Below are positions 1 through 35,641 of a DNA stretch of 35,641 nt, piece by piece. The stretch is from UHGV virus genome UHGV-0194711. One strand, 5' to 3'. Below the pieces are notes generated by a model. It had not been told where the DNA came from. It worked only from the letters and a program-made list of their open reading frames with translations, and did no database searches. The DNA comes from a virus. The position numbers and the translations under genes were made by a program. Numbering within the stretch: position 1 is the stretch's first letter; the number at the start of each line of letters is the position of its first letter.

Positions 1-155
1 GATGCCTCCGGCAGGCTGGGCTGAGAGTCCGTTTGATAGTAGCAAGGCGCGATCGTTTTGTCCTGGGACAAATGAGAAATTGACTGTAAGGCAAGAGTTA
101 ACCGAAAAACGCCGTGGCGTCAGGCTGGCGGGAAAGGTATCAGAAAGCGAAAGTA

Positions 156-283
156 CAGAAACAAAAAAACCACCCGTAGGTGGTTTCACGACACTGCTTA
201 TTGCTTTGATTATTCTGTATTTCCCAATGGTACCCGGAGCGGGACTTGAACCCGCACAGCGCGAACGCCGAGGGATTTTAAAT
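156..283. repeat. Left attachment-site direct repeat (attL): copy of the tRNA-Leu 3' half plus the downstream terminator hairpin
   Basis: About 128 bp near-identical to 35491-35619 (a few mismatches and one indel around 210-220). Contains the hairpin ccacccgtaggtgg flanked by an A-run and 56 nt matching the tRNA 3' portion. Confidence 0.85.
228..283 (-). other. Displaced partial tRNA-Leu fragment (3' end through anticodon loop), not a complete tRNA
   Basis: Identical to the 3' 56 nt of the tRNA at the right end; sequence diverges at 284 (tggtggtgatt) so no D-arm or 5' acceptor strand is present. Confidence 0.8.
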
Positions 284-421
284 TGGTGGTGATTATTCTA
301 AATATCAAATAGATATGAAAAAAAACCGAACATACGCTAATAAACTAGCATCATGAAAACAATAAGTTACAGCAATGTTTTAGACTATCTTCTGACGCTT
401 ATCATACCTCAAATTCAATAT

Positions 422-661
422 TTATTCAGTCGCGCGGTACCACGATTGCCAGCGGTAGATATTCGTACGTAACTCCCGCACACACTCTGCTGACTGTGTA
501 TCCGCCAGCAGATCAGCGTCGCTATCTGCGCCAGCGTTACTTATCTTGCACGGTCGGTTCATCAAATCCGGGGATGGCGTTGGCCGCGTCGATTGCTCGT
601 TGGCGCAGCTGCACAGCAGCAGGATCAAACTGGCACACAGTACGATTCGGGTCATTGACAT
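422..661 (-). CDS. Rz1-like o-spanin (outer-membrane lipoprotein), overlapping the 3' end of Rz in another frame
   Basis: N-terminal signal-like segment with Cys (LILLLCSC), Pro-rich mature region (RPTPSPD), small size, overlapped position relative to Rz. Start could be M1 or M3. Confidence 0.55.
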   Translation of the reverse strand: MSMTRIVLCASLILLLCSCANEQSTRPTPSPDLMNRPCKISNAGADSDADLLADTQSAECVRELRTNIYRWQSWYRATE

Positions 662-896
662 ATTTCACCACATCACGATAAACGGTACGGTAAATCACTT
701 TGGCTTCGGCGTTCGCCGTCGCTGCTTTCTGCTCACCAGCGGCAACTGCCTTTTCCTGCTTCGGTAGCCTTTGTTTAGCCTGGCTGTTTACTTGCTCTGA
801 ATGTGCGTACCAGCCTTTCAGATACCCCGCCCAGTAAATCCCGGCGCATACCGCCAGCACGCCACCAACAATCACCAGTTTGGTTTTTCCGTTCAT
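537..896 (-). CDS. Rz-like i-spanin (inner-membrane spanin subunit)
   Basis: N-terminal transmembrane helix (KTKLVIVGGVLAVCAGIYWAGY) followed by charged coiled-coil-like region. Start ATG at 896 overlaps the endolysin stop (ATGA); the track ORF extends to 914. Confidence 0.65.
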   Translation of the reverse strand: MNGKTKLVIVGGVLAVCAGIYWAGYLKGWYAHSEQVNSQAKQRLPKQEKAVAAGEQKAATANAEAKVIYRTVYRDVVKYVNDPNRTVCQFDPAAVQLRQRAIDAANAIPGFDEPTVQDK

Positions 897-1429
897 TCGT
901 ACAGCCCCCAGCACGTCAAAGCGCTTTCCTGATCGCGGCGGTCAACCTGCCCGTAGCAGCCATTCTTCTGGCCTTTGGTCAGTCGGCAATCCCGGCCTCC
1001 GTCGAACACCCATCGCCGGATCTCCGCGCATGCACCTTTACGGTCGCCTGCGTTCAGCTTGCGATAGAACGTTGAGGGGAAGCACTTACCCGGCCCGATG
1101 TTGTACGGGCAGAATGAGGCTATGCCGACCTTCTGCGGCGGCGTCAAAGAAACGAGCACATTCTTTTCTACCCAGGCCAGCGCCTTATCACGCTCAATGG
1201 CGTTTACCTTCCTGCACTGTTCCTCAGTTGCTCTTTGGCCCTTAATGACACGCTTGCCATCTATAACGGTTACTCCGTGGCACAATGACCACACACCGCC
1301 GGGGTCAACAACGGCCACCAGCGCGTTACCTTCTTTTTCGCTGATAAACTGATCGAACAGTACCGGTGCAGATGCACCGGCGGCCAGAAGCGCCAGCATA
1401 GCGGCGCTGAACTTAGCTTTGTTGCTCAT
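893..1429 (-). CDS. SAR endolysin (T4-lysozyme-like muramidase with N-terminal signal-arrest-release domain), phage 21 R-like
   Basis: Start taken at internal MSNKAKF. Hydrophobic Gly/Ala-rich N-terminus ([18 protein letters not shown]), then E-x10-D-x5-S catalytic spacing and CHG and GACAEIRRW motifs resembling phage 21 / P1 SAR lysozymes. Confidence 0.8.
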
Positions 1430-1643
1430 AGTCCTGTGCCTTCCGCCGGTCGTCTTTGATTTTGAAATACAAATTAGTGAGGTAGGTAAGCAGCCCAAAA
1501 ACAATACTGGCTAGTACGCCAATAGCCGCCCACTGGCTGGGGCTTACCTTATCGAGAAGTTGCAGCAGCCAGTAGCTCCCGCTGACAGTGGATGTGATGT
1601 ACGACGTGCCAGCCGCCACATCCGGTAAATTCTTCATTCGCAT
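1413..1643 (-). CDS. Class II holin / pinholin (phage 21 S-like) with dual-start motif
   Basis: Protein MRMKNLP...[48 protein letters not shown] closely resembles S21 from memory. M1-R-M3-K dual start, two TM segments, overlaps endolysin start. Confidence 0.8.
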
Positions 1644-1699
1644 GCCTTACCCCCATGGGGATCACTATGTGGAATGATGCGAGGGTAAGGCGAAGCTAA

Positions 1700-1714
1700 G
1701 GTCGGAATCCTGAC
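1700..1714. promoter_or_regulatory. Copy A of recurring inverted-repeat motif GGTCGGAATCCTGAC, ~57 bp upstream of holin start
   Basis: One of four copies (1700, 4603, 6536, 17304) of a 15-16 bp conserved element, each immediately upstream of a late gene. Confidence 0.5.
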
Positions 1715-1725
1715 TAAATGAAATT

Positions 1726-1996
1726 CTATATTACGAGTTTGCTTTTAAGTGATTCCTCTGCCTCTTCAAGAGGGCTTCCAGACCCAGAGTAGACAAAAGA
1801 ATGGGTAAGCTCCCCACTGGAAAGACAACCATCAATGCTAACTTTAAATGAAACAGTCGCTGTTCCATTATTTAGCGATATTAACGATACAGCCTGGTAT
1901 TCAACCTCAATCGAAGTATCTTCTGGTGGCATCCATACACCTAGCGTTGGGTATGCTATAGATTTCCCTATAGTCTGCGTCACTCTGAAAGTCATA
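1726..1996 (-). CDS. Hypothetical protein (low-GC moron immediately downstream of tailspike)
   Basis: ORF with GAGG RBS 7 nt before ATG at 1996 (MTFRVTQTIGK...); AT-rich relative to surrounding genes; no recognisable motif. Confidence 0.5.
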
Positions 1997-2002
1997 TTTG
2001 CC

Positions 2003-4522
2003 TCATGAATTAAAAGGAACAACATAATCAAAAGTACACTGGAGAGTGAAATCAAAAGTACCAGCTGCTTGAGAATATATTTCTTGGGCTGACGATTTAA
2101 TAATCGTCATTTGATTTGTCCCAGCAGGAACAAGCGGCATAACTAAAACCCCTGTAGCCGTACTAAGAATTATGCTTCCTTTAGACCCACCCTCCTGTAT
2201 AGAAGCGGCTGTAAAAGGAAGACCACTAATTACTATGGCGCCCGCAGTGCTAACCAGTAAAGAGGTTGATCTGACCCTTATATCGCAACGAACAACATCA
2301 CCAAACCGACGGTAAATTCCAATAATGGATGATGGTATTACGCTTGCGCCGCCAATTGTAATAGTTGGTGCGAATGTGCCATAAAGATACTTAAACTGAG
2401 CAGCATTACCACCGGGAAAAGCTATTGGCGGCATATAGGCATCATTTCGATTAAAAACATACTTATCGGATAAATTTGTTCCGTTTAACTCCTGAAGACC
2501 GAAAAGACGATAGTTTGAATTATCTCCAAGCTTTCTTTGAGCAACTATATTCTCACCGGCACCGATTCTTGTGCCGTTAAATTCATTAACTGGGGCAGCC
2601 TGAACCGCGCCACCTTTTACAATATCAAGGGCGAAAATATTTCCTCTTGTTGCCATCGCTGGAAATGTTGAAAGAGATGGTTCGTAGGGATCAACATTAT
2701 TAACATTAAATCTATTTCCAGCAACATCACCAAGGCCATACTTGATGATTCCTACCCTTTCCAGTATAAGAGTCCTTATTTTACTGTTACCAACATATGA
2801 TTTAAATCCGTCAACGAATTGAGCAGAGTGGTAGAATGGCGTTCTTGGAGACCACAGCACTTTAGCCTCACCAATATTGCAATGCAATATCTCCCTTCCC
2901 GGAAGTGAAATAATAGTTCTTGCGCGCCCAGCTATACCTCTATAGGTATCAACTGGGTAAACCCCATTCTGCTGATTATTTGACAACCGACCACCGCTGG
3001 CCGTAGGCAAGCAGTTTGCAGACTTGAAAACATACGTATCAAACCAAGTGTCAAGAGCGGCATATGCTGGATGTGTCCAGTCCATGCCGGTATCACCATA
3101 ATAATGAAACTTGTCTACATGGTACGAATCATTCCATCCCGCCCGATGAATATCTGATGCCGGGTACGGCGGAAGGTACTGAGACGCGTATGCATGATTT
3201 CTCGTTAGCCAGCGCCCGCCAAAAACAGGGCCTGTAATATTATACCAATATAATGTCAGCCCAGTTTGCGCCAGAGAATCAGATCCTTGATAACAAGCAG
3301 GAATGGCACACCCTGAGTACATCATATTATTTTCTACACAGCGGTTTACAGTCCCGTCTACCCATTGCCCAATAAAGAATCCGCTAATCCTGAAATCAGA
3401 AAGGTGATACTTTATGTATTGATCTGGTCCGCTGTCACCTGCGATGTATAGACCCATGGAAGATGTATGATCCCATGGTCCCGCAGTTTTTGAAAAATTA
3501 CCAATAATCCCACAATTGTGTTGGTTTTCACCAACAATCATTGAATCATCATAAACACGCAGTGCTGCTTTTGCCTTAACTGGTATTTCAGGAGCAATAT
3601 TTGAATCACCGTTCCCTATCCACCCTGGGTATACAGTCCCATCGTCGAATGGCAAATTAAACTCTATCGGTGAAGATATGCACGGATACATTTTAGTTAA
3701 ATATACCGGAAGGTTATTAGCTTTTCCGTAATCTATAGCTGCCTGTAGAAATTTAGTTGCATCAGCAGTGATGCCGTGAATATATCTTTCACCATTAATC
3801 CTTATCATTTCAGGGGTTACGTATTTTATTGCATCTTCAACGGTGCCTCCAGTAAGAACCCCTATATGCCCGCTACCTGTCGGTTTGGCATACTCAATCA
3901 TTACATCTGCTGCACTTCCACTCGAAGGCAATACCATCAATGGATTGCCATTATTATCCATTGCAACGATTTTATTTTTTCGTTCTGCAATGGAAGGTAA
4001 CGGTGTGATGCTAGACTCCGGAACGCGTAGAGTACGAGCTAGATTAATTTTTCCATTTTCAATTACAAATTTTTTAGTAGCTGCATCCTGATCGTTAACT
4101 GGATCGGCCAGATTTGCTATCCGGTAGCCGTTAGCGTTGAAAGGTCCACCGCCGAACAGCGGGCGACTTAGGGCCACTCCGAGATAAATAAACGCGCGCT
4201 GAATAGCCATCCAGAGACGGTCAAAATCTTTGTTAACTGTATCGGCCAGCAGGTCGCCGTTGTCCTGGTAATCAGTGAGCCTGTAAGTCGGCGTTACACG
4301 TTCAAAAATGACTGTAGCGCCATTGGCCGGCGCGGTCAGAAAAGTAACTTCGCCACCGCCAGTATTACCCACACCAGACACTGTATAGCCGGACGTTACT
4401 TCGTTGCCGTTGATTGTGACCTGAATATCGCTGGCGCTGATCAGGTAAAACTCATAGGCAAAGACAGTCGTCAGCCCGTTGGCGGTATAGATGTTATAGG
4501 GTGTCTGGTTCGGTACCGACAT
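2003..4522 (-). CDS. Tailspike / tail fibre protein with T7 gp17-like N-terminal adaptor and divergent low-GC receptor-binding (likely depolymerase) body
   Basis: 839 aa. N-terminal ~150 aa carry the GYRIANLADPVNDQDAATKKFV motif, similar to T7 gp17 (GRRIVNLANAVDDRDAVPFGQL). The remainder is Gly/Asn/Tyr-rich with GC dropping markedly after ~nt 4100. Confidence 0.8.
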   Translation of the reverse strand: MSVPNQTPYNIYTANGLTTVFAYEFYLISASDIQVTINGNEVTSGYTVSGVGNTGGGEVTFLTAPANGATVIFERVTPTYRLTDYQDNGDLLADTVNKDFDRLWMAIQRAFIYLGVALSRPLFGGGPFNANGYRIANLADPVNDQDAATKKFVIENGKINLARTLRVPESSITPLPSIAERKNKIVAMDNNGNPLMVLPSSGSAADVMIEYAKPTGSGHIGVLTGGTVEDAIKYVTPEMIRINGERYIHGITADATKFLQAAIDYGKANNLPVYLTKMYPCISSPIEFNLPFDDGTVYPGWIGNGDSNIAPEIPVKAKAALRVYDDSMIVGENQHNCGIIGNFSKTAGPWDHTSSMGLYIAGDSGPDQYIKYHLSDFRISGFFIGQWVDGTVNRCVENNMMYSGCAIPACYQGSDSLAQTGLTLYWYNITGPVFGGRWLTRNHAYASQYLPPYPASDIHRAGWNDSYHVDKFHYYGDTGMDWTHPAYAALDTWFDTYVFKSANCLPTASGGRLSNNQQNGVYPVDTYRGIAGRARTIISLPGREILHCNIGEAKVLWSPRTPFYHSAQFVDGFKSYVGNSKIRTLILERVGIIKYGLGDVAGNRFNVNNVDPYEPSLSTFPAMATRGNIFALDIVKGGAVQAAPVNEFNGTRIGAGENIVAQRKLGDNSNYRLFGLQELNGTNLSDKYVFNRNDAYMPPIAFPGGNAAQFKYLYGTFAPTITIGGASVIPSSIIGIYRRFGDVVRCDIRVRSTSLLVSTAGAIVISGLPFTAASIQEGGSKGSIILSTATGVLVMPLVPAGTNQMTIIKSSAQEIYSQAAGTFDFTLQCTFDYVVPFNS

Positions 4523-4539
4523 ACGAGGAACTCCGGCGG

Positions 4540-6150
4540 CTAGTAATCTACGGCGACCATGTGATCGCCATCATTTGGTTGCCAATGTTCCCGCGCCTGT
4601 GCGGTCGGAATCCCGACCAATTTACCAATGCGCACTGGTGTTGAGCTGATTGCGCCAGAGCCAGAGTCGATAAAGTCATCTGGCTGATTAGTCAGCGCCG
4701 GGTTAAAGTCGCGCATCTGGTCATACATTGGGCCGTCGAGCACGTCGGTATGCGCCCAGAGGAAGCGCGACGACAGCGGCGCTTCGAATGCATCGAGGAT
4801 GCGCTTTTGTTTATTGGTCACGCTGAATTCTTCCCGTACGCCGCAGCCGGTACCCTTTAGTGCCTGAATCAGCAATTTCCCGGCAAAGCTGCCCGGGCCG
4901 TTCACCTCGACGCAGACCAGCGGGATCTGGTATTTAAGCACCAGCTCTTTAATCTGCATCACCTGACCGCCGGTGATTTTGTCGTTGTCGTCGAATTCCG
5001 CCAGTTCGCCCGTAAGCCCCTGGCAAACATGCCAGTACAGATGCCCGCGTGCGTCGGTGAAAATCAGAGAGAACGCCGAGGCGTCGGCCTTAACTTTGCC
5101 GGTGGCCACATCCCACCAGGCAACAGCACCAACAATTTGCGTCTGGCCAAGCCACATCGAGCAGGAGCGGTTCGCGTACCGGATTTCAGGCTGTACGTTG
5201 TATTCGCGTATGCGGTCGGGATCGAGACGAACCTCGCCAACCGGTTTACTGTGCAGCTGGTACTGGCTGTCCCATTCGTTAATTGTGCGAGTCTCGCGAC
5301 GGCGCTTTGTCATTTCCTCCGGAGTGAACCTTTCTGGCCATTCACAATCGGCGTAACAGTCAACCGTGGTGCCGGGAGCCTCGGCAAACTCGATACCGTC
5401 ATCGTTAAGACGATAATCAACACCTTCAACGAGCAGTCGCGCGCCAATGTGAATACCGACGAAAACATATTCCGGCCGGAACGGTAACGAGTAACGGCTC
5501 GCAGTGGCCTGTTTTTCCTCGATTCTAAATTCTTTACCGAATAGTTTGATGGTCAGACAGTCGGCGCCCATAGATTCAACCTCATCGTAAAGGCTATCGT
5601 GGGTATGCGGCGTGCCGATAAACAGCTTTCGCCCGCCGGGGACAAGAATGTGTGTCTGTTCACCGAGACGATAACGCAGCTTTTCCCGCGCCTCTGGCGT
5701 CTGGATATTGCGGGGTACTTCTACGTCATCGTTCTGGCATTCATCAGCGCGGGCCGAGGTAACGTTAGAGAGGATCCCCTTTGCGTACATGCTGCCGTTA
5801 CGCATATCCAGAGAGCCGTTAACCCACCACTGTTCAACGGTTCCCTGTCCGTCCGGTAGCATGCCTTTGGTCAGTGGGTGATTGCGTAAAACGTTCTGCG
5901 TATCGCGGCTGGTTTTGTACGCGGTGCCGTCAGCTTCAGACTGGTGAAGAATGCGGTACTGGCGGTTCTGGTAATATCGCCATGCGTTATACACCGCCAG
6001 AATGGTAGATTTACCAAAGCCACGAAAACAGCGAAGCACCGCGAGATCCCCGCGGTGTTCCAACCAGTGGCAGGCTCGATAATGGCAGTCGGGAACCTCC
6101 CACCCCATCCGCTCCGCCCATATGATGAAAAAGGCGACGAATGAAATCAT
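4540..6150 (-). CDS. Terminase large subunit (T7 gp19-like DNA maturase B)
   Basis: 536 aa. LRCFRGFGKSTILAV Walker-A region aligns with T7 gp19 LQAFRGIGKSFITCAF from memory. Size and position next to terS are consistent. Confidence 0.85.
   Translation of the reverse strand: MISFVAFFIIWAERMGWEVPDCHYRACHWLEHRGDLAVLRCFRGFGKSTILAVYNAWRYYQNRQYRILHQSEADGTAYKTSRDTQNVLRNHPLTKGMLPDGQGTVEQWWVNGSLDMRNGSMYAKGILSNVTSARADECQNDDVEVPRNIQTPEAREKLRYRLGEQTHILVPGGRKLFIGTPHTHDSLYDEVESMGADCLTIKLFGKEFRIEEKQATASRYSLPFRPEYVFVGIHIGARLLVEGVDYRLNDDGIEFAEAPGTTVDCYADCEWPERFTPEEMTKRRRETRTINEWDSQYQLHSKPVGEVRLDPDRIREYNVQPEIRYANRSCSMWLGQTQIVGAVAWWDVATGKVKADASAFSLIFTDARGHLYWHVCQGLTGELAEFDDNDKITGGQVMQIKELVLKYQIPLVCVEVNGPGSFAGKLLIQALKGTGCGVREEFSVTNKQKRILDAFEAPLSSRFLWAHTDVLDGPMYDQMRDFNPALTNQPDDFIDSGSGAISSTPVRIGKLVGIPTAQAREHWQPNDGDHMVAVDY
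4603..4618. promoter_or_regulatory. Copy B of recurring inverted-repeat motif GGTCGGAATCCCGACC, inside the 3' end of terL, ~80 bp upstream of tailspike start
   Basis: Perfect 6 bp stem / 4 nt loop palindrome; same core as copies A, C and D. Confidence 0.5.
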
Positions 6151-6488
6151 TTTTTCCGCTGTTGTATGCGTTCGATAACTTCCTGTGCTGCCCGTTCAGC
6201 CGCAGATACCTGTTGCCCCAGGCGGAATGCTTCATCGTCCGGATCCTCGCCGGGTTTAGGCGTCCCCCCGCGCGTATGCATGCCAATCAGCGAATGGACT
6301 TTTACCAGCAGCGTCAGCGATGCGGCCGCGTTCTTCTTATGCCAGTACCGATCACCGCGTTCCTGTTTAGTGTGCTTTGTGATTTCCTTCCCTGCCCCCG
6401 GCCAGTTATCCGGATCGGCTTCTTCCAGAACTACGTCGGTGAGCTTATCGCTAAGAGCAGTAAGGCGAGTTTTGTAATCTGAATGCAT
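6147..6488 (-). CDS. Candidate terminase small subunit (DNA maturase A)
   Basis: 113 aa charged protein immediately upstream of terL with ATGA stop/start overlap (translational coupling). Positional inference only. Confidence 0.45.
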   Translation of the reverse strand: MHSDYKTRLTALSDKLTDVVLEEADPDNWPGAGKEITKHTKQERGDRYWHKKNAAASLTLLVKVHSLIGMHTRGGTPKPGEDPDDEAFRLGQQVSAAERAAQEVIERIQQRKK

Positions 6489-6535
6489 AAAAAAGCCCCG
6501 TGTTTATCCATAGGGCTATGATGTGTCGGCTTAGA

Positions 6536-6550
6536 GGTCGGAATCCTGAC
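6536..6550. promoter_or_regulatory. Copy C of recurring inverted-repeat motif GGTCGGAATCCTGAC, ~48 bp upstream of candidate terS start
   Basis: Same 15 bp core as copy A, with matching flanks (tagtcaggattccgacct on the transcribed strand). Confidence 0.5.
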
Positions 6551-6641
6551 TATTTCTAATCTAATTATAAAATTGATCGCTGTATGGTTTTTTGTTAAAT
6601 GTTTCTTATACCTAACACTCAGCTAAAGGCGTTTATTTTTC

Positions 6642-7076
6642 ATGAAAAAAATTGGTCTAATTTCGATATTAGTAATGATCTCACATCCGGCATTCGCAGC
6701 AGATAAGTGTAAACCAAACTTAACTGAGTTTGATGTATGCGAACAGGCTCAGAAAATCGTCACTCAGGTACGCCCCAGACTGCCCTTAACGTTATCAGAA
6801 AACGTAATAATGAAAGATGTTTCTGCTGATGGAAACAAAATAATCGCGCAGGTAAGGCTAGGCGTAACCGAAGAAGAAATGCTGGCTACCGCTTCAGAGA
6901 CCCATACTTCAATCGACGTTGCTAAATCTCGAATGGATGAAATAACAAAAAATGGGTTATGCACGAATAAAAATCCACTGGGTTCATTCATTAGATTAGG
7001 TGGGGAGATGCAATATGTTTACACCTACCCCTCCGGAACATTCTTCAATGCAGTTACTGTTAGTTCGTGTAACTAG
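6642..7076 (+). CDS. Secreted/periplasmic hypothetical protein (signal peptide, four Cys), opposite-strand low-GC moron inside the virion module
   Basis: MKKIGLISILVMISHPAFA signal peptide with AFA-A cleavage-like site; ~40% GC; opposite strand to all flanking structural genes; promoter-like TTGATC-N16-TTAAAT upstream. Confidence 0.65.
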   Translation: MKKIGLISILVMISHPAFAADKCKPNLTEFDVCEQAQKIVTQVRPRLPLTLSENVIMKDVSADGNKIIAQVRLGVTEEEMLATASETHTSIDVAKSRMDEITKNGLCTNKNPLGSFIRLGGEMQYVYTYPSGTFFNAVTVSSCN

Positions 7077-7080
7077 GCTA

Positions 7081-9984
7081 TCAACGCATACCGGGATCGA
7101 CCTGGTTAATCAGCGGCGCGATCCAGAACAGGTTATTGCCCGGTAACAGCGTTCGCGCGCTATGCAGGACCCGGTCTCCAGCGTCGCCATTCAGCACGCC
7201 AGCGGTCACATCGGTTACAGTATCCAGCAGGCCAAAGGTTGGCCCCAGAGCAGAACCGATAAAGCCGCGGCTGGCATAACGGGATTGCGTACCGGTGCCG
7301 AGCAATGGCCCAAGTCCTATCATGCCGCCAGATGCCTTTTCCGCCATGTTGTTGTATTCCATCAGCGGGCCGAGGATACCCGAACGGTCGATACCCTCTA
7401 GTACCATCTTCTGCGGCGTCAAATCAACCTCGCGACCGTTAGCCGCCTGCTTAAGCGCATAGGTCAATGAGCCCAGGCCAATCTGGAAGGCGGTACCGTA
7501 ATAGAATTGCGCGGTACCTTCCTGCAGGCCACCGAGCGTCGCGCGGTTATAGGATGCCGTAGCAAAAGACTTAAACTGGAATACAGTTTTCCCCAGCGGG
7601 GTACTGGCCCATAGCGGCGTATCACCGATACCCGGCGTGATAACGGTATTGTTTACGTCTTTCAGTACCGCAGATTGCAGCAAGCCGGCGGCGTACTGGT
7701 CATCCCATTTTTCGAAATTGCCGATATGCCAGCCCTGAATGACTTCGCCGTGCTTCTGAAACTCTTTCTGGATGCGTTCGGCCATTTTGTCATTGATGCC
7801 GAGCTTAGCCAGACGTTTCGCCGGGAACGCACCTGACAAAATACCGTCTGAAGTAATCATGCCATTTACCGATTTGTTCATGTCGTCAAAGTGGCCCATC
7901 ATGGTCAGCTTGCCGAACACATCGGTAATGCGCTCCATGCCCGCTTCGATCGCAGTGGTGCGCGAAGAGCTATCCACCAGATCGCCCATCGTACGCGAGC
8001 GGGTTTGAAGAATAGTTTCCAGCCCTACAGCCATTTTCTTCTGCTCCGCCCGGCTGGCGAGGTAAGCCGGTGATCGAGTGATCAGCGCGCCATATCCACG
8101 CATGGTATTGCTGAAGCCGTTAACCATCATGCCGCGCGCCAGATCCGGAATAGCGGATACCGTCATGCCACCGAGTTTCGTTACAAAGTTGGCACTACGC
8201 AGGAAAGCACCGGCGCGAACGAAAAATGATGATGGATCATCCGGCATACCGTAGGTTCCAACGAGGCGATCGCGGAGCGCCAGAATATCGCGCAGGTCGG
8301 CTTCGCGCGCCTTCGCCAGCTTTTCCTGTTCTGCCGGGCGTAAACGCATCAGCGCGTCGTATTCGTCCTGGATGGCGGCAAGCTGCGAATCCAGCGATTT
8401 GTTGCCAAAGGTGCGGGTTAATTCGATCTCCGCTGAGGCTTCGCGGATATGACGCTGCAGGACGTAATTTGCATCGCTCTCCAGATAGTCTTTCATCAGA
8501 CGATCGGGAACACTCAACGTACGCGATTTAGTGCTACCCGGCGCTTTCACCATAAAGACGTTGGCGAACTCCTGCGGAATTTTGGCCCCGACAATACGGT
8601 TAATAGTGGTATCGGCGGCGATTTCGGCATCTTCGCGGGACATGGTTTTCTCACCGCGTGACCACCAGTCAACCAGCATATTGCGGAATTTATCGCGCTC
8701 GCTAACGATTTTCCCCACCTTGTACACGCGCGGGAAATAGCTGGTCTGCCCCATCGCTTTCAATTCGGCATCCGGCGGGAGTAAGCCCAGTTCCTGCTGG
8801 GCTGTCTTCACGCGGTTAATGACCGTACGCATTGCCTGCGCCGCTTCCTGCACTTTCGCATTAACGTGCACGTCGCCGTTACGCAGCGCCTCACCAACCT
8901 GTTCACGGAAGGCCGTATAACCCAGATCGCCGCCCTCGGCTTTATACTGGGTGTATGCCTGCTTATTAGCAGTAACGACGGCCGCCTCTTCGCGGCGCCA
9001 GCCACGTACGCGCGTCTCGGCAGCTACCGGAGTTTCGATACCGCGCAGGTTGCCTTCCAGCGTGAAGTTATTCTCCGCCAGCTCCAGCGCTGTCCGGCGC
9101 GCTTCTTTTGATGGGGATTCCATCAGGCGGGTGATCGGCGTCAGATAGCTACCGGCCTTTTTAGCCAGCTTGCCGAGCGGGCCGCCGGACACTGGCGTGA
9201 GGTCTTCCAGCGTCGCCTCGCGAATACGCATAGCGCCGACGCTGCCACCGTTCGGTAAAGTATCCGCCAGGGCGTCGGCTGCGTTATTAATCGTTGGCGA
9301 GGCATTCATATTATCGAGCGCCTCGGCTACTTCCCGGGTTGCCGCATTTCTTACCGATGGGGTGATCATAGCGCCAGCAGTAGCAAATACACCGCTGAGA
9401 AGTGCGCCGGCTGTGATATGCGCGGCACTCTCCCTGGCTGTTCTGGTATACTGTTCGTTGTTGAGCACAACCTCGCTAAGCGCGGTACCAGCAGCACCGA
9501 TAGCAACCTGCGAACCAATGCGCGCAACCAGAGTTCCCTGGGCGCCGGGGATGAACATCGAAGCCACCGTGACAGGATCGATAGCCCCAGCAGCGATACT
9601 GGCTAAAGTTCCCTCTGTGCCAGCCTCGGACAGTACACGGCGGTCTTCGTTTTCATCGTCAATCTGGTTTTTAATCCAGGCTGTTTCTTCTGGTGACTGA
9701 GAATCTGCGAAAGCAGATCCCCATTGCTCATAGCCGTGAATTTCATTCTTATCAGCGTAAGGGTTATACCCTTCAGCCGGTTCAAATTGTTTTGCAGGCC
9801 GAAAAATCCCTGCTAGTAGGTTATTCTGTCGGAATGCAGCGCTCCATACGGACGGTTGTGGCGGTTGAGGTTCCGGGTTTGCACCTTCAGGTAAATCAAT
9901 ATCGAACCCTACTGGGGCATCCAGGGCGCTACCAGCAGGTATATAACCATTACTGAATTCGCTGGGTGTGGGGTAAATTGGCAT
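7081..9984 (-). CDS. Internal virion (core/ejection) protein, large (T7 gp16-position)
   Basis: 967 aa, Ala/Gly-rich, last large gene of the internal-protein block before terminase. Positional analogy to T7 gp15/gp16. Confidence 0.6.
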   Translation of the reverse strand: MPIYPTPSEFSNGYIPAGSALDAPVGFDIDLPEGANPEPQPPQPSVWSAAFRQNNLLAGIFRPAKQFEPAEGYNPYADKNEIHGYEQWGSAFADSQSPEETAWIKNQIDDENEDRRVLSEAGTEGTLASIAAGAIDPVTVASMFIPGAQGTLVARIGSQVAIGAAGTALSEVVLNNEQYTRTARESAAHITAGALLSGVFATAGAMITPSVRNAATREVAEALDNMNASPTINNAADALADTLPNGGSVGAMRIREATLEDLTPVSGGPLGKLAKKAGSYLTPITRLMESPSKEARRTALELAENNFTLEGNLRGIETPVAAETRVRGWRREEAAVVTANKQAYTQYKAEGGDLGYTAFREQVGEALRNGDVHVNAKVQEAAQAMRTVINRVKTAQQELGLLPPDAELKAMGQTSYFPRVYKVGKIVSERDKFRNMLVDWWSRGEKTMSREDAEIAADTTINRIVGAKIPQEFANVFMVKAPGSTKSRTLSVPDRLMKDYLESDANYVLQRHIREASAEIELTRTFGNKSLDSQLAAIQDEYDALMRLRPAEQEKLAKAREADLRDILALRDRLVGTYGMPDDPSSFFVRAGAFLRSANFVTKLGGMTVSAIPDLARGMMVNGFSNTMRGYGALITRSPAYLASRAEQKKMAVGLETILQTRSRTMGDLVDSSSRTTAIEAGMERITDVFGKLTMMGHFDDMNKSVNGMITSDGILSGAFPAKRLAKLGINDKMAERIQKEFQKHGEVIQGWHIGNFEKWDDQYAAGLLQSAVLKDVNNTVITPGIGDTPLWASTPLGKTVFQFKSFATASYNRATLGGLQEGTAQFYYGTAFQIGLGSLTYALKQAANGREVDLTPQKMVLEGIDRSGILGPLMEYNNMAEKASGGMIGLGPLLGTGTQSRYASRGFIGSALGPTFGLLDTVTDVTAGVLNGDAGDRVLHSARTLLPGNNLFWIAPLINQVDPGMR

Positions 9985-12695
9985 TATTCATTACTCCATG
10001 AAAAATAATTTTTCGTACGTTCAAGTCGCTCATCATGCAAACGCTGGTACTGCTCATCCAATGCTCGATGTTTCGCTTTAAATCCGCGAATATCTTTTCC
10101 GCGCGAAATTTCATCCTGTTCTTTCTGCTCTCGTTCCTTCTGCATTTTCTGGTAAGGCCCCCATTCCTCTAGGGATGGCCTCCACCGCATTTGCCTACCA
10201 AATTTGTCGTTATAAGGCTGTGCCTTTTCATTACCATCTTTATCCTTAAAGCGAATCCAAATTGCATAATCTTTAATTCTTGGAGTATATACATCAGGCA
10301 CAATTTCCAATTCACCACCAACTTTAGACTCGGGGGTGTTTGAGATAATATTTGTTGCAGTTCCTGACGTGATTCCTAACTGCGTTGGGCTGGTAGAGAT
10401 CTCCTCATTACGCTCGCCATACATTAGTTCCTCTTTTTTTTCTTTCCACAGTTCAGCCTGCCAACCTGACGGACCAAAGTTATATAGTGCTTCTGGTGCA
10501 TATTTCATGAACTGGGCCTTGCCGTTCACTTCGCTAATGCTCCAGTTACGAGAGATTTGAGTGTTGGTCATTTTTTTGGCAATTTCAGAATTCCCACCAG
10601 AATTTCGATAGTTGATATCGTAAAGGGACTGGTAGTCATTTCGAAAATTAACTGCATCAGTTGTTGTATCGCTTGCCTTTGGATCAATTCTGAACCACTG
10701 AGCCATACTATTTCGAGCTGAATCCATAGCACTATCTCGCTCGCTTTTATATTCTTTAGTGCTCTGCGTCGAAGTTAACTGATTTTTTAATGCATCGTTC
10801 TGGTTATAGGTTATATTCTGTGCCTGTTTCACTGCCTCATCAGAAGCCATACCAGCTTCGGTCAATTGCTTAATTGTCAGATAAAAACTTTGTATATCTT
10901 TTGGCATATCACTGACGTTAGAAGATTTAGAGTCGTAAAGCCTATTGAATATTTCAGCGCCTTGCTTCACTACATCTGAGCTACTGGAGCGGGAAATAGC
11001 ATTGAGCTGTGATGTTACCTGCGACGGAACAATGCCGGTCTGGTTTACCTGCTGTACGATAGCATCGTGGGTGGTTGCATCGTTAATGCGGAAATTAAGC
11101 GCCGATGGCGTATTGTCCGCCGCCCTCTGCATAGATTTATTGCTCGGGTCGAGTTTCTCGCCGGAGAGCAGCGCATCGTTAAAGCGGGCGGAGTCGCGCT
11201 GCGCCTGAATATTGGCGTTGCTCTTCTGCACCAGCGCGCTAAGTTTGCCGTGTGCATCAAGTTTTAGCGCAAAATCGGGATCGTTTGCCTGCGGCTTCAC
11301 CTTCGCCAGTTCGGCCTGCTGTTCTGCCGGGGTGGCGTACTGAATAGCCTGGAAGGTTCTGGCGTTATCAATCGCGATATCCAGCTGCTTGACCGCTGTT
11401 TGCCCCTGCTCACCATACGCAAACAAAATGGTGGAGGCGTTCGGCATAGCATCCGGCACCTCGCCGTTATACAGCTGCGCCATTGTATTATTGAGAATCG
11501 GGTCAATCTGCTGGCGCAGCGCCGTACGCTGCTGCCGGATCTGCGCTTCGGCGATATTGTCGATTTTGTTTACTGCTACCGGGTCGAGACCGGTTTTATT
11601 TTTGTTGTAGCGGGACAACCAACCGCGCGTTTCTGCGGGTAGCTGCTTAACGAAATCCGCCATCGAGATTTCGCCTTTGCGCGGGTCGCCCACTTTGGCG
11701 ATCAGTTTATCGACGTTACCCATCCCCCAGTTATACGCGGCCCCGGCCAGTGGTTCTGACTGGTATTTTTTACTGAGCTGCCCGGCATAATCACGCGCCA
11801 GCTGCGCATGCTGCACAGGATCGTCCGGGTTGTATTCCACGCCACGTTTAGCCGCCAGTTCTTTCCCTGTGTCCGGCATCAACTGAAATTCACCCTGCGC
11901 GCCAGCGGGCGATGTAACAAGACTACCATCCGCATTGCGGTGCTTACCACCGGACTCCACCAGGCCAACGGCGCGCATATCGAGTTCGCCGGTGCTGCTG
12001 TTAATCAACGTAAAATCGCCATTCAGCCAGCCAGTGGGATTGGTTACCGCGTAGTTCTGCGCGCGCTGCTCCAGCGCTTTTTGGTTCGCTTCTGATACCG
12101 CCGCGTCGATGCGCTCCTGCGGCCAGCCACGCGCCTGGCCATACATCTCGATCGAGTGTTTACGGGCGCTACGTATCAGCCCTGCCTGCATCGGATTATC
12201 GTATGCGCTGGCCTCTTGTTCGACGGAAGTGGTCACCGTCGCATTAAGCTGCTGCCGCTGGGCCTCATCCGTCTGTGCACGCTCGAAACCGCTGTAGGTA
12301 CTTGTCCGGCGTACCTGCCCTGCTTTCCACTGCGCATCAAAATAGTTTAACTGGTTGGGCGGTACGCGCTTCCGCGCTTCCTCGTAATCGCCAGCGTCGG
12401 CCTTATCCATATCGGTTACCACACCGGACGATTTAAAGCCCTGACGAGTGACCGTGGCGCCCGTCTCCGGGTTTTCCCAGCGGTCATTAGATTTAGCTTC
12501 CAGATCAGTCAGAATCGCCTGCGTGGCTGCCACATCGGCTTTATCCTGCTCATGCTGTACTTGTTCTGCTACCTGCCCTGTAGCGGTCCCAAAACCAGAC
12601 ACCGCATTGCCTATAGTGCCTACATTGCTAACAGCGACACGCGTCTGCTGTGCCTGCGGTGTCACATTACCAAAATTACCCGTTGGAATTCTCAC
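9984..12695 (-). CDS. Internal virion protein with lytic transglycosylase (SLT) domain
   Basis: 903 aa. SLT signature ES...S.AGAQGEFQLMP and AAYNWGMGNV around aa 240-330, as in the peptidoglycan-degrading T7 gp16 family. Confidence 0.75.
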   Translation of the reverse strand: MRIPTGNFGNVTPQAQQTRVAVSNVGTIGNAVSGFGTATGQVAEQVQHEQDKADVAATQAILTDLEAKSNDRWENPETGATVTRQGFKSSGVVTDMDKADAGDYEEARKRVPPNQLNYFDAQWKAGQVRRTSTYSGFERAQTDEAQRQQLNATVTTSVEQEASAYDNPMQAGLIRSARKHSIEMYGQARGWPQERIDAAVSEANQKALEQRAQNYAVTNPTGWLNGDFTLINSSTGELDMRAVGLVESGGKHRNADGSLVTSPAGAQGEFQLMPDTGKELAAKRGVEYNPDDPVQHAQLARDYAGQLSKKYQSEPLAGAAYNWGMGNVDKLIAKVGDPRKGEISMADFVKQLPAETRGWLSRYNKNKTGLDPVAVNKIDNIAEAQIRQQRTALRQQIDPILNNTMAQLYNGEVPDAMPNASTILFAYGEQGQTAVKQLDIAIDNARTFQAIQYATPAEQQAELAKVKPQANDPDFALKLDAHGKLSALVQKSNANIQAQRDSARFNDALLSGEKLDPSNKSMQRAADNTPSALNFRINDATTHDAIVQQVNQTGIVPSQVTSQLNAISRSSSSDVVKQGAEIFNRLYDSKSSNVSDMPKDIQSFYLTIKQLTEAGMASDEAVKQAQNITYNQNDALKNQLTSTQSTKEYKSERDSAMDSARNSMAQWFRIDPKASDTTTDAVNFRNDYQSLYDINYRNSGGNSEIAKKMTNTQISRNWSISEVNGKAQFMKYAPEALYNFGPSGWQAELWKEKKEELMYGERNEEISTSPTQLGITSGTATNIISNTPESKVGGELEIVPDVYTPRIKDYAIWIRFKDKDGNEKAQPYNDKFGRQMRWRPSLEEWGPYQKMQKEREQKEQDEISRGKDIRGFKAKHRALDEQYQRLHDERLERTKNYFSWSNE

Positions 12696-12700
12696 GTCAC

Positions 12701-13189
12701 TTACTCCGCATATAAACCGTATTTGCCTGTTTTTGCTTTTTTCCAGCCGCTGTATGCAGTTCCGCCAGCACTAAGTAATGAACTGCCAGCACTAATATTC
12801 CCCGCTGTCGCCGCATTACTGCCGCTGATCCTGTCGGCTTGTGCCTGCGCCTGCAGGCGATTAGAAGAATTCACGCCATTAAGGATTGTCTGATAGGCGT
12901 CCTGCTCCGCATCCCCTGCAATACCTGACGTGACACGGAGCGCCGTTCCCTCTCCCGTCTCAACGCCTGAAGCTGCCAACGCAGCATTGGCGGCAGATGC
13001 CTGCTGGCGACCGGCTTTACGAATACGCTCCGCTTCAACTTTTGCCGCTGCTTTTGATGCTTCGGCGTCGGCTTCAGCCTGCGCGGCCTGATAGTTCGCC
13101 ATTTTCTTTTGCTGCTGGCCGCTGGCCACTGCCCCGCCAGCAGCGAGAACCGAAGAAGCCACCAGTGCGATTTCAACACCTGTACACAT
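12701..13189 (-). CDS. Small internal virion protein (T7 gp14-position), membrane-associated
   Basis: Start taken at internal MCTGVEIALVASSVLAAGG (TM helix) 2 nt after the GNAT stop; Ala/Gln-rich coiled region. Track ORF extends to 13324 but that would overlap the GNAT gene. Confidence 0.5.
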   Translation of the reverse strand: MCTGVEIALVASSVLAAGGAVASGQQQKKMANYQAAQAEADAEASKAAAKVEAERIRKAGRQQASAANAALAASGVETGEGTALRVTSGIAGDAEQDAYQTILNGVNSSNRLQAQAQADRISGSNAATAGNISAGSSLLSAGGTAYSGWKKAKTGKYGLYAE

Positions 13190-13191
13190 CG

Positions 13192-13644
13192 TTAAACCTC
13201 CATCGAATAAAGCAGCCCGGTACGTTGCAGACCGAGGCGGGAATAAAGCTGGCCAGTACGTTCGGCATGGACGCCCGTGGTGATCCCCATGTTGATCACT
13301 GCGGCGCCGTGTTCTTTCGACCATTCGATAAATGCACGGGCCAGCCGTGGGCCCGCGCTGCCGCCCCGGTACTCCGGAGCGACGAACAGGCCATATTCAA
13401 ACGCCATCAACTGGCGGGAAAAAAACTGCTCCGCGATGCCGCCGCCGAGCCAGCCAATCACCAGGCCGTTTTTCTCTGCCACCAGCACGCATCCGGCGGG
13501 GGAATAAATCAGGCTCTCAGCCAGTTCCGCGCATTTGTCCGCGTCAAAGGGTGAGTTTTCGGAATAGCGGGATTCCAGGTACATCCGGGTTCCCAGTTCG
13601 ATAAGCGCCGGAATATCACCGGCGGTTGCATTACGGATCATCAT
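13192..13644 (-). CDS. GNAT-family N-acetyltransferase embedded in the virion module (T7 gp13-position)
   Basis: 150 aa with GNAT motif A (VAPEYRGGSAGPRLARAFIEW) and typical fold length; stop/start overlap with tail tubular B. Confidence 0.7.
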   Translation of the reverse strand: MMIRNATAGDIPALIELGTRMYLESRYSENSPFDADKCAELAESLIYSPAGCVLVAEKNGLVIGWLGGGIAEQFFSRQLMAFEYGLFVAPEYRGGSAGPRLARAFIEWSKEHGAAVINMGITTGVHAERTGQLYSRLGLQRTGLLYSMEV

Positions 13645-15635
13645 TAGCCCCCGTTGCTGGAGAACGTGAAAATAATCGCCAGCAGATGAAACGGCAGCGG
13701 CTGGCGTTGCTGAATAATCAAAGTGTCTTCCCCGCGCTCCCAGCCAAGTTTCCCGAAATAATGATCACCGGTGAAAAGTGGCGCGGGCTGGTTAAGGATT
13801 TTTGGGCCGAAGGTACGGAAGGGGATCACCTGACCGTTGCACTCCGCGCCAGTGGTTTCCATAAAGCGGAGCGTGACTTCGCTGGTACGCTTGCGGGCGT
13901 TCTGCGTGGTGCCTTCGGTCGTTGAGATTTCCGGCGTCAGCGTCTGGATGGTGGTTTCGTAATGCAGGCCTACTTCGATTTTTTTCGCTTTGCGGCTGAG
14001 AGTGATTTGCCCGTCTGTTACCGTTGCCTGCGGCATCACGGAACCATCGGCCACCACATCAACCGTTTTTCCATTGAGGTGAGAAAGACCTGTCCACGTG
14101 GTGGCACCTTCTGAACTGGAGCCGGTTACTGCGGAATCGGTATTCAGGTTGCTGTCGAATACTTCAACATAACGAACGGTCTGGCCGTTAACTTCCCGGC
14201 GCACCAGAACATAAATCACGTCGTCGCTTTCCGAGGGAATACTCGCCACCGATTCAAAAACGCCATCGGTGATCTGGCGTGACCATGCGACTACATCCTG
14301 CGCCCGGTCGATACCCATCGTCACCAGTACGCCATCGGCGCGGATCAGCCACACGAACGCATCAGGCTGTTGCTGATACGCCATATCGAGGACGCCGCCG
14401 GCCGTGATGTGTTCGGCCAGCACCGTTAAATCATTGGCGGAATACGAAACGTAGCTGTCGGGGTCATACGCCACGGCATACAGTTTTTTCCCGGCACGCT
14501 GGATAAACATAATTTCGGTACCGACACGAACCGGGCGAATGCTGTTGCAGCCGTACGGGCTGGGATTTTTTACCGAAATATTGGTCGGGGTGATCGCCGC
14601 GTCGCTGCCGGCAGTGATTGTAAACTCGCCGCCGTACGTCAGCGCGATAAGCGTATTCATCTGCGCCAGATGCACGATCGGGTTTAACTGGTCAGAAGAC
14701 AGCGTAAAGCTGATCGCGTCGTCGTCGTCCGTTCCCAGCTCAAACGACAGGTAAACGCCGGTTTCGCTCCACCAGATTGTTTGCGGGTACTGCGGGGAAC
14801 CAGCCAGAACCAGCCGCTGCTGGTACAGCGTCACCGCGCCGGGGTAGCCAAATTCCTCCGTCCAGACAGTATCTTCACGTGTCCAGGCTCCGGGGGATGC
14901 CGCCTGCGTTGCGCTTAAATCGGTGCGGATGGTGCCGACAGCAATCTGCGCGCTGGTGATGCTCTTAATTAGCACCAGACCGCTGTTAATGCGAACGTAC
15001 GAACCAACGTCCTCCGATATCCAGCCGGTACCAGTAAACGCGGGGGAATCGTCATCATCTGCGGGTTCGGCATCACTGAGCGTCAGCGTGATTTCTGAGC
15101 CGACGAATTCTTTAACCGATGGCTTACACCATTTCTCCGGCGTGTCGCGGATTTCGTCGAATGGTTCCACGATAAACGGCGCGGCTTCCAGTACCCAATC
15201 AGTTTGCCCCTTACGCTGCAAGCGGTGCGGCGGGACGCTCTGGTGCACTAAAAACATCGTGTCAGCGCCCTGCACGTAATTCACCTCAGACAACATATCG
15301 ACGGTGTACGGGCTGGCGATTTCATACGGGGTATTATCGTCGTTTACCAGCTGCCGGCCGTTCTGGTAGATGCGCAGATACCCGTCGCCAAATTCGAGCA
15401 TGTACGCCTGCGAGCGGTTAAAGACGTAGGGGATCAGTCGTGCTGTCCGGTCACCATATTTAGCGGCAGCGGCAAAGCGCGTACCCGGTCGGCGAACGAC
15501 ACCGCCCTGCACCACGCACACCGCGTTTTCGATAATTTTTGCACCGTTGGCATAGCGGGCGATATCAACACGCCCCATCAGGCGCGGGGAAATTTCACCC
15601 GCGGTAAAATTGGTTTTTATTAGGTTCGCGCGCAT
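13644..15635 (-). CDS. Tail tubular protein B (T7 gp12-like)
   Basis: 663 aa; N-terminal G-x-IS-x-x-P...Y..G...RRP pattern resembles T7 gp12 N-terminus; follows tubular A with overlapping start/stop. Confidence 0.65.
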   Translation of the reverse strand: MRANLIKTNFTAGEISPRLMGRVDIARYANGAKIIENAVCVVQGGVVRRPGTRFAAAAKYGDRTARLIPYVFNRSQAYMLEFGDGYLRIYQNGRQLVNDDNTPYEIASPYTVDMLSEVNYVQGADTMFLVHQSVPPHRLQRKGQTDWVLEAAPFIVEPFDEIRDTPEKWCKPSVKEFVGSEITLTLSDAEPADDDDSPAFTGTGWISEDVGSYVRINSGLVLIKSITSAQIAVGTIRTDLSATQAASPGAWTREDTVWTEEFGYPGAVTLYQQRLVLAGSPQYPQTIWWSETGVYLSFELGTDDDDAISFTLSSDQLNPIVHLAQMNTLIALTYGGEFTITAGSDAAITPTNISVKNPSPYGCNSIRPVRVGTEIMFIQRAGKKLYAVAYDPDSYVSYSANDLTVLAEHITAGGVLDMAYQQQPDAFVWLIRADGVLVTMGIDRAQDVVAWSRQITDGVFESVASIPSESDDVIYVLVRREVNGQTVRYVEVFDSNLNTDSAVTGSSSEGATTWTGLSHLNGKTVDVVADGSVMPQATVTDGQITLSRKAKKIEVGLHYETTIQTLTPEISTTEGTTQNARKRTSEVTLRFMETTGAECNGQVIPFRTFGPKILNQPAPLFTGDHYFGKLGWERGEDTLIIQQRQPLPFHLLAIIFTFSSNGG

Positions 15636-16198
15636 CAGAACCTCGATTCATAAGTTGGATAGCCGTCCAGCGTTTCCGGCGGTTCTTCCTGTCCGTCGAT
15701 AGATTTGGCCTGGCGAAGAAGGAATGCAGCTTCCTGCGTCAGACTGTCGCGCAGACTCGCGGAGCCGGTGACGGCGTACGCCAGCTTTGCGGCCATGAAC
15801 GCTTCGGCCAGATTGACCAGCGACGAATCCCACGTCGATTCATCCTCGTTACGAAACAGGTAGCGCAGATAAATTACGTTCTGATTCGCCAGCAGGCGGT
15901 TTCCTTCAACGCGGTACCCGATATCCTCATACTCACGGCCAACGGACAGGATCCGGATTAAATCGCCCGGCAGCGGGAACTGGTAGCCGAAACCAAACGC
16001 GGGCGCGGTGCTGGACGGTGAGAGCACGACGCGTTTTACCGCGCAGTTCCATGGATGTTTTCGCAGCAGGTCATTGCGTACGGTAGGGTAAATATTGGAG
16101 CACAGGCGGGCGTGTTCGGTCGCTTCGTCGAAGCTGTTAATGGGATGAGCGCCGAGCGCCAGCAGTACGTTAGAACAGATAGAGATACTGGAAGCCAT
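15635..16198 (-). CDS. Tail tubular protein A (T7 gp11-position)
   Basis: 187 aa, directly after the capsid terminator and before tubular B. Positional and size analogy to T7 gp11 (196 aa); sequence similarity not obvious by eye. Confidence 0.55.
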   Translation of the reverse strand: MASSISICSNVLLALGAHPINSFDEATEHARLCSNIYPTVRNDLLRKHPWNCAVKRVVLSPSSTAPAFGFGYQFPLPGDLIRILSVGREYEDIGYRVEGNRLLANQNVIYLRYLFRNEDESTWDSSLVNLAEAFMAAKLAYAVTGSASLRDSLTQEAAFLLRQAKSIDGQEEPPETLDGYPTYESRF

Positions 16199-16213
16199 AG
16201 CCTTACCTCAGAT

Positions 16214-16241
16214 GAAAAAAGGCCGGGAGGGATCCCCCGGC
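16214..16241 (-). terminator. Rho-independent terminator immediately downstream of the major capsid gene (analogous to T7 T-phi)
   Basis: On the transcribed strand GCCGGGGGATCCCTCCCGGCC hairpin followed by TTTTTT; located between capsid stop and tubular A start. Confidence 0.6.
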
Positions 16242-16257
16242 AAAGGTACCAGCGGCT

Positions 16258-17163
16258 TTATGCTACAAAATCGATGGCAACGACTTTTTTCTCGTTGGCG
16301 CGGCCAGCGCCATAGGACGCATCAACGGAAATCTGGATGGTGTTATTTTTATCGCGACGCGGGCCGATATCGACGTTGTACTCAGCGCCGGTACCGAAAT
16401 GCACAGCGGACTTACACCAGGCGGCGGCGGTTTTGGTGGTGACGTTTTCGGCAGTGGCAGAATCCAGCTTCTCGTATGCCAGCCAGTTAAAGCCCAGCCA
16501 TTTAGACGACACCGAACCTTCCTGAAGCATTTTCACCGCCATAAAGTCGGCGCTGGTCAGCGTGGTATCGCTGAGGATCTGCGTCAGCATGTCGGCGTTG
16601 TACGTCATGTACAGCTCTTCGCCGTTCTGCTCGTCACATTCGTTACGGCGGAACATCGCTTTTGCTGCGATCAGTTTGGCTTTGGTCATGCCAGTACCGC
16701 CAGCAACGATTTTCTGCGAGGCCGGGAGGGTAACGGATGCATACGCGCCGTTGTTCTCAGTCTTACGCAGTACCGCATCGAGCAGCGCGCGGTAAATTAC
16801 ATCGTCTTTTTTGCGGTTGGCGGCGGACAGGGTGAGCTGCAAATACGGCCCCTGCGGGTCGGCAATCAGCTTGCGCAGGTCGCGTTTCTCGACCGGGACG
16901 AAAACGCCGTAGTCGGCCATCAGCGCATTACGGGTACCGGCTTCCGGAACATCCCAGACGGTATCACCGAAACGCGTGGTGATCTGGTTCATCTCAATGG
17001 TACCCATATCGTTGATGGTGAACGACGCACCGGTGATGCTGCCACGGTCATGGACAGCCGCTTGCAGGCGCGAATCCTTTTGCTGTGCAGCAATTTCGAA
17101 AGAATCATGAAACTGCGTAACAAACGCAGCGGTGATCATGTTCTTGTTTGCATCAAATGACAT
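16258..17163 (-). CDS. Major capsid protein
   Basis: Start at MSFDANKN (ATG 17163 with GGAG RBS); ~300 aa; position after scaffold and before T-phi-like terminator; abundant-protein composition. Confidence 0.7.
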   Translation of the reverse strand: MSFDANKNMITAAFVTQFHDSFEIAAQQKDSRLQAAVHDRGSITGASFTINDMGTIEMNQITTRFGDTVWDVPEAGTRNALMADYGVFVPVEKRDLRKLIADPQGPYLQLTLSAANRKKDDVIYRALLDAVLRKTENNGAYASVTLPASQKIVAGGTGMTKAKLIAAKAMFRRNECDEQNGEELYMTYNADMLTQILSDTTLTSADFMAVKMLQEGSVSSKWLGFNWLAYEKLDSATAENVTTKTAAAWCKSAVHFGTGAEYNVDIGPRRDKNNTIQISVDASYGAGRANEKKVVAIDFVA

Positions 17164-17303
17164 AAAAATCACTCCAGTAAAAAATCGCCTGCGGGGTGTC
17201 GGTTTCCCGGCCCAAATCTGCACAATGCGGTTGGCGCTGGCGCATTGCGGGAGAAATCAGGTATCCGGCGTCCCCGCCGGGCTGGTTATGGAGTGATTGT
17301 TAT

Positions 17304-17319
17304 CGAGGTGCGCGGTCGG
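17304..17319. promoter_or_regulatory. Copy D of recurring inverted-repeat motif GGTCGGAATCCCGACC, ~140 bp upstream of capsid start
   Basis: Same core and flank type as copy B; sits between the moron terminator and the capsid gene, where the strong phi10 promoter lies in T7. Confidence 0.5.
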
Positions 17320-17330
17320 AATCCCGACCA

Positions 17331-17358
17331 AATAAAAAAGCCAGCGGGTTAGGCTGGC
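17331..17358 (-). terminator. Rho-independent terminator after the 138-aa moron gene
   Basis: Transcribed strand GCCAGCCTAACCCGCTGGC hairpin followed by TTTTTTATTT. Confidence 0.6.
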
Positions 17359-17382
17359 TTCTGGTTGTGACTGGTCACGGTG

Positions 17383-17799
17383 TTACTTGTTATTACAGGC
17401 GCCCTGGCCGGAGTAGCAGTTTTCACACATGCGCTCATCGGTACACTGCTCACTGAGCTTTTGTTTCAGCAGGTAACCTTCCAGCATCCAAATCTTGTTA
17501 ACCGCATTCTCGCGGGCAATCTTGCGACCGATCTCCGGGTCGAAGTTTTGCGGGCTGGCGCAGGCGCTTTCGCCCGTGACGGTGAAGCCGTTGTGCAGCA
17601 CCAGAACACAAATCGTCAGCAGGTTCAGCGCTGGGCTGCAATCGTCCATTGCCGACTTATCAGGCCAGCCCGCCTGAACCGCTTCGCCGACGTTGAGATA
17701 ATGGCACTCTTTGATAACGCTCTCGATATGATCAGGCGTAACGCGCGGCGCGGTTAAGCCTTTAGCCTGAATTTGCTGCTCGATATCTTTGTCGCTCAT
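17383..17799 (-). CDS. Hypothetical Cys-rich protein (moron inserted between scaffold and capsid genes)
   Basis: 138 aa; own conserved TIR (GAGGAAAGACCAATG) and own terminator; C-terminal CxxC...C cluster (CTDERMCENCYSGQGAC). Confidence 0.6.
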   Translation of the reverse strand: MSDKDIEQQIQAKGLTAPRVTPDHIESVIKECHYLNVGEAVQAGWPDKSAMDDCSPALNLLTICVLVLHNGFTVTGESACASPQNFDPEIGRKIARENAVNKIWMLEGYLLKQKLSEQCTDERMCENCYSGQGACNNK

Positions 17800-17832
17800 T
17801 GGTCTTTCCTCTGGTTAGGTTGTCGTGACATG

Positions 17833-18681
17833 TCACGCTACAGTTTGATCACCGTAACGCTTCTGGTAGTACGCGCGAACCCGGGCGGAAACGTTCTCAT
17901 GGTCGGCGTGTTTAGGATCCATGTAGGCCGGGGACTTCATCAGGTCACGGATTGATTGCTGTTCTTCGAGATTCACATCGCCGCCCGCCGGCGCATCCTC
18001 CTGCATTTCAGCGCCGATTTTCGCCAGCATGCGGATCACCATCGGGTTATTGCCGATTTCATCCATGCGCCCTTTGTCGCCGTCATCTGCCAGAGAGTTA
18101 AATGCCCGGAAAGCCAGACCGATGTTTTTATTAAACTCGGCGTCAGTTTTCCACGTCTCGCGCAGCTGCGTGGCGGCGGCTTCCGAATCCAGCGCCGCAG
18201 CACCGTTAACCAGTTCGGGGGCCAGCTGTGCATATTCGCCCAGGATGAAACCCATCTGATCGTTGGTGATGCCTTTGGCATGAGCCGATTTCATGAAGGA
18301 TTGCATGCGCGGGTCGGCTTTGAATTCGTCCCACTTAAAACCCTCGACCTCTACCTTTGGCGCATACTCATCAGCCGTTTTCGGCGGCGTGTCGCCGCTG
18401 CCCATGCGCTTTTCAAGGTGCGTGTAAGCATCCGCCAGTTTGCGGGCTGAGCCTTCAACGTTGAGTTTTCCGTCATCGCCCATAACGCGGTATTTTTCAG
18501 GTAGCCAGTCATCCGCGCCTTGTTCGCCCGCGCCGGTGCTGAGTAGCGAAGTACCAGCAGGAGTACCGCCGCCCGGATTTTGAGTACCATCGCTATTACC
18601 AGCATCATCCCCTCCTGCGTTACCCGCTGGCGCTTCTGCACCTGTTTCGGTGTTCATGAATAAGTGTTTAAACTTCCACAT
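17833..18681 (-). CDS. Capsid assembly (scaffolding) protein (T7 gp9-like)
   Basis: 282 aa, highly acidic, Gly/Ala-rich N-terminus, between portal and capsid genes. Confidence 0.65.
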   Translation of the reverse strand: MWKFKHLFMNTETGAEAPAGNAGGDDAGNSDGTQNPGGGTPAGTSLLSTGAGEQGADDWLPEKYRVMGDDGKLNVEGSARKLADAYTHLEKRMGSGDTPPKTADEYAPKVEVEGFKWDEFKADPRMQSFMKSAHAKGITNDQMGFILGEYAQLAPELVNGAAALDSEAAATQLRETWKTDAEFNKNIGLAFRAFNSLADDGDKGRMDEIGNNPMVIRMLAKIGAEMQEDAPAGGDVNLEEQQSIRDLMKSPAYMDPKHADHENVSARVRAYYQKRYGDQTVA

Positions 18682-18901
18682 CGTCGTTTACTCCGTCTGC
18701 TTTGTTGATTTGCATCAGAATGAAATCGAGCACGGAACGCTGTCCGGCCCGGTAACAGGTTTCCCGGTCGCCTTCGGTACCGCCTTTGACATACGCCTCA
18801 CGCCCGAAGCGGCGCGTTAATTCGTCCAGCACCTGCGGCCCGCCGGGCATCTCCTCGAAAATGCGCCGGTAGTCTTCAGGGGTTACGTCTTTTTTGATCA
18901 T
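18668..18901 (-). CDS. Hypothetical small protein between portal and scaffold genes
   Basis: 77 aa ORF with start overlapping the portal stop and end overlapping the scaffold start; protein-like composition. Confidence 0.4.
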   Translation of the reverse strand: MIKKDVTPEDYRRIFEEMPGGPQVLDELTRRFGREAYVKGGTEGDRETCYRAGQRSVLDFILMQINKADGVNDDVEV

Positions 18902-20523
18902 TGGTTGCCCGCCAGTCGTTGTCCCATAATTGCGCCTGCTGCCTGCCCTGCTGCGCCGGCGGCTTCCGTCCCGGCCTGCATCAGCAACTGCTGTTGCGCC
19001 TGCTGCTGTTGCATCTGCTGGCGCTGCTGTCGAAGTTGCTCGACCGCATCAGCGGAACGCATAACTTTTGCCGGAACGCCAAGAGCCTCGCCGACAACCT
19101 TGCTCGCCTCGTCGCTGTCCATGTTGTCCAGTACATCCGGGTACGCCTGCGCCAGCTGCATGATGTTCTGGCCGTATCGCTCGATGGCGGTCACATCTTC
19201 CAGCTTCTGCGCACGGGCCAGCGGGGAGATATAACGCACGTTGAAATTGGCGCTCTGGAGGCTCTCGGGAGCGGGAGGAAAAACGCCAGCGCGGAACGCA
19301 ATACCGAAGCAGCGCTCCACCAGCGGTTGCAGGTATTCAGCCTGGAATCGTCCATAGACCGGGCCAAGCAACTGGCGGATCAGCGCGACACGCACATGCA
19401 CTTCGGTAGCAGTCATTGCCGGGCCGTCCTGCGGTTGCAACTGATCGGCCATCATGATTTTGCGAATGGAAGCCTGCAGGCGCTGTTCAGCGGTAAACGC
19501 CACGTTGAAATCTGCGCCGGTGAGCAAAGGTTTCATGCTTTCGGTGCTGTTCGCCACGATGACGCGGCGCGGGCCAACTTTTACCGTTCGCGGGTTGAGC
19601 ACGCCGTCATCCTCAGCAATCCACATACCGGAGATAGCCAGATCCTGCGCGGCCTTCTCCATGCGTTTGGTTTCGTTCAGCTCTTTGCAGTCCGGCAGCG
19701 CGTCGTATACCGGGCCGATACCGTAGGAGCCGCCGGGAATTTTCATCCAGCGCGGGACGCACACAGGGAATTCGTGATAGCCGGATTCACGCACGATACG
19801 CTTGCCGTTCACTTCCACGTTGAACGATGCAAAACGCATATTGCGCGCCAGCTTCGCATTTACGGCGTAGGTATCACGCGGGAAAATGCAGTGCAGGAAA
19901 TCAAATTTATCGTCAGGTTTGTTTTTTGCAGCATCGCGGATTTTTTCGCTTACCTTGTCCGCGCCGAATTCTTTCACTGCCTGTTCAGCGGTGAGCTGAT
20001 AGCACCGATAAATCGTGTCCACGATGCCATCCCGGCGGGTGGAAGTCACAAAGCATTGCGCCAGCGGCCACTGCTGGAAGGTAAATCCTCCCTCTTCCTT
20101 GTCCTCATCGACGTACAGCGCGAACCAGCCAGCACAGACCACATCGAGATTGGCCTCGTACCCTTCCGCGTCAAAGTTAGCGGCGTGGATATTTTCCCAT
20201 ACCAGCGTTGCACAGGTGGACAACCACGCCTTAGCGTCATCAGGAAGTAATTCGCTGTCGAGGTTCAGCCATTGAGCATTCGCCGGGGTCATCCCTGACA
20301 TAAGCGCGGACGCCAGCATACGGGCGCTGTCGGTGGCTGTGCCGTCCAGCAGCTTCGCAACCTTGTGCTTTGCGCTCTGTGCGTCCAGCACCTCAGACGA
20401 AAACCCGGCCCCGCGCAGCGGATAGGTGTAGTCGTAGCATTCCCGCCAGACGCTTTCGTGCACCTGGCGATTTGCTTTCAGCGTGTCAGCGCGCCTGATT
20501 AACCGGCTGGCGAGTTGATCCAT
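18898..20523 (-). CDS. Portal (head-to-tail connector) protein, T7 gp8-like
   Basis: 541 aa (T7 gp8 is 536 aa); Gln-rich C-terminal tail (QQRQQMQQQQAQQQ) as in T7 portal; precedes scaffold and capsid. Confidence 0.8.
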   Translation of the reverse strand: MDQLASRLIRRADTLKANRQVHESVWRECYDYTYPLRGAGFSSEVLDAQSAKHKVAKLLDGTATDSARMLASALMSGMTPANAQWLNLDSELLPDDAKAWLSTCATLVWENIHAANFDAEGYEANLDVVCAGWFALYVDEDKEEGGFTFQQWPLAQCFVTSTRRDGIVDTIYRCYQLTAEQAVKEFGADKVSEKIRDAAKNKPDDKFDFLHCIFPRDTYAVNAKLARNMRFASFNVEVNGKRIVRESGYHEFPVCVPRWMKIPGGSYGIGPVYDALPDCKELNETKRMEKAAQDLAISGMWIAEDDGVLNPRTVKVGPRRVIVANSTESMKPLLTGADFNVAFTAEQRLQASIRKIMMADQLQPQDGPAMTATEVHVRVALIRQLLGPVYGRFQAEYLQPLVERCFGIAFRAGVFPPAPESLQSANFNVRYISPLARAQKLEDVTAIERYGQNIMQLAQAYPDVLDNMDSDEASKVVGEALGVPAKVMRSADAVEQLRQQRQQMQQQQAQQQLLMQAGTEAAGAAGQAAGAIMGQRLAGNQ

Positions 20524-20526
20524 GAA

Positions 20527-20748
20527 TTAAGCCCCTAACGTATTTTTTGCGGCCTGTGCGCCAGTGGACAGCAGGGAAGAACCTGTATCCGTTGCGCCTT
20601 CTGCGCCGCTGGCCAGCAGGGATGATCCCTGTTTGCGCTTTTTGCGCGCTGCTGCGTCAGCGTTCGCAGCTTTGGCCGCTGCGTCTGCTGCTGCGTCGGC
20701 TTCGGCCTGCGGGTCTGACTGAACAACTTTTGGTGCGCTACCACACAT
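20527..20748 (-). CDS. Hypothetical small Ala-rich protein upstream of portal (T7 gp7.3-position)
   Basis: 73 aa ORF, Ala/Asp-rich; position only. Confidence 0.4.
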   Translation of the reverse strand: MCGSAPKVVQSDPQAEADAAADAAAKAANADAAARKKRKQGSSLLASGAEGATDTGSSLLSTGAQAAKNTLGA

Positions 20749-20758
20749 AAAATTCTCC

Positions 20759-21208
20759 TTAGCCCGGAACGTGCCAGCCGTGTTCGGTTAATACCGGCGC
20801 ACTGCGTACGGGTTGCTTTTTGCCTTCCTCGTTTGTCACCTGCTCCGCTGTGCCGCCAGTGCTTACATCAGTGGCTTTGCGTACCAGACTGAGGAAATCG
20901 AGACAGTTGGTCAGCGGGTGGCCGATAGTGTCGGTGAAGCCGTACTCTTCGAAGCGGGCAACGATCGCAGCGCCCTGCGCGTTGAGTGTGGCTAGAATGG
21001 CGTTACGTTCTGCCAACTGAGTACCATCAAGCAGGGTTGAAACATTCTGCTGCACGGTCTGTTCGTCGCTATCGCTACCCTGCTGCTGCGCGCCGGTCTG
21101 TTCAGCAGTAATTAACTGCCCCTCTGTAACGAACGTTTTTTCTTCCGGCGCCGCTTTTTCCTGCCCCGGCATCTCAACGATTTTTTTCGGTCGAACCATT
21201 TTTTTCAC
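20759..21208 (-). CDS. Hypothetical acidic protein
   Basis: 149 aa ORF, Gln/Glu-rich; start uncertain. Confidence 0.45.
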   Translation of the reverse strand: MKKMVRPKKIVEMPGQEKAAPEEKTFVTEGQLITAEQTGAQQQGSDSDEQTVQQNVSTLLDGTQLAERNAILATLNAQGAAIVARFEEYGFTDTIGHPLTNCLDFLSLVRKATDVSTGGTAEQVTNEEGKKQPVRSAPVLTEHGWHVPG

Positions 21209-21226
21209 TCCTGTATTAGTGAGTCG

Positions 21227-21523
21227 TCATTGTGTGTTGCCCTTCTGGTCAGTTTCCCGACCAAAAACAGGGCGGCGGAACGTCCACCACTGGCGGTAAA
21301 GCACTGTGGGGAGTTTTTTACGGTCTGAGCTGGTAGCCAGACACCAGAGAGCAATCAGCGCTTCACCGTGACCATGGCGAGGCTCTGATCCAGATTTCCA
21401 GCCGAGGACGGCGGATTTTGAAACGCCAAGTTCATCGGCGATTTGCTGAGTGGTGAGATTTTTTCGGGTCAGGTCGGTAATGACTCTGAACCAGTCTGTA
21501 CGGAAGGTGGCGACCAGCGGCAT
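21227..21523 (-). CDS. Helix-turn-helix DNA-binding protein (possible late regulator)
   Basis: LTTQQIADELGVSKSAVLGWKSG HTH motif; 98 aa; first gene upstream of the virion module. Confidence 0.5.
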   Translation of the reverse strand: MPLVATFRTDWFRVITDLTRKNLTTQQIADELGVSKSAVLGWKSGSEPRHGHGEALIALWCLATSSDRKKLPTVLYRQWWTFRRPVFGRETDQKGNTQ

Positions 21524-21678
21524 AATTCAGCCCCCTAAACGCGCGCGTGCGCGAGCATAGAGAAGGGCAAAATCGCCGCCCGCCAGAATGGAAAAGGAGC
21601 CTGAACAGAATTTCATGCTTTCCGCACGTGCTGGCCAACCGCATTTTTTAGCGTTATCTGCTGCTCTTAGAGACGGAA

Positions 21679-22080
21679 TTAAATTCTGCATAGACGTAAT
21701 TCCTTTATCTCGTTAGTGACCTGTTCGAGCAATTCAGTCTCCGTGCCGTAGTTTTCTTCCCATGTTTTTTGCCCTGCGTGGATAGCTACGCCGTGTCCGC
21801 CGGTTCTGTGGTGTGGCGGGCAAAGCGGGAGAGTTTCTTTGTGGTCGGCGCGCTGGGCTATGCCCTGACCGGTTCGGATGTGATGGATTTCGGGGGCGGA
21901 GTACACGCCGAAGTGTACTTTGCAGACAATACAACCTATCTCAACGAGATCTTGGAAATATTGCTTATCTGATTTACTGGCGCGCTTTTTCACAAAGCAC
22001 CCCCTTGCTGGCTGCAAACTCCCCGTAATACAAATCTTCTGCTTTCCGGCGGGCATTGATAGCATCGGCAATTTCATCAA
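21679..22080 (-). CDS. Ref-like / HNH-motif nuclease (recombination enhancement function family), start uncertain
   Basis: CIVCKVHFGVYSAPEIHHIRTGQGIAQRADHKETLPLCPPHHRTGGHGVAIHAG His/Cys metal-finger pattern. The 5' end overlaps the AP2-HNH gene by ~100 nt if the first ATG is used; GTG at 21993 with GGGGG RBS is an alternative. Confidence 0.5.
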   Translation of the reverse strand: MMKLPMLSMPAGKQKICITGSLQPARGCFVKKRASKSDKQYFQDLVEIGCIVCKVHFGVYSAPEIHHIRTGQGIAQRADHKETLPLCPPHHRTGGHGVAIHAGQKTWEENYGTETELLEQVTNEIKELRLCRI

Positions 22081-22450
22081 AGCGGCCTAAACTAACGGTC
22101 CTGCCATCAACTGAAATTTGCGCCGCCCATTTTAGGCGAGTGGATACCCAGTAAATTCCCGGAATTCCTGAGCTATTGTCACTCCTCAAGCCCACATTTT
22201 TGGTATTGTCGGCCTGTGTGCAGATCCTCAGATTTGAGCGGGTGCAGTTGAGCTTATTACCATCAATGTGATCTACAACATCATGAGGCCCCGCATTCAT
22301 GATGACGCGATGAAGGTATCTTTCCTTGCCAAAATGCCAGCCGGTGACTTTTGCATAACCATTCGAGCCGATGTGGATGGGGTAACCCACAAAGATCAAG
22401 GCGTCGGCCTCATCCATCTCGACGATATGAGAGCGAATATTGAATTTCAT
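21974..22450 (-). CDS. HNH homing endonuclease with AP2 DNA-binding domain
   Basis: Start taken at MKFNIRS (GAGG RBS). HIDGNKLNCTRSNLRICTQADN HNH motif followed by an AP2-like segment (GIPGIYWVSTRLKWAAQISVDGRTVSLGRFDEIADAINARRKAEDLYYGEF). Confidence 0.75.
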   Translation of the reverse strand: MKFNIRSHIVEMDEADALIFVGYPIHIGSNGYAKVTGWHFGKERYLHRVIMNAGPHDVVDHIDGNKLNCTRSNLRICTQADNTKNVGLRSDNSSGIPGIYWVSTRLKWAAQISVDGRTVSLGRFDEIADAINARRKAEDLYYGEFAASKGVLCEKARQ

Positions 22451-22460
22451 AGTGTCCGCC

Positions 22461-23057
22461 TCAGGCCGCATAACTGAAAAGCTGAGAGGCTGCGTTTTCT
22501 GCTGCCTGCTGATTAGGGAAGGTGCGGAATAAAATAAAATTCCAGAGGACGTCTAATACGGATTTGTACAGCTGGGAAAATTCTACATCGTCCATTTTTG
22601 CGAACGATATGGATTTGGGTTCCTTGCGGGTGGTGCCATCAGGCATCTGGTATTCGGTATAAAAACCGGCCTCGATAGTTACCCAGGAACGGAAAGCTTC
22701 AAACGATTTAACCGCGCTGATATTGCCGGCGCGTTTTTCTGCCTCATCGCGCAGATACTGATCCGCCAGTTCCTGCAATGTGTCGCCATGCCCGGCATAG
22801 TGGGCCACCAGCTGCACGTAACCCCGAACCAGTTTTTTATCGGCTGGCGATATTGCACCGCCGGAAGGTTGCCAGTAATCAAATCCCAGATTCAGGAGGG
22901 CAAAAAATTTACGGTGAAATGCCGAGTTCCTTGCCTGTTTAAAATCCGCATACAGAATACCGCCCATGCGGACTTTTTTTTCTAAGAATTCGCGGGCGTC
23001 AGGCGTTGCCGGAATTAATACACCGCCGGGTGCTTTTACAAAAGAATACTGCGCCAT
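22461..23057 (-). CDS. DUF1367-family phage protein
   Basis: N-terminus MAQYSFVKAPGGVLIPATPDAREFL typical of DUF1367 proteins in enterobacterial lambdoid prophages (recalled, not searched). Confidence 0.5.
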   Translation of the reverse strand: MAQYSFVKAPGGVLIPATPDAREFLEKKVRMGGILYADFKQARNSAFHRKFFALLNLGFDYWQPSGGAISPADKKLVRGYVQLVAHYAGHGDTLQELADQYLRDEAEKRAGNISAVKSFEAFRSWVTIEAGFYTEYQMPDGTTRKEPKSISFAKMDDVEFSQLYKSVLDVLWNFILFRTFPNQQAAENAASQLFSYAA

Positions 23058-23125
23058 TGGGTTCCCCTTTAGCGCAGCAATTGTTCAGAATTACATGGTG
23101 TTGGGTGTTCAGGCCAACGGGGTAA

Positions 23126-23317
23126 TTATAGCATATTGCCGTCTGGTTTGATAATGGTATAACCCGTCAATTTAGCTAATTCAAACAACGCGTTAAGTGT
23201 CGCTACGTGCTCATCGGAATGGACAATTCTGGTCTTCTTAATCTTCCCATTTTCACACGTTATCAGTACATCACCATCGTCGGGGAGAAGGTCTCCTGCG
23301 TCTTTCTTATCAACCAC
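23126..23317 (-). CDS. Small protein downstream of a LexA box (candidate SOS-controlled antirepressor); start uncertain
   Basis: Track ORF is 23126-23386, but its first 23 codons run through the LexA box and promoter. In-frame GTG at 23317 preceded by GAGGGAGAGG gives a 63-aa product. Confidence 0.4.
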   Translation of the reverse strand: MVDKKDAGDLLPDDGDVLITCENGKIKKTRIVHSDEHVATLNALFELAKLTGYTIIKPDGNML

Positions 23318-23337
23318 TACCTCTCCCTCAACAACAA

Positions 23338-23357
23338 TACTGTATAAAATTACAGTA
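23338..23357. promoter_or_regulatory. LexA (SOS) box: TACTGTATAAAATTACAGTA
   Basis: CTG-N10-CAG with AT-rich spacer, 18/20 match to the E. coli consensus taCTGTatatatataCAGta; lies just downstream of a candidate -10 (TATATA) on the minus strand. Confidence 0.7.
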
Positions 23358-23445
23358 TATATACTACCAACTGACAGTGAGCGCAAATTTTTAAGAGCAC
23401 GAATCGTTAAAAATCAACAATAAATCTCAAAATATCCGATTGAAT

Positions 23446-23480
23446 TCAAAAGAAAACCGCCATTTCTGACGGTTCTGTTT
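23446..23480 (-). terminator. Candidate rho-independent terminator ending the early-right operon
   Basis: Transcribed strand CCGTCA-GAAA-TGGCGG hairpin (one G-U pair) followed by TTTTCTTTTG, just after the 112-aa gene. Confidence 0.4.
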
Positions 23481-23499
23481 TAACTGGTATGGTTGTTCG

Positions 23500-23838
23500 C
23501 TATGCTGACAGTTTGGTTTCGTGCCACCCTCGCGTTACCCAGCATTGCGAATCACCAGCACACGGGCAGGAGGTGATCGGCAGCGTCTCACCGCATTTTC
23601 TACACAGACGTTTGCTGATCGATTTGATGTGGCCACTAAGCCGCGCATCATCCTGACGGATCAGCATAGCGATGTACTCGGCCAGTTCGTACGGTTCACG
23701 CCCCGGACGCCGGGCGGCGCAGTTATGCGCCAGCATGTCCAGTTCCTGCGTATCGAGAACCAGCTCAATTTTGCGGTTGCCGGCGGCAGATTGCCGCGCC
23801 CTCTGCGCGGCTTTACGTTCTGCGGATGATTTAGCCAT
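23500..23838 (-). CDS. Hypothetical protein with C-terminal Cys cluster (possible zinc-finger regulator)
   Basis: 112 aa; CRKCGETLPITSCPCAGDSQC cluster; last gene of the early-right operon. Confidence 0.5.
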   Translation of the reverse strand: MAKSSAERKAAQRARQSAAGNRKIELVLDTQELDMLAHNCAARRPGREPYELAEYIAMLIRQDDARLSGHIKSISKRLCRKCGETLPITSCPCAGDSQCWVTRGWHETKLSA

Positions 23839-23850
23839 TAACCACCTCAG

Positions 23851-24468
23851 TTAGCTGGATAATCGTTTAATTGCATGGCGGAGCATAACTTGTGCATACA
23901 GCGCCGGAGCAAGAACCTGCGGCATTTTTGAGTAGCCCGCCCCAGAGAACAGGCGGCGTATTTCTTTAGGTGCCGCGCGTAGATTATTGATATTGTTGTT
24001 ATTCAAATCATTATCCAGATGGATAACCGAATAACCAGACGGTAATTTTCCATGTACGCATTCATATACGTATACATCGAGTCTAATTTTCTCTTTATTA
24101 ACAGTGATGTACTGTGGAAGAATGCGTTTCCGGCCTTTAGGTTCGCGTGTCCATCCGCGAGCTATCTTTACATCCTTGATATTGTCAGGTTTTTTATCGG
24201 TACCGAATCTCCTGTTGAACCTTTCTGTAAGTTCAGCATTCGTTAGATTCCTATTGGCATAAATGAAAGTCAGCTGCTCATCGGAATAGCGCGGCTCAAT
24301 TAAAAACTGCTTTCCTAACCCATGAGATTTGCACCAGATACGAATAGCGCCCACGCTCTTATTTGTACCAAATTTAGCGTTAAACATTTCAGTTAATTCC
24401 CGCGCAGTGGAGCTTTTAATATGCTGCTTGATAAACAACTCCTGGGCTGGAGTGTATTTCTCTATCAT
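23851..24468 (-). CDS. HNH homing endonuclease (AT-rich insertion)
   Basis: YECVHGKLPSGYSVIHLDNDLNNNNINNL HNH motif; N-terminal basic DNA-binding-like repeats; markedly AT-rich gene. Confidence 0.7.
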   Translation of the reverse strand: MIEKYTPAQELFIKQHIKSSTARELTEMFNAKFGTNKSVGAIRIWCKSHGLGKQFLIEPRYSDEQLTFIYANRNLTNAELTERFNRRFGTDKKPDNIKDVKIARGWTREPKGRKRILPQYITVNKEKIRLDVYVYECVHGKLPSGYSVIHLDNDLNNNNINNLRAAPKEIRRLFSGAGYSKMPQVLAPALYAQVMLRHAIKRLSS

Positions 24469-24695
24469 TTTTCGATCCCCATAATCTTAGGTACATTGCC
24501 TGCGGTACCGTCATAAATAGCCTTCTGGGCGTCGAGCGCAACTCGATAAGTACCGACCATCACCCCGACGATTTCCACTACCGCTTTAGCCCTCGATAAC
24601 TCTTCCTGAAGCAGGTCGCCTTTGATATTGGGATCGGTGACGGTTTCCAGCATGGCGAACTGGTGATTCATTAAATCCTGAATAGTGTTTTTCAT
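24465..24695 (-). CDS. Hypothetical small protein
   Basis: 76 aa ORF with overlapping stop/start to both neighbours. Confidence 0.45.
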   Translation of the reverse strand: MKNTIQDLMNHQFAMLETVTDPNIKGDLLQEELSRAKAVVEIVGVMVGTYRVALDAQKAIYDGTAGNVPKIMGIEK

Positions 24696-24697
24696 GG

Positions 24698-25288
24698 TTA
24701 GGCTACCTCCCCGATATATTCTGCAATGCCCGGCAGCAGCGCCACCGCTGGCGACTCACACTGATTGCCCCACACGTCGAAACCATGCGACGACTGGCGG
24801 GCGAATAACTCAATACGCGGCACATCGCCCAGCAGCTGCACCAGCTTTTCGCGCACGATATCCGGTTTGCGCGAATGCTCCAGACGCGGGGCCGTGAATG
24901 ACTGAACGATCCCTGCATCCATCCGGGCGGGTAATTTCCCCTGCACAGCGAAAAGGCAATCCTCGCTGTTCGCCCTGGTCAAATGGCCCATTCCAAGGGC
25001 CAGTTTGTCGGTCTGCCGGCTGTAGCATTTGTTCCACGTAAAGCCTTTCATGGTCATCAGACGGAAGCCCCACGCCTCGACTACTCGCAACGCCTCCAGC
25101 GGCTGAGTCGGTACCCACCACATAGCCAGCAGGCAGTTTTCAGCGGCCAGTTCCCAGACCGGGAGACGGCAGATATCGAGCACAGTCATGGTCTGGTATT
25201 TGTGCCCGGCGCCGCGTTCCCCGTCTTTGGCTTTGTCGCGGTAAGTCCATGGAGGATCCGCATAAATCAGGGTGTATTTGTTATTCAC
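24698..25288 (-). CDS. MT-A70-family DNA N6-adenine methyltransferase (orphan, no cognate restriction gene seen)
   Basis: IYADPPW catalytic motif near the N-terminus; 196 aa. Confidence 0.8.
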   Translation of the reverse strand: MNNKYTLIYADPPWTYRDKAKDGERGAGHKYQTMTVLDICRLPVWELAAENCLLAMWWVPTQPLEALRVVEAWGFRLMTMKGFTWNKCYSRQTDKLALGMGHLTRANSEDCLFAVQGKLPARMDAGIVQSFTAPRLEHSRKPDIVREKLVQLLGDVPRIELFARQSSHGFDVWGNQCESPAVALLPGIAEYIGEVA

Positions 25289-25455
25289 GCAAGCACCCCA
25301 CTACTGCGGAGACATTCCAGCGCCCACTGTGCAACCTCACATCCAGCCCATATCAGAGCGATAATGACTATCCAGCCAACAACGTTTGCACTGAGTACGA
25401 ACAGCATCAGCGTCCTGCGGCTGCAATGCATAAAATCAGGTGTTGAAAATTTCAT
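25285..25455 (-). CDS. Small membrane protein
   Basis: Start taken at MKFSTPDFMH; single TM helix (LMLFVLSANVVGWIVIIALIWAG); 56 aa. Track ORF 25285-25632 is extended upstream in a frame that overlaps the next gene. Confidence 0.4.
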   Translation of the reverse strand: MKFSTPDFMHCSRRTLMLFVLSANVVGWIVIIALIWAGCEVAQWALECLRSSGVLA

Positions 25456-25685
25456 GTCCGCTTCTCCCGCCAAAAATTTAATCGTTCTTTGAAAAACTCC
25501 CGGTAGCTTTCCGGCGTCGCTGCAATCTGCTCTACGATGGCCTGTCGAGTAACTTTTTTCTCGAACAGCTGGCGTATGAGTGCCGCGGCCCGCATGTCGT
25601 AGTGCTCTTTGATCTGGCACTCCTGCGGCCATTTGGCGCGATTAAGCGGTAAGCCGGGCGGCAAGTAATCTGATTGCCCGGCCAT
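25452..25685 (-). CDS. Hypothetical protein
   Basis: 77 aa ORF in the operon frame; no motif recognised. Confidence 0.45.
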   Translation of the reverse strand: MAGQSDYLPPGLPLNRAKWPQECQIKEHYDMRAAALIRQLFEKKVTRQAIVEQIAATPESYREFFKERLNFWREKRT

Positions 25686-25688
25686 GCC

Positions 25689-26357
25689 TTATGCCCTCTT
25701 GTTCTTCGCTGACTCGATGTAATAACGGGGATCGACGCTGTTAAGCGTGAAGTGAACCACCGGCATATCGTCGTGACGGGTGATACCCACGTAATTCGAC
25801 ATGAACATGCCGAACACGCGATCGTGAAGTTCTTTAGTCGTCACCTGACAATCGGGATAGTGCTTCTGGATTAATGCCAGAATGCCCTGGTAAGAAAGCG
25901 TTTTGCCTTTCATCACGGCTACCAGTTGCTGCGCGGTGACGCTCCCGGCGTCCTGTTGTGCGTCGCTGGCCTGCAATGGGCGGATACTCTCCAGCACCAG
26001 ACGGTGACGACCAATACTGCCGACGCGCTGGCCCGTTTTTTTATCGAAATGCTCATTTGAGCCAGCAGACCAGACAGTCGCGCCTTCGCTAAGGCGAACG
26101 CTTTTTTCACCTCTGGAATAAATCACGGTGCCGATGTGGGTTTTACGCCTGCGGCCGGAAACCGTAGGGGCGATAATTTCTCGCTTAATCGGTTTTTGCG
26201 GGGTGATGCCTGGTACAGGGGCCGGACGTGGCGCCGCTACGAACACGGAACGGCTACGGGCGCGCGCACCGGCATTCATGCGCCAGAGAATAACGGGGAG
26301 CCAGTTGCAGCCATCATCCGGTTTTACTGGTTTTGGGTAATTTAAATTCGTGGTCAT
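25689..26357 (-). CDS. Hypothetical protein (Pro/Arg-rich N-terminus, globular C-terminus)
   Basis: 222 aa; preceded by conserved TIR GAGGAAAGACCAATG and a conserved junction element. Confidence 0.5.
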   Translation of the reverse strand: MTTNLNYPKPVKPDDGCNWLPVILWRMNAGARARSRSVFVAAPRPAPVPGITPQKPIKREIIAPTVSGRRRKTHIGTVIYSRGEKSVRLSEGATVWSAGSNEHFDKKTGQRVGSIGRHRLVLESIRPLQASDAQQDAGSVTAQQLVAVMKGKTLSYQGILALIQKHYPDCQVTTKELHDRVFGMFMSNYVGITRHDDMPVVHFTLNSVDPRYYIESAKNKRA

Positions 26358-26395
26358 TGGTCTTTCCTCAGTTAAATCGCGCTGGTCAGGCGCGG

Positions 26396-27784
26396 TTAAA
26401 ATGCATCGGTATTGAATTTCTCTGAGTATTTACGGGGTTGTTTCCGGGGTTTCGCGGCCTCCAGTTGGATACGTGTTTTCTCTTTGCCAACATGCTGATC
26501 CATTGACAGAAAGTGTCCGTTTTTAAATTCCTGATAAATAATTGCGCCTGCGGCGCTGAAGCGGCTTTTACCCAGGATAATTTCAGCGACGCCAGCCGCC
26601 GGGCTTTCCGGGTTGTAAACCTCATCGCGGTACAGAAACATGATGCTGTCGGCGTCCTGCTCAATGGAACCGGAATCGCGCAGGTCTGACATGACCGGGC
26701 GGCGCTGGGCCGCCGGGCGGGAATCCACGGCGCGGGAAAGCTGGCTAAGCGCGAACGTCGGCGTATGCAGGCGCATAGCCATAGTTTTTAAGTTTCGGGA
26801 TATGTGGGCGATCGCGAGGTCGTTACGCTCTGCCTTCGGTTTTTTAATCAGGCCAAGGTAATCGACAACGATCATCGCCAGATGCGGATACCGGCGCTTA
26901 TGCGTTTCGGCAACGGCGCGGATTTGCTCAATCGTCAGATCGGTAGCATCAACGATCCAGATATCGCGCCCGTTCATGGTCTCCATGGCCGCTGTAAAGC
27001 GCGCCCAGTCCTCGTCCTGCATATCGAGGGGATTACGCAGGCGTGACACTGACATGTTGCCAGAACCCGCTAGAGCGCGTTCTACGATTTGCGCAGCGGC
27101 CATTTCCATGCTGAATATCAACGCGCCACCGCCAGCAGCGGTAACACCATCGACAATCTTCAGCGCAAATTCTGTTTTTCCCATGCCCGGACGCCCAGCG
27201 ACGACAATCAAATCCTGCAGGTTGATTCCGCCGGTCGCATCGTCAAGTTCCTCGATCCCGGTTTTCAGGTTGCGAGTACCCTCTTCGCCGTCCATGCGCT
27301 TCTGCATGGTTTCCATGTACACCGGCAATAATTCGCTCATGTGTACCGGCTGCACGTCGCCAGTGTCGCCGGTCATGTCCAGCAGCTGCGCCACGGCAGT
27401 TTCGACAATCTCATCGCGCTGCTCCTGATTATTCGCCTGGCGGATACCATCAGCACCATTTTGCAGTAATTCAGCCATACGGCGGCTGCGCCACGCCTTC
27501 ACCATTTTCCCGGCGTAACCTTTCAGGTTTGGTACCGTGGCGGGCATACGCGAAATCTCTGATAAATCAGCCAGGCTACTCCCTCCCAGAGCCTCACTGA
27601 CAAACAGCATATCGATCAGACCGTTCGTCAACGCCTGTTTTTTGATTTCCGAGAAGGCGCGACGATGAAAAACAATGCTGAATGATTCTTCAGGCGTCGA
27701 TGCGATCACGTCGAAAGCGTCCGGACTTGCTCCACCGTTCAGCAGTCCAGCCAGTACACAAGATTCCAGTTCCTGCGGAGTCAT
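26396..27784 (-). CDS. DnaB-type replicative helicase (P22 gp12-like)
   Basis: GRPGMGKTEFALKIV Walker A; Walker B-like MIVVDYLGL; 462 aa; follows replication initiator with overlapping stop/start. Confidence 0.85.
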   Translation of the reverse strand: MTPQELESCVLAGLLNGGASPDAFDVIASTPEESFSIVFHRRAFSEIKKQALTNGLIDMLFVSEALGGSSLADLSEISRMPATVPNLKGYAGKMVKAWRSRRMAELLQNGADGIRQANNQEQRDEIVETAVAQLLDMTGDTGDVQPVHMSELLPVYMETMQKRMDGEEGTRNLKTGIEELDDATGGINLQDLIVVAGRPGMGKTEFALKIVDGVTAAGGGALIFSMEMAAAQIVERALAGSGNMSVSRLRNPLDMQDEDWARFTAAMETMNGRDIWIVDATDLTIEQIRAVAETHKRRYPHLAMIVVDYLGLIKKPKAERNDLAIAHISRNLKTMAMRLHTPTFALSQLSRAVDSRPAAQRRPVMSDLRDSGSIEQDADSIMFLYRDEVYNPESPAAGVAEIILGKSRFSAAGAIIYQEFKNGHFLSMDQHVGKEKTRIQLEAAKPRKQPRKYSEKFNTDAF

Positions 27785-28773
27785 AGCGATCCCTCACGAG
27801 TTTTACGCAATGTTTCAGGCTTCATCAGGTAGTCAAAGCTGGCGCGCCATCCGCCATTTTCACCAAAGTAAAAATCGGAGGCGTCAGCGCGGAATTTTTC
27901 GAAATAGCCCAGAAATGCGCCCGTGGTTTTGTTTTTCATATGGGCGGCCAGACGGGTGATCATCCGGCGGCGGTCTGTGTCCAATTCAGCAGCGGGCAGA
28001 ACATCAGCAAAAATTTCGTTGTAGCCGTTCATAACGGCTTCCGGATCAATATCGGTTTCGGTCACCGCCCATGCTTCAGCGTCAGCGAGATAACCATCAA
28101 AGCGGTTTACCCGGCAGATGTTCGCTGGCTTCGGCAGGCTATCGCCACGGCGGCGCCATGTGGCCAGCACCCAGCGGATAACTAACTGCAATTCGTCCAG
28201 TGTGTACCCTTCCCGGGTGGTGGTCGGCGTCAGCATCATCACAAACGGTTTCAGGTCACGGCAGCGGGTACCGGTTTGCTCGTTGTAAAATTCCAGCGCT
28301 TTTTGTGCATCAGAAAGAATTAACTCAACGCCTTCCTCCTCTAAGGGGTTAGGGGTATATATATTCTCTGTAGTATTCTCTGTAAGAAAGTTTGCTGGTT
28401 TTCCCCTGACTTGTTTGGTGGTTTTCCGCATTCCAGTATGTGGTTTTTCCGCATTCTTGTTTGCAGCTGCAAGCACCTGATATAAAACGTTATTATCTAC
28501 TTTGTAGAAAAGTCGCGCAGGAACGCCTTTTCTTTTTTCCAGTAGTACACCAATTGAGCGGAGTTTCTTACGCGCCCCCTCCTGCTCATAGCGGGAAAGG
28601 CCGGTTTCTTCTTCCCATTCTTCCTGAGTTTTATACACCCATCCGTCATCGTCGGACCGGTTAGTCCAGTAGGTCATTTGTGATAGAAACAGCGCAGCCG
28701 TCACACCAATATCCAGACGAATAAAACTGCGCTGGAAGGCGATCGGCCTGTCGAGTAATGGCAAAATATTCAT
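27781..28773 (-). CDS. Replication initiation protein (lambda O / P22 gp18-like replisome organiser)
   Basis: 330 aa; position immediately upstream of the DnaB-like helicase; N-terminal DNA-binding-like region. Confidence 0.6.
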   Translation of the reverse strand: MNILPLLDRPIAFQRSFIRLDIGVTAALFLSQMTYWTNRSDDDGWVYKTQEEWEEETGLSRYEQEGARKKLRSIGVLLEKRKGVPARLFYKVDNNVLYQVLAAANKNAEKPHTGMRKTTKQVRGKPANFLTENTTENIYTPNPLEEEGVELILSDAQKALEFYNEQTGTRCRDLKPFVMMLTPTTTREGYTLDELQLVIRWVLATWRRRGDSLPKPANICRVNRFDGYLADAEAWAVTETDIDPEAVMNGYNEIFADVLPAAELDTDRRRMITRLAAHMKNKTTGAFLGYFEKFRADASDFYFGENGGWRASFDYLMKPETLRKTREGSL

Positions 28774-28775
28774 AC

Positions 28776-28997
28776 TCAGATCCCCAGCGAGTCAGCCAGC
28801 TGACGGCAGGCGATTTCGTATTCTTTCTGGGTAAGTCCCGCTTCCTGCAGGTCTGCCTTGCGCAGTTCGTAGCGTTCCCAGATTGTCAGCGCAGTAGCGC
28901 GACGTTCCTCGAAAATCGATTCGATATCTTCCATCGGGACTTGTACCCCGTTCCGGCGAAACCCGTTCCGCCAGGTGATGCGGTCTTGTGTTCTCAT
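28776..28997 (-). CDS. Hypothetical small protein
   Basis: 73 aa; conserved TIR GAGGAAAGACCAATG at start. Confidence 0.45.
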   Translation of the reverse strand: MRTQDRITWRNGFRRNGVQVPMEDIESIFEERRATALTIWERYELRKADLQEAGLTQKEYEIACRQLADSLGI

Positions 28998-29017
28998 TGG
29001 TCTTTCCTCGGTACAGG

Positions 29018-29464
29018 TTAAACGCTGGTCAGGCGCTGTGTTTCTCGCATAGCTTGCAATGCTCTGGCGACTTGCTGCGGCCCGTCTCTGGCGTCGAGTA
29101 ATAACGCGATAATCGCCGCGGCAAACTCACGAATGGCCACACAAATTAAATACTGGGTGGACATACCCAAGCGCGCGTAACGTTCTGCCGGCAGCGCCGC
29201 TTCCATCGCTTTGACCAGCGCCAGAGTTTTGGCTCTCGCGGCTTTGGTCTCGCCTCGCAACCAACGAAAAATTTGTTGGCGGTTGTTGTTGATTGCCCGC
29301 CAGTCGGCGTTTCCATCTGCATCTTCGATCTGGTGCAGCTTCAGCGAACCGGTATTACCACCAAGACGAAACCACATGCGGCTTATCTCGATAGCAACCA
29401 GCTCCTGCCCGCTTTCCGCTGCCCAGTTAAAGATCTCTCGTTTAAGTTCTTCGAGGTATTCCAC
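29018..29464 (-). CDS. YdaT-like regulatory protein (Rac prophage CII-analogue family)
   Basis: Resembles E. coli Rac YdaT by memory (conserved ...QQIFRWLRGETK... block); sits directly after the Cro-like gene as in Rac. Confidence 0.5.
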   Translation of the reverse strand: MEYLEELKREIFNWAAESGQELVAIEISRMWFRLGGNTGSLKLHQIEDADGNADWRAINNNRQQIFRWLRGETKAARAKTLALVKAMEAALPAERYARLGMSTQYLICVAIREFAAAIIALLLDARDGPQQVARALQAMRETQRLTSV

Positions 29465-29526
29465 TTCGAGCGTCTCCTGTCGCTGAAAATTGATTAAGCG
29501 TAATCAGATTTCGATAACGCCTGTAG

Positions 29527-29724
29527 TTATGCTTTAGACGTGTTTTGCTCTTCGTAAAAAGTAGGGTCGTACTTCAAGGCGCCCGCGGTTACATGCTCAA
29601 GTCGCGCAGCTCGCTTTTCAGGAACAACAGTCCCCCAGCGGGTTACAGCGACTTGAGAGATACCTAATGCACGCGCAACAGCGGTTTTAGTTCCAAAAAA
29701 TCTGATAACAGTTTCGGTCTTCAT
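29527..29724 (-). CDS. Cro-like HTH regulator (YdaS-like)
   Basis: 65 aa; HTH TKTAVARALGISQVAVTRWG; divergent from repressor across an operator region. Confidence 0.7.
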   Translation of the reverse strand: MKTETVIRFFGTKTAVARALGISQVAVTRWGTVVPEKRAARLEHVTAGALKYDPTFYEEQNTSKA

Positions 29725-29792
29725 AGTTTCCTCTCCTAACGTCAGTTAGGAACATAAATACTAACGAAAGTTATGTCAAGTTAACTTATATT
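29725..29792. promoter_or_regulatory. Immunity-region divergent promoter/operator interval
   Basis: Palindromes CCTAACgtcaGTTAGG (29735-29750, overlapping the Cro RBS), CTAACgaaaGTTAT (29761-29774) and AAGTTAACTT (29779-29788) between divergent repressor and cro-like genes. Confidence 0.65.
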
Positions 29793-30206
29793 ATGGATAT
29801 GAAAAAATTGACCTTTAACGATCGCATTACATCGAGACGGAAAGAGCTTGGTTTGACACAACAGCAGCTCGCCGATGCCGTTGGCATATCTGGCGTCAGC
29901 GTTTACAAGTGGGAAGCAGGTATTAACACCCCAAAAGGGCAAAATCTGTTTTCTCTCGCTGAGGCTCTTCGTTGCTCTCCGACATGGTTACTTAACGGTA
30001 CCGATAGCGATGAACCGTTGAAGGCAGAAGAGCTTTTACCTCGGTTAGATGATCGCCAAAAGCTACTGCTTGATCTTTTTGATTCTCTACCTGAATCAGA
30101 AAAAGATAGACATATCAATGAGTTGAAAGATAAAGTTGACGGATTCCAGCGATTGTTTGATGAGTTACTTTTGGTAAAAAAGAAAAAAAACACTCCAAAA
30201 AAATAA
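29793..30206 (+). CDS. Prophage repressor, XRE-family HTH (CI/RacR-like), without S24 peptidase domain
   Basis: HTH LGLTQQQLADAVGISGVSVYKWEAG; 137 aa, too short for a LexA-like autocleavage domain; divergent from cro-like gene. Confidence 0.75.
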   Translation: MDMKKLTFNDRITSRRKELGLTQQQLADAVGISGVSVYKWEAGINTPKGQNLFSLAEALRCSPTWLLNGTDSDEPLKAEELLPRLDDRQKLLLDLFDSLPESEKDRHINELKDKVDGFQRLFDELLLVKKKKNTPKK

Positions 30207-30212
30207 ATTAAA

Positions 30213-30242
30213 GGCAATGTTTTCAATGCATTGCCTTTTTTT
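30213..30242 (+). terminator. Rho-independent terminator after the repressor gene
   Basis: GGCAATG...CATTGCC hairpin followed by TTTTTTT. Confidence 0.65.
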
Positions 30243-30255
30243 ACACCTCTAATAT

Positions 30256-30290
30256 TAACTTTTGTTAGTAAAAAACATTGCCAATAAAAA
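30256..30290 (+). promoter_or_regulatory. Candidate early-left promoter with operator-like site
   Basis: TAACttttGTTAG (operator half-sites as in 29735-29750) overlapping -35 TTGTTA (30262-30267), 17 bp spacer, -10 TAAAAA (30285-30290). Confidence 0.4.
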
Positions 30291-30457
30291 TACCTTTGGT
30301 TATGCTTCACCACATCAAAGACGCACTAACCACGCGGCAGTTGTTCAGAAACAGTTCTGACAGTCCGGAAAGACGGGCGCGAATTCTTCGGGTCGCCGAC
30401 AGTACGATGACATGCGGGAAAGACCGCAACGAATACGAATTGCTGTGTGTAGTCTTG

Positions 30458-30482
30458 GCCCGGGCGCCCCGGGCATTTTTTT
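30458..30482 (+). terminator. Strong rho-independent terminator inside the early-left leader
   Basis: GCCCGGG-cgc-CCCGGGC perfect GC stem followed by ATTTTTTT. Confidence 0.7.
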
Positions 30483-30706
30483 AAAGCATTCACGCAGTAA
30501 CGAGGAAAGACCAATGGGGCTGACCACCCTGACAGCCGGGAAAGACCGGCAACCTTCAGGCGTAAAAAAGCCCACCGAAGTGGGCTAATTTACCCGGGAC
30601 AGTGACCAAACCGCCCAGAATGCTACAGGGGACCAACCCTGTAGCGAGGAAAGACCAACGACAGAGCCGCTGATCGGCTCTGAGTATATATCATCAAGGA
30701 GTCGCT

Positions 30707-31030
30707 ATGGAAGCGCTTACCATCCCCGTAACTATTTACGTTATGGCCACAACCAAACCATATCTACCAACGTCTTATCACTCATTCACCTGTGACATGT
30801 CACAGCAATACCCTGATCTGTATGTCCTCGTTACTACCAAAACGGTAGAGGTTGCCATTCCAGCTTTAGAGCCAATCGACATTATTGGTATGCAGGTTAA
30901 TGCCCTTCGTGCGAAGAAAGAGAAAATCTCTGCCGAAGCAAAGAAGGAGCTGGGTGTTATTGAAGACCAGATTCAGCAGCTGCTGTGCATCGATCACTCT
31001 CCAATTGAAGAAAGCGACGTACCGTTTTAA
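30707..31030 (+). CDS. Hypothetical protein (first gene of early-left operon)
   Basis: 107 aa; AAGGAG RBS before ATG. Confidence 0.5.
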   Translation: MEALTIPVTIYVMATTKPYLPTSYHSFTCDMSQQYPDLYVLVTTKTVEVAIPALEPIDIIGMQVNALRAKKEKISAEAKKELGVIEDQIQQLLCIDHSPIEESDVPF

Positions 31031-31074
31031 TTAACCGGCGCGTGACCTGCGCCAGTAACCAAGAGGAAAGACCA

Positions 31075-33225
31075 ATGACCATCTACAACGGCTCATTTGA
31101 GCCAAAGAAATCGGCGATTAAAGACTGCGGCGCCGTGCAGCTGGCGATCGCCATCGATGCGCCAAACAAAAAAGTGGCCGAAAGCATTATGACCGGCAAA
31201 CTCTGGGAATCATACCCGGCCAATGGTGACAACTATTTCAAACCGAAACTGTGGGAACACGTTGAAGGCCAGCCGCTGCCGACCGTTGGCCAGTTCGATG
31301 AGTCATTCGCCCAGCAGCATACTTTTGACGGTGAAAAATGGGTTTCTACTGCGCAGGATAGCGCTTCCGGAAGTGGTGCAGGTTTACCAGCCGACGATGA
31401 AGTGATCGACCTGATGACCGTTTCCCCTGATGAACGCTTTGCTGCCGTCCTGCTTTTTAGCACCGCGGCGATTGATGGCCATCTTTATTCTCAGGTTGTG
31501 GATTATCTGGATAATCTGAAAAACCACGATGGGGAATTTGAAGAGGAAGATCGCTTTAACTTTAATGTTCTGTGCGCCCTGCAAAATAACTTCCCGGTTC
31601 AAAGCATGCATGTGGAAGGTCTGAACAATCTTATTCAGGGTATTTTCTCCCACTTTGAAAACCAGACGCCGGGCAAAGCGGCTATCTCTCAGTTCGTTAA
31701 ACGCTGGCTTGAGAATCCGGGCAAGCGCGACGAACTGGCCCCCGGCGTATATAAAAATACCGCTCTCAGCACCAGCACCGATGATAAAACACCCGTGGTA
31801 ATTTCTAAGCGCGGGTATAAACACACTTATGCAACGCTGGATCAGGAGATCGCTACCGCCCTTCTCCCGCTGGCGCCTGATGCGCCGGTACTATCCGGAA
31901 ACCTTCTGGACGCTAAGAAGATGATTTCCGATGACCGGGAAGATTTTAAACGCTGGTCAGCATCGCTGCACACCACGCCGCAGATACTCAAATACGACCG
32001 TGCCAGCATCTTCGGCGTGGTACAAAACGTACCGGCGAAAGATACCTACCATTTCCCTGACAGCCTGCGCCGCCATATCGATTCATGGCTGGCGGCCAAC
32101 GGTCGCTTTGAGGAAACCGAGACAGGATCCGTTAAACAACCAGAGGCGACGCAAAATACCGCCTCAAACGTGGGCGAAAAAGTGGAAGCGCAGCAGCCGG
32201 TTGTAACCGACACTCAGGCCAAACAGGCGCGTGAGACGCTCAATGATATGGGTTATGGCGTATATGCCTCTGGTGAAGGTGCAGAGCCGGAAGAGAAGTT
32301 AAGCGTTAAGGCTGAAAAACTGGCTGATGATTCCGAGCGTTTAGCAAAACAAATCGCTCACGCTGAAAGCCTGCCTAACGCTGAGGATGTTGTGCAGGCT
32401 GTCGGAAAACCAATTATCGGGGAAGACAATTTAGACCTCTGGAAACGCGTATTTAAAACCGACGAAAGGTTTACTAAGGCTTTCACACAGAACGGCGGTG
32501 GCACCTCGATCAACGGTACCTACATGACCATGCTTGCCACACGTGAGTTTGGCCCTAAGGGCATCGGCTGGGGCGTGGATATTGTTGAAGAGCGTTTCGA
32601 TATTGGCGCGCCGATCACTCGGCAGGTAAAAGGCAAAGACAACAACGCATCGTGGGAGCTGGTTCTTGATGGGAATGGTAATACCGTCAACGAACAGCAC
32701 CATGTTGTGACTGTCCGGCTCTGGTACATCCTGAACGGAGTACGAGGTGAGGAAACAGCATACGGCTGTACACCCTACATTTACGGTAGTAAATACGGGA
32801 TCACCTGCGACGGCGAAGCAGCCAAAAAATCACTGACAGATGCGACCAAAAAAGCGTTATCCGGCCTCGGATTCAGTGGCGATATCTTTATGGGGCTTTA
32901 CGACAATCTGGAGTACCGCCAGAAGAACAAGGCCGAGTTTGACCTGAAGAACGCCAGCGAATCAGCCGAAGATGCAGCACGGCTCCGCCAGGAGTTTGAC
33001 GATAAATTAAGCCGCGTTGCTAATACCCTGGCGCATGGCGTGACGGTGAACGAAATCAACGGTGTGTTTTCCCCTATCGCACGTGAGATCGATGTTCACA
33101 TTAAAGCCGCCCAGGCCAACGGCGACACGCAGCATGAACGTTATCTGTCTGGCCGGCTCCGCCGACTCATCTCCATCAAAGATGGGCGCATTAAAGAACT
33201 GAATAAAGCCGAGGAGAAAGCATAA
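31075..33225 (+). CDS. Large early protein with C-terminal Erf-like single-strand annealing (SSAP) domain and ~450 aa N-terminal region of unknown function
   Basis: Start at MTIYNG with conserved TIR. C-terminal segment ...YGCTPYIYGSKYGITCDGEAAKKSLTDATKKALSGLGFSGDIF resembles the Erf signature (SYARKYCLNGLFGID) by eye. Confidence 0.4.
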   Translation: MTIYNGSFEPKKSAIKDCGAVQLAIAIDAPNKKVAESIMTGKLWESYPANGDNYFKPKLWEHVEGQPLPTVGQFDESFAQQHTFDGEKWVSTAQDSASGSGAGLPADDEVIDLMTVSPDERFAAVLLFSTAAIDGHLYSQVVDYLDNLKNHDGEFEEEDRFNFNVLCALQNNFPVQSMHVEGLNNLIQGIFSHFENQTPGKAAISQFVKRWLENPGKRDELAPGVYKNTALSTSTDDKTPVVISKRGYKHTYATLDQEIATALLPLAPDAPVLSGNLLDAKKMISDDREDFKRWSASLHTTPQILKYDRASIFGVVQNVPAKDTYHFPDSLRRHIDSWLAANGRFEETETGSVKQPEATQNTASNVGEKVEAQQPVVTDTQAKQARETLNDMGYGVYASGEGAEPEEKLSVKAEKLADDSERLAKQIAHAESLPNAEDVVQAVGKPIIGEDNLDLWKRVFKTDERFTKAFTQNGGGTSINGTYMTMLATREFGPKGIGWGVDIVEERFDIGAPITRQVKGKDNNASWELVLDGNGNTVNEQHHVVTVRLWYILNGVRGEETAYGCTPYIYGSKYGITCDGEAAKKSLTDATKKALSGLGFSGDIFMGLYDNLEYRQKNKAEFDLKNASESAEDAARLRQEFDDKLSRVANTLAHGVTVNEINGVFSPIAREIDVHIKAAQANGDTQHERYLSGRLRRLISIKDGRIKELNKAEEKA

Positions 33226-33791
33226 TGACTTCCACCACTGCAATTGCTATCGCAGCCGATATGTCAAAACTCCAGGCACTACTGGAAAACGAAGACGGTG
33301 CTGGTCTGTCTCCTGAAATGATCGCCGACACAATGGAAGGTCTTGAGTTACAACTCGGCGATAAACTGGATGCCGTTTTCGTCCACGTTCGCAATCTGGA
33401 AGGCCTGGCAAAAACCTGCGATGAAGAGGCCAAACGCCTTGCCGCCCGCAAAAAATCATTCGAAGGTAAGATCACGAACCTGAAGAAATATGTTCTCCAG
33501 TGTCTACTGGCCGCCGGTCAGGATACGGTTAAAACCGCCAAAAATACCTTTACCGCACGTAAGGGAGCTATAAACGTCGTGATCGATAATGATGAATTAC
33601 TGCCGGATGAATTAGTGACAGTTCAGACGTTAGTCACTCCGGACAAGAAAGCCATCAAGGAAGCGATTGAATCAGCACAGGCAGCGGCGGCCCAGATTAC
33701 CGCTGACGGCGGAGAGATACCGGAAGAACTGTTAAACCCAGTGCCGGGCGCTCACCTTGAGATTGGCGAACGTTCGCTGCAGGTGCGCTGA
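33225..33791 (+). CDS. Gam-like / Gp157-family protein (putative host-nuclease inhibitor)
   Basis: 188 aa, N-terminal coiled coil, follows SSAP gene with stop/start overlap; weak resemblance to Mu Gam-type proteins from memory. Confidence 0.35.
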   Translation: MTSTTAIAIAADMSKLQALLENEDGAGLSPEMIADTMEGLELQLGDKLDAVFVHVRNLEGLAKTCDEEAKRLAARKKSFEGKITNLKKYVLQCLLAAGQDTVKTAKNTFTARKGAINVVIDNDELLPDELVTVQTLVTPDKKAIKEAIESAQAAAAQITADGGEIPEELLNPVPGAHLEIGERSLQVR

Positions 33792-33792
33792 T

Positions 33793-33978
33793 ATGCTGAA
33801 ACTCACACTGAAACGAGGCGACGCGCTTCACGTCGTTTTTCCGGACGGTACTAACGGGATAATCGAAGCCTGCGCGCGTTGTGAACTGGCTATGCATTTT
33901 CCGCGCAGTGCCAAAATCACCCGCGAAAATGGCGCGTTCCGGAATAAACCAAACCTGATTAAGCCTAATCAGAAATAA
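33793..33978 (+). CDS. Hypothetical small protein
   Basis: 61 aa from ATG at 33793, immediately after the upstream stop (TGAtATG). Confidence 0.4.
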   Translation: MLKLTLKRGDALHVVFPDGTNGIIEACARCELAMHFPRSAKITRENGAFRNKPNLIKPNQK

Positions 33979-34187
33979 CTCGCAACTGTCGTTAGCATTG
34001 TGATCTACCTATGAACCGGAGATCACAATGCTACGTTGGCAACCAGGCACACTTTTACTTTCAGATTTCGATATCAAAATTGGCAGGCTATCAGCCAGCG
34101 TTAGAAAGAGGACTCTGACCCAGTCCGATATCCAACGCGCTTGCGATACGGCAGACAACGCGATAGCCGGCATGCTGAGGAAAGACC

Positions 34188-34433
34188 ATGAGACACGATC
34201 ACGACATCATCACCAGAGAGGAAATGATCGAACTGACGGGGACCCCACTTAAATCGAGGCAGTGTGAAGCGCTACGTCGGGCCGGTGTCTTTTTCATGGA
34301 AAGGGCAGACGGCCATCCTAAAACGACGTGGGGCCATTTCCTGAACCCGATTAAATACCGCAACCAGCAGGAAGAGACGGTGCGGGAGGAAGAACCAGAC
34401 TTCGGAGCTATCTTTAATGGCCGGAAAACGTAA
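34188..34433 (+). CDS. DUF4224-family protein (excisionase-like, upstream of integrase)
   Basis: ITREEMIELTGTPLKSRQCEALRRAGVFF matches the DUF4224 pattern typically found next to integrases; TIR GAGGAAAGACCATG variant. Confidence 0.55.
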   Translation: MRHDHDIITREEMIELTGTPLKSRQCEALRRAGVFFMERADGHPKTTWGHFLNPIKYRNQQEETVREEEPDFGAIFNGRKT

Positions 34434-35433
34434 GAACCCCGCTGATAACTGGATGCCGCCCCGCGTGTATCGCGGTAAGGCGGCGTATGAATTCAGGAAT
34501 AAAGATAACAAGGCTATCAGGCTATGTGCGCTCTCCGAGCCTCAATCAGCTGTATGGCTGGCATATGAAAAAGCCATGGGAGAAGAAGTCGAGCGCAAGA
34601 CGTTTCAGGCTCTGGCCGATCAATTCATGTCTTCCCCTGACTGGCAGGATTTAGCGGCAGAAACCCGCAAAGACTACACGAAATACGCAGGCAAAGTGTT
34701 GCCGGTGTTCGGGAAGGTTAACCCCGATAAAATTAAACCGGAACACATCCGGCGCTATATGGATCAGCGTGGCATGGCCAGTAAAACGCAGGCCAACCGG
34801 GAAAAGAGTTTTCTTTCTCGGGTATTCCGCTGGGGTTATGAGCGGGGTTACGTCCAGCATAATCCCTGTCAGGGCGTTAAGAAGTTCAAAGAGGCAGCCC
34901 GGGAGCGTTACATCACCGACGAAGAATACAAAGCGGTTTACGATGTTGCTCCAGACGTAGTTCGCGCCACCATGGAAATCGCTTATTTGTGTCTGGCCAG
35001 ACAAAGCGATGTGCTGGCTTTGACTGAAGACCAGATACGCGAAACCGGGATCTTTATCCGCCAGGGGAAAACAGGCGTGAAGCAAATCAAAGCATGGTCG
35101 CCACGCCTGCGCGCCGCTGTCGCCCTCGCCCGTTCCCTGCCGTTAAAGCCGGGTATCCGTAGCCTGTTTGTCATTCACCAGACCAGCGGCAGCAAATACA
35201 CCCGTGACGGTTTTAATTCACGCTGGCGCGACGCGAAAATCGCAGCGCAGGAAAAGAACCCACACCTGCAGATAGATTTCACTTTCCACGATCTGAAAGC
35301 GAAAGGTGTCTCTGATCTGGAAGGAAGCCTCGAGGAGAAACAGGCGATTTCAGGCCATAAGAATTCGAGACAAACGGCGATTTACGACAGGAAAACTAAA
35401 ATTGTGCCGGTTGTTGGTGGTCAGAAAAAATGA
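34417..35433 (+). CDS. int: Tyrosine recombinase / phage integrase
   Basis: 338 aa; C-terminal catalytic region HDLKAKG...GHKNSRQTAIYDR (H-x-x-R and Tyr); adjacent to tRNA att site. Confidence 0.9.
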   Translation: MAGKRKNPADNWMPPRVYRGKAAYEFRNKDNKAIRLCALSEPQSAVWLAYEKAMGEEVERKTFQALADQFMSSPDWQDLAAETRKDYTKYAGKVLPVFGKVNPDKIKPEHIRRYMDQRGMASKTQANREKSFLSRVFRWGYERGYVQHNPCQGVKKFKEAARERYITDEEYKAVYDVAPDVVRATMEIAYLCLARQSDVLALTEDQIRETGIFIRQGKTGVKQIKAWSPRLRAAVALARSLPLKPGIRSLFVIHQTSGSKYTRDGFNSRWRDAKIAAQEKNPHLQIDFTFHDLKAKGVSDLEGSLEEKQAISGHKNSRQTAIYDRKTKIVPVVGGQKK

Positions 35434-35490
35434 ATCGCTATGCGTTCGTTGAAAAATCATCTTCGGACGCATCTTCGGAAAGGAGAGTTT

Positions 35491-35619
35491 CAGATACAAA
35501 AAAACCACCCGTAGGTGGTTTCACGACACTGCTTATTGCTTTGATTATTCTGCTTTATCCCAATGGTACCCGGAGCGGGACTTGAACCCGCACAGCGCGA
35601 ACGCCGAGGGATTTTAAAT
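35491..35619. repeat. Right attachment-site direct repeat (attR), including terminator hairpin and tRNA-Leu 3' half
   Basis: Near-identical to 156-283; preceded by tandem CATCTTCGGA repeats (35459-35480) that may be integrase arm sites. Confidence 0.85.
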
Positions 35620-35641
35620 CCCTTGTGTCTACCGATTCCAC
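35564..35641 (-). tRNA. leuZ: tRNA-Leu (anticodon UAA), truncated by the window edge (5' ~9 nt outside)
   Basis: Reverse complement reads ...GTGGAATCGGTAGACACAAGGGATTTAAAATCCCTCGGCGTTCGCGCTGTGCGGGTTCAAGTCCCGCTCCGGGTACCA; anticodon loop tTTAAaa gives UAA; matches enterobacterial leuZ from memory. Confidence 0.85.

Follow-up and report, generated by a model that had tools for sequence, protein, structure and literature searches.

The locus described here raises the question of how a prophage whose repressor carries no self-cleavage domain could be induced by DNA damage. The window, which means the whole stretch of viral DNA analysed (UHGV-0194711, 35,641 nucleotides), reads as a prophage, with large minus-strand open reading frames and an annotated DNA-packaging gene region through to an integrase gene that adjoins a tRNA gene. 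The initial annotation had proposed that a LexA box in front of a small gene, together with a repressor of this kind, forms an antirepressor-based SOS switch. Our analysis supports this proposal by the homology of the small protein to proven antirepressors, a layout like that of the Gifsy prophages and the S24-less repressor, with the binding of LexA and of the repressor deduced from homologues. With a probability of roughly 80%, we consider the locus to be an SOS induction module of the Gifsy type, carried by a lambdoid prophage from the Klebsiella/Raoultella group; in this module, a putative antirepressor of 63 aa would inactivate the repressor of 137 aa.

The immunity region of the window contains the following features.

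29793-30206, plus strand: immunity repressor of 137 aa, with an N-terminal HTH_3 domain and a conserved C-terminal helical module
29527-29724, minus strand: Cro/YdaS-like gene, divergent from the repressor gene (gene calls and Pfam on identical contigs)
29736-29751 and 29759-29773: candidate right operators, the palindrome CCTAACGTCAGTTAGG and TACTAACGAAAGTTA, respectively
30256-30270: candidate left operator downstream of the repressor gene, an inverted copy of TACTAACGAAAGTTA (inverted repeat of 15 nt, 93% complementary)

Self-cleavage in the manner of lambda CI or LexA was rejected for the 137-aa repressor, since Pfam gave HTH domains only and no Peptidase_S24 match, which confirms the description of this XRE repressor in the initial annotation. 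The same search detected S24 in the repressor of one related locus (L063, E 1.3e-15), so it is able to find the domain, and tblastn with two S24 repressors found no S24 homologue anywhere in the window. The closest characterised relative of the repressor is DicA of E. coli, with 44% identity over 133 aa (E 6e-40) including the C-terminal module, and GtgR of Gifsy-2 is 33% identical (E 1e-12). Its HTH resembles the N-terminal domain of P22 C2. Genes for a YdaT/CII-like protein, a replication initiator and DnaB follow the Cro/YdaS-like gene.

The small gene and the signals in front of it are as follows.

23453-23476, minus strand: terminator-like hairpin AACCGTC...GGCGGTT followed by a T-run (hairpin scan)
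23358-23386, minus strand: sigma-70-type promoter, assigned by conservation and spacing, with -35 TTGCGC at 23386-23381, a 17-nt spacer and -10 TATATA at 23363-23358
23338-23357: predicted LexA (SOS) box, with the minus-strand reading TACTGTAATTTTATACAGTA, which lies directly against the -10 and spans the expected start of transcription
23329-23320, minus strand: Shine-Dalgarno sequence GAGGGAGAGG, which precedes the GTG at 23317
23126-23317, minus strand: putative antirepressor gene of 63 aa with a GTG start, GfoA/FsoA/Rem family (phrog_340)

Related loci were collected by searching IMG/VR with aligned close homologues of the 63-aa protein, which gave 57 loci, and one extra locus was obtained from a Raoultella genome by a genome-contig scan with the single protein. 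The analysis of upstream regions (n = 57) used 56 of the IMG/VR loci and the Raoultella locus. Using these loci, the start of the small gene could be assigned. The initial annotation was right that a small gene lies behind the LexA box, but the 86-aa ORF to which its interval corresponds, which starts with TTG at 23386 and runs through the box (23126-23386), did not hold as the gene. The additional 23 codons are not real, because they contain an in-frame stop in 40 of the 57 loci and are also broken by indels between the box and the Shine-Dalgarno sequence that are not multiples of three, and because NCBI-derived public annotations give a product of 63 aa. The start codon is GTG in the related loci, with ATG in one. 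In the 63-aa frame, the variable sites at codon positions 1, 2 and 3 number 33, 17 and 49, respectively, synonymous codon differences exceed nonsynonymous ones (12797 vs 9575), and no stops or frameshifts occur among 46 distinct copies. Judged by this pattern of substitution, the frame looks coding and under purifying selection. Homologues with source names come from Klebsiella pneumoniae, K. variicola, K. grimontii, K. indica and Raoultella. When the region was compared by megablast, no match was found in complete E. coli genomes, and only two 'Stenotrophomonas' phage records were matched among phages.

The 63-aa protein matches phrog_340 in PHROGs (E 4.7e-23), a family labelled 'unknown function', and a Pfam search of the protein and four relatives returned no family even at E 1. 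One relative (P0013) carries a precomputed PF27490 tag, which the Pfam search of P0013 did not report. The membership of characterised antirepressors in phrog_340 could be established with the help of published primers. Primers for cloning and tagging fsoA are given in Table S1 of Lemire et al. 2011 (le154/le162; PMC3121763). These primers encode a start (MNSQQMM...) and an end (...EAGIRFEEISNVG) that are the exact ends of Fels-1 STM0898.2n, and STM0898.2n was identified as FsoA on this basis. FsoA falls into phrog_340 (E 1.1e-26), and it is the best pairwise match of the 63-aa protein among the characterised members, with 34% identity over 44 aa (E 7e-8, BLASTP). The published gfoA primer matched 37 IMG/VR viral contigs when its engineered ATG was removed, and nothing when the ATG was kept. 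One of these contigs (L075) was inspected, and it contains a GfoA-like ORF of 82 aa with a TTG start between dinI and a DUF1367 gene; codons 2-8 of the encoded protein are identical to the primer. This Gifsy-1 GfoA-like protein also falls into phrog_340 (E 7.6e-21) and is 33% identical to the 63-aa protein over 52 aa (E 2e-7, BLASTP), and the family alignment matched it with 92.9% probability in hhalign. The third characterised member is Rem of the E. coli Qin prophage, which relieves DicA repression (PMC10448788). Rem falls into phrog_340 (E 4.4e-21), and its link to the 63-aa protein is through the family profile, the direct comparison being insignificant (E 0.019, BLASTP). Because phrog_340 is common to the 63-aa protein, FsoA, the GfoA-like protein and Rem, the 63-aa protein is assigned by sequence to the same family as GfoA/GfhA, FsoA and Rem.

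Membership in the GftA family was rejected, because GftA maps to phrog_4847 and gave no BLASTP alignment with the 63-aa protein; the only bridge between the two is a weak match of the GfoA-like protein to phrog_4847 (E 0.039). Similarity to P22 Ant and the large 'anti-repressor' families (phrog_4792 and phrog_2379) is weak and local, and those proteins have 190-270 aa and additional domains. The 63-aa protein matches the C-terminal 45 residues of phrog_4792 at a marginal E of 5e-4, and other members of its family weakly match phrog_2379. A sequence search of PDB with the family profile gave no credible match. The AlphaFold2 model of the 63-aa protein, a beta-hairpin and one helix, is of low confidence (pLDDT 66.8, pTM 0.33), and a Foldseek search of PDB with this low-confidence model gave nothing below E 1. 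The specificity of an antirepressor is not predictable from its family membership.

Compared with known systems, the locus has several features in common with the modules of Gifsy-1 and Gifsy-3, two Salmonella prophages, for which GfoA and GfhA were described together with the repressors GfoR and GfhR by Lemire, Figueroa-Bossi and Bossi in 2011 (PMC3121763). First, the box lies on a promoter outside the immunity region, after a terminator and downstream of the replication genes. Second, the promoter is followed by a small phrog_340 protein (class of about 60-85 aa) with a non-ATG start, and a DUF1367 gene lies immediately downstream. Third, the repressor is short (about 130-150 aa) and HTH-only, and in Gifsy one antirepressor serves heteroimmune repressors. 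In contrast to the Gifsy modules, no dinI lies between the box and the antirepressor gene, and the distance from the box to the start codon is 20 nt here and about 385 nt in Gifsy. A tblastn search with Gifsy-2 DinI found no dinI in the window, and none of the 57 loci gave a match either. Since deletion of dinI had no effect on Gifsy induction (PMC3121763), dinI can be regarded as typical of the Gifsy module and not functionally required. The protein of the window, known here from its sequence, is also shorter than GfoA (63 vs 82 aa), at the 33% identity over 52 aa given above, and its host group is Klebsiella/Raoultella. In Gifsy-2, the order is two terminators, a LexA-box promoter, dinI, gftA with a GTG start and STM1020, and the window has the same order minus dinI. 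The Gifsy-2 LexA box has been experimentally validated, and terminator-like palindromes precede the Gifsy LexA box (PMC3121763). GftA/GtgR shares the locus architecture, the GTG start and a repressor 33% identical to that of the window, but GftA itself belongs to phrog_4847.

The other systems resemble the locus in part. Rem/DicA of Qin is similar in that Rem belongs to phrog_340, DicA is 44% identical over its full length to the repressor of the window, and rem lies in the nin/Q-proximal region; in contrast, there is no LexA box within 600 nt upstream of rem, and Qin is cryptic. The inducing signal of rem was stated to be unknown (PMC10448788). FsoA of Fels-1 is a phrog_340 protein that acts on a GtgR-type short repressor, but fsoA lies in an early-left operon under the S24 repressor FsoR, without a LexA box, and FsoA is dispensable for Fels-1 induction (PMC3121763). 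The logic by which a LexA-repressed antirepressor inactivates a non-cleavable repressor is the same in 186 Tum and N15 AntC, but the protein family is different. The initial annotation had offered both Tum of coliphage 186 and the Gifsy systems as analogies; the Gifsy analogy stands on phrog_340 homology, layout and repressor type, but nothing links the small protein to Tum. Tum has 146 aa and a DinI-like C-terminal half (PMC3121763). Membership in its family was rejected on the length (63 vs 146 aa), the lack of DinI similarity and the lack of 186/P2-like tblastn matches. Neither 186/P2-like nor N15 records occur among the tblastn matches of the 63-aa protein at E up to 1. Within phrog_340, genes upstream of DUF1367 with a LexA box are found in the present group, BUCT708, the E. 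coli phage vB_EcoM-705R4 and, through dinI, Gifsy GfoA, whereas no LexA box occurs within 600 nt of the genes in early-left operons (FsoA, phiP27, phi467 and Klebsiella phage ST512-KPC3phi13.5) or of rem. These two wirings of the family reproduce the two configurations described in PMC3121763.

If the 63-aa protein is an antirepressor, its target could be the repressor of its own prophage or that of another one. As an alternative to our reading, the protein could be a real LexA-controlled antirepressor that acts mainly in trans on co-resident prophages, with its own prophage induced by another route. Comparison of the related loci bears on both possibilities. Co-variation of antirepressor and repressor as evidence of cognate pairs was not found across the loci: antirepressors that are 95-98% identical to each other sit with repressors 34%, 52%, 62% or 99% identical to that of the window. 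This result agrees with broad specificity as well as with the absence of a cognate relation, and it is what action in trans would also give. Action in trans is known from FsoA of Fels-1, which acts on GtgR of Gifsy-2, and is further favoured here by L063, the one locus of 46 that pairs the SOS module with a self-cleaving S24 repressor, so that non-cleavable repressors are not the only partners of the module. On the other hand, among the 46 related loci in which the immunity region can be seen, 45 carry a short HTH-only repressor of the DicA type (128-154 aa), which is non-cleavable, with no other route of induction evident, and DicA, the closest characterised repressor, is inactivated by an antirepressor of the same family. 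In addition, the repressors could offer a common target. Identity between their HTH regions falls to about 25% (median over all pairs, 29%), and these regions are of at least six types across the 57 loci, whereas the C-terminal 50 residues form a common module with a median identity of 64%, L-L-x-L-F-x-x-L-P-x-S-E-K-x-R-H-L-x-E-L-x-x-K-V-x-G-F-x-R-L-F-E-E-L-L. The same module is present in DicA, and GtgR has a weaker version. Considering these points, we regard mainly trans-acting function as unlikely and prefer the reading in which the 63-aa protein acts on the repressor of its own prophage.

The conserved module, which is probably a dimerisation element, is a candidate for the contact with the antirepressor, rather than the variable HTH domain. 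Such a contact would parallel the action of GfoA and GfhA, each of which inactivates the heteroimmune repressors GfoR and GfhR (PMC3121763). We tentatively propose, at somewhat less than even odds, that one antirepressor serves many immunities, the 63-aa protein recognising the conserved C-terminal module of DicA-type repressors and not the HTH. Recognition of this kind would account for antirepressor and repressor showing no co-variation at all.

The genes downstream of the antirepressor gene have to be considered next, together with the signals in front of them.

23100-23154, minus strand: second promoter-like site, TTATCA, 18 nt and TG-n-TATAAT over the stop codon (10 of 12 matches plus the TG)
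23118-23100, minus strand: conserved hairpin GTTGG-CCTGAACAC-CCAAC after the second promoter-like site
22461-23057, minus strand: DUF1367 gene (Pfam DUF1367, E 1.2e-83)

The DUF1367 gene, also called NinB-like, lies directly downstream of the 63-aa gene in every related locus, and its product and Gifsy-2 STM1020 share 56% identity across 196 aa (E 4e-86); the position of STM1020 corresponds to irsA in the naming of Lemire et al. (PMC3121763). Further genes in the same direction past DUF1367 encode an HNH protein, a RecA_dep_nuc/Ref-like protein and an HTH regulator. The second promoter-like site and the hairpin are kept in all loci, in Gifsy-2, in a GfoA locus and in an E. coli phage, and the stem shows compensatory changes (GCTGG/CCAGC, ACTGG/CCAGT and AACGG/CCGTT). 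An Rfam scan of the locus gave no known RNA family, the sole match being the tRNA at the window end.

With this arrangement, the SOS promoter could mainly serve the downstream genes (DUF1367/NinB-like, HNH, Ref-like RecA-dependent nuclease and HTH regulator), and the small ORF could be a leader or an accessory. The co-directional orientation of the next genes, which include the Ref-like protein, agrees with this possibility, as does the lack of an intrinsic terminator between the small gene and DUF1367; since no T-run follows the hairpin at 23118-23100, read-through into DUF1367 is expected. Moreover, dinI-gfoA-irsA was treated as a single LexA-regulated operon (PMC3121763). However, the small protein is under purifying selection and homologous to three proven antirepressors, and the separate conserved extended -10 promoter before DUF1367 means that dependence of this gene on the SOS promoter is not needed. 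In Gifsy, non-polar deletions of irsA and dinI had no effect on induction, and the small gene alone was sufficient (PMC3121763). A main role of the promoter in serving the downstream genes is thus improbable, even more so than a mainly trans-acting antirepressor. The antirepressor role and the downstream-gene role of the SOS promoter are not exclusive.

The preferred reading also requires that the palindrome in front of the small gene is a LexA site. The 20-mer TACTGTATAAAATTACAGTA at 23338-23357 agrees with the consensus TACTGTATATATATACAGTA in 17 of its 20 positions, and neither half-site (CTGT and ACAG) deviates from it; it is the sole match to the LexA consensus with at most three mismatches in the 35.6-kb window. 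In 100 dinucleotide-preserving shuffles, no match to the 20-nt consensus within this limit arose. The CTGT-N8-ACAG core occurs twice in the window, against 0.21 copies expected. The second copy (30790-30805) was rejected as a LexA site, since it has a G+C-rich spacer, lies inside an ORF and is without TA flanks. Thus, the near-consensus SOS box of the initial annotation was found at exactly the position given and is unique in the window. Its other claims about this region were borne out as well: the -10 TATATA at 23363-23358 on the minus strand abuts the box, and the terminator said to end the early-right operon corresponds to the hairpin from 23476 to 23453, which lies just upstream of the SOS promoter and ends the replication/early-right gene block. 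The order on the minus strand is the hairpin, about 65 nt of AT-rich DNA, the -35, the -10, the box, the Shine-Dalgarno sequence and the GTG. A simple promoter scan did not list 23358-23386, and the promoter was assigned on conservation and spacing.

This order is well kept among relatives. A perfect CTGT-N8-ACAG core is present in all 57 related loci at 15-24 nt before the start codon, and the hairpin, as ACCG(T/C)C...GGCGGT, is retained in most of them. Among 52 distinct upstream sequences that were aligned, the -35 TTGC, the -10 TATA and both half-sites are invariant, whereas variation, with indels, is seen in the 17-nt spacer of the promoter, inside the box between its half-sites, and from the box to the Shine-Dalgarno sequence. 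Read from the alignment, this pattern is the footprint expected for a promoter with an overlapping LexA operator. Because it is kept in loci with quite different repressor DNA-binding domains, the palindrome does not appear to be an immunity-specific operator. That the site is a chance AT-rich palindrome or the operator of a phage-encoded regulator is very improbable: it is AT-rich and palindromic, and its assignment to LexA is made from sequence, but its consensus match with perfect half-sites is absent from the shuffles, its half-sites are invariant in 57 loci with at least six repressor HTH types, and it has the same position as the validated Gifsy-2 LexA box.

Taken together, the Gifsy-type switch would operate as follows. 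In the lysogen, host LexA would occupy 23338-23357, as its counterparts do in homologous systems, and keep the 63-aa gene off. Upon DNA damage, RecA would be activated, LexA would cleave itself and the promoter would fire. The 63-aa protein would then bind the non-self-cleaving DicA/GtgR-type repressor of 137 aa, a contact modelled on the homologues, and remove it from the operators around 29736-29773 and 30256-30270. As a consequence, the Cro/YdaT/replication operon and the exonuclease/integrase operon would be derepressed. Such a switch should be reversible, since the repressor would be sequestered but left intact. By analogy with the homologous systems, we infer that the 63-aa protein would be needed for induction.

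The mechanism is not itself new but dates from 2011, when the dinI-irsA region was already noted as conserved in Klebsiella prophages (PMC3121763). In our literature search, no study of the Klebsiella module was found. The new elements are modest: in this variant, dinI is missing and the box directly precedes the antirepressor gene, phrog_340 receives a functional label, and the C-terminal module of the repressors emerges as a candidate target.

In conclusion, our analysis provides a candidate function for a gene that is labelled hypothetical in public records (PHROG 340 'unknown function', no Pfam match). The 63-aa gene is common in related prophages, of which the named source records are from Klebsiella and Raoultella. 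GfoA/GfhA, FsoA and Rem, which were studied separately, are joined with the Klebsiella group in one family, and this family is wired in two ways, with control by LexA in the nin region or by a repressor in the early-left operon. For these prophages, the prediction is that induction by SOS-triggering antibiotics would proceed through LexA and the antirepressor, reversibly, and not by repressor cleavage. The combination of a conserved C-terminal module with a variable HTH also gives a testable idea for the binding place of the antirepressor and for prophage cross-talk in polylysogens. If recognition of the module is true, the binding place of this antirepressor family would be defined, which PMC3121763 and PMC10448788 do not report, and immunity regions could be swapped freely with the induction circuit unbroken. 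In that case, one protein made under SOS could suffice to induce all heteroimmune prophages from the Klebsiella/Raoultella group that a polylysogen carries.

A promoter-like element lies at the junction of the antirepressor and DUF1367 genes, and a further gene of interest lies beyond DUF1367.

23100-23154, minus strand: extended -10 promoter-like site with a hairpin
21679-22080, minus strand: RecA-dependent nuclease homologue of the P1 Ref type (RecA_dep_nuc, Ref-like; Pfam E 9e-14)

The extended -10 promoter-like site (TTATCA, 18 nt, TG-c-TATAAT) shares bases with the antirepressor stop codon. After this site comes a hairpin, GTTGG-CCTGAACAC-CCAAC, whose loop, CCTGAACA(A/C), is nearly invariant. 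Compensatory changes in the stem were found in L064 (one of the related loci carrying the module), in Gifsy-2, in a GfoA locus and in an E. coli phage. Since no T-run follows it, the hairpin is not an intrinsic terminator, and no match to it was found in Rfam. One possibility is that the DUF1367 transcript carries it at its 5' end as an RNA signal, perhaps for antitermination or processing. The Ref-like gene is located two genes past DUF1367 in the same orientation, and read-through from the SOS promoter, if it occurs, could lead to its co-expression.

Upstream of the SOS promoter, a boxA-like sequence, GTGCTCTTAA (23390-23399, minus strand), lies just ahead of the -35 element, and the upstream alignment showed that it is kept in most, but not all, of the related loci. 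Repeats and a palindrome were also found on the early-left side.

30350-30660, plus strand: five copies of the repeat GGAAAGACC, in the leader past the repressor terminator and ahead of the first early-left gene (30707)
30790-30805: CTGTGACATGTCACAG, a perfect palindrome of 16 bp whose half-sites resemble those of a LexA box, within the first early-left ORF (30707-31030, phrog_2479)

Three of the five repeat copies form boxB-like hairpins (GCCGG-GAAAGA-CCGGC, TGCGG-GAAAGA-CCGCA and GTCCG-GAAAGA-CGGGC), which differ in their stems and share an identical loop. The repeats may represent a multi-copy nut-like antitermination site, and no N-like protein to accompany them was identified. The palindrome is probably not a LexA site, as its spacer is G+C-rich, the TA flanks are missing and it lies inside an ORF.

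Two further features concern the probable attachment site and the recorded host of two related phages.

35567-35641, minus strand: tRNA gene adjoining the integrase gene (34417-35433) and truncated where the window ends
2266-2520 of L001 (OM816834.1, 'Stenotrophomonas phage vB_SmeS_BUCT708'): copy of the module

The tRNA gene is probably the prophage attachment site. The module is also present in BUCT708 and BUCT709, two phages whose recorded host is Stenotrophomonas; its box there is of the enterobacterial type, CTGT-N8-ACAG, and their DNA is ~81% identical to the Klebsiella-type window. LexA of Xanthomonadales binds a different motif, and the recorded host may thus be doubtful.

Among the heteroimmune repressors (29793-30206 and those of L008-L065), a C-terminal module of ~50 aa, LLxLFxxLPxSEKxRHLxELxxKVxGFxRLFEELL, is conserved with a median identity of 64%, whereas identity of the HTH domains falls to ~25%. 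The same module is carried by E. coli DicA, and it is a candidate element for dimerisation or antirepressor binding. In one related prophage, L063, the short repressor found in the others is replaced.

L063, 2870-3646, minus strand: repressor of the self-cleaving Peptidase_S24 type

Its LexA-box/antirepressor/DUF1367 module and YdaT-type early operon are the same as in the related prophages. L063 is a natural hybrid, which would have either two SOS inputs or an antirepressor that serves only in trans.

Follow-up and report, generated by a model that had tools for sequence, protein, structure and literature searches.

The small immunity RNAs of phages P1/P7 (c4) and P4 (CI) are complementary to short leader repeats that overlap the ribosome-binding site, and they are processed from the same strand as the operon that they control. 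A second system for comparison is IsrB of Salmonella, which is distinct from the E. coli RNA that bears the same name. Salmonella IsrB, known from Gifsy-1 and Gifsy-2, has been verified as an 88/94-nt RNA that lies antisense in the early-left operon of Gifsy, upstream of recE (PMC2330248). Other small RNAs, lambda PreS (= LPR1) and StxS, arise from terminators inside phage operons (bioRxiv 10.1101/2024.10.31.621285; PMC7547250). On the host side, the fragment RprA60-105 is enough on its own to repress csgD (PMC3465796), and a processed 47-nt form of RprA is active (PMC9262595). No description of a phage-borne RprA look-alike was found in the literature searched.

Here we analyze an interval of about 500 bp (30207-30706) in a viral genome of 35,641 nucleotides (UHGV-0194711), the whole of which we refer to as the window. 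On sequence grounds we favor, with a probability of roughly 0.55, the reading in which this interval controls the left arm of a lambdoid (Gifsy-like) enterobacterial prophage and contains two small-RNA genes that converge. Its parts appear to be a repressor-controlled promoter, a short terminated RNA with an RprA-like 3' end, and an RNA on the opposite strand. An earlier note on this DNA had read the interval as a leader or regulatory RNA locus controlling the early-left operon, a description that fits the evidence; the nut/put and N-like or leader-peptide models that it attached to this description do not.

Overall organization of the interval

The sequence features that had been listed for the interval are nearly all present, far above chance and with small coordinate offsets (Table 1), and we agree with the earlier note that no convincing protein gene lies within these ~500 bp. 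The terminator that it placed at 30213-30242 is found at 30210-30243, and relatives with other repressor genes each have their own terminator at the same place. The operator-like site and candidate promoter that it assigned to 30256-30290 are both borne out, with the promoter at 30278-30306 and an operator word shared with PR/PRM. Exact TAAC-N4-GTTA words occur three times in the window (29737, 29762 and 30256) against 0.35 expected, the copies at 29737 and 29762 lying between cro and the repressor gene, and one-mismatch copies are found at 29782 and 30291-30302. In the arrangement that we propose, the repressor gene would be terminated by its own terminator, and the PL-type promoter that comes next would have one copy of the PR/PRM operator word beside it and a second one overlapping it.

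Related loci carry unrelated promoters (TTGACC-17-TAATAT, TTGACG-17-TAGATT) that end at the same point as PL here. In ~50 loci that have different immunity regions, the sequence becomes conserved from the predicted +1 onward, ~7 nt beyond the -10, and the different immunity modules of these related loci join exactly where the leader starts.

Both open reading frames in the interval were rejected as genes. The ATG of the arginine-rich 60-codon frame (30302) lies within the -10 hexamer and is therefore upstream of the transcript, and the frame is absent in relatives with other promoters. The 24-codon mini-ORF (30514-30588) is decayed: among 53 related loci, 38 have ATG as its start codon and 11 have ACG, and its products there range from 8 to 89 aa in differing frames. 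The first real gene, of 107 aa, is not arginine-rich.

Table 1 Features of the interval and of the start sites that share its motif.
Feature	Position	Strand	Remarks
Intrinsic terminator, repressor gene	30210..30243	+	11-bp stem then U-run; -14.2 kcal/mol, z -5.1
Operator TAACTTTTGTTA	30256..30267		upstream of -35; TAAC-N4-GTTA word
PL-type promoter TTGCCA-17-TATGCT	30278..30306	+	promoter hexamer scan
Second operator TACCTTTGGTTA, one mismatch	30291..30302		overlaps -10
Predicted terminated PL leader RNA, ~169 nt	30314..30482	+	promoter and terminator
Conserved 5' arm AAGAC...CACGCGGCAGUU	30318..30341	+	predicted pairing with 18-mer, masking
Hairpin 1, 5-bp stem, GAAAGA loop	30363..30378	+	carries GGAAAGAC; z -2.05
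Hairpin 2, 5-bp stem, GAAAGA loop	30413..30428	+	carries GGAAAGACC; z -4.0
18-mer ATTGCTGTGTGTAGTCTT	30439..30456	+	identical to E. coli RprA nt 60-77, anti-csgD seed
Intrinsic terminator	30458..30482	+	7 G-C pairs (30458-30474), 3-nt loop, A, U7
Start look-alike GAGGAAAGACCAA and ATG	30502..30514	+	no conserved ORF behind; putative decoy
Hairpin 3, 5-bp stem, GAAAGA loop	30535..30550	+	carries GGAAAGACC; z -4.95
Predicted IsrB-like antisense small RNA, ~115 nt	30563..30679	-	5' end approximate
Terminator of antisense RNA	30564..30586	-	stem covaries CCCAC/GUGGG, CCCGC/GCGGG
Hairpin H3, loop UUGGUC (GACCAA on + strand)	30594..30618	-	strand-specific G·U pairs
Hairpin H4, loop UUGGUC	30622..30645	-	compensatory changes at 7/8 pairs
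Single-stranded UUGGUCUUUCCUC	30646..30658	-	exact complement of start site GAGGAAAGACCAA
Palindrome, GATC at apex	30663..30681		arms covary in some relatives, absent in others
Candidate -10 TATACT of antisense RNA	30683..30688	-	conserved in all relatives
Shine-Dalgarno AAGGAG and ATG of first gene, 107 aa	30696..30709	+	phrog_2479, full length
True start site GAGGAAAGACCAATG, RecE-like exonuclease gene	31063..31077	+	predicted trans target, -30.8 kcal/mol
Start-site motif, 73-aa PR-operon gene	28995..29009	-	predicted target, -32.0 kcal/mol
Start-site motif, 222-aa gene after dnaB	26355..26369	-	predicted target, -30.7 kcal/mol
Start-site motif, 138-aa gene	17797..17811	-	predicted target, -29.8 kcal/mol
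Start site GAGGAAAGACCATG, 81-aa gene just upstream of integrase gene	34177..34190	+	predicted target, -29.0 kcal/mol

The predicted plus-strand leader RNA

Transcripts from PL would start near 30314, and most would stop 169 nt on at a strong intrinsic terminator, which sits at 30458-30482 as the earlier note had it, with a stem of seven G-C pairs and a T7 run. The predicted leader RNA folds with -62.7 kcal/mol (z -2.9), and its architecture is the same in ~50 related loci, in which insertions of 250-330 nt are tolerated. It would consist of a conserved 5' arm, two GAAAGA-loop hairpins and an RprA-like 3' module. The ~180-nt transcript ending at 30482 that the earlier note had suggested is, by sequence comparison, a partial RprA look-alike, a point that it overlooked.

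The last 44 nt of the leader RNA begin with the 18-mer, which is followed by the terminator. The Rfam model of RprA (RF00034) matches 30383-30484 with 43.3 bits (E 0.0017, 22 identical nt) and scores 36.8-50.2 bits in relatives, below its cut-off of 70; at curated cut-offs, an Rfam scan of the window returns nothing but a tRNA fragment at the window end. The 18-mer is invariant in 51 of 53 loci found via the neighbouring protein, while the sequence around it varies, both in the 10 nt upstream and in the terminator stems. It is present in at least 120 IMG/VR contigs and in many unrelated phage contexts, followed by many different terminator stems; in these other phages the stems differ in sequence and keep their complementarity. 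In E. coli, 764 places beyond rprA carry it across 5,424 complete genomes. T-arm-like pieces adjoin the 18-mer in other phages, and a tRNA-like reading of these was dropped when ARAGORN gave no match. The idea that rprA-ydiL is a relic of such an immunity region was likewise discarded, as YdiL is unrelated to the phage repressor.

The window module corresponds to the RprA 3' domain (nt 60-105), in which a single-stranded seed precedes a terminator. Its predicted pairing with the E. coli csgD 5' UTR is -32.2 kcal/mol, compared with -29.8 for RprA itself and -16.3±2.7 for shuffles. The window holds only ACGAAUU of the rpoS-pairing stretch AUCCCCUGAGUGAAACAACGAAUU, and this piece varies among relatives. 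Inside the phage, the 18-mer has no convincing target except its own complement. We hypothesize that the module, probably once it has been processed and together with Hfq, may act on RprA targets of the host, csgD among them.

In the full-length leader RNA the seed would be masked by the 5' arm. The predicted duplex of arm and 18-mer has an energy of -22.0 against -13.1±3.1 for shuffles, the unpaired probability of the 18-mer is 0.11 in the predicted leader fold, and the helix is still predicted with 255 nt inserted in relative L001. Among distant relatives its support is weak, with -13.3 against -11.9 for shuffles in L049, no better than chance, and -19.2 against -13.7±3.4 in L050; in the main group of relatives the helix sequence does not vary.

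The first ~45 nt of the leader are the most widely conserved part of the plus-strand RNA; L049- and L050-type loci also have them, and the PL leader of Gifsy-2 is similar. This would fit a put-type element, as the earlier note had entertained, in which this stretch folds and contacts the polymerase during elongation to give protein-free read-through at 30482. The element begins at the PL +1, as does HK022 putL (PMC9378689), and passing the 30482 terminator needs some device. However, the region has no sequence similarity to HK022 putL or putR, the 5' element is single-copy in the window with no second copy downstream of PR, and no two-stem 70-nt structure is predicted; instead, the 5' region pairs with the 18-mer in the minimum-energy fold. 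We therefore consider a put-type leader quite unlikely.

The hairpins of the plus strand bear on a nut-type alternative. The earlier note had described two stem-loops formed by the repeat; stem-loops are indeed present, but three in number, each with a 5-bp stem and a GAAAGA hexaloop. Each follows UGACAG, and as boxB-like sites they could be bound by an arginine-rich phage protein that confers resistance to the 30482 terminator and later ones. Their G+C stems and purine-rich loops recall lambda boxB, two of them precede the strong terminator past which the operon has to be transcribed, hairpin 1 shows a compensatory change (CCG/CGG to CUG/CAG in L027, L072 and L003), and a 73-aa protein of the PR operon starts with the arginine-rich stretch MRTQDRITWRNGFRRNG. 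Against this, the boxB-shaped hairpins occur in the PL leader only and the PR operon has none, since its minus-strand motif copies are plain start sites. There is no N-like first gene, the arginine-rich frame of the interval being the one that starts inside the -10, and searches with Pfam, PHROGs and NCBIfam returned no antiterminator or RNA-binding protein and no match pointing to N. In the distant relatives L049 and L050 hairpins 1 and 2 are missing although the terminator is retained, the stem of hairpin 3 varies among relatives without compensation while its 9-mer stays fixed, and the loops are hexaloops rather than GNRA-like pentaloops. The likeness to boxA of the CGCAnTAAC words at 30322 and 30493 is loose, and paired sites in two operons were not found. 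Taken together, we judge nut-type antitermination very unlikely here.

A predicted structured RNA on the minus strand

The opposite-strand hairpin with T-run, previously placed at 30565-30590, lies at 30586-30569. The earlier note overlooked that, in our structural model, an antisense RNA with a structure of its own ends at this hairpin, which serves as its terminator. It had called for structure prediction and covariance analysis across relatives, and these give a well-folded minus-strand RNA with covarying hairpins: the predicted fold has -55.1 kcal/mol (z -6.58), with 14 covarying pairs in the alignment of relatives. The T-run of the terminator is kept on the minus strand only, and the plus-strand U-tract is poor in relatives. 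For H3, the minus-strand reading gives 123 Watson-Crick cells, 42 G·U cells and 5 mismatched ones, and the plus-strand reading gives 123, 0 and 47. H4, which the earlier note had seen as a small hairpin at about 30623-30644, lies at 30622-30645 and shows compensatory changes, and the minus-strand fold is more stable than the plus-strand one in 14 of 15 variants. A further small hairpin that it reported, at 30663-30681, is present as a palindrome.

Between H4 and the palindrome lies the single-stranded 13-mer, in which 12 of 13 bases are invariant and two variants have A for the last C, across an alignment that left out the diverged L050/L051 relative. The candidate -10 of the RNA reads TGATATAAT in L049 and TGATATACT in L050; no good -35 accompanies it, and a two-hexamer consensus scan did not detect the promoter.

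The structured RNA from about 30679 to 30563 shows a near-threshold sequence relationship to Salmonella IsrB. The Rfam isrB model (RF01386) scores 28.7 bits in the window, below its cut-off of 35, and up to 33.3 in L036, L045 and L049; matches of 28.7-33.3 bits, at the same place and on the same strand, were obtained in seven sequences, namely the window and 6 of 12 relatives scanned. The position, antisense in a lambdoid early-left operon upstream of recE and with its own terminator, is that of IsrB. Our own covariance model finds the RNA in 13 further loci of the set searched (12 distinct contigs), all within the phage family of the window. A model of H3, H4 and the 13-mer with the terminator excluded (model R1) gave no match to Gifsy-2 isrB (L174) at E up to 1. 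In 7 kb of Gifsy-2, GACCAA is absent from gene starts; the one copy outside isrB is not at an annotated start. Because R1 misses isrB and GACCAA is not at Gifsy-2 starts, the anti-start-site logic described below cannot be transferred from IsrB.

A start site shared by five genes

The repeat of the interval, GGAAAGAC, occurs 11 times in the window against 0.98 expected, a number that none of 100 shuffles reaches. Its five reported plus-strand copies lie at 30367, 30417, 30504, 30539 and 30648, some of them slightly offset from where they had been put, and position 31065 has a sixth. The word GAGGAAAGACCAA, which contains GGAAAGACC, is the translation start region (TIR) of five phage genes. Judged by sequence, the repeat is the signature ribosome-binding site of these genes, which the earlier note had overlooked. 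The genes encode a RecE-like exonuclease, an 81-aa protein, two proteins of the PR operon and one further protein; the 81-aa gene, whose counterpart in phage BUCT708 is annotated DUF4224, is possibly an excisionase. The same orthologues of BUCT708 carry the start-site motif. The motif is also kept in relatives at 50% protein identity, with varying spacing to the ATG (CAATG, CAAAAATG, CAATATG). The plus-strand copies within the interval look like start sites that have no conserved ORF behind them, that is, decoys.

Among 23,742 windows scored as trans targets of the antisense RNA, the eight best include the five gene starts and the decoy at 30502. These six have predicted energies of -29 to -32 kcal/mol, with the background at -11.3±4.0, and the decoy, at -31.0 kcal/mol, ranks third when the RNA's own site is counted first.

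A motif of this kind could alternatively be recognized by a translational regulator, either a phage protein or host CsrA binding GGA in hairpin loops, with the leader copies titrating the protein or being regulated by it. The 13-mer is conserved as a unit with variable ATG spacing, ~8 GGA motifs lie in ~350 nt of the plus strand from 30360 to 30706, several at the 5' side of loops, and the units are tandemly multiplied in relatives. However, the exact complement of the 13-mer is invariant and single-stranded within a structured RNA that has its hairpins under selection on the minus strand, and the motif needs no extra factor because this complement explains it. The conserved word is also much longer than a CsrA site, and domain and family searches gave no candidate protein. 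A CsrB/RsmX-type sponge finds little match, as rsmX scores 26 bits against a cut-off of 56, on the minus strand, with only ~8 GGA motifs. We regard recognition by a protein as unlikely.

The start look-alike unit is tandemly multiplied in relatives, its number differing by locus, which would agree with elements that have no dedicated function. The repeats could be relics of duplicated gene starts or recombination joints, the RprA piece a borrowed terminator, and the minus-strand hairpins a bidirectional terminator insulating the immunity region. Tolerance of the 250-330-nt insertions, decay of the mini-ORFs and the joining of differing immunity modules exactly at the leader start would agree with this. 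Nevertheless, the 18-mer and the 13-mer stay invariant or nearly so while flanks and stems change, H3 and H4 carry compensatory changes and strand-specific G·U pairs, the motif is retained at only 50% protein identity, and the 18-mer recurs across many unrelated phage contexts. A locus with no dedicated function is, in our view, very unlikely.

Proposed mechanism and significance

Returning to the reading with two convergent small RNAs, we propose that a lysogen makes the antisense RNA, by analogy with IsrB in Salmonella lysogens. The RNA would pair in cis with any read-through PL transcript and in trans with the five start sites, where it would block ribosome binding, and silencing of the five genes in this way could form a second layer of immunity. 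Upon induction, abundant PL RNA with its 2 to 5 look-alike sites (up to 7 in relatives) may titrate the antisense RNA and free these genes, as the count of complementary sites suggests.

Should PL be fully repressed in lysogens, production of the RprA-like RNA would be confined to lytic growth, and control of curli at that stage has no obvious benefit to the phage. It is conceivable, though we hold it to be doubtful, that the locus is a three-part prophage RNA switch that combines trans-silencing, through the 13-nt anti-start-site, of early genes with one identical ribosome-binding site, a leader sponge of 5 to 7 look-alike start sites that acts on induction and a portable RprA domain found in many unrelated enterobacterial phages, and that also serves as a platform for other structured RNA cargo, the 250-330-nt inserts. 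Phages would then apparently take over RprA targets such as csgD (curli, biofilm).

Should the plus-strand RNA work as predicted, the functional core of a host stress small RNA would travel as a mobile copy on temperate phages of E. coli, Citrobacter, Raoultella and their relatives. The control of curli and biofilm would then be tied to the induction or carriage of prophages, and some of the differences between strains in RprA-dependent phenotypes would be accounted for. For prophage RNAs of the IsrB type, the minus-strand RNA suggests a role open to testing, namely trans-silencing of genes that share one start site.

Comparison with known systems

Like lambda nutL/N and HK022 putL, the leader lies directly downstream of PL and upstream of a terminator and has small G+C hairpins with purine loops; it differs from them in that an N-like protein is missing, the PR operon has no partner site and the sequence is not similar to put.

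With RprA, the window RNA shares the identical nt 60-77, the G+C terminator with U-run directly after, a small hairpin at the place of the second hairpin of RprA and, as predicted, the pairing with the csgD site. It differs in having neither the RprA 5' stem-loop, for which the window RNA was tested, nor the AUCCCCU part of the rpoS-pairing site, and its module sits inside a 169-nt RNA that is predicted to mask the seed. RprA has a host promoter under Rcs/Cpx in the ydiK-ydiL setting, whereas the window module is found on prophages and phages, behind an operator-controlled and hence repressor-controlled PL.

PreS and StxS resemble the plus-strand RNA in that, by prediction for the window, an Hfq-type RNA ends at an intrinsic terminator of an early or late phage operon and acts on host mRNAs. 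They have no sequence relation to it; the window RNA is predicted to begin directly at its promoter, and its seed is that of a small RNA from the host.

The minus-strand RNA has in common with IsrB that it is a small RNA antisense to a lambdoid early-left operon and located upstream of the gene for a RecE-type exonuclease, and that a UUUGGUC-loop hairpin is followed by a G+C terminator. IsrB is without the H4 hairpin and the anti-start-site 13-mer, both of which are present in the window RNA.

Finally, as in P1/P7 c4 and P4 CI, a small RNA is complementary to repeated leader or start sequences. The Rfam C4 model has no match in the window, where the RNA lies on the opposite strand. Unlike c4 and CI, the window RNA is convergent, and its predicted targets are the start sites of several dispersed genes.

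Setting and conservation of the leader region

The window is a lambdoid prophage, and the gene content on either side places the finding in the segment that separates the repressor gene from the early-left operon. At the window edge, a tRNA that lacks its 5' part and has a long variable arm adjoins the integrase gene and is probably the attachment site. The early-left promoter (PL) reads TTGCCA-17-TATGCT. The operator-like word that the earlier note had placed there is borne out, as TAAC-N4-GTTA has exactly three copies in the window, two of them between cro and the repressor gene, together with two one-mismatch copies, one of which overlaps the -10 hexamer.

Features of the window and of related loci
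Feature	Position	Strand	Remarks
HTH_3 repressor gene, 137 aa	29793-30206	+
P22_Cro gene, then YdaT, O-like and DnaB-like genes		-	divergent from repressor gene
TAAC-N4-GTTA at promoter	30256
One-mismatch operator copies	29782; 30291
PL promoter	30278-30306
GAAAGA-loop hairpins 1-3	30363; 30413; 30535	+
RprA-like 18-mer	30439-30456	+
Palindrome with GATC	30663-30681
Candidate antisense -10, TATACT	30688-30683	-
107-aa gene of unknown function	30707	+	right of interval
RecE-like exonuclease gene, 716 aa	31075	+	right of interval
Gp157 gene			right of interval, with exonuclease gene
81-aa gene			right of interval
Integrase gene	34417-35433		right of interval
Truncated tRNA	35567-35641	-
Start sites with GAGGAAAGACCA(A)TG	31075; 34188	+
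Start sites with GAGGAAAGACCA(A)TG	28997; 26357; 17799	-
Gene of 73-aa phrog_2465 protein	28776-28997	-
GCGAGGCGAGACCAAAG in YdaT-like gene	29260	-
Structured insert in PL RNA	3120-3395		locus L001
Structured insert in PL RNA	3255-3585		locus L003
Structured insert in PL RNA			locus L007, same place
Gifsy-2 PL leader	4190-4255	-	locus L174

Both plus-strand terminators described earlier are present, as are the small hairpins and, on the opposite strand, the hairpin with its T-run; the interval indeed holds no convincing protein gene. Its two ORFs, once suggested to encode N-like or leader peptides, are rejected. The ATG of the 60-codon ORF (30302) falls within the -10 hexamer, ahead of the start of any PL transcript, and is absent from relatives with other promoters. 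Of 53 related loci, 38 begin the 24-codon mini-ORF with ATG and 11 with ACG, and the encoded products run from 8 to 89 aa in differing frames.

We retrieved 49 IMG/VR loci via the 107-aa protein, and BLAST matches to the region come from phage BUCT708 as well as 454 complete E. coli genomes. Citrobacter murliniae and Raoultella lignicola both contain an exact leader 32-mer. A single architecture is common to all relatives. Differing repressor genes, operators and promoters abut conserved sequence that begins ~7 nt past the -10, which places the transcription start near 30314. In "Stenotrophomonas phage vB_SmeS_BUCT708" (L001; L177, OM816834) the region is 87% identical to enterobacterial prophages, and the host given for this phage merits rechecking. 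In Gifsy-2, the PL leader is similar to the 5' leader of L049- and L050-type loci (GTTCCGC.GGCCGG.CGATA..GCAAA), but has neither an RprA-like module nor a terminator.

The repeat is part of a translation start site

The repeats noted in the interval are real: the window has 11 copies of GGAAAGAC where 0.98 would be expected, a number that none of 100 shuffles attains, and six copies are on the plus strand between 30367 and 31072. When each of the 11 copies is read in its surroundings, GAGGAAAGACCA(A)TG proves to serve five real genes as ribosome-binding site and start codon. The same orthologues carry the motif in phage BUCT708. Relatives at only 50% protein identity retain this 13-mer with differing spacing to the ATG (CAATG, CAAAAATG or CAATATG), and therefore the word itself is conserved, not merely a Shine-Dalgarno distance. 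Two full look-alikes of the start site (30502 and 30646) lie in the interval, as do three hairpins with 5-bp stems and GAAAGA in the loop; the repeat stem-loops of the earlier note thus stand, though they number three and not two. Relatives have one to three additional tandem units between the two terminators. One gene with the 13-mer at its start site encodes a 73-aa protein (phrog_2465, unknown function) with an arginine-rich N-terminus (MRTQDRITWRNGFRRNG), which could be an RNA-binding protein; its BUCT708 annotation, "adenylate cyclase", looks wrong.

A predicted structured minus-strand RNA complementary to the start sites

The hairpin at 30570-30585 keeps its left-side A-run, a T-run on the minus strand, in all relatives, and it has only a poor tail on the plus strand (UAAUUUA, CAGUUA). 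In minus-strand orientation, 30673 to 30560 folds at -55.1 kcal/mol (z -6.58; the minimum-energy structure is 37% of the ensemble) into two UUGGUC-loop hairpins, a terminator and a single-stranded stretch. Structure prediction and covariance across relatives, the check proposed earlier, show that the hairpins covary (14 pairs with compensatory changes in RNAalifold) and favour the minus strand, as many stem G·U pairs there would be A·C mismatches on the plus strand. For the hairpin at 30594-30618, the minus-strand reading gives 123 Watson-Crick, 42 G·U and 5 mismatched cells and the plus-strand reading 123, 0 and 47, in closely related main-group sequences whose cell counts exceed the number of independent events. 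With no alignment involved, 14 of 15 distinct variants fold more stably as minus strand than as plus strand (-30.8 vs -26.4 kcal/mol).

The single-stranded part, UUGGUCUUUCCUC, is essentially invariant in the alignment and is the exact complement of the start-site 13-mer. When both window strands were scanned for pairing with this segment, the cis site ranked first, and the five gene start sites plus the 30502 look-alike made up six of the next eight matches, at a predicted -29 to -32 kcal/mol against a background of -11.3±4.0 over 23,742 windows. Away from gene starts, GCGAGGCGAGACCAAAG inside the YdaT-like gene has a predicted pairing of -29.1 kcal/mol.

The only promoter evidence for the antisense RNA is a conserved candidate -10 (TGATATAAT in L049, TGATATACT in L050); a two-hexamer promoter scan found nothing for it. 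Between this -10 and the 13-mer lies a palindrome whose apex bears a GATC (Dam) site; every relative retains this GATC, also those in which the arms differ.

At the same place and strand, Rfam isrB matches at 28.7 bits in the window and at up to 33.3 bits in six of 12 relatives scanned (cut-off 35). IsrB is an experimentally mapped 88/94-nt RNA of Gifsy-1 and Gifsy-2, antisense between STM1010 and the recE homologue sbcA (PMC2330248), and is reported to be ProQ-associated, with a suspected role in lysogeny (PMC5391140). A covariance model of the minus-strand RNA finds the RNA in this phage family only, with weak matches antisense to the gene start sites; this reciprocal search did not find Gifsy IsrB.

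An RprA-like 3' module in the predicted plus-strand RNA

The predicted plus-strand RNA runs from ~30314 to the U-run at 30482 (169 nt). In a permissive Rfam scan it matches RprA below the threshold (43.3 bits against a cut-off of 70; E 0.0017; 22 consecutive identical bases), and relatives score 36.8-50.2 bits. By alignment to rprA, the 18-mer ATTGCTGTGTGTAGTCTT equals E. coli RprA nt 60-77, and a terminator follows directly. It is identical in 51 of 53 loci found through the 107-aa protein, a retrieval unbiased for this word, with the 10 nt upstream and the terminator stem variable. An exact search, which returns identical 18-mers only and so is no gauge of conservation outside this phage family, shows at least 120 viral contigs to have it; the stems after it are many and different yet self-complementary, and the contexts before it are mutually unrelated. 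The RprA 3' domain is matched at 6,188 places across 5,424 complete E. coli genomes, and subtracting rprA itself leaves 764; no genome has more than four places, and 27 are plasmid-borne. In a third context (L062, L065, L109, L124, L137 and L145), the module directly follows a protein-gene stop codon and resembles the RprA 3' half over ~55 nt. Just before it stands CCATCCCCTGA(A/G)TCATCC, a further match to RprA (nt 41-50); from their sequence, these copies have the look of small RNAs derived from 3' UTRs.

RprA60-105, "the highly conserved region", is enough to repress csgD (PMC3465796), and processed RprA, its last 47 nt, is active (PMC9262595). Predicted pairing with the csgD 5' UTR site ACUACACACAGCAGU is -32.2 kcal/mol for the window module, -29.8 for RprA and -16.3±2.7 for shuffles. 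We found no report of a phage-borne RprA look-alike in the literature searched.

A conserved 5' arm (30318-30341) is predicted to mask the 18-mer, the seed, within the full-length RNA. The masking helix appears in the minimum-energy and centroid folds (z -2.9), the duplex reaches -22.0 vs -13.1±3.1 for shuffles, and the probability that the 18-mer is unpaired is 0.11 vs 0.51 in RprA. The helix is still predicted in L001 despite a 255-nt mid-RNA insertion; its sequence is without variation in the main group, and distant relatives give it no clear support.

In three loci, structured inserts of 250-330 nt separate hairpin 2 from the 18-mer, and Rfam found no match in the inserts. These are long, imperfect hairpins that follow the pattern (C)ACAAC..GAGAGCGCAC...GUGCGCUC..GUUGU(G) and also lie upstream of the 18-mer in dozens of unrelated phage contigs (L054, L055, L060, L066, L090, L123, L127 and L130 among them), sometimes enclosing two tRNA T-arm-like sub-hairpins (GGTTCGATTCC). 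ARAGORN found no tRNA in eight loci scanned (L054, L055, L066, L123, L127, L130, L107 and L138), and the hairpins look like an undescribed structured element family.

Proposed mechanism and known systems

Starting from the observed anatomy, conservation, strand of the structured RNA and complementarities, we propose that the antisense RNA would be made in the lysogen, where it would keep ribosomes from binding to leaky transcripts from the five genes and would also pair with read-through PL RNA. Polymerase may pass the strong 30482 terminator through a put-like role of the 5' arm or a nut-like role of the hairpins, in line with the antitermination leader first suggested, but the tests run spoke against both; it may also pass by simple leakiness. 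Upon induction, PL RNA with 2 to 5 look-alike sites would titrate the antisense RNA, and the RprA-like 3' domain, after unmasking or processing, may act on host RprA targets.

The plus-strand RNA has only the 3' domain in common with RprA, and the minus-strand RNA only one hairpin and the terminator in common with IsrB. As neither reaches its Rfam cut-off and the sharing is partial, we class both as variants rather than members. Lambda PreS and StxS are precedents for small RNAs made at the terminators of phage operons, and P1 c4 and P4 CI offer a precedent for an immunity RNA whose targets are repeated sites that overlap ribosome-binding sites.

Follow-up and report, generated by a model that had tools for sequence, protein, structure and literature searches.

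A prophage protein joining a predicted Rad52/Sak-type annealase to the N-terminal region of RecE-like proteins, encoded beside a Gp157-family gene

Viral genome UHGV-0194711 (35,641 nt, referred to here as the window) carries an early gene for a 716-aa protein whose C-terminal part resembles a phage annealing protein, behind a far longer N-terminal region. This locus raises three questions: whether such a protein is a genuine fusion, what each of its parts is related to, and how it might work with the product of the gene that follows it. The features of the locus are listed below.

30707..31030, + strand: 107-aa gene, first of the leftward early operon segment (phrog_2479, E 2e-53)
31075..33225, + strand: whole 716-aa gene, comprising RecE-N module, linker, Rad52-type annealase core and helical tail (full-length match to phrog_2489, E 0)
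31075..32121, + strand: RecE-N module, residues 1-349, predicted to be non-catalytic (homology to RecE-like proteins; AF2)
32122..32421, + strand: linker, residues 350-449 (pLDDT, conservation)
32422..32907, + strand: putative Rad52/Sak-type annealase core, residues ~450-611 (invariant motif KKSLTDAxxKALSxLG)
32908..33222, + strand: three-helix C-terminal tail, residues 612-716 (predicted model; common to standalone annealases)
33225..33791, + strand: Sipho_Gp157 family gene, 188 aa (PF05565, E 8e-35; phrog_253; TAATG overlap)
33793..33978, + strand: conserved small gene, 61 aa, between gp157 and xis/int (phrog_2482, E 7e-34)

Integrity and surroundings of the gene

The ORF runs uninterrupted on the + strand from an ATG at 31075 to a stop codon at 33223-33225. 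A strong ribosome-binding site (AAGAGGAAA) lies 6 nt 5' of this ATG, which also encodes the start methionine in homologues; from an in-frame GTG further upstream, at 31042, the product would be 727 aa. The stop codon and the start codon of the following ORF (33225-33791) overlap in the sequence TAATG. The first-pass annotation, made from the sequence alone, had described a 716-aa protein here, and one intact ORF does encode it; the same annotation allowed that two genes might have been merged by a frameshift or sequencing error, which is excluded because the single ORF is conserved across genera. Homologous single genes are present in hundreds of Klebsiella and Raoultella prophages, and relatives of the same kind, with 28-60% identity, occur in Serratia, Pectobacterium, Xenorhabdus, Photorhabdus, Proteus, Providencia, Morganella and Yersinia. 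Shorter annealases (241-278 aa) that stand alone, beginning at the domain boundary, do exist, and the gene is split into two ORFs in 4 of 41 Enterobacterales loci (L006, L013, L039 and L043), with the ORFs of L006 and L013 overlapping at the domain junction, within the linker. These are what an artefact or pseudogene, in which a frameshift or a lost stop joined a standalone annealase gene to one that is RecE-N-like, would have in its favour. Against it, the ORF is uninterrupted (584-739 aa) in 37 genomes from independent species, as well as in hundreds of Klebsiella sequence clusters, with identities of 28-97%; the fused forms make up one large clade of the domain tree; and the linker is kept in frame although it is poorly conserved. 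Such an origin is, for practical purposes, already refuted. We conclude that the 716-aa ORF is real and that the fusion is genuine.

A homologue of the upstream 107-aa gene precedes 35 of the 38 fused loci (all but L035, L037 and L040) and none of the standalone loci. We considered this gene as an analogue of RacC, and found no similarity. The 61-aa gene is also annotated in phage BUCT708 and in an E. coli prophage. A search for an exonuclease gene elsewhere in the prophage found none, only a NinB/Orf mediator.

Domains of the 716-aa protein

Judged from its predicted structure and its relatives, the C-terminal domain is a Rad52/Sak-type (PF04098-related) annealase. The model has the β-sheet and long-helix core of the Rad52 fold. 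The Rad52_Rad22 model (PF04098) matches the domain itself at 13.7 bits (E 0.061), in the conserved helix only and below the cut-off of 20.3 bits, and PDB sequence searches with the full protein and with the C-terminal profile gave nothing significant; the family assignment thus rests on the fold and on transitive homology. Rad52_Rad22 matches were obtained for 18 of 29 family members, with three above the curated 20.3-bit cut-off (P0052, 28.3 bits; P0013, 23.0; P0053, 20.4) at model positions 13-139 of 153, and P0013 is ~49% identical to the annealase domain of the 716-aa protein. The stretch KKSLTDAxxKALSxLG, whose K145, K146 and K154 are invariant in 29 sequences, aligns to PF04098 positions 105-137; its lysines may be the counterparts of RAD52 K152/R153. 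The presence of an annealing domain at the C-terminal end of an early protein of unusual length had been proposed before, with the caveat that an SSAP fold might be missing there. The proposal survives, since the predicted fold and the Pfam matches of relatives both point to a single-strand-annealing domain of Rad52 type. The identification of that domain as Erf-like does not: ERF (PF04404) matched neither the full protein at E<=0.1 nor the C-terminal domain and 28 relatives at E<=1; the family and fold that fit are those of Rad52_Rad22.

Behind the core, the tail is predicted to form three helices (173-214, 219-242 and 246-276 in the numbering of the C-terminal model). It is also present in standalone annealase homologues, and is a candidate partner-binding region. 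In front of the core, the domain boundary falls near residue 450, after a largely disordered linker of ~100 aa that is mostly of low confidence (pLDDT <50 at 350-376 and 399-407), contains two or three isolated helices, and is low in both conservation and occupancy.

The N-terminal ~450 aa had been described as lacking any recognisable motif. In sequence comparisons, ~350 aa of this region proved homologous to the N-terminal, non-catalytic part of RecE/Exo VIII-like prophage proteins, and form a conserved module. Precomputed annotation assigns Pfam family PF27430 to every full-length homologue. AF2 confidently predicted three subdomains (pLDDT ~90): an α/β subdomain at ~1-92 and helical subdomains at 103-228 and 245-349. 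The module profile matches Rac RecE at 48-98 (E 4e-7) and 180-413 (E 7e-24), and the 823-aa exonuclease of mEp460 is colinear with the module (28% identity over residues 10-386, E 3e-27), its own matching part being residues 11-377. The NCBIfam RecE model PRK09709 matched partially, within model positions 144-385 (E 1e-11), and scored 41.6 bits over positions 176-381, where the equivalog threshold is at least 1269 bits. The nuclease domain of RecE was not detected in the 716-aa protein: there was no Pfam match for a PD-(D/E)XK domain (PF12684-like), and a phmmer search with RecE residues 564-866 as query matched 15 other N-module proteins but not this one. Of the 84 module-bearing sequences with a length of 480 aa or more (81 cluster representatives, the 716-aa protein, Rac RecE and the mEp460 protein), 22-25 had a Rad52-like C-terminal domain, 15 a PD-(D/E)XK one and 12 a DnaQ-like one. 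The module thus occurs with swapped effectors, and it was found exclusively in prophage early operons.

The downstream gene and alternative roles

The 188-aa product of the next gene belongs to the Sipho_Gp157 family (PF05565, 120.7 bits, E 8e-35, model positions 4-146 of 162; cut-off 28.6 bits), and the gene is probably translationally coupled to the annealase gene. gp157 lies directly downstream of the annealase gene in 77 of 80 loci, which include both fused and standalone forms, and is an obligate neighbour of the annealase family; this strict pairing across both forms argues that Gp157 is a core partner of that family. Gp157 has several invariant acidic residues, which leave room for an enzymatic function. 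Searches of viral contigs that were meant to deepen the Gp157 and Mu Gam profiles returned close relatives only.

The first-pass annotation had called this gene Gam-like, a description borne otherwise only by a PHROG label, PHROG 253 being named 'Mu Gam-like end protection'. Were Gp157 a Mu-Gam/Ku-like DNA-end-binding protector, the module would combine end protection with annealing. The proteins are similar in size (166-188 aa for Gp157, 174 aa for Mu Gam), a weak colinear hhalign match includes a common (D/N)K-x-AI motif, and in Firmicutes phages the neighbour of an SSAP gene may be a Gp157, a Mu Gam or a DUF1351 gene, one in place of another, with Gp157 and Mu gam-like genes at corresponding sites (PMC8093625). 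Against this, hhalign gave the pairing of the Gp157 and Mu Gam families a probability of 0.3% in both runs, a weak test because both profiles are shallow (Neff ~2.5), so that a remote structural similarity is possible. The 188-aa protein has no match to the Gam families PF07352 (Mu) or PF06064 (lambda) at E<=0.1, a profile search found no PDB sequence relative of Gp157, and all 120 of the homologues listed, from 209 found, have PF05565 and none a Gam domain. Homology to Mu Gam is therefore unsupported, and an end-protecting role of this kind, while worth keeping in view, seems to us on the whole unlikely.

Two further readings concern the N-terminal region. One makes it a nuclease in its own right, so that a single polypeptide resects and anneals; PHROGs 2489, 2082 and 607 are labelled exonuclease, RefSeq uses the names 'exonuclease family protein' and 'phage-associated endonuclease', and the prophage lacks a separate exonuclease. 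Yet these labels derive from RecE-like proteins, in which the nuclease is the C-terminal domain that is absent here. We found no nuclease Pfam or fold match for the N-terminal region, nor any informative fold relative of the predicted module structure, and hydrophobic residues predominate at the conserved positions, among scattered K/R and with no acidic or His cluster. The module is thus probably non-catalytic; the exonuclease once suggested as fusion partner becomes unlikely, and we give a resecting N-terminal region very little credence. Alternatively, the module could serve mainly in counter-defence or host takeover, inhibiting or hijacking RecBCD or shielding the annealase from SSAP-sensing defence, with Gp157 as the true recombination partner. 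The prophage has no recognisable Gam or Abc, and the confinement of the module to prophage early operons, on varied effectors, would suit this role. Phages that have an annealase but no exonuclease often carry RecBCD modifiers, such as P22 Abc2 and lambda Gam. However, the module has no similarity to known anti-defence proteins, none of the four module proteins matched a PADLOC defence family, the module occurs on RecE nucleases too, which have RecT beside them already, and recombination is improved specifically by RecE of full length (PMC11611040). We regard a counter-defence role as improbable, if somewhat less so than a nuclease.

Proposed mechanism and known systems

We think it likely that the 716-aa protein is the single-strand annealing recombinase of the prophage, made up of a Rad52/Sak core and a fused, non-catalytic RecE-N accessory and acting with Gp157. 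By analogy with RAD52, Mgm101 and Sak, the core (~450-611) would be expected to form rings that bind ssDNA along a basic groove, and to anneal complementary strands. In this lineage of Enterobacterales prophages the annealase appears to have been joined, through a flexible linker of ~100 aa, to a RecE-N module of ~350 aa that is otherwise borne by RecE-type PD-(D/E)XK exonucleases and DnaQ-like 3'-5' exonucleases. The module would probably be accessory to whichever DNA-end-processing domain is attached to it, as an end tether, a scaffold or a binding site for a host factor. An accessory role would fit the behaviour of the RecE N-terminal region, which boosts linear-linear recombination (PMC11611040). 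The miniRecE E121-T222 construct (PMC12825301), whose numbering base is not given in the main text, is a lead rather than support for autonomous activity of the N-module. The 716-aa protein and Gp157 may form a conserved two-gene unit that works together, and, since the prophage has no exonuclease, ssDNA would come from host nucleases or from replication. A recombination module with a novel fusion partner had been envisaged for this locus: its association with the next gene holds, whereas the partner is not an unknown one but a RecE-N homologue.

A bolder proposal, which we consider doubtful, is that RecE-N is an autonomous, portable recombination-promoting domain, which tethers DNA ends or brings in a host nuclease or replisome factor and is swapped among a 5'-3' nuclease, a 3'-5' exonuclease and an annealase. 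Here it would replace the missing phage exonuclease, and the 716-aa protein with Gp157 would be a self-sufficient dsDNA recombineering system of Klebsiella and relatives. If so, the RecE N-terminal region would gain a function. The role of its ~560 residues has been a standing question since RecE was dissected; the natural occurrence of the module on three mechanistically different DNA-processing domains argues for an independent, general role, and the N-module fusions are natural chimeras with which to probe it. Proteins of this architecture are widespread, and databases list them as exonucleases; a very common Klebsiella/Enterobacterales prophage protein named 'exonuclease', 'endonuclease' or 'hypothetical' would be an annealase with no nuclease domain. 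That Gp157 is a core partner of the annealase family is directly testable, and the native annealase systems that Klebsiella, Serratia and Proteus prophages encode might serve for recombineering in these same hosts.

The Erf module of P22 (erf, abc1, abc2, arf) is also an annealase system of a temperate enterobacterial phage, and works without a phage exonuclease. It differs from the locus described here, which has no ERF Pfam match and no Abc-like genes but another accessory gene, and an N-module fused to the annealase. Erf and Rad52 annealases have been grouped in a wider Rad52/Erf superfamily (PMC2896510, PMC8093625). Relative to the Rad52/Sak annealases (the lactococcal ul36 Sak and staphylococcal 80alpha Sak) and to RAD52/Mgm101, the 716-aa protein adds an N-terminal extension of ~450 aa (RecE-N and linker), ends in a distinct tail of three helices, is encoded beside an obligate gp157 gene, and is too divergent in its own sequence for the Pfam threshold. 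In the literature searched we found no description of a RecE-N-type extension on any Rad52-family annealase.

Rac RecE (exodeoxyribonuclease VIII) shares the homologous N-terminal region and, within the leftward early operon, the place beside xis/int. The 716-aa protein, however, lacks its C-terminal PD-(D/E)XK nuclease and has an annealase domain instead, and its gene is followed by gp157 where recE is followed by recT. Among N-module relatives that bear another effector, the 823-aa 'exodeoxyribonuclease' of mEp460, CP-933P and Stx prophages is the closest. Its gene occupies the same operon position, directly upstream of xis/int, but the protein ends in a DnaQ-like, Rv2179c-type 3'-5' exonuclease (PF16473), and there is no adjacent annealase or gp157 gene. 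The standalone annealases (241-278 aa) of Pseudomonas and Hahella prophages and of phage LKA5 (gp20, 'DNA repair protein') have the orthologous domain, at 38-46% identity and with the helical tail, but not the N-terminal module. In Pseudomonas phage LKA5 gp20 is followed by a DUF1351-like gene instead of gp157, with an exonuclease and an SSB encoded nearby; in the Pseudomonas and Hahella prophages gp157 lies directly downstream of the annealase gene, as it does here.

Structure and integrity of the fusion gene

The 716-aa gene is an uninterrupted plus-strand ORF from an ATG at 31075 to a stop at 33223-33225. A strong Shine-Dalgarno sequence, AAGAGGAAA, lies 6 nt 5' of this ATG, and residue 1 of diverged homologues aligns with its methionine; initiation at an in-frame GTG at 31042 would give a product 11 residues longer. 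The stop codon overlaps the start of a 188-aa ORF (TAATG), suggesting that the two genes are translationally coupled. The surrounding gene content places the 716-aa gene in the leftward early operon of a lambdoid-type prophage.

Genes of the prophage
21974-22471 and 23851-24468, minus: HNH_3 endonuclease genes flanking the NinB/Orf mediator
22461-23057, minus: NinB/Orf-type recombination mediator (DUF1367, phrog_319)
24698-25288: MT-A70 DNA methyltransferase
Strand opposite to the 716-aa gene: Cro and YdaT/CII-like gene
29793-30206: CI-like repressor
30707-31030, plus: 107-aa gene (phrog_2479), before the 716-aa gene
31075-33225, plus: 716-aa gene
33225-33791: 188-aa gene (Sipho_Gp157), after the 716-aa gene
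Between the 188-aa gene and the excisionase: 61-aa gene
Between the 61-aa gene and the integrase: DUF4224 excisionase
34417-35433: tyrosine integrase

The first-pass annotation allowed that two separate genes had been merged by a frameshift or sequencing error. This is ruled out, since the same single ORF recurs across genera and is split in only 4 of 41 Enterobacterales loci. In a phage deposited as Stenotrophomonas phage BUCT708 the counterpart, 710 aa long and 80% identical, is also one CDS, as is that of an E. coli prophage (713 aa), and the gene order is identical in both. In Klebsiella and Raoultella the gene is represented by hundreds of clusters (formed at 90% identity; 708-741 aa) with identities of 80-97%. 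In one-genome-per-species data, fused ORFs of 584-739 aa with domain identities of 45-68% occur across many genera, including Serratia, Pectobacterium, Xenorhabdus, Photorhabdus, Proteus, Providencia, Morganella and Yersinia, and also in Escherichia whittamii. We conclude that this is a genuine fusion gene. In a neighbour-joining tree of the annealase domain, built without bootstrap, the fused forms group in a single large Enterobacterales clade surrounded by standalone forms, with a few apparent fissions inside it.

In the four split loci the N-terminal module and the annealase are separate ORFs, which overlap at the linker in L006 and L013 and are separated by a gap of ~1.3 kb in L039; in L043 the N-module ORF is short. 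Gene decay, sequencing errors or true fission could account for these splits. The BUCT708 locus (L001; OM816834.1, 'Stenotrophomonas phage vB_SmeS_BUCT708') shares ~80% identity and complete synteny with the Klebsiella-type prophage region of the window and with an E. coli prophage integrated beside tRNA-Leu/pgsA; for a lambdoid phage of the enterobacterial type, Stenotrophomonas is an unexpected host to be assigned.

The phrog_2479 gene is present at almost every fused annealase locus and at no standalone one, which may reflect function or merely common prophage ancestry. It occupies a position equivalent to that of RacC before recE in Rac; we rejected it as a RacC relative, the proteins being unrelated. 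At 29018-29724 (minus strand), a Cro-like gene matching P22_Cro and YdaS_toxin adjoins one matching YdaT_toxin and the PHROG 'CII-like activator', a YdaS/YdaT pair in the canonical cro-cII position. Such pairs were formerly annotated as toxin-antitoxin systems. A promoter-like site (30278-30306, plus strand) precedes a strong GC-rich terminator-like hairpin (30458-30474, plus strand; GCCCGGGCGCCCCGGGC and a T-run), both in the interval that separates the repressor gene from the recombination operon. The arrangement recalls the antitermination-dependent pL/tL1 of lambda; we identified no N-like ORF alongside it. ARAGORN found no tRNA genes in the 35.6-kb window. The integrase gene ends at 35433, close to the right edge, which puts the attachment site, with any tRNA beside it, at the end of the window or outside it.

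An annealase joined to a RecE-type module

Pfam gave no match to the full 716-aa protein. Its C-terminal part (residues ~450-716), however, has standalone homologues of 235-280 aa in Pseudomonas, Hahella, Vibrio phages and others, and these start exactly at the domain boundary. Pfam Rad52_Rad22 is matched by 18 of 29 aligned family members. Three of them pass the curated cut-off of 20.3 bits with alignments covering model positions 13-139 of 153, among them P0013, which shares ~49% identity with the domain of the 716-aa protein. The latter domain falls below that threshold at 13.7 bits, and its alignment is to the invariant KKSLTDAxxKALSxLG helix. We obtained no match of the domain to the ERF profile. 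Because of the standalone homology, the Rad52_Rad22 matches in the family and the lack of an ERF match, we conclude that it is a divergent Rad52/Sak-type annealase; the earlier description 'Erf-like' holds at the superfamily level but not at the family level.

The N-terminal region, previously considered to have no recognisable motif, is homologous to RecE-like proteins. Among PHROGs, phrog_2489 spans the whole protein, and residues ~230-390 match families holding RecE-like proteins. Residues 129-366 align with the NCBIfam RecE model (E 1e-11), residues 10-386 are colinear with a protein of phage mEp460, the 823-aa 'exodeoxyribonuclease' (its residues 11-377; 28% identity, E 3e-27), and the N-module profile matches residues 48-98 and 180-413 of Rac RecE. 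When 1.84 billion representative proteins were scanned in full with HMMER, the module turned up in only 143 clusters.

Rac RecE ends in a PD-(D/E)XK nuclease and the mEp460 protein in a DnaQ-like Rv2179c-type 3'-5' exonuclease, whereas the 716-aa protein ends in an annealase. We classified the C-termini of 84 sequences no shorter than 480 aa: the window protein, Rac RecE, the mEp460 protein and 81 cluster representatives.

C-terminal domains on the N-module (of 84 sequences; ranges give laxer versus stricter cut-offs on matched-stretch length)
Rad52-like: 22-25
RecE nuclease: 15
DnaQ-like exonuclease: 12
None of the three: 32-35

Thus, the module is common to RecE-like proteins and is swapped among three effector types. 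Most of its positions conserved across diverse members are hydrophobic, Pro or Ala and a few are Lys/Arg; they include no nuclease-type constellation of acidic or His residues. According to published work, the N-terminal region of RecE has no assigned function and is not needed for nuclease activity, although the full-length protein performs better in linear-linear recombination (PMC11611040). Given the swapped C-termini, the missing nuclease constellation and this dispensability, we conclude that the N-module is probably a non-catalytic accessory module with an exchangeable C-terminal effector. Names of the 'exonuclease family protein' type for the 716-aa protein are transitive mislabels.

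A fourth class (P0259, P0266, P0270 and ~30 other representatives, ~490-760 aa; phrog_26058) carries none of the three recognised C-terminal domains; 14 carry only PF06630 and the rest no Pfam domain. Its alignment consensus has a conserved C-terminal motif, QQLTxAALxGxxANP, and its C-terminus may be a further swappable effector.

The Gp157 partner

The 188-aa product is a clear member of Sipho_Gp157 (PF05565, 120.7 bits). Among the matches listed, PF05565 is present in all 120 Gp157 homologues and a Gam domain in none. The label 'Gam-like', which originates from PHROG 253, was not borne out: two hhalign runs comparing the Gp157 and Mu Gam families, with shallow profiles, returned a probability of 0.3%, Gp157 has no match to the Gam Pfam domain, and we found no sequence relative of it in the PDB. 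Given the shallow profiles, a remote structural relationship with Gam is possible.

In 77 of 80 loci with the Rad52-like domain, the next gene downstream encodes a Gp157 homologue and has the same orientation, the other three loci being truncated contigs; linkage with the annealase is obligate. Since the pairing is kept with both fused and standalone annealases, the annealase-Gp157 pair is the conserved unit and the N-module a lineage-specific addition. A survey of Firmicutes phages found Mu gam-like, DUF1351, DUF2483 and sipho_gp157 genes in the same position beside SSAP genes, and inferred analogous roles for them (PMC8093625). Pseudomonas phage LKA5 has a DUF1351-like gene rather than gp157 after its annealase homologue, consistent with these interchangeable neighbours.

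Window Gp157 and some relatives carry an Ala/Glu-rich insertion of 19-23 aa (SAQAAAAQITADGGEIPEELLNP; window 33672-33740, residues ~150-172) immediately before an invariant VPGAhxE motif; it is missing from many Serratia, Proteus and Pseudomonas homologues. Gp157 also has several invariant acidic residues: D35, D46, E68, D128 and E179.

Proposed mechanism and relation to known systems

Other early genes encode an O-like initiator, a DnaB helicase, the MT-A70 methyltransferase, the two HNH endonucleases and the NinB/Orf-type mediator, the prophage's sole further recombination function. Neither the early nor the nin region encodes a λ Exo, RecE or YqaJ-type exonuclease; hence, the annealase must use ssDNA from host nucleases or exposed at replication forks. 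Other exonuclease-less annealase phages likewise use host-made or fork-exposed ssDNA. The Rad52-fold core has invariant basic residues on a long helix and, by analogy with RAD52, Mgm101 and Sak, would form rings and anneal ssDNA. The helical tail and Gp157 may interact or cooperate. Linker flexibility would let the N-module act beside the ring, perhaps in an effector-independent function such as end tethering or host-factor recruitment.

The protein family is abundant and already clustered (PHROG 2489; precomputed Pfam entry PF27430). Our literature search found no description of this 'exonuclease' as an annealase, of the RecE N-module as a portable unit with three alternative effectors, or of Gp157 as the invariant partner of this Rad52-like family. 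The analysis corrects the annotation of the family and offers a tangible way into a question of long standing, that of the RecE N-terminal region. The 716-aa protein and Gp157 are not a new kind of system; the components, a Rad52-family annealase, a RecE N-terminal region and Gp157, are of known kinds.
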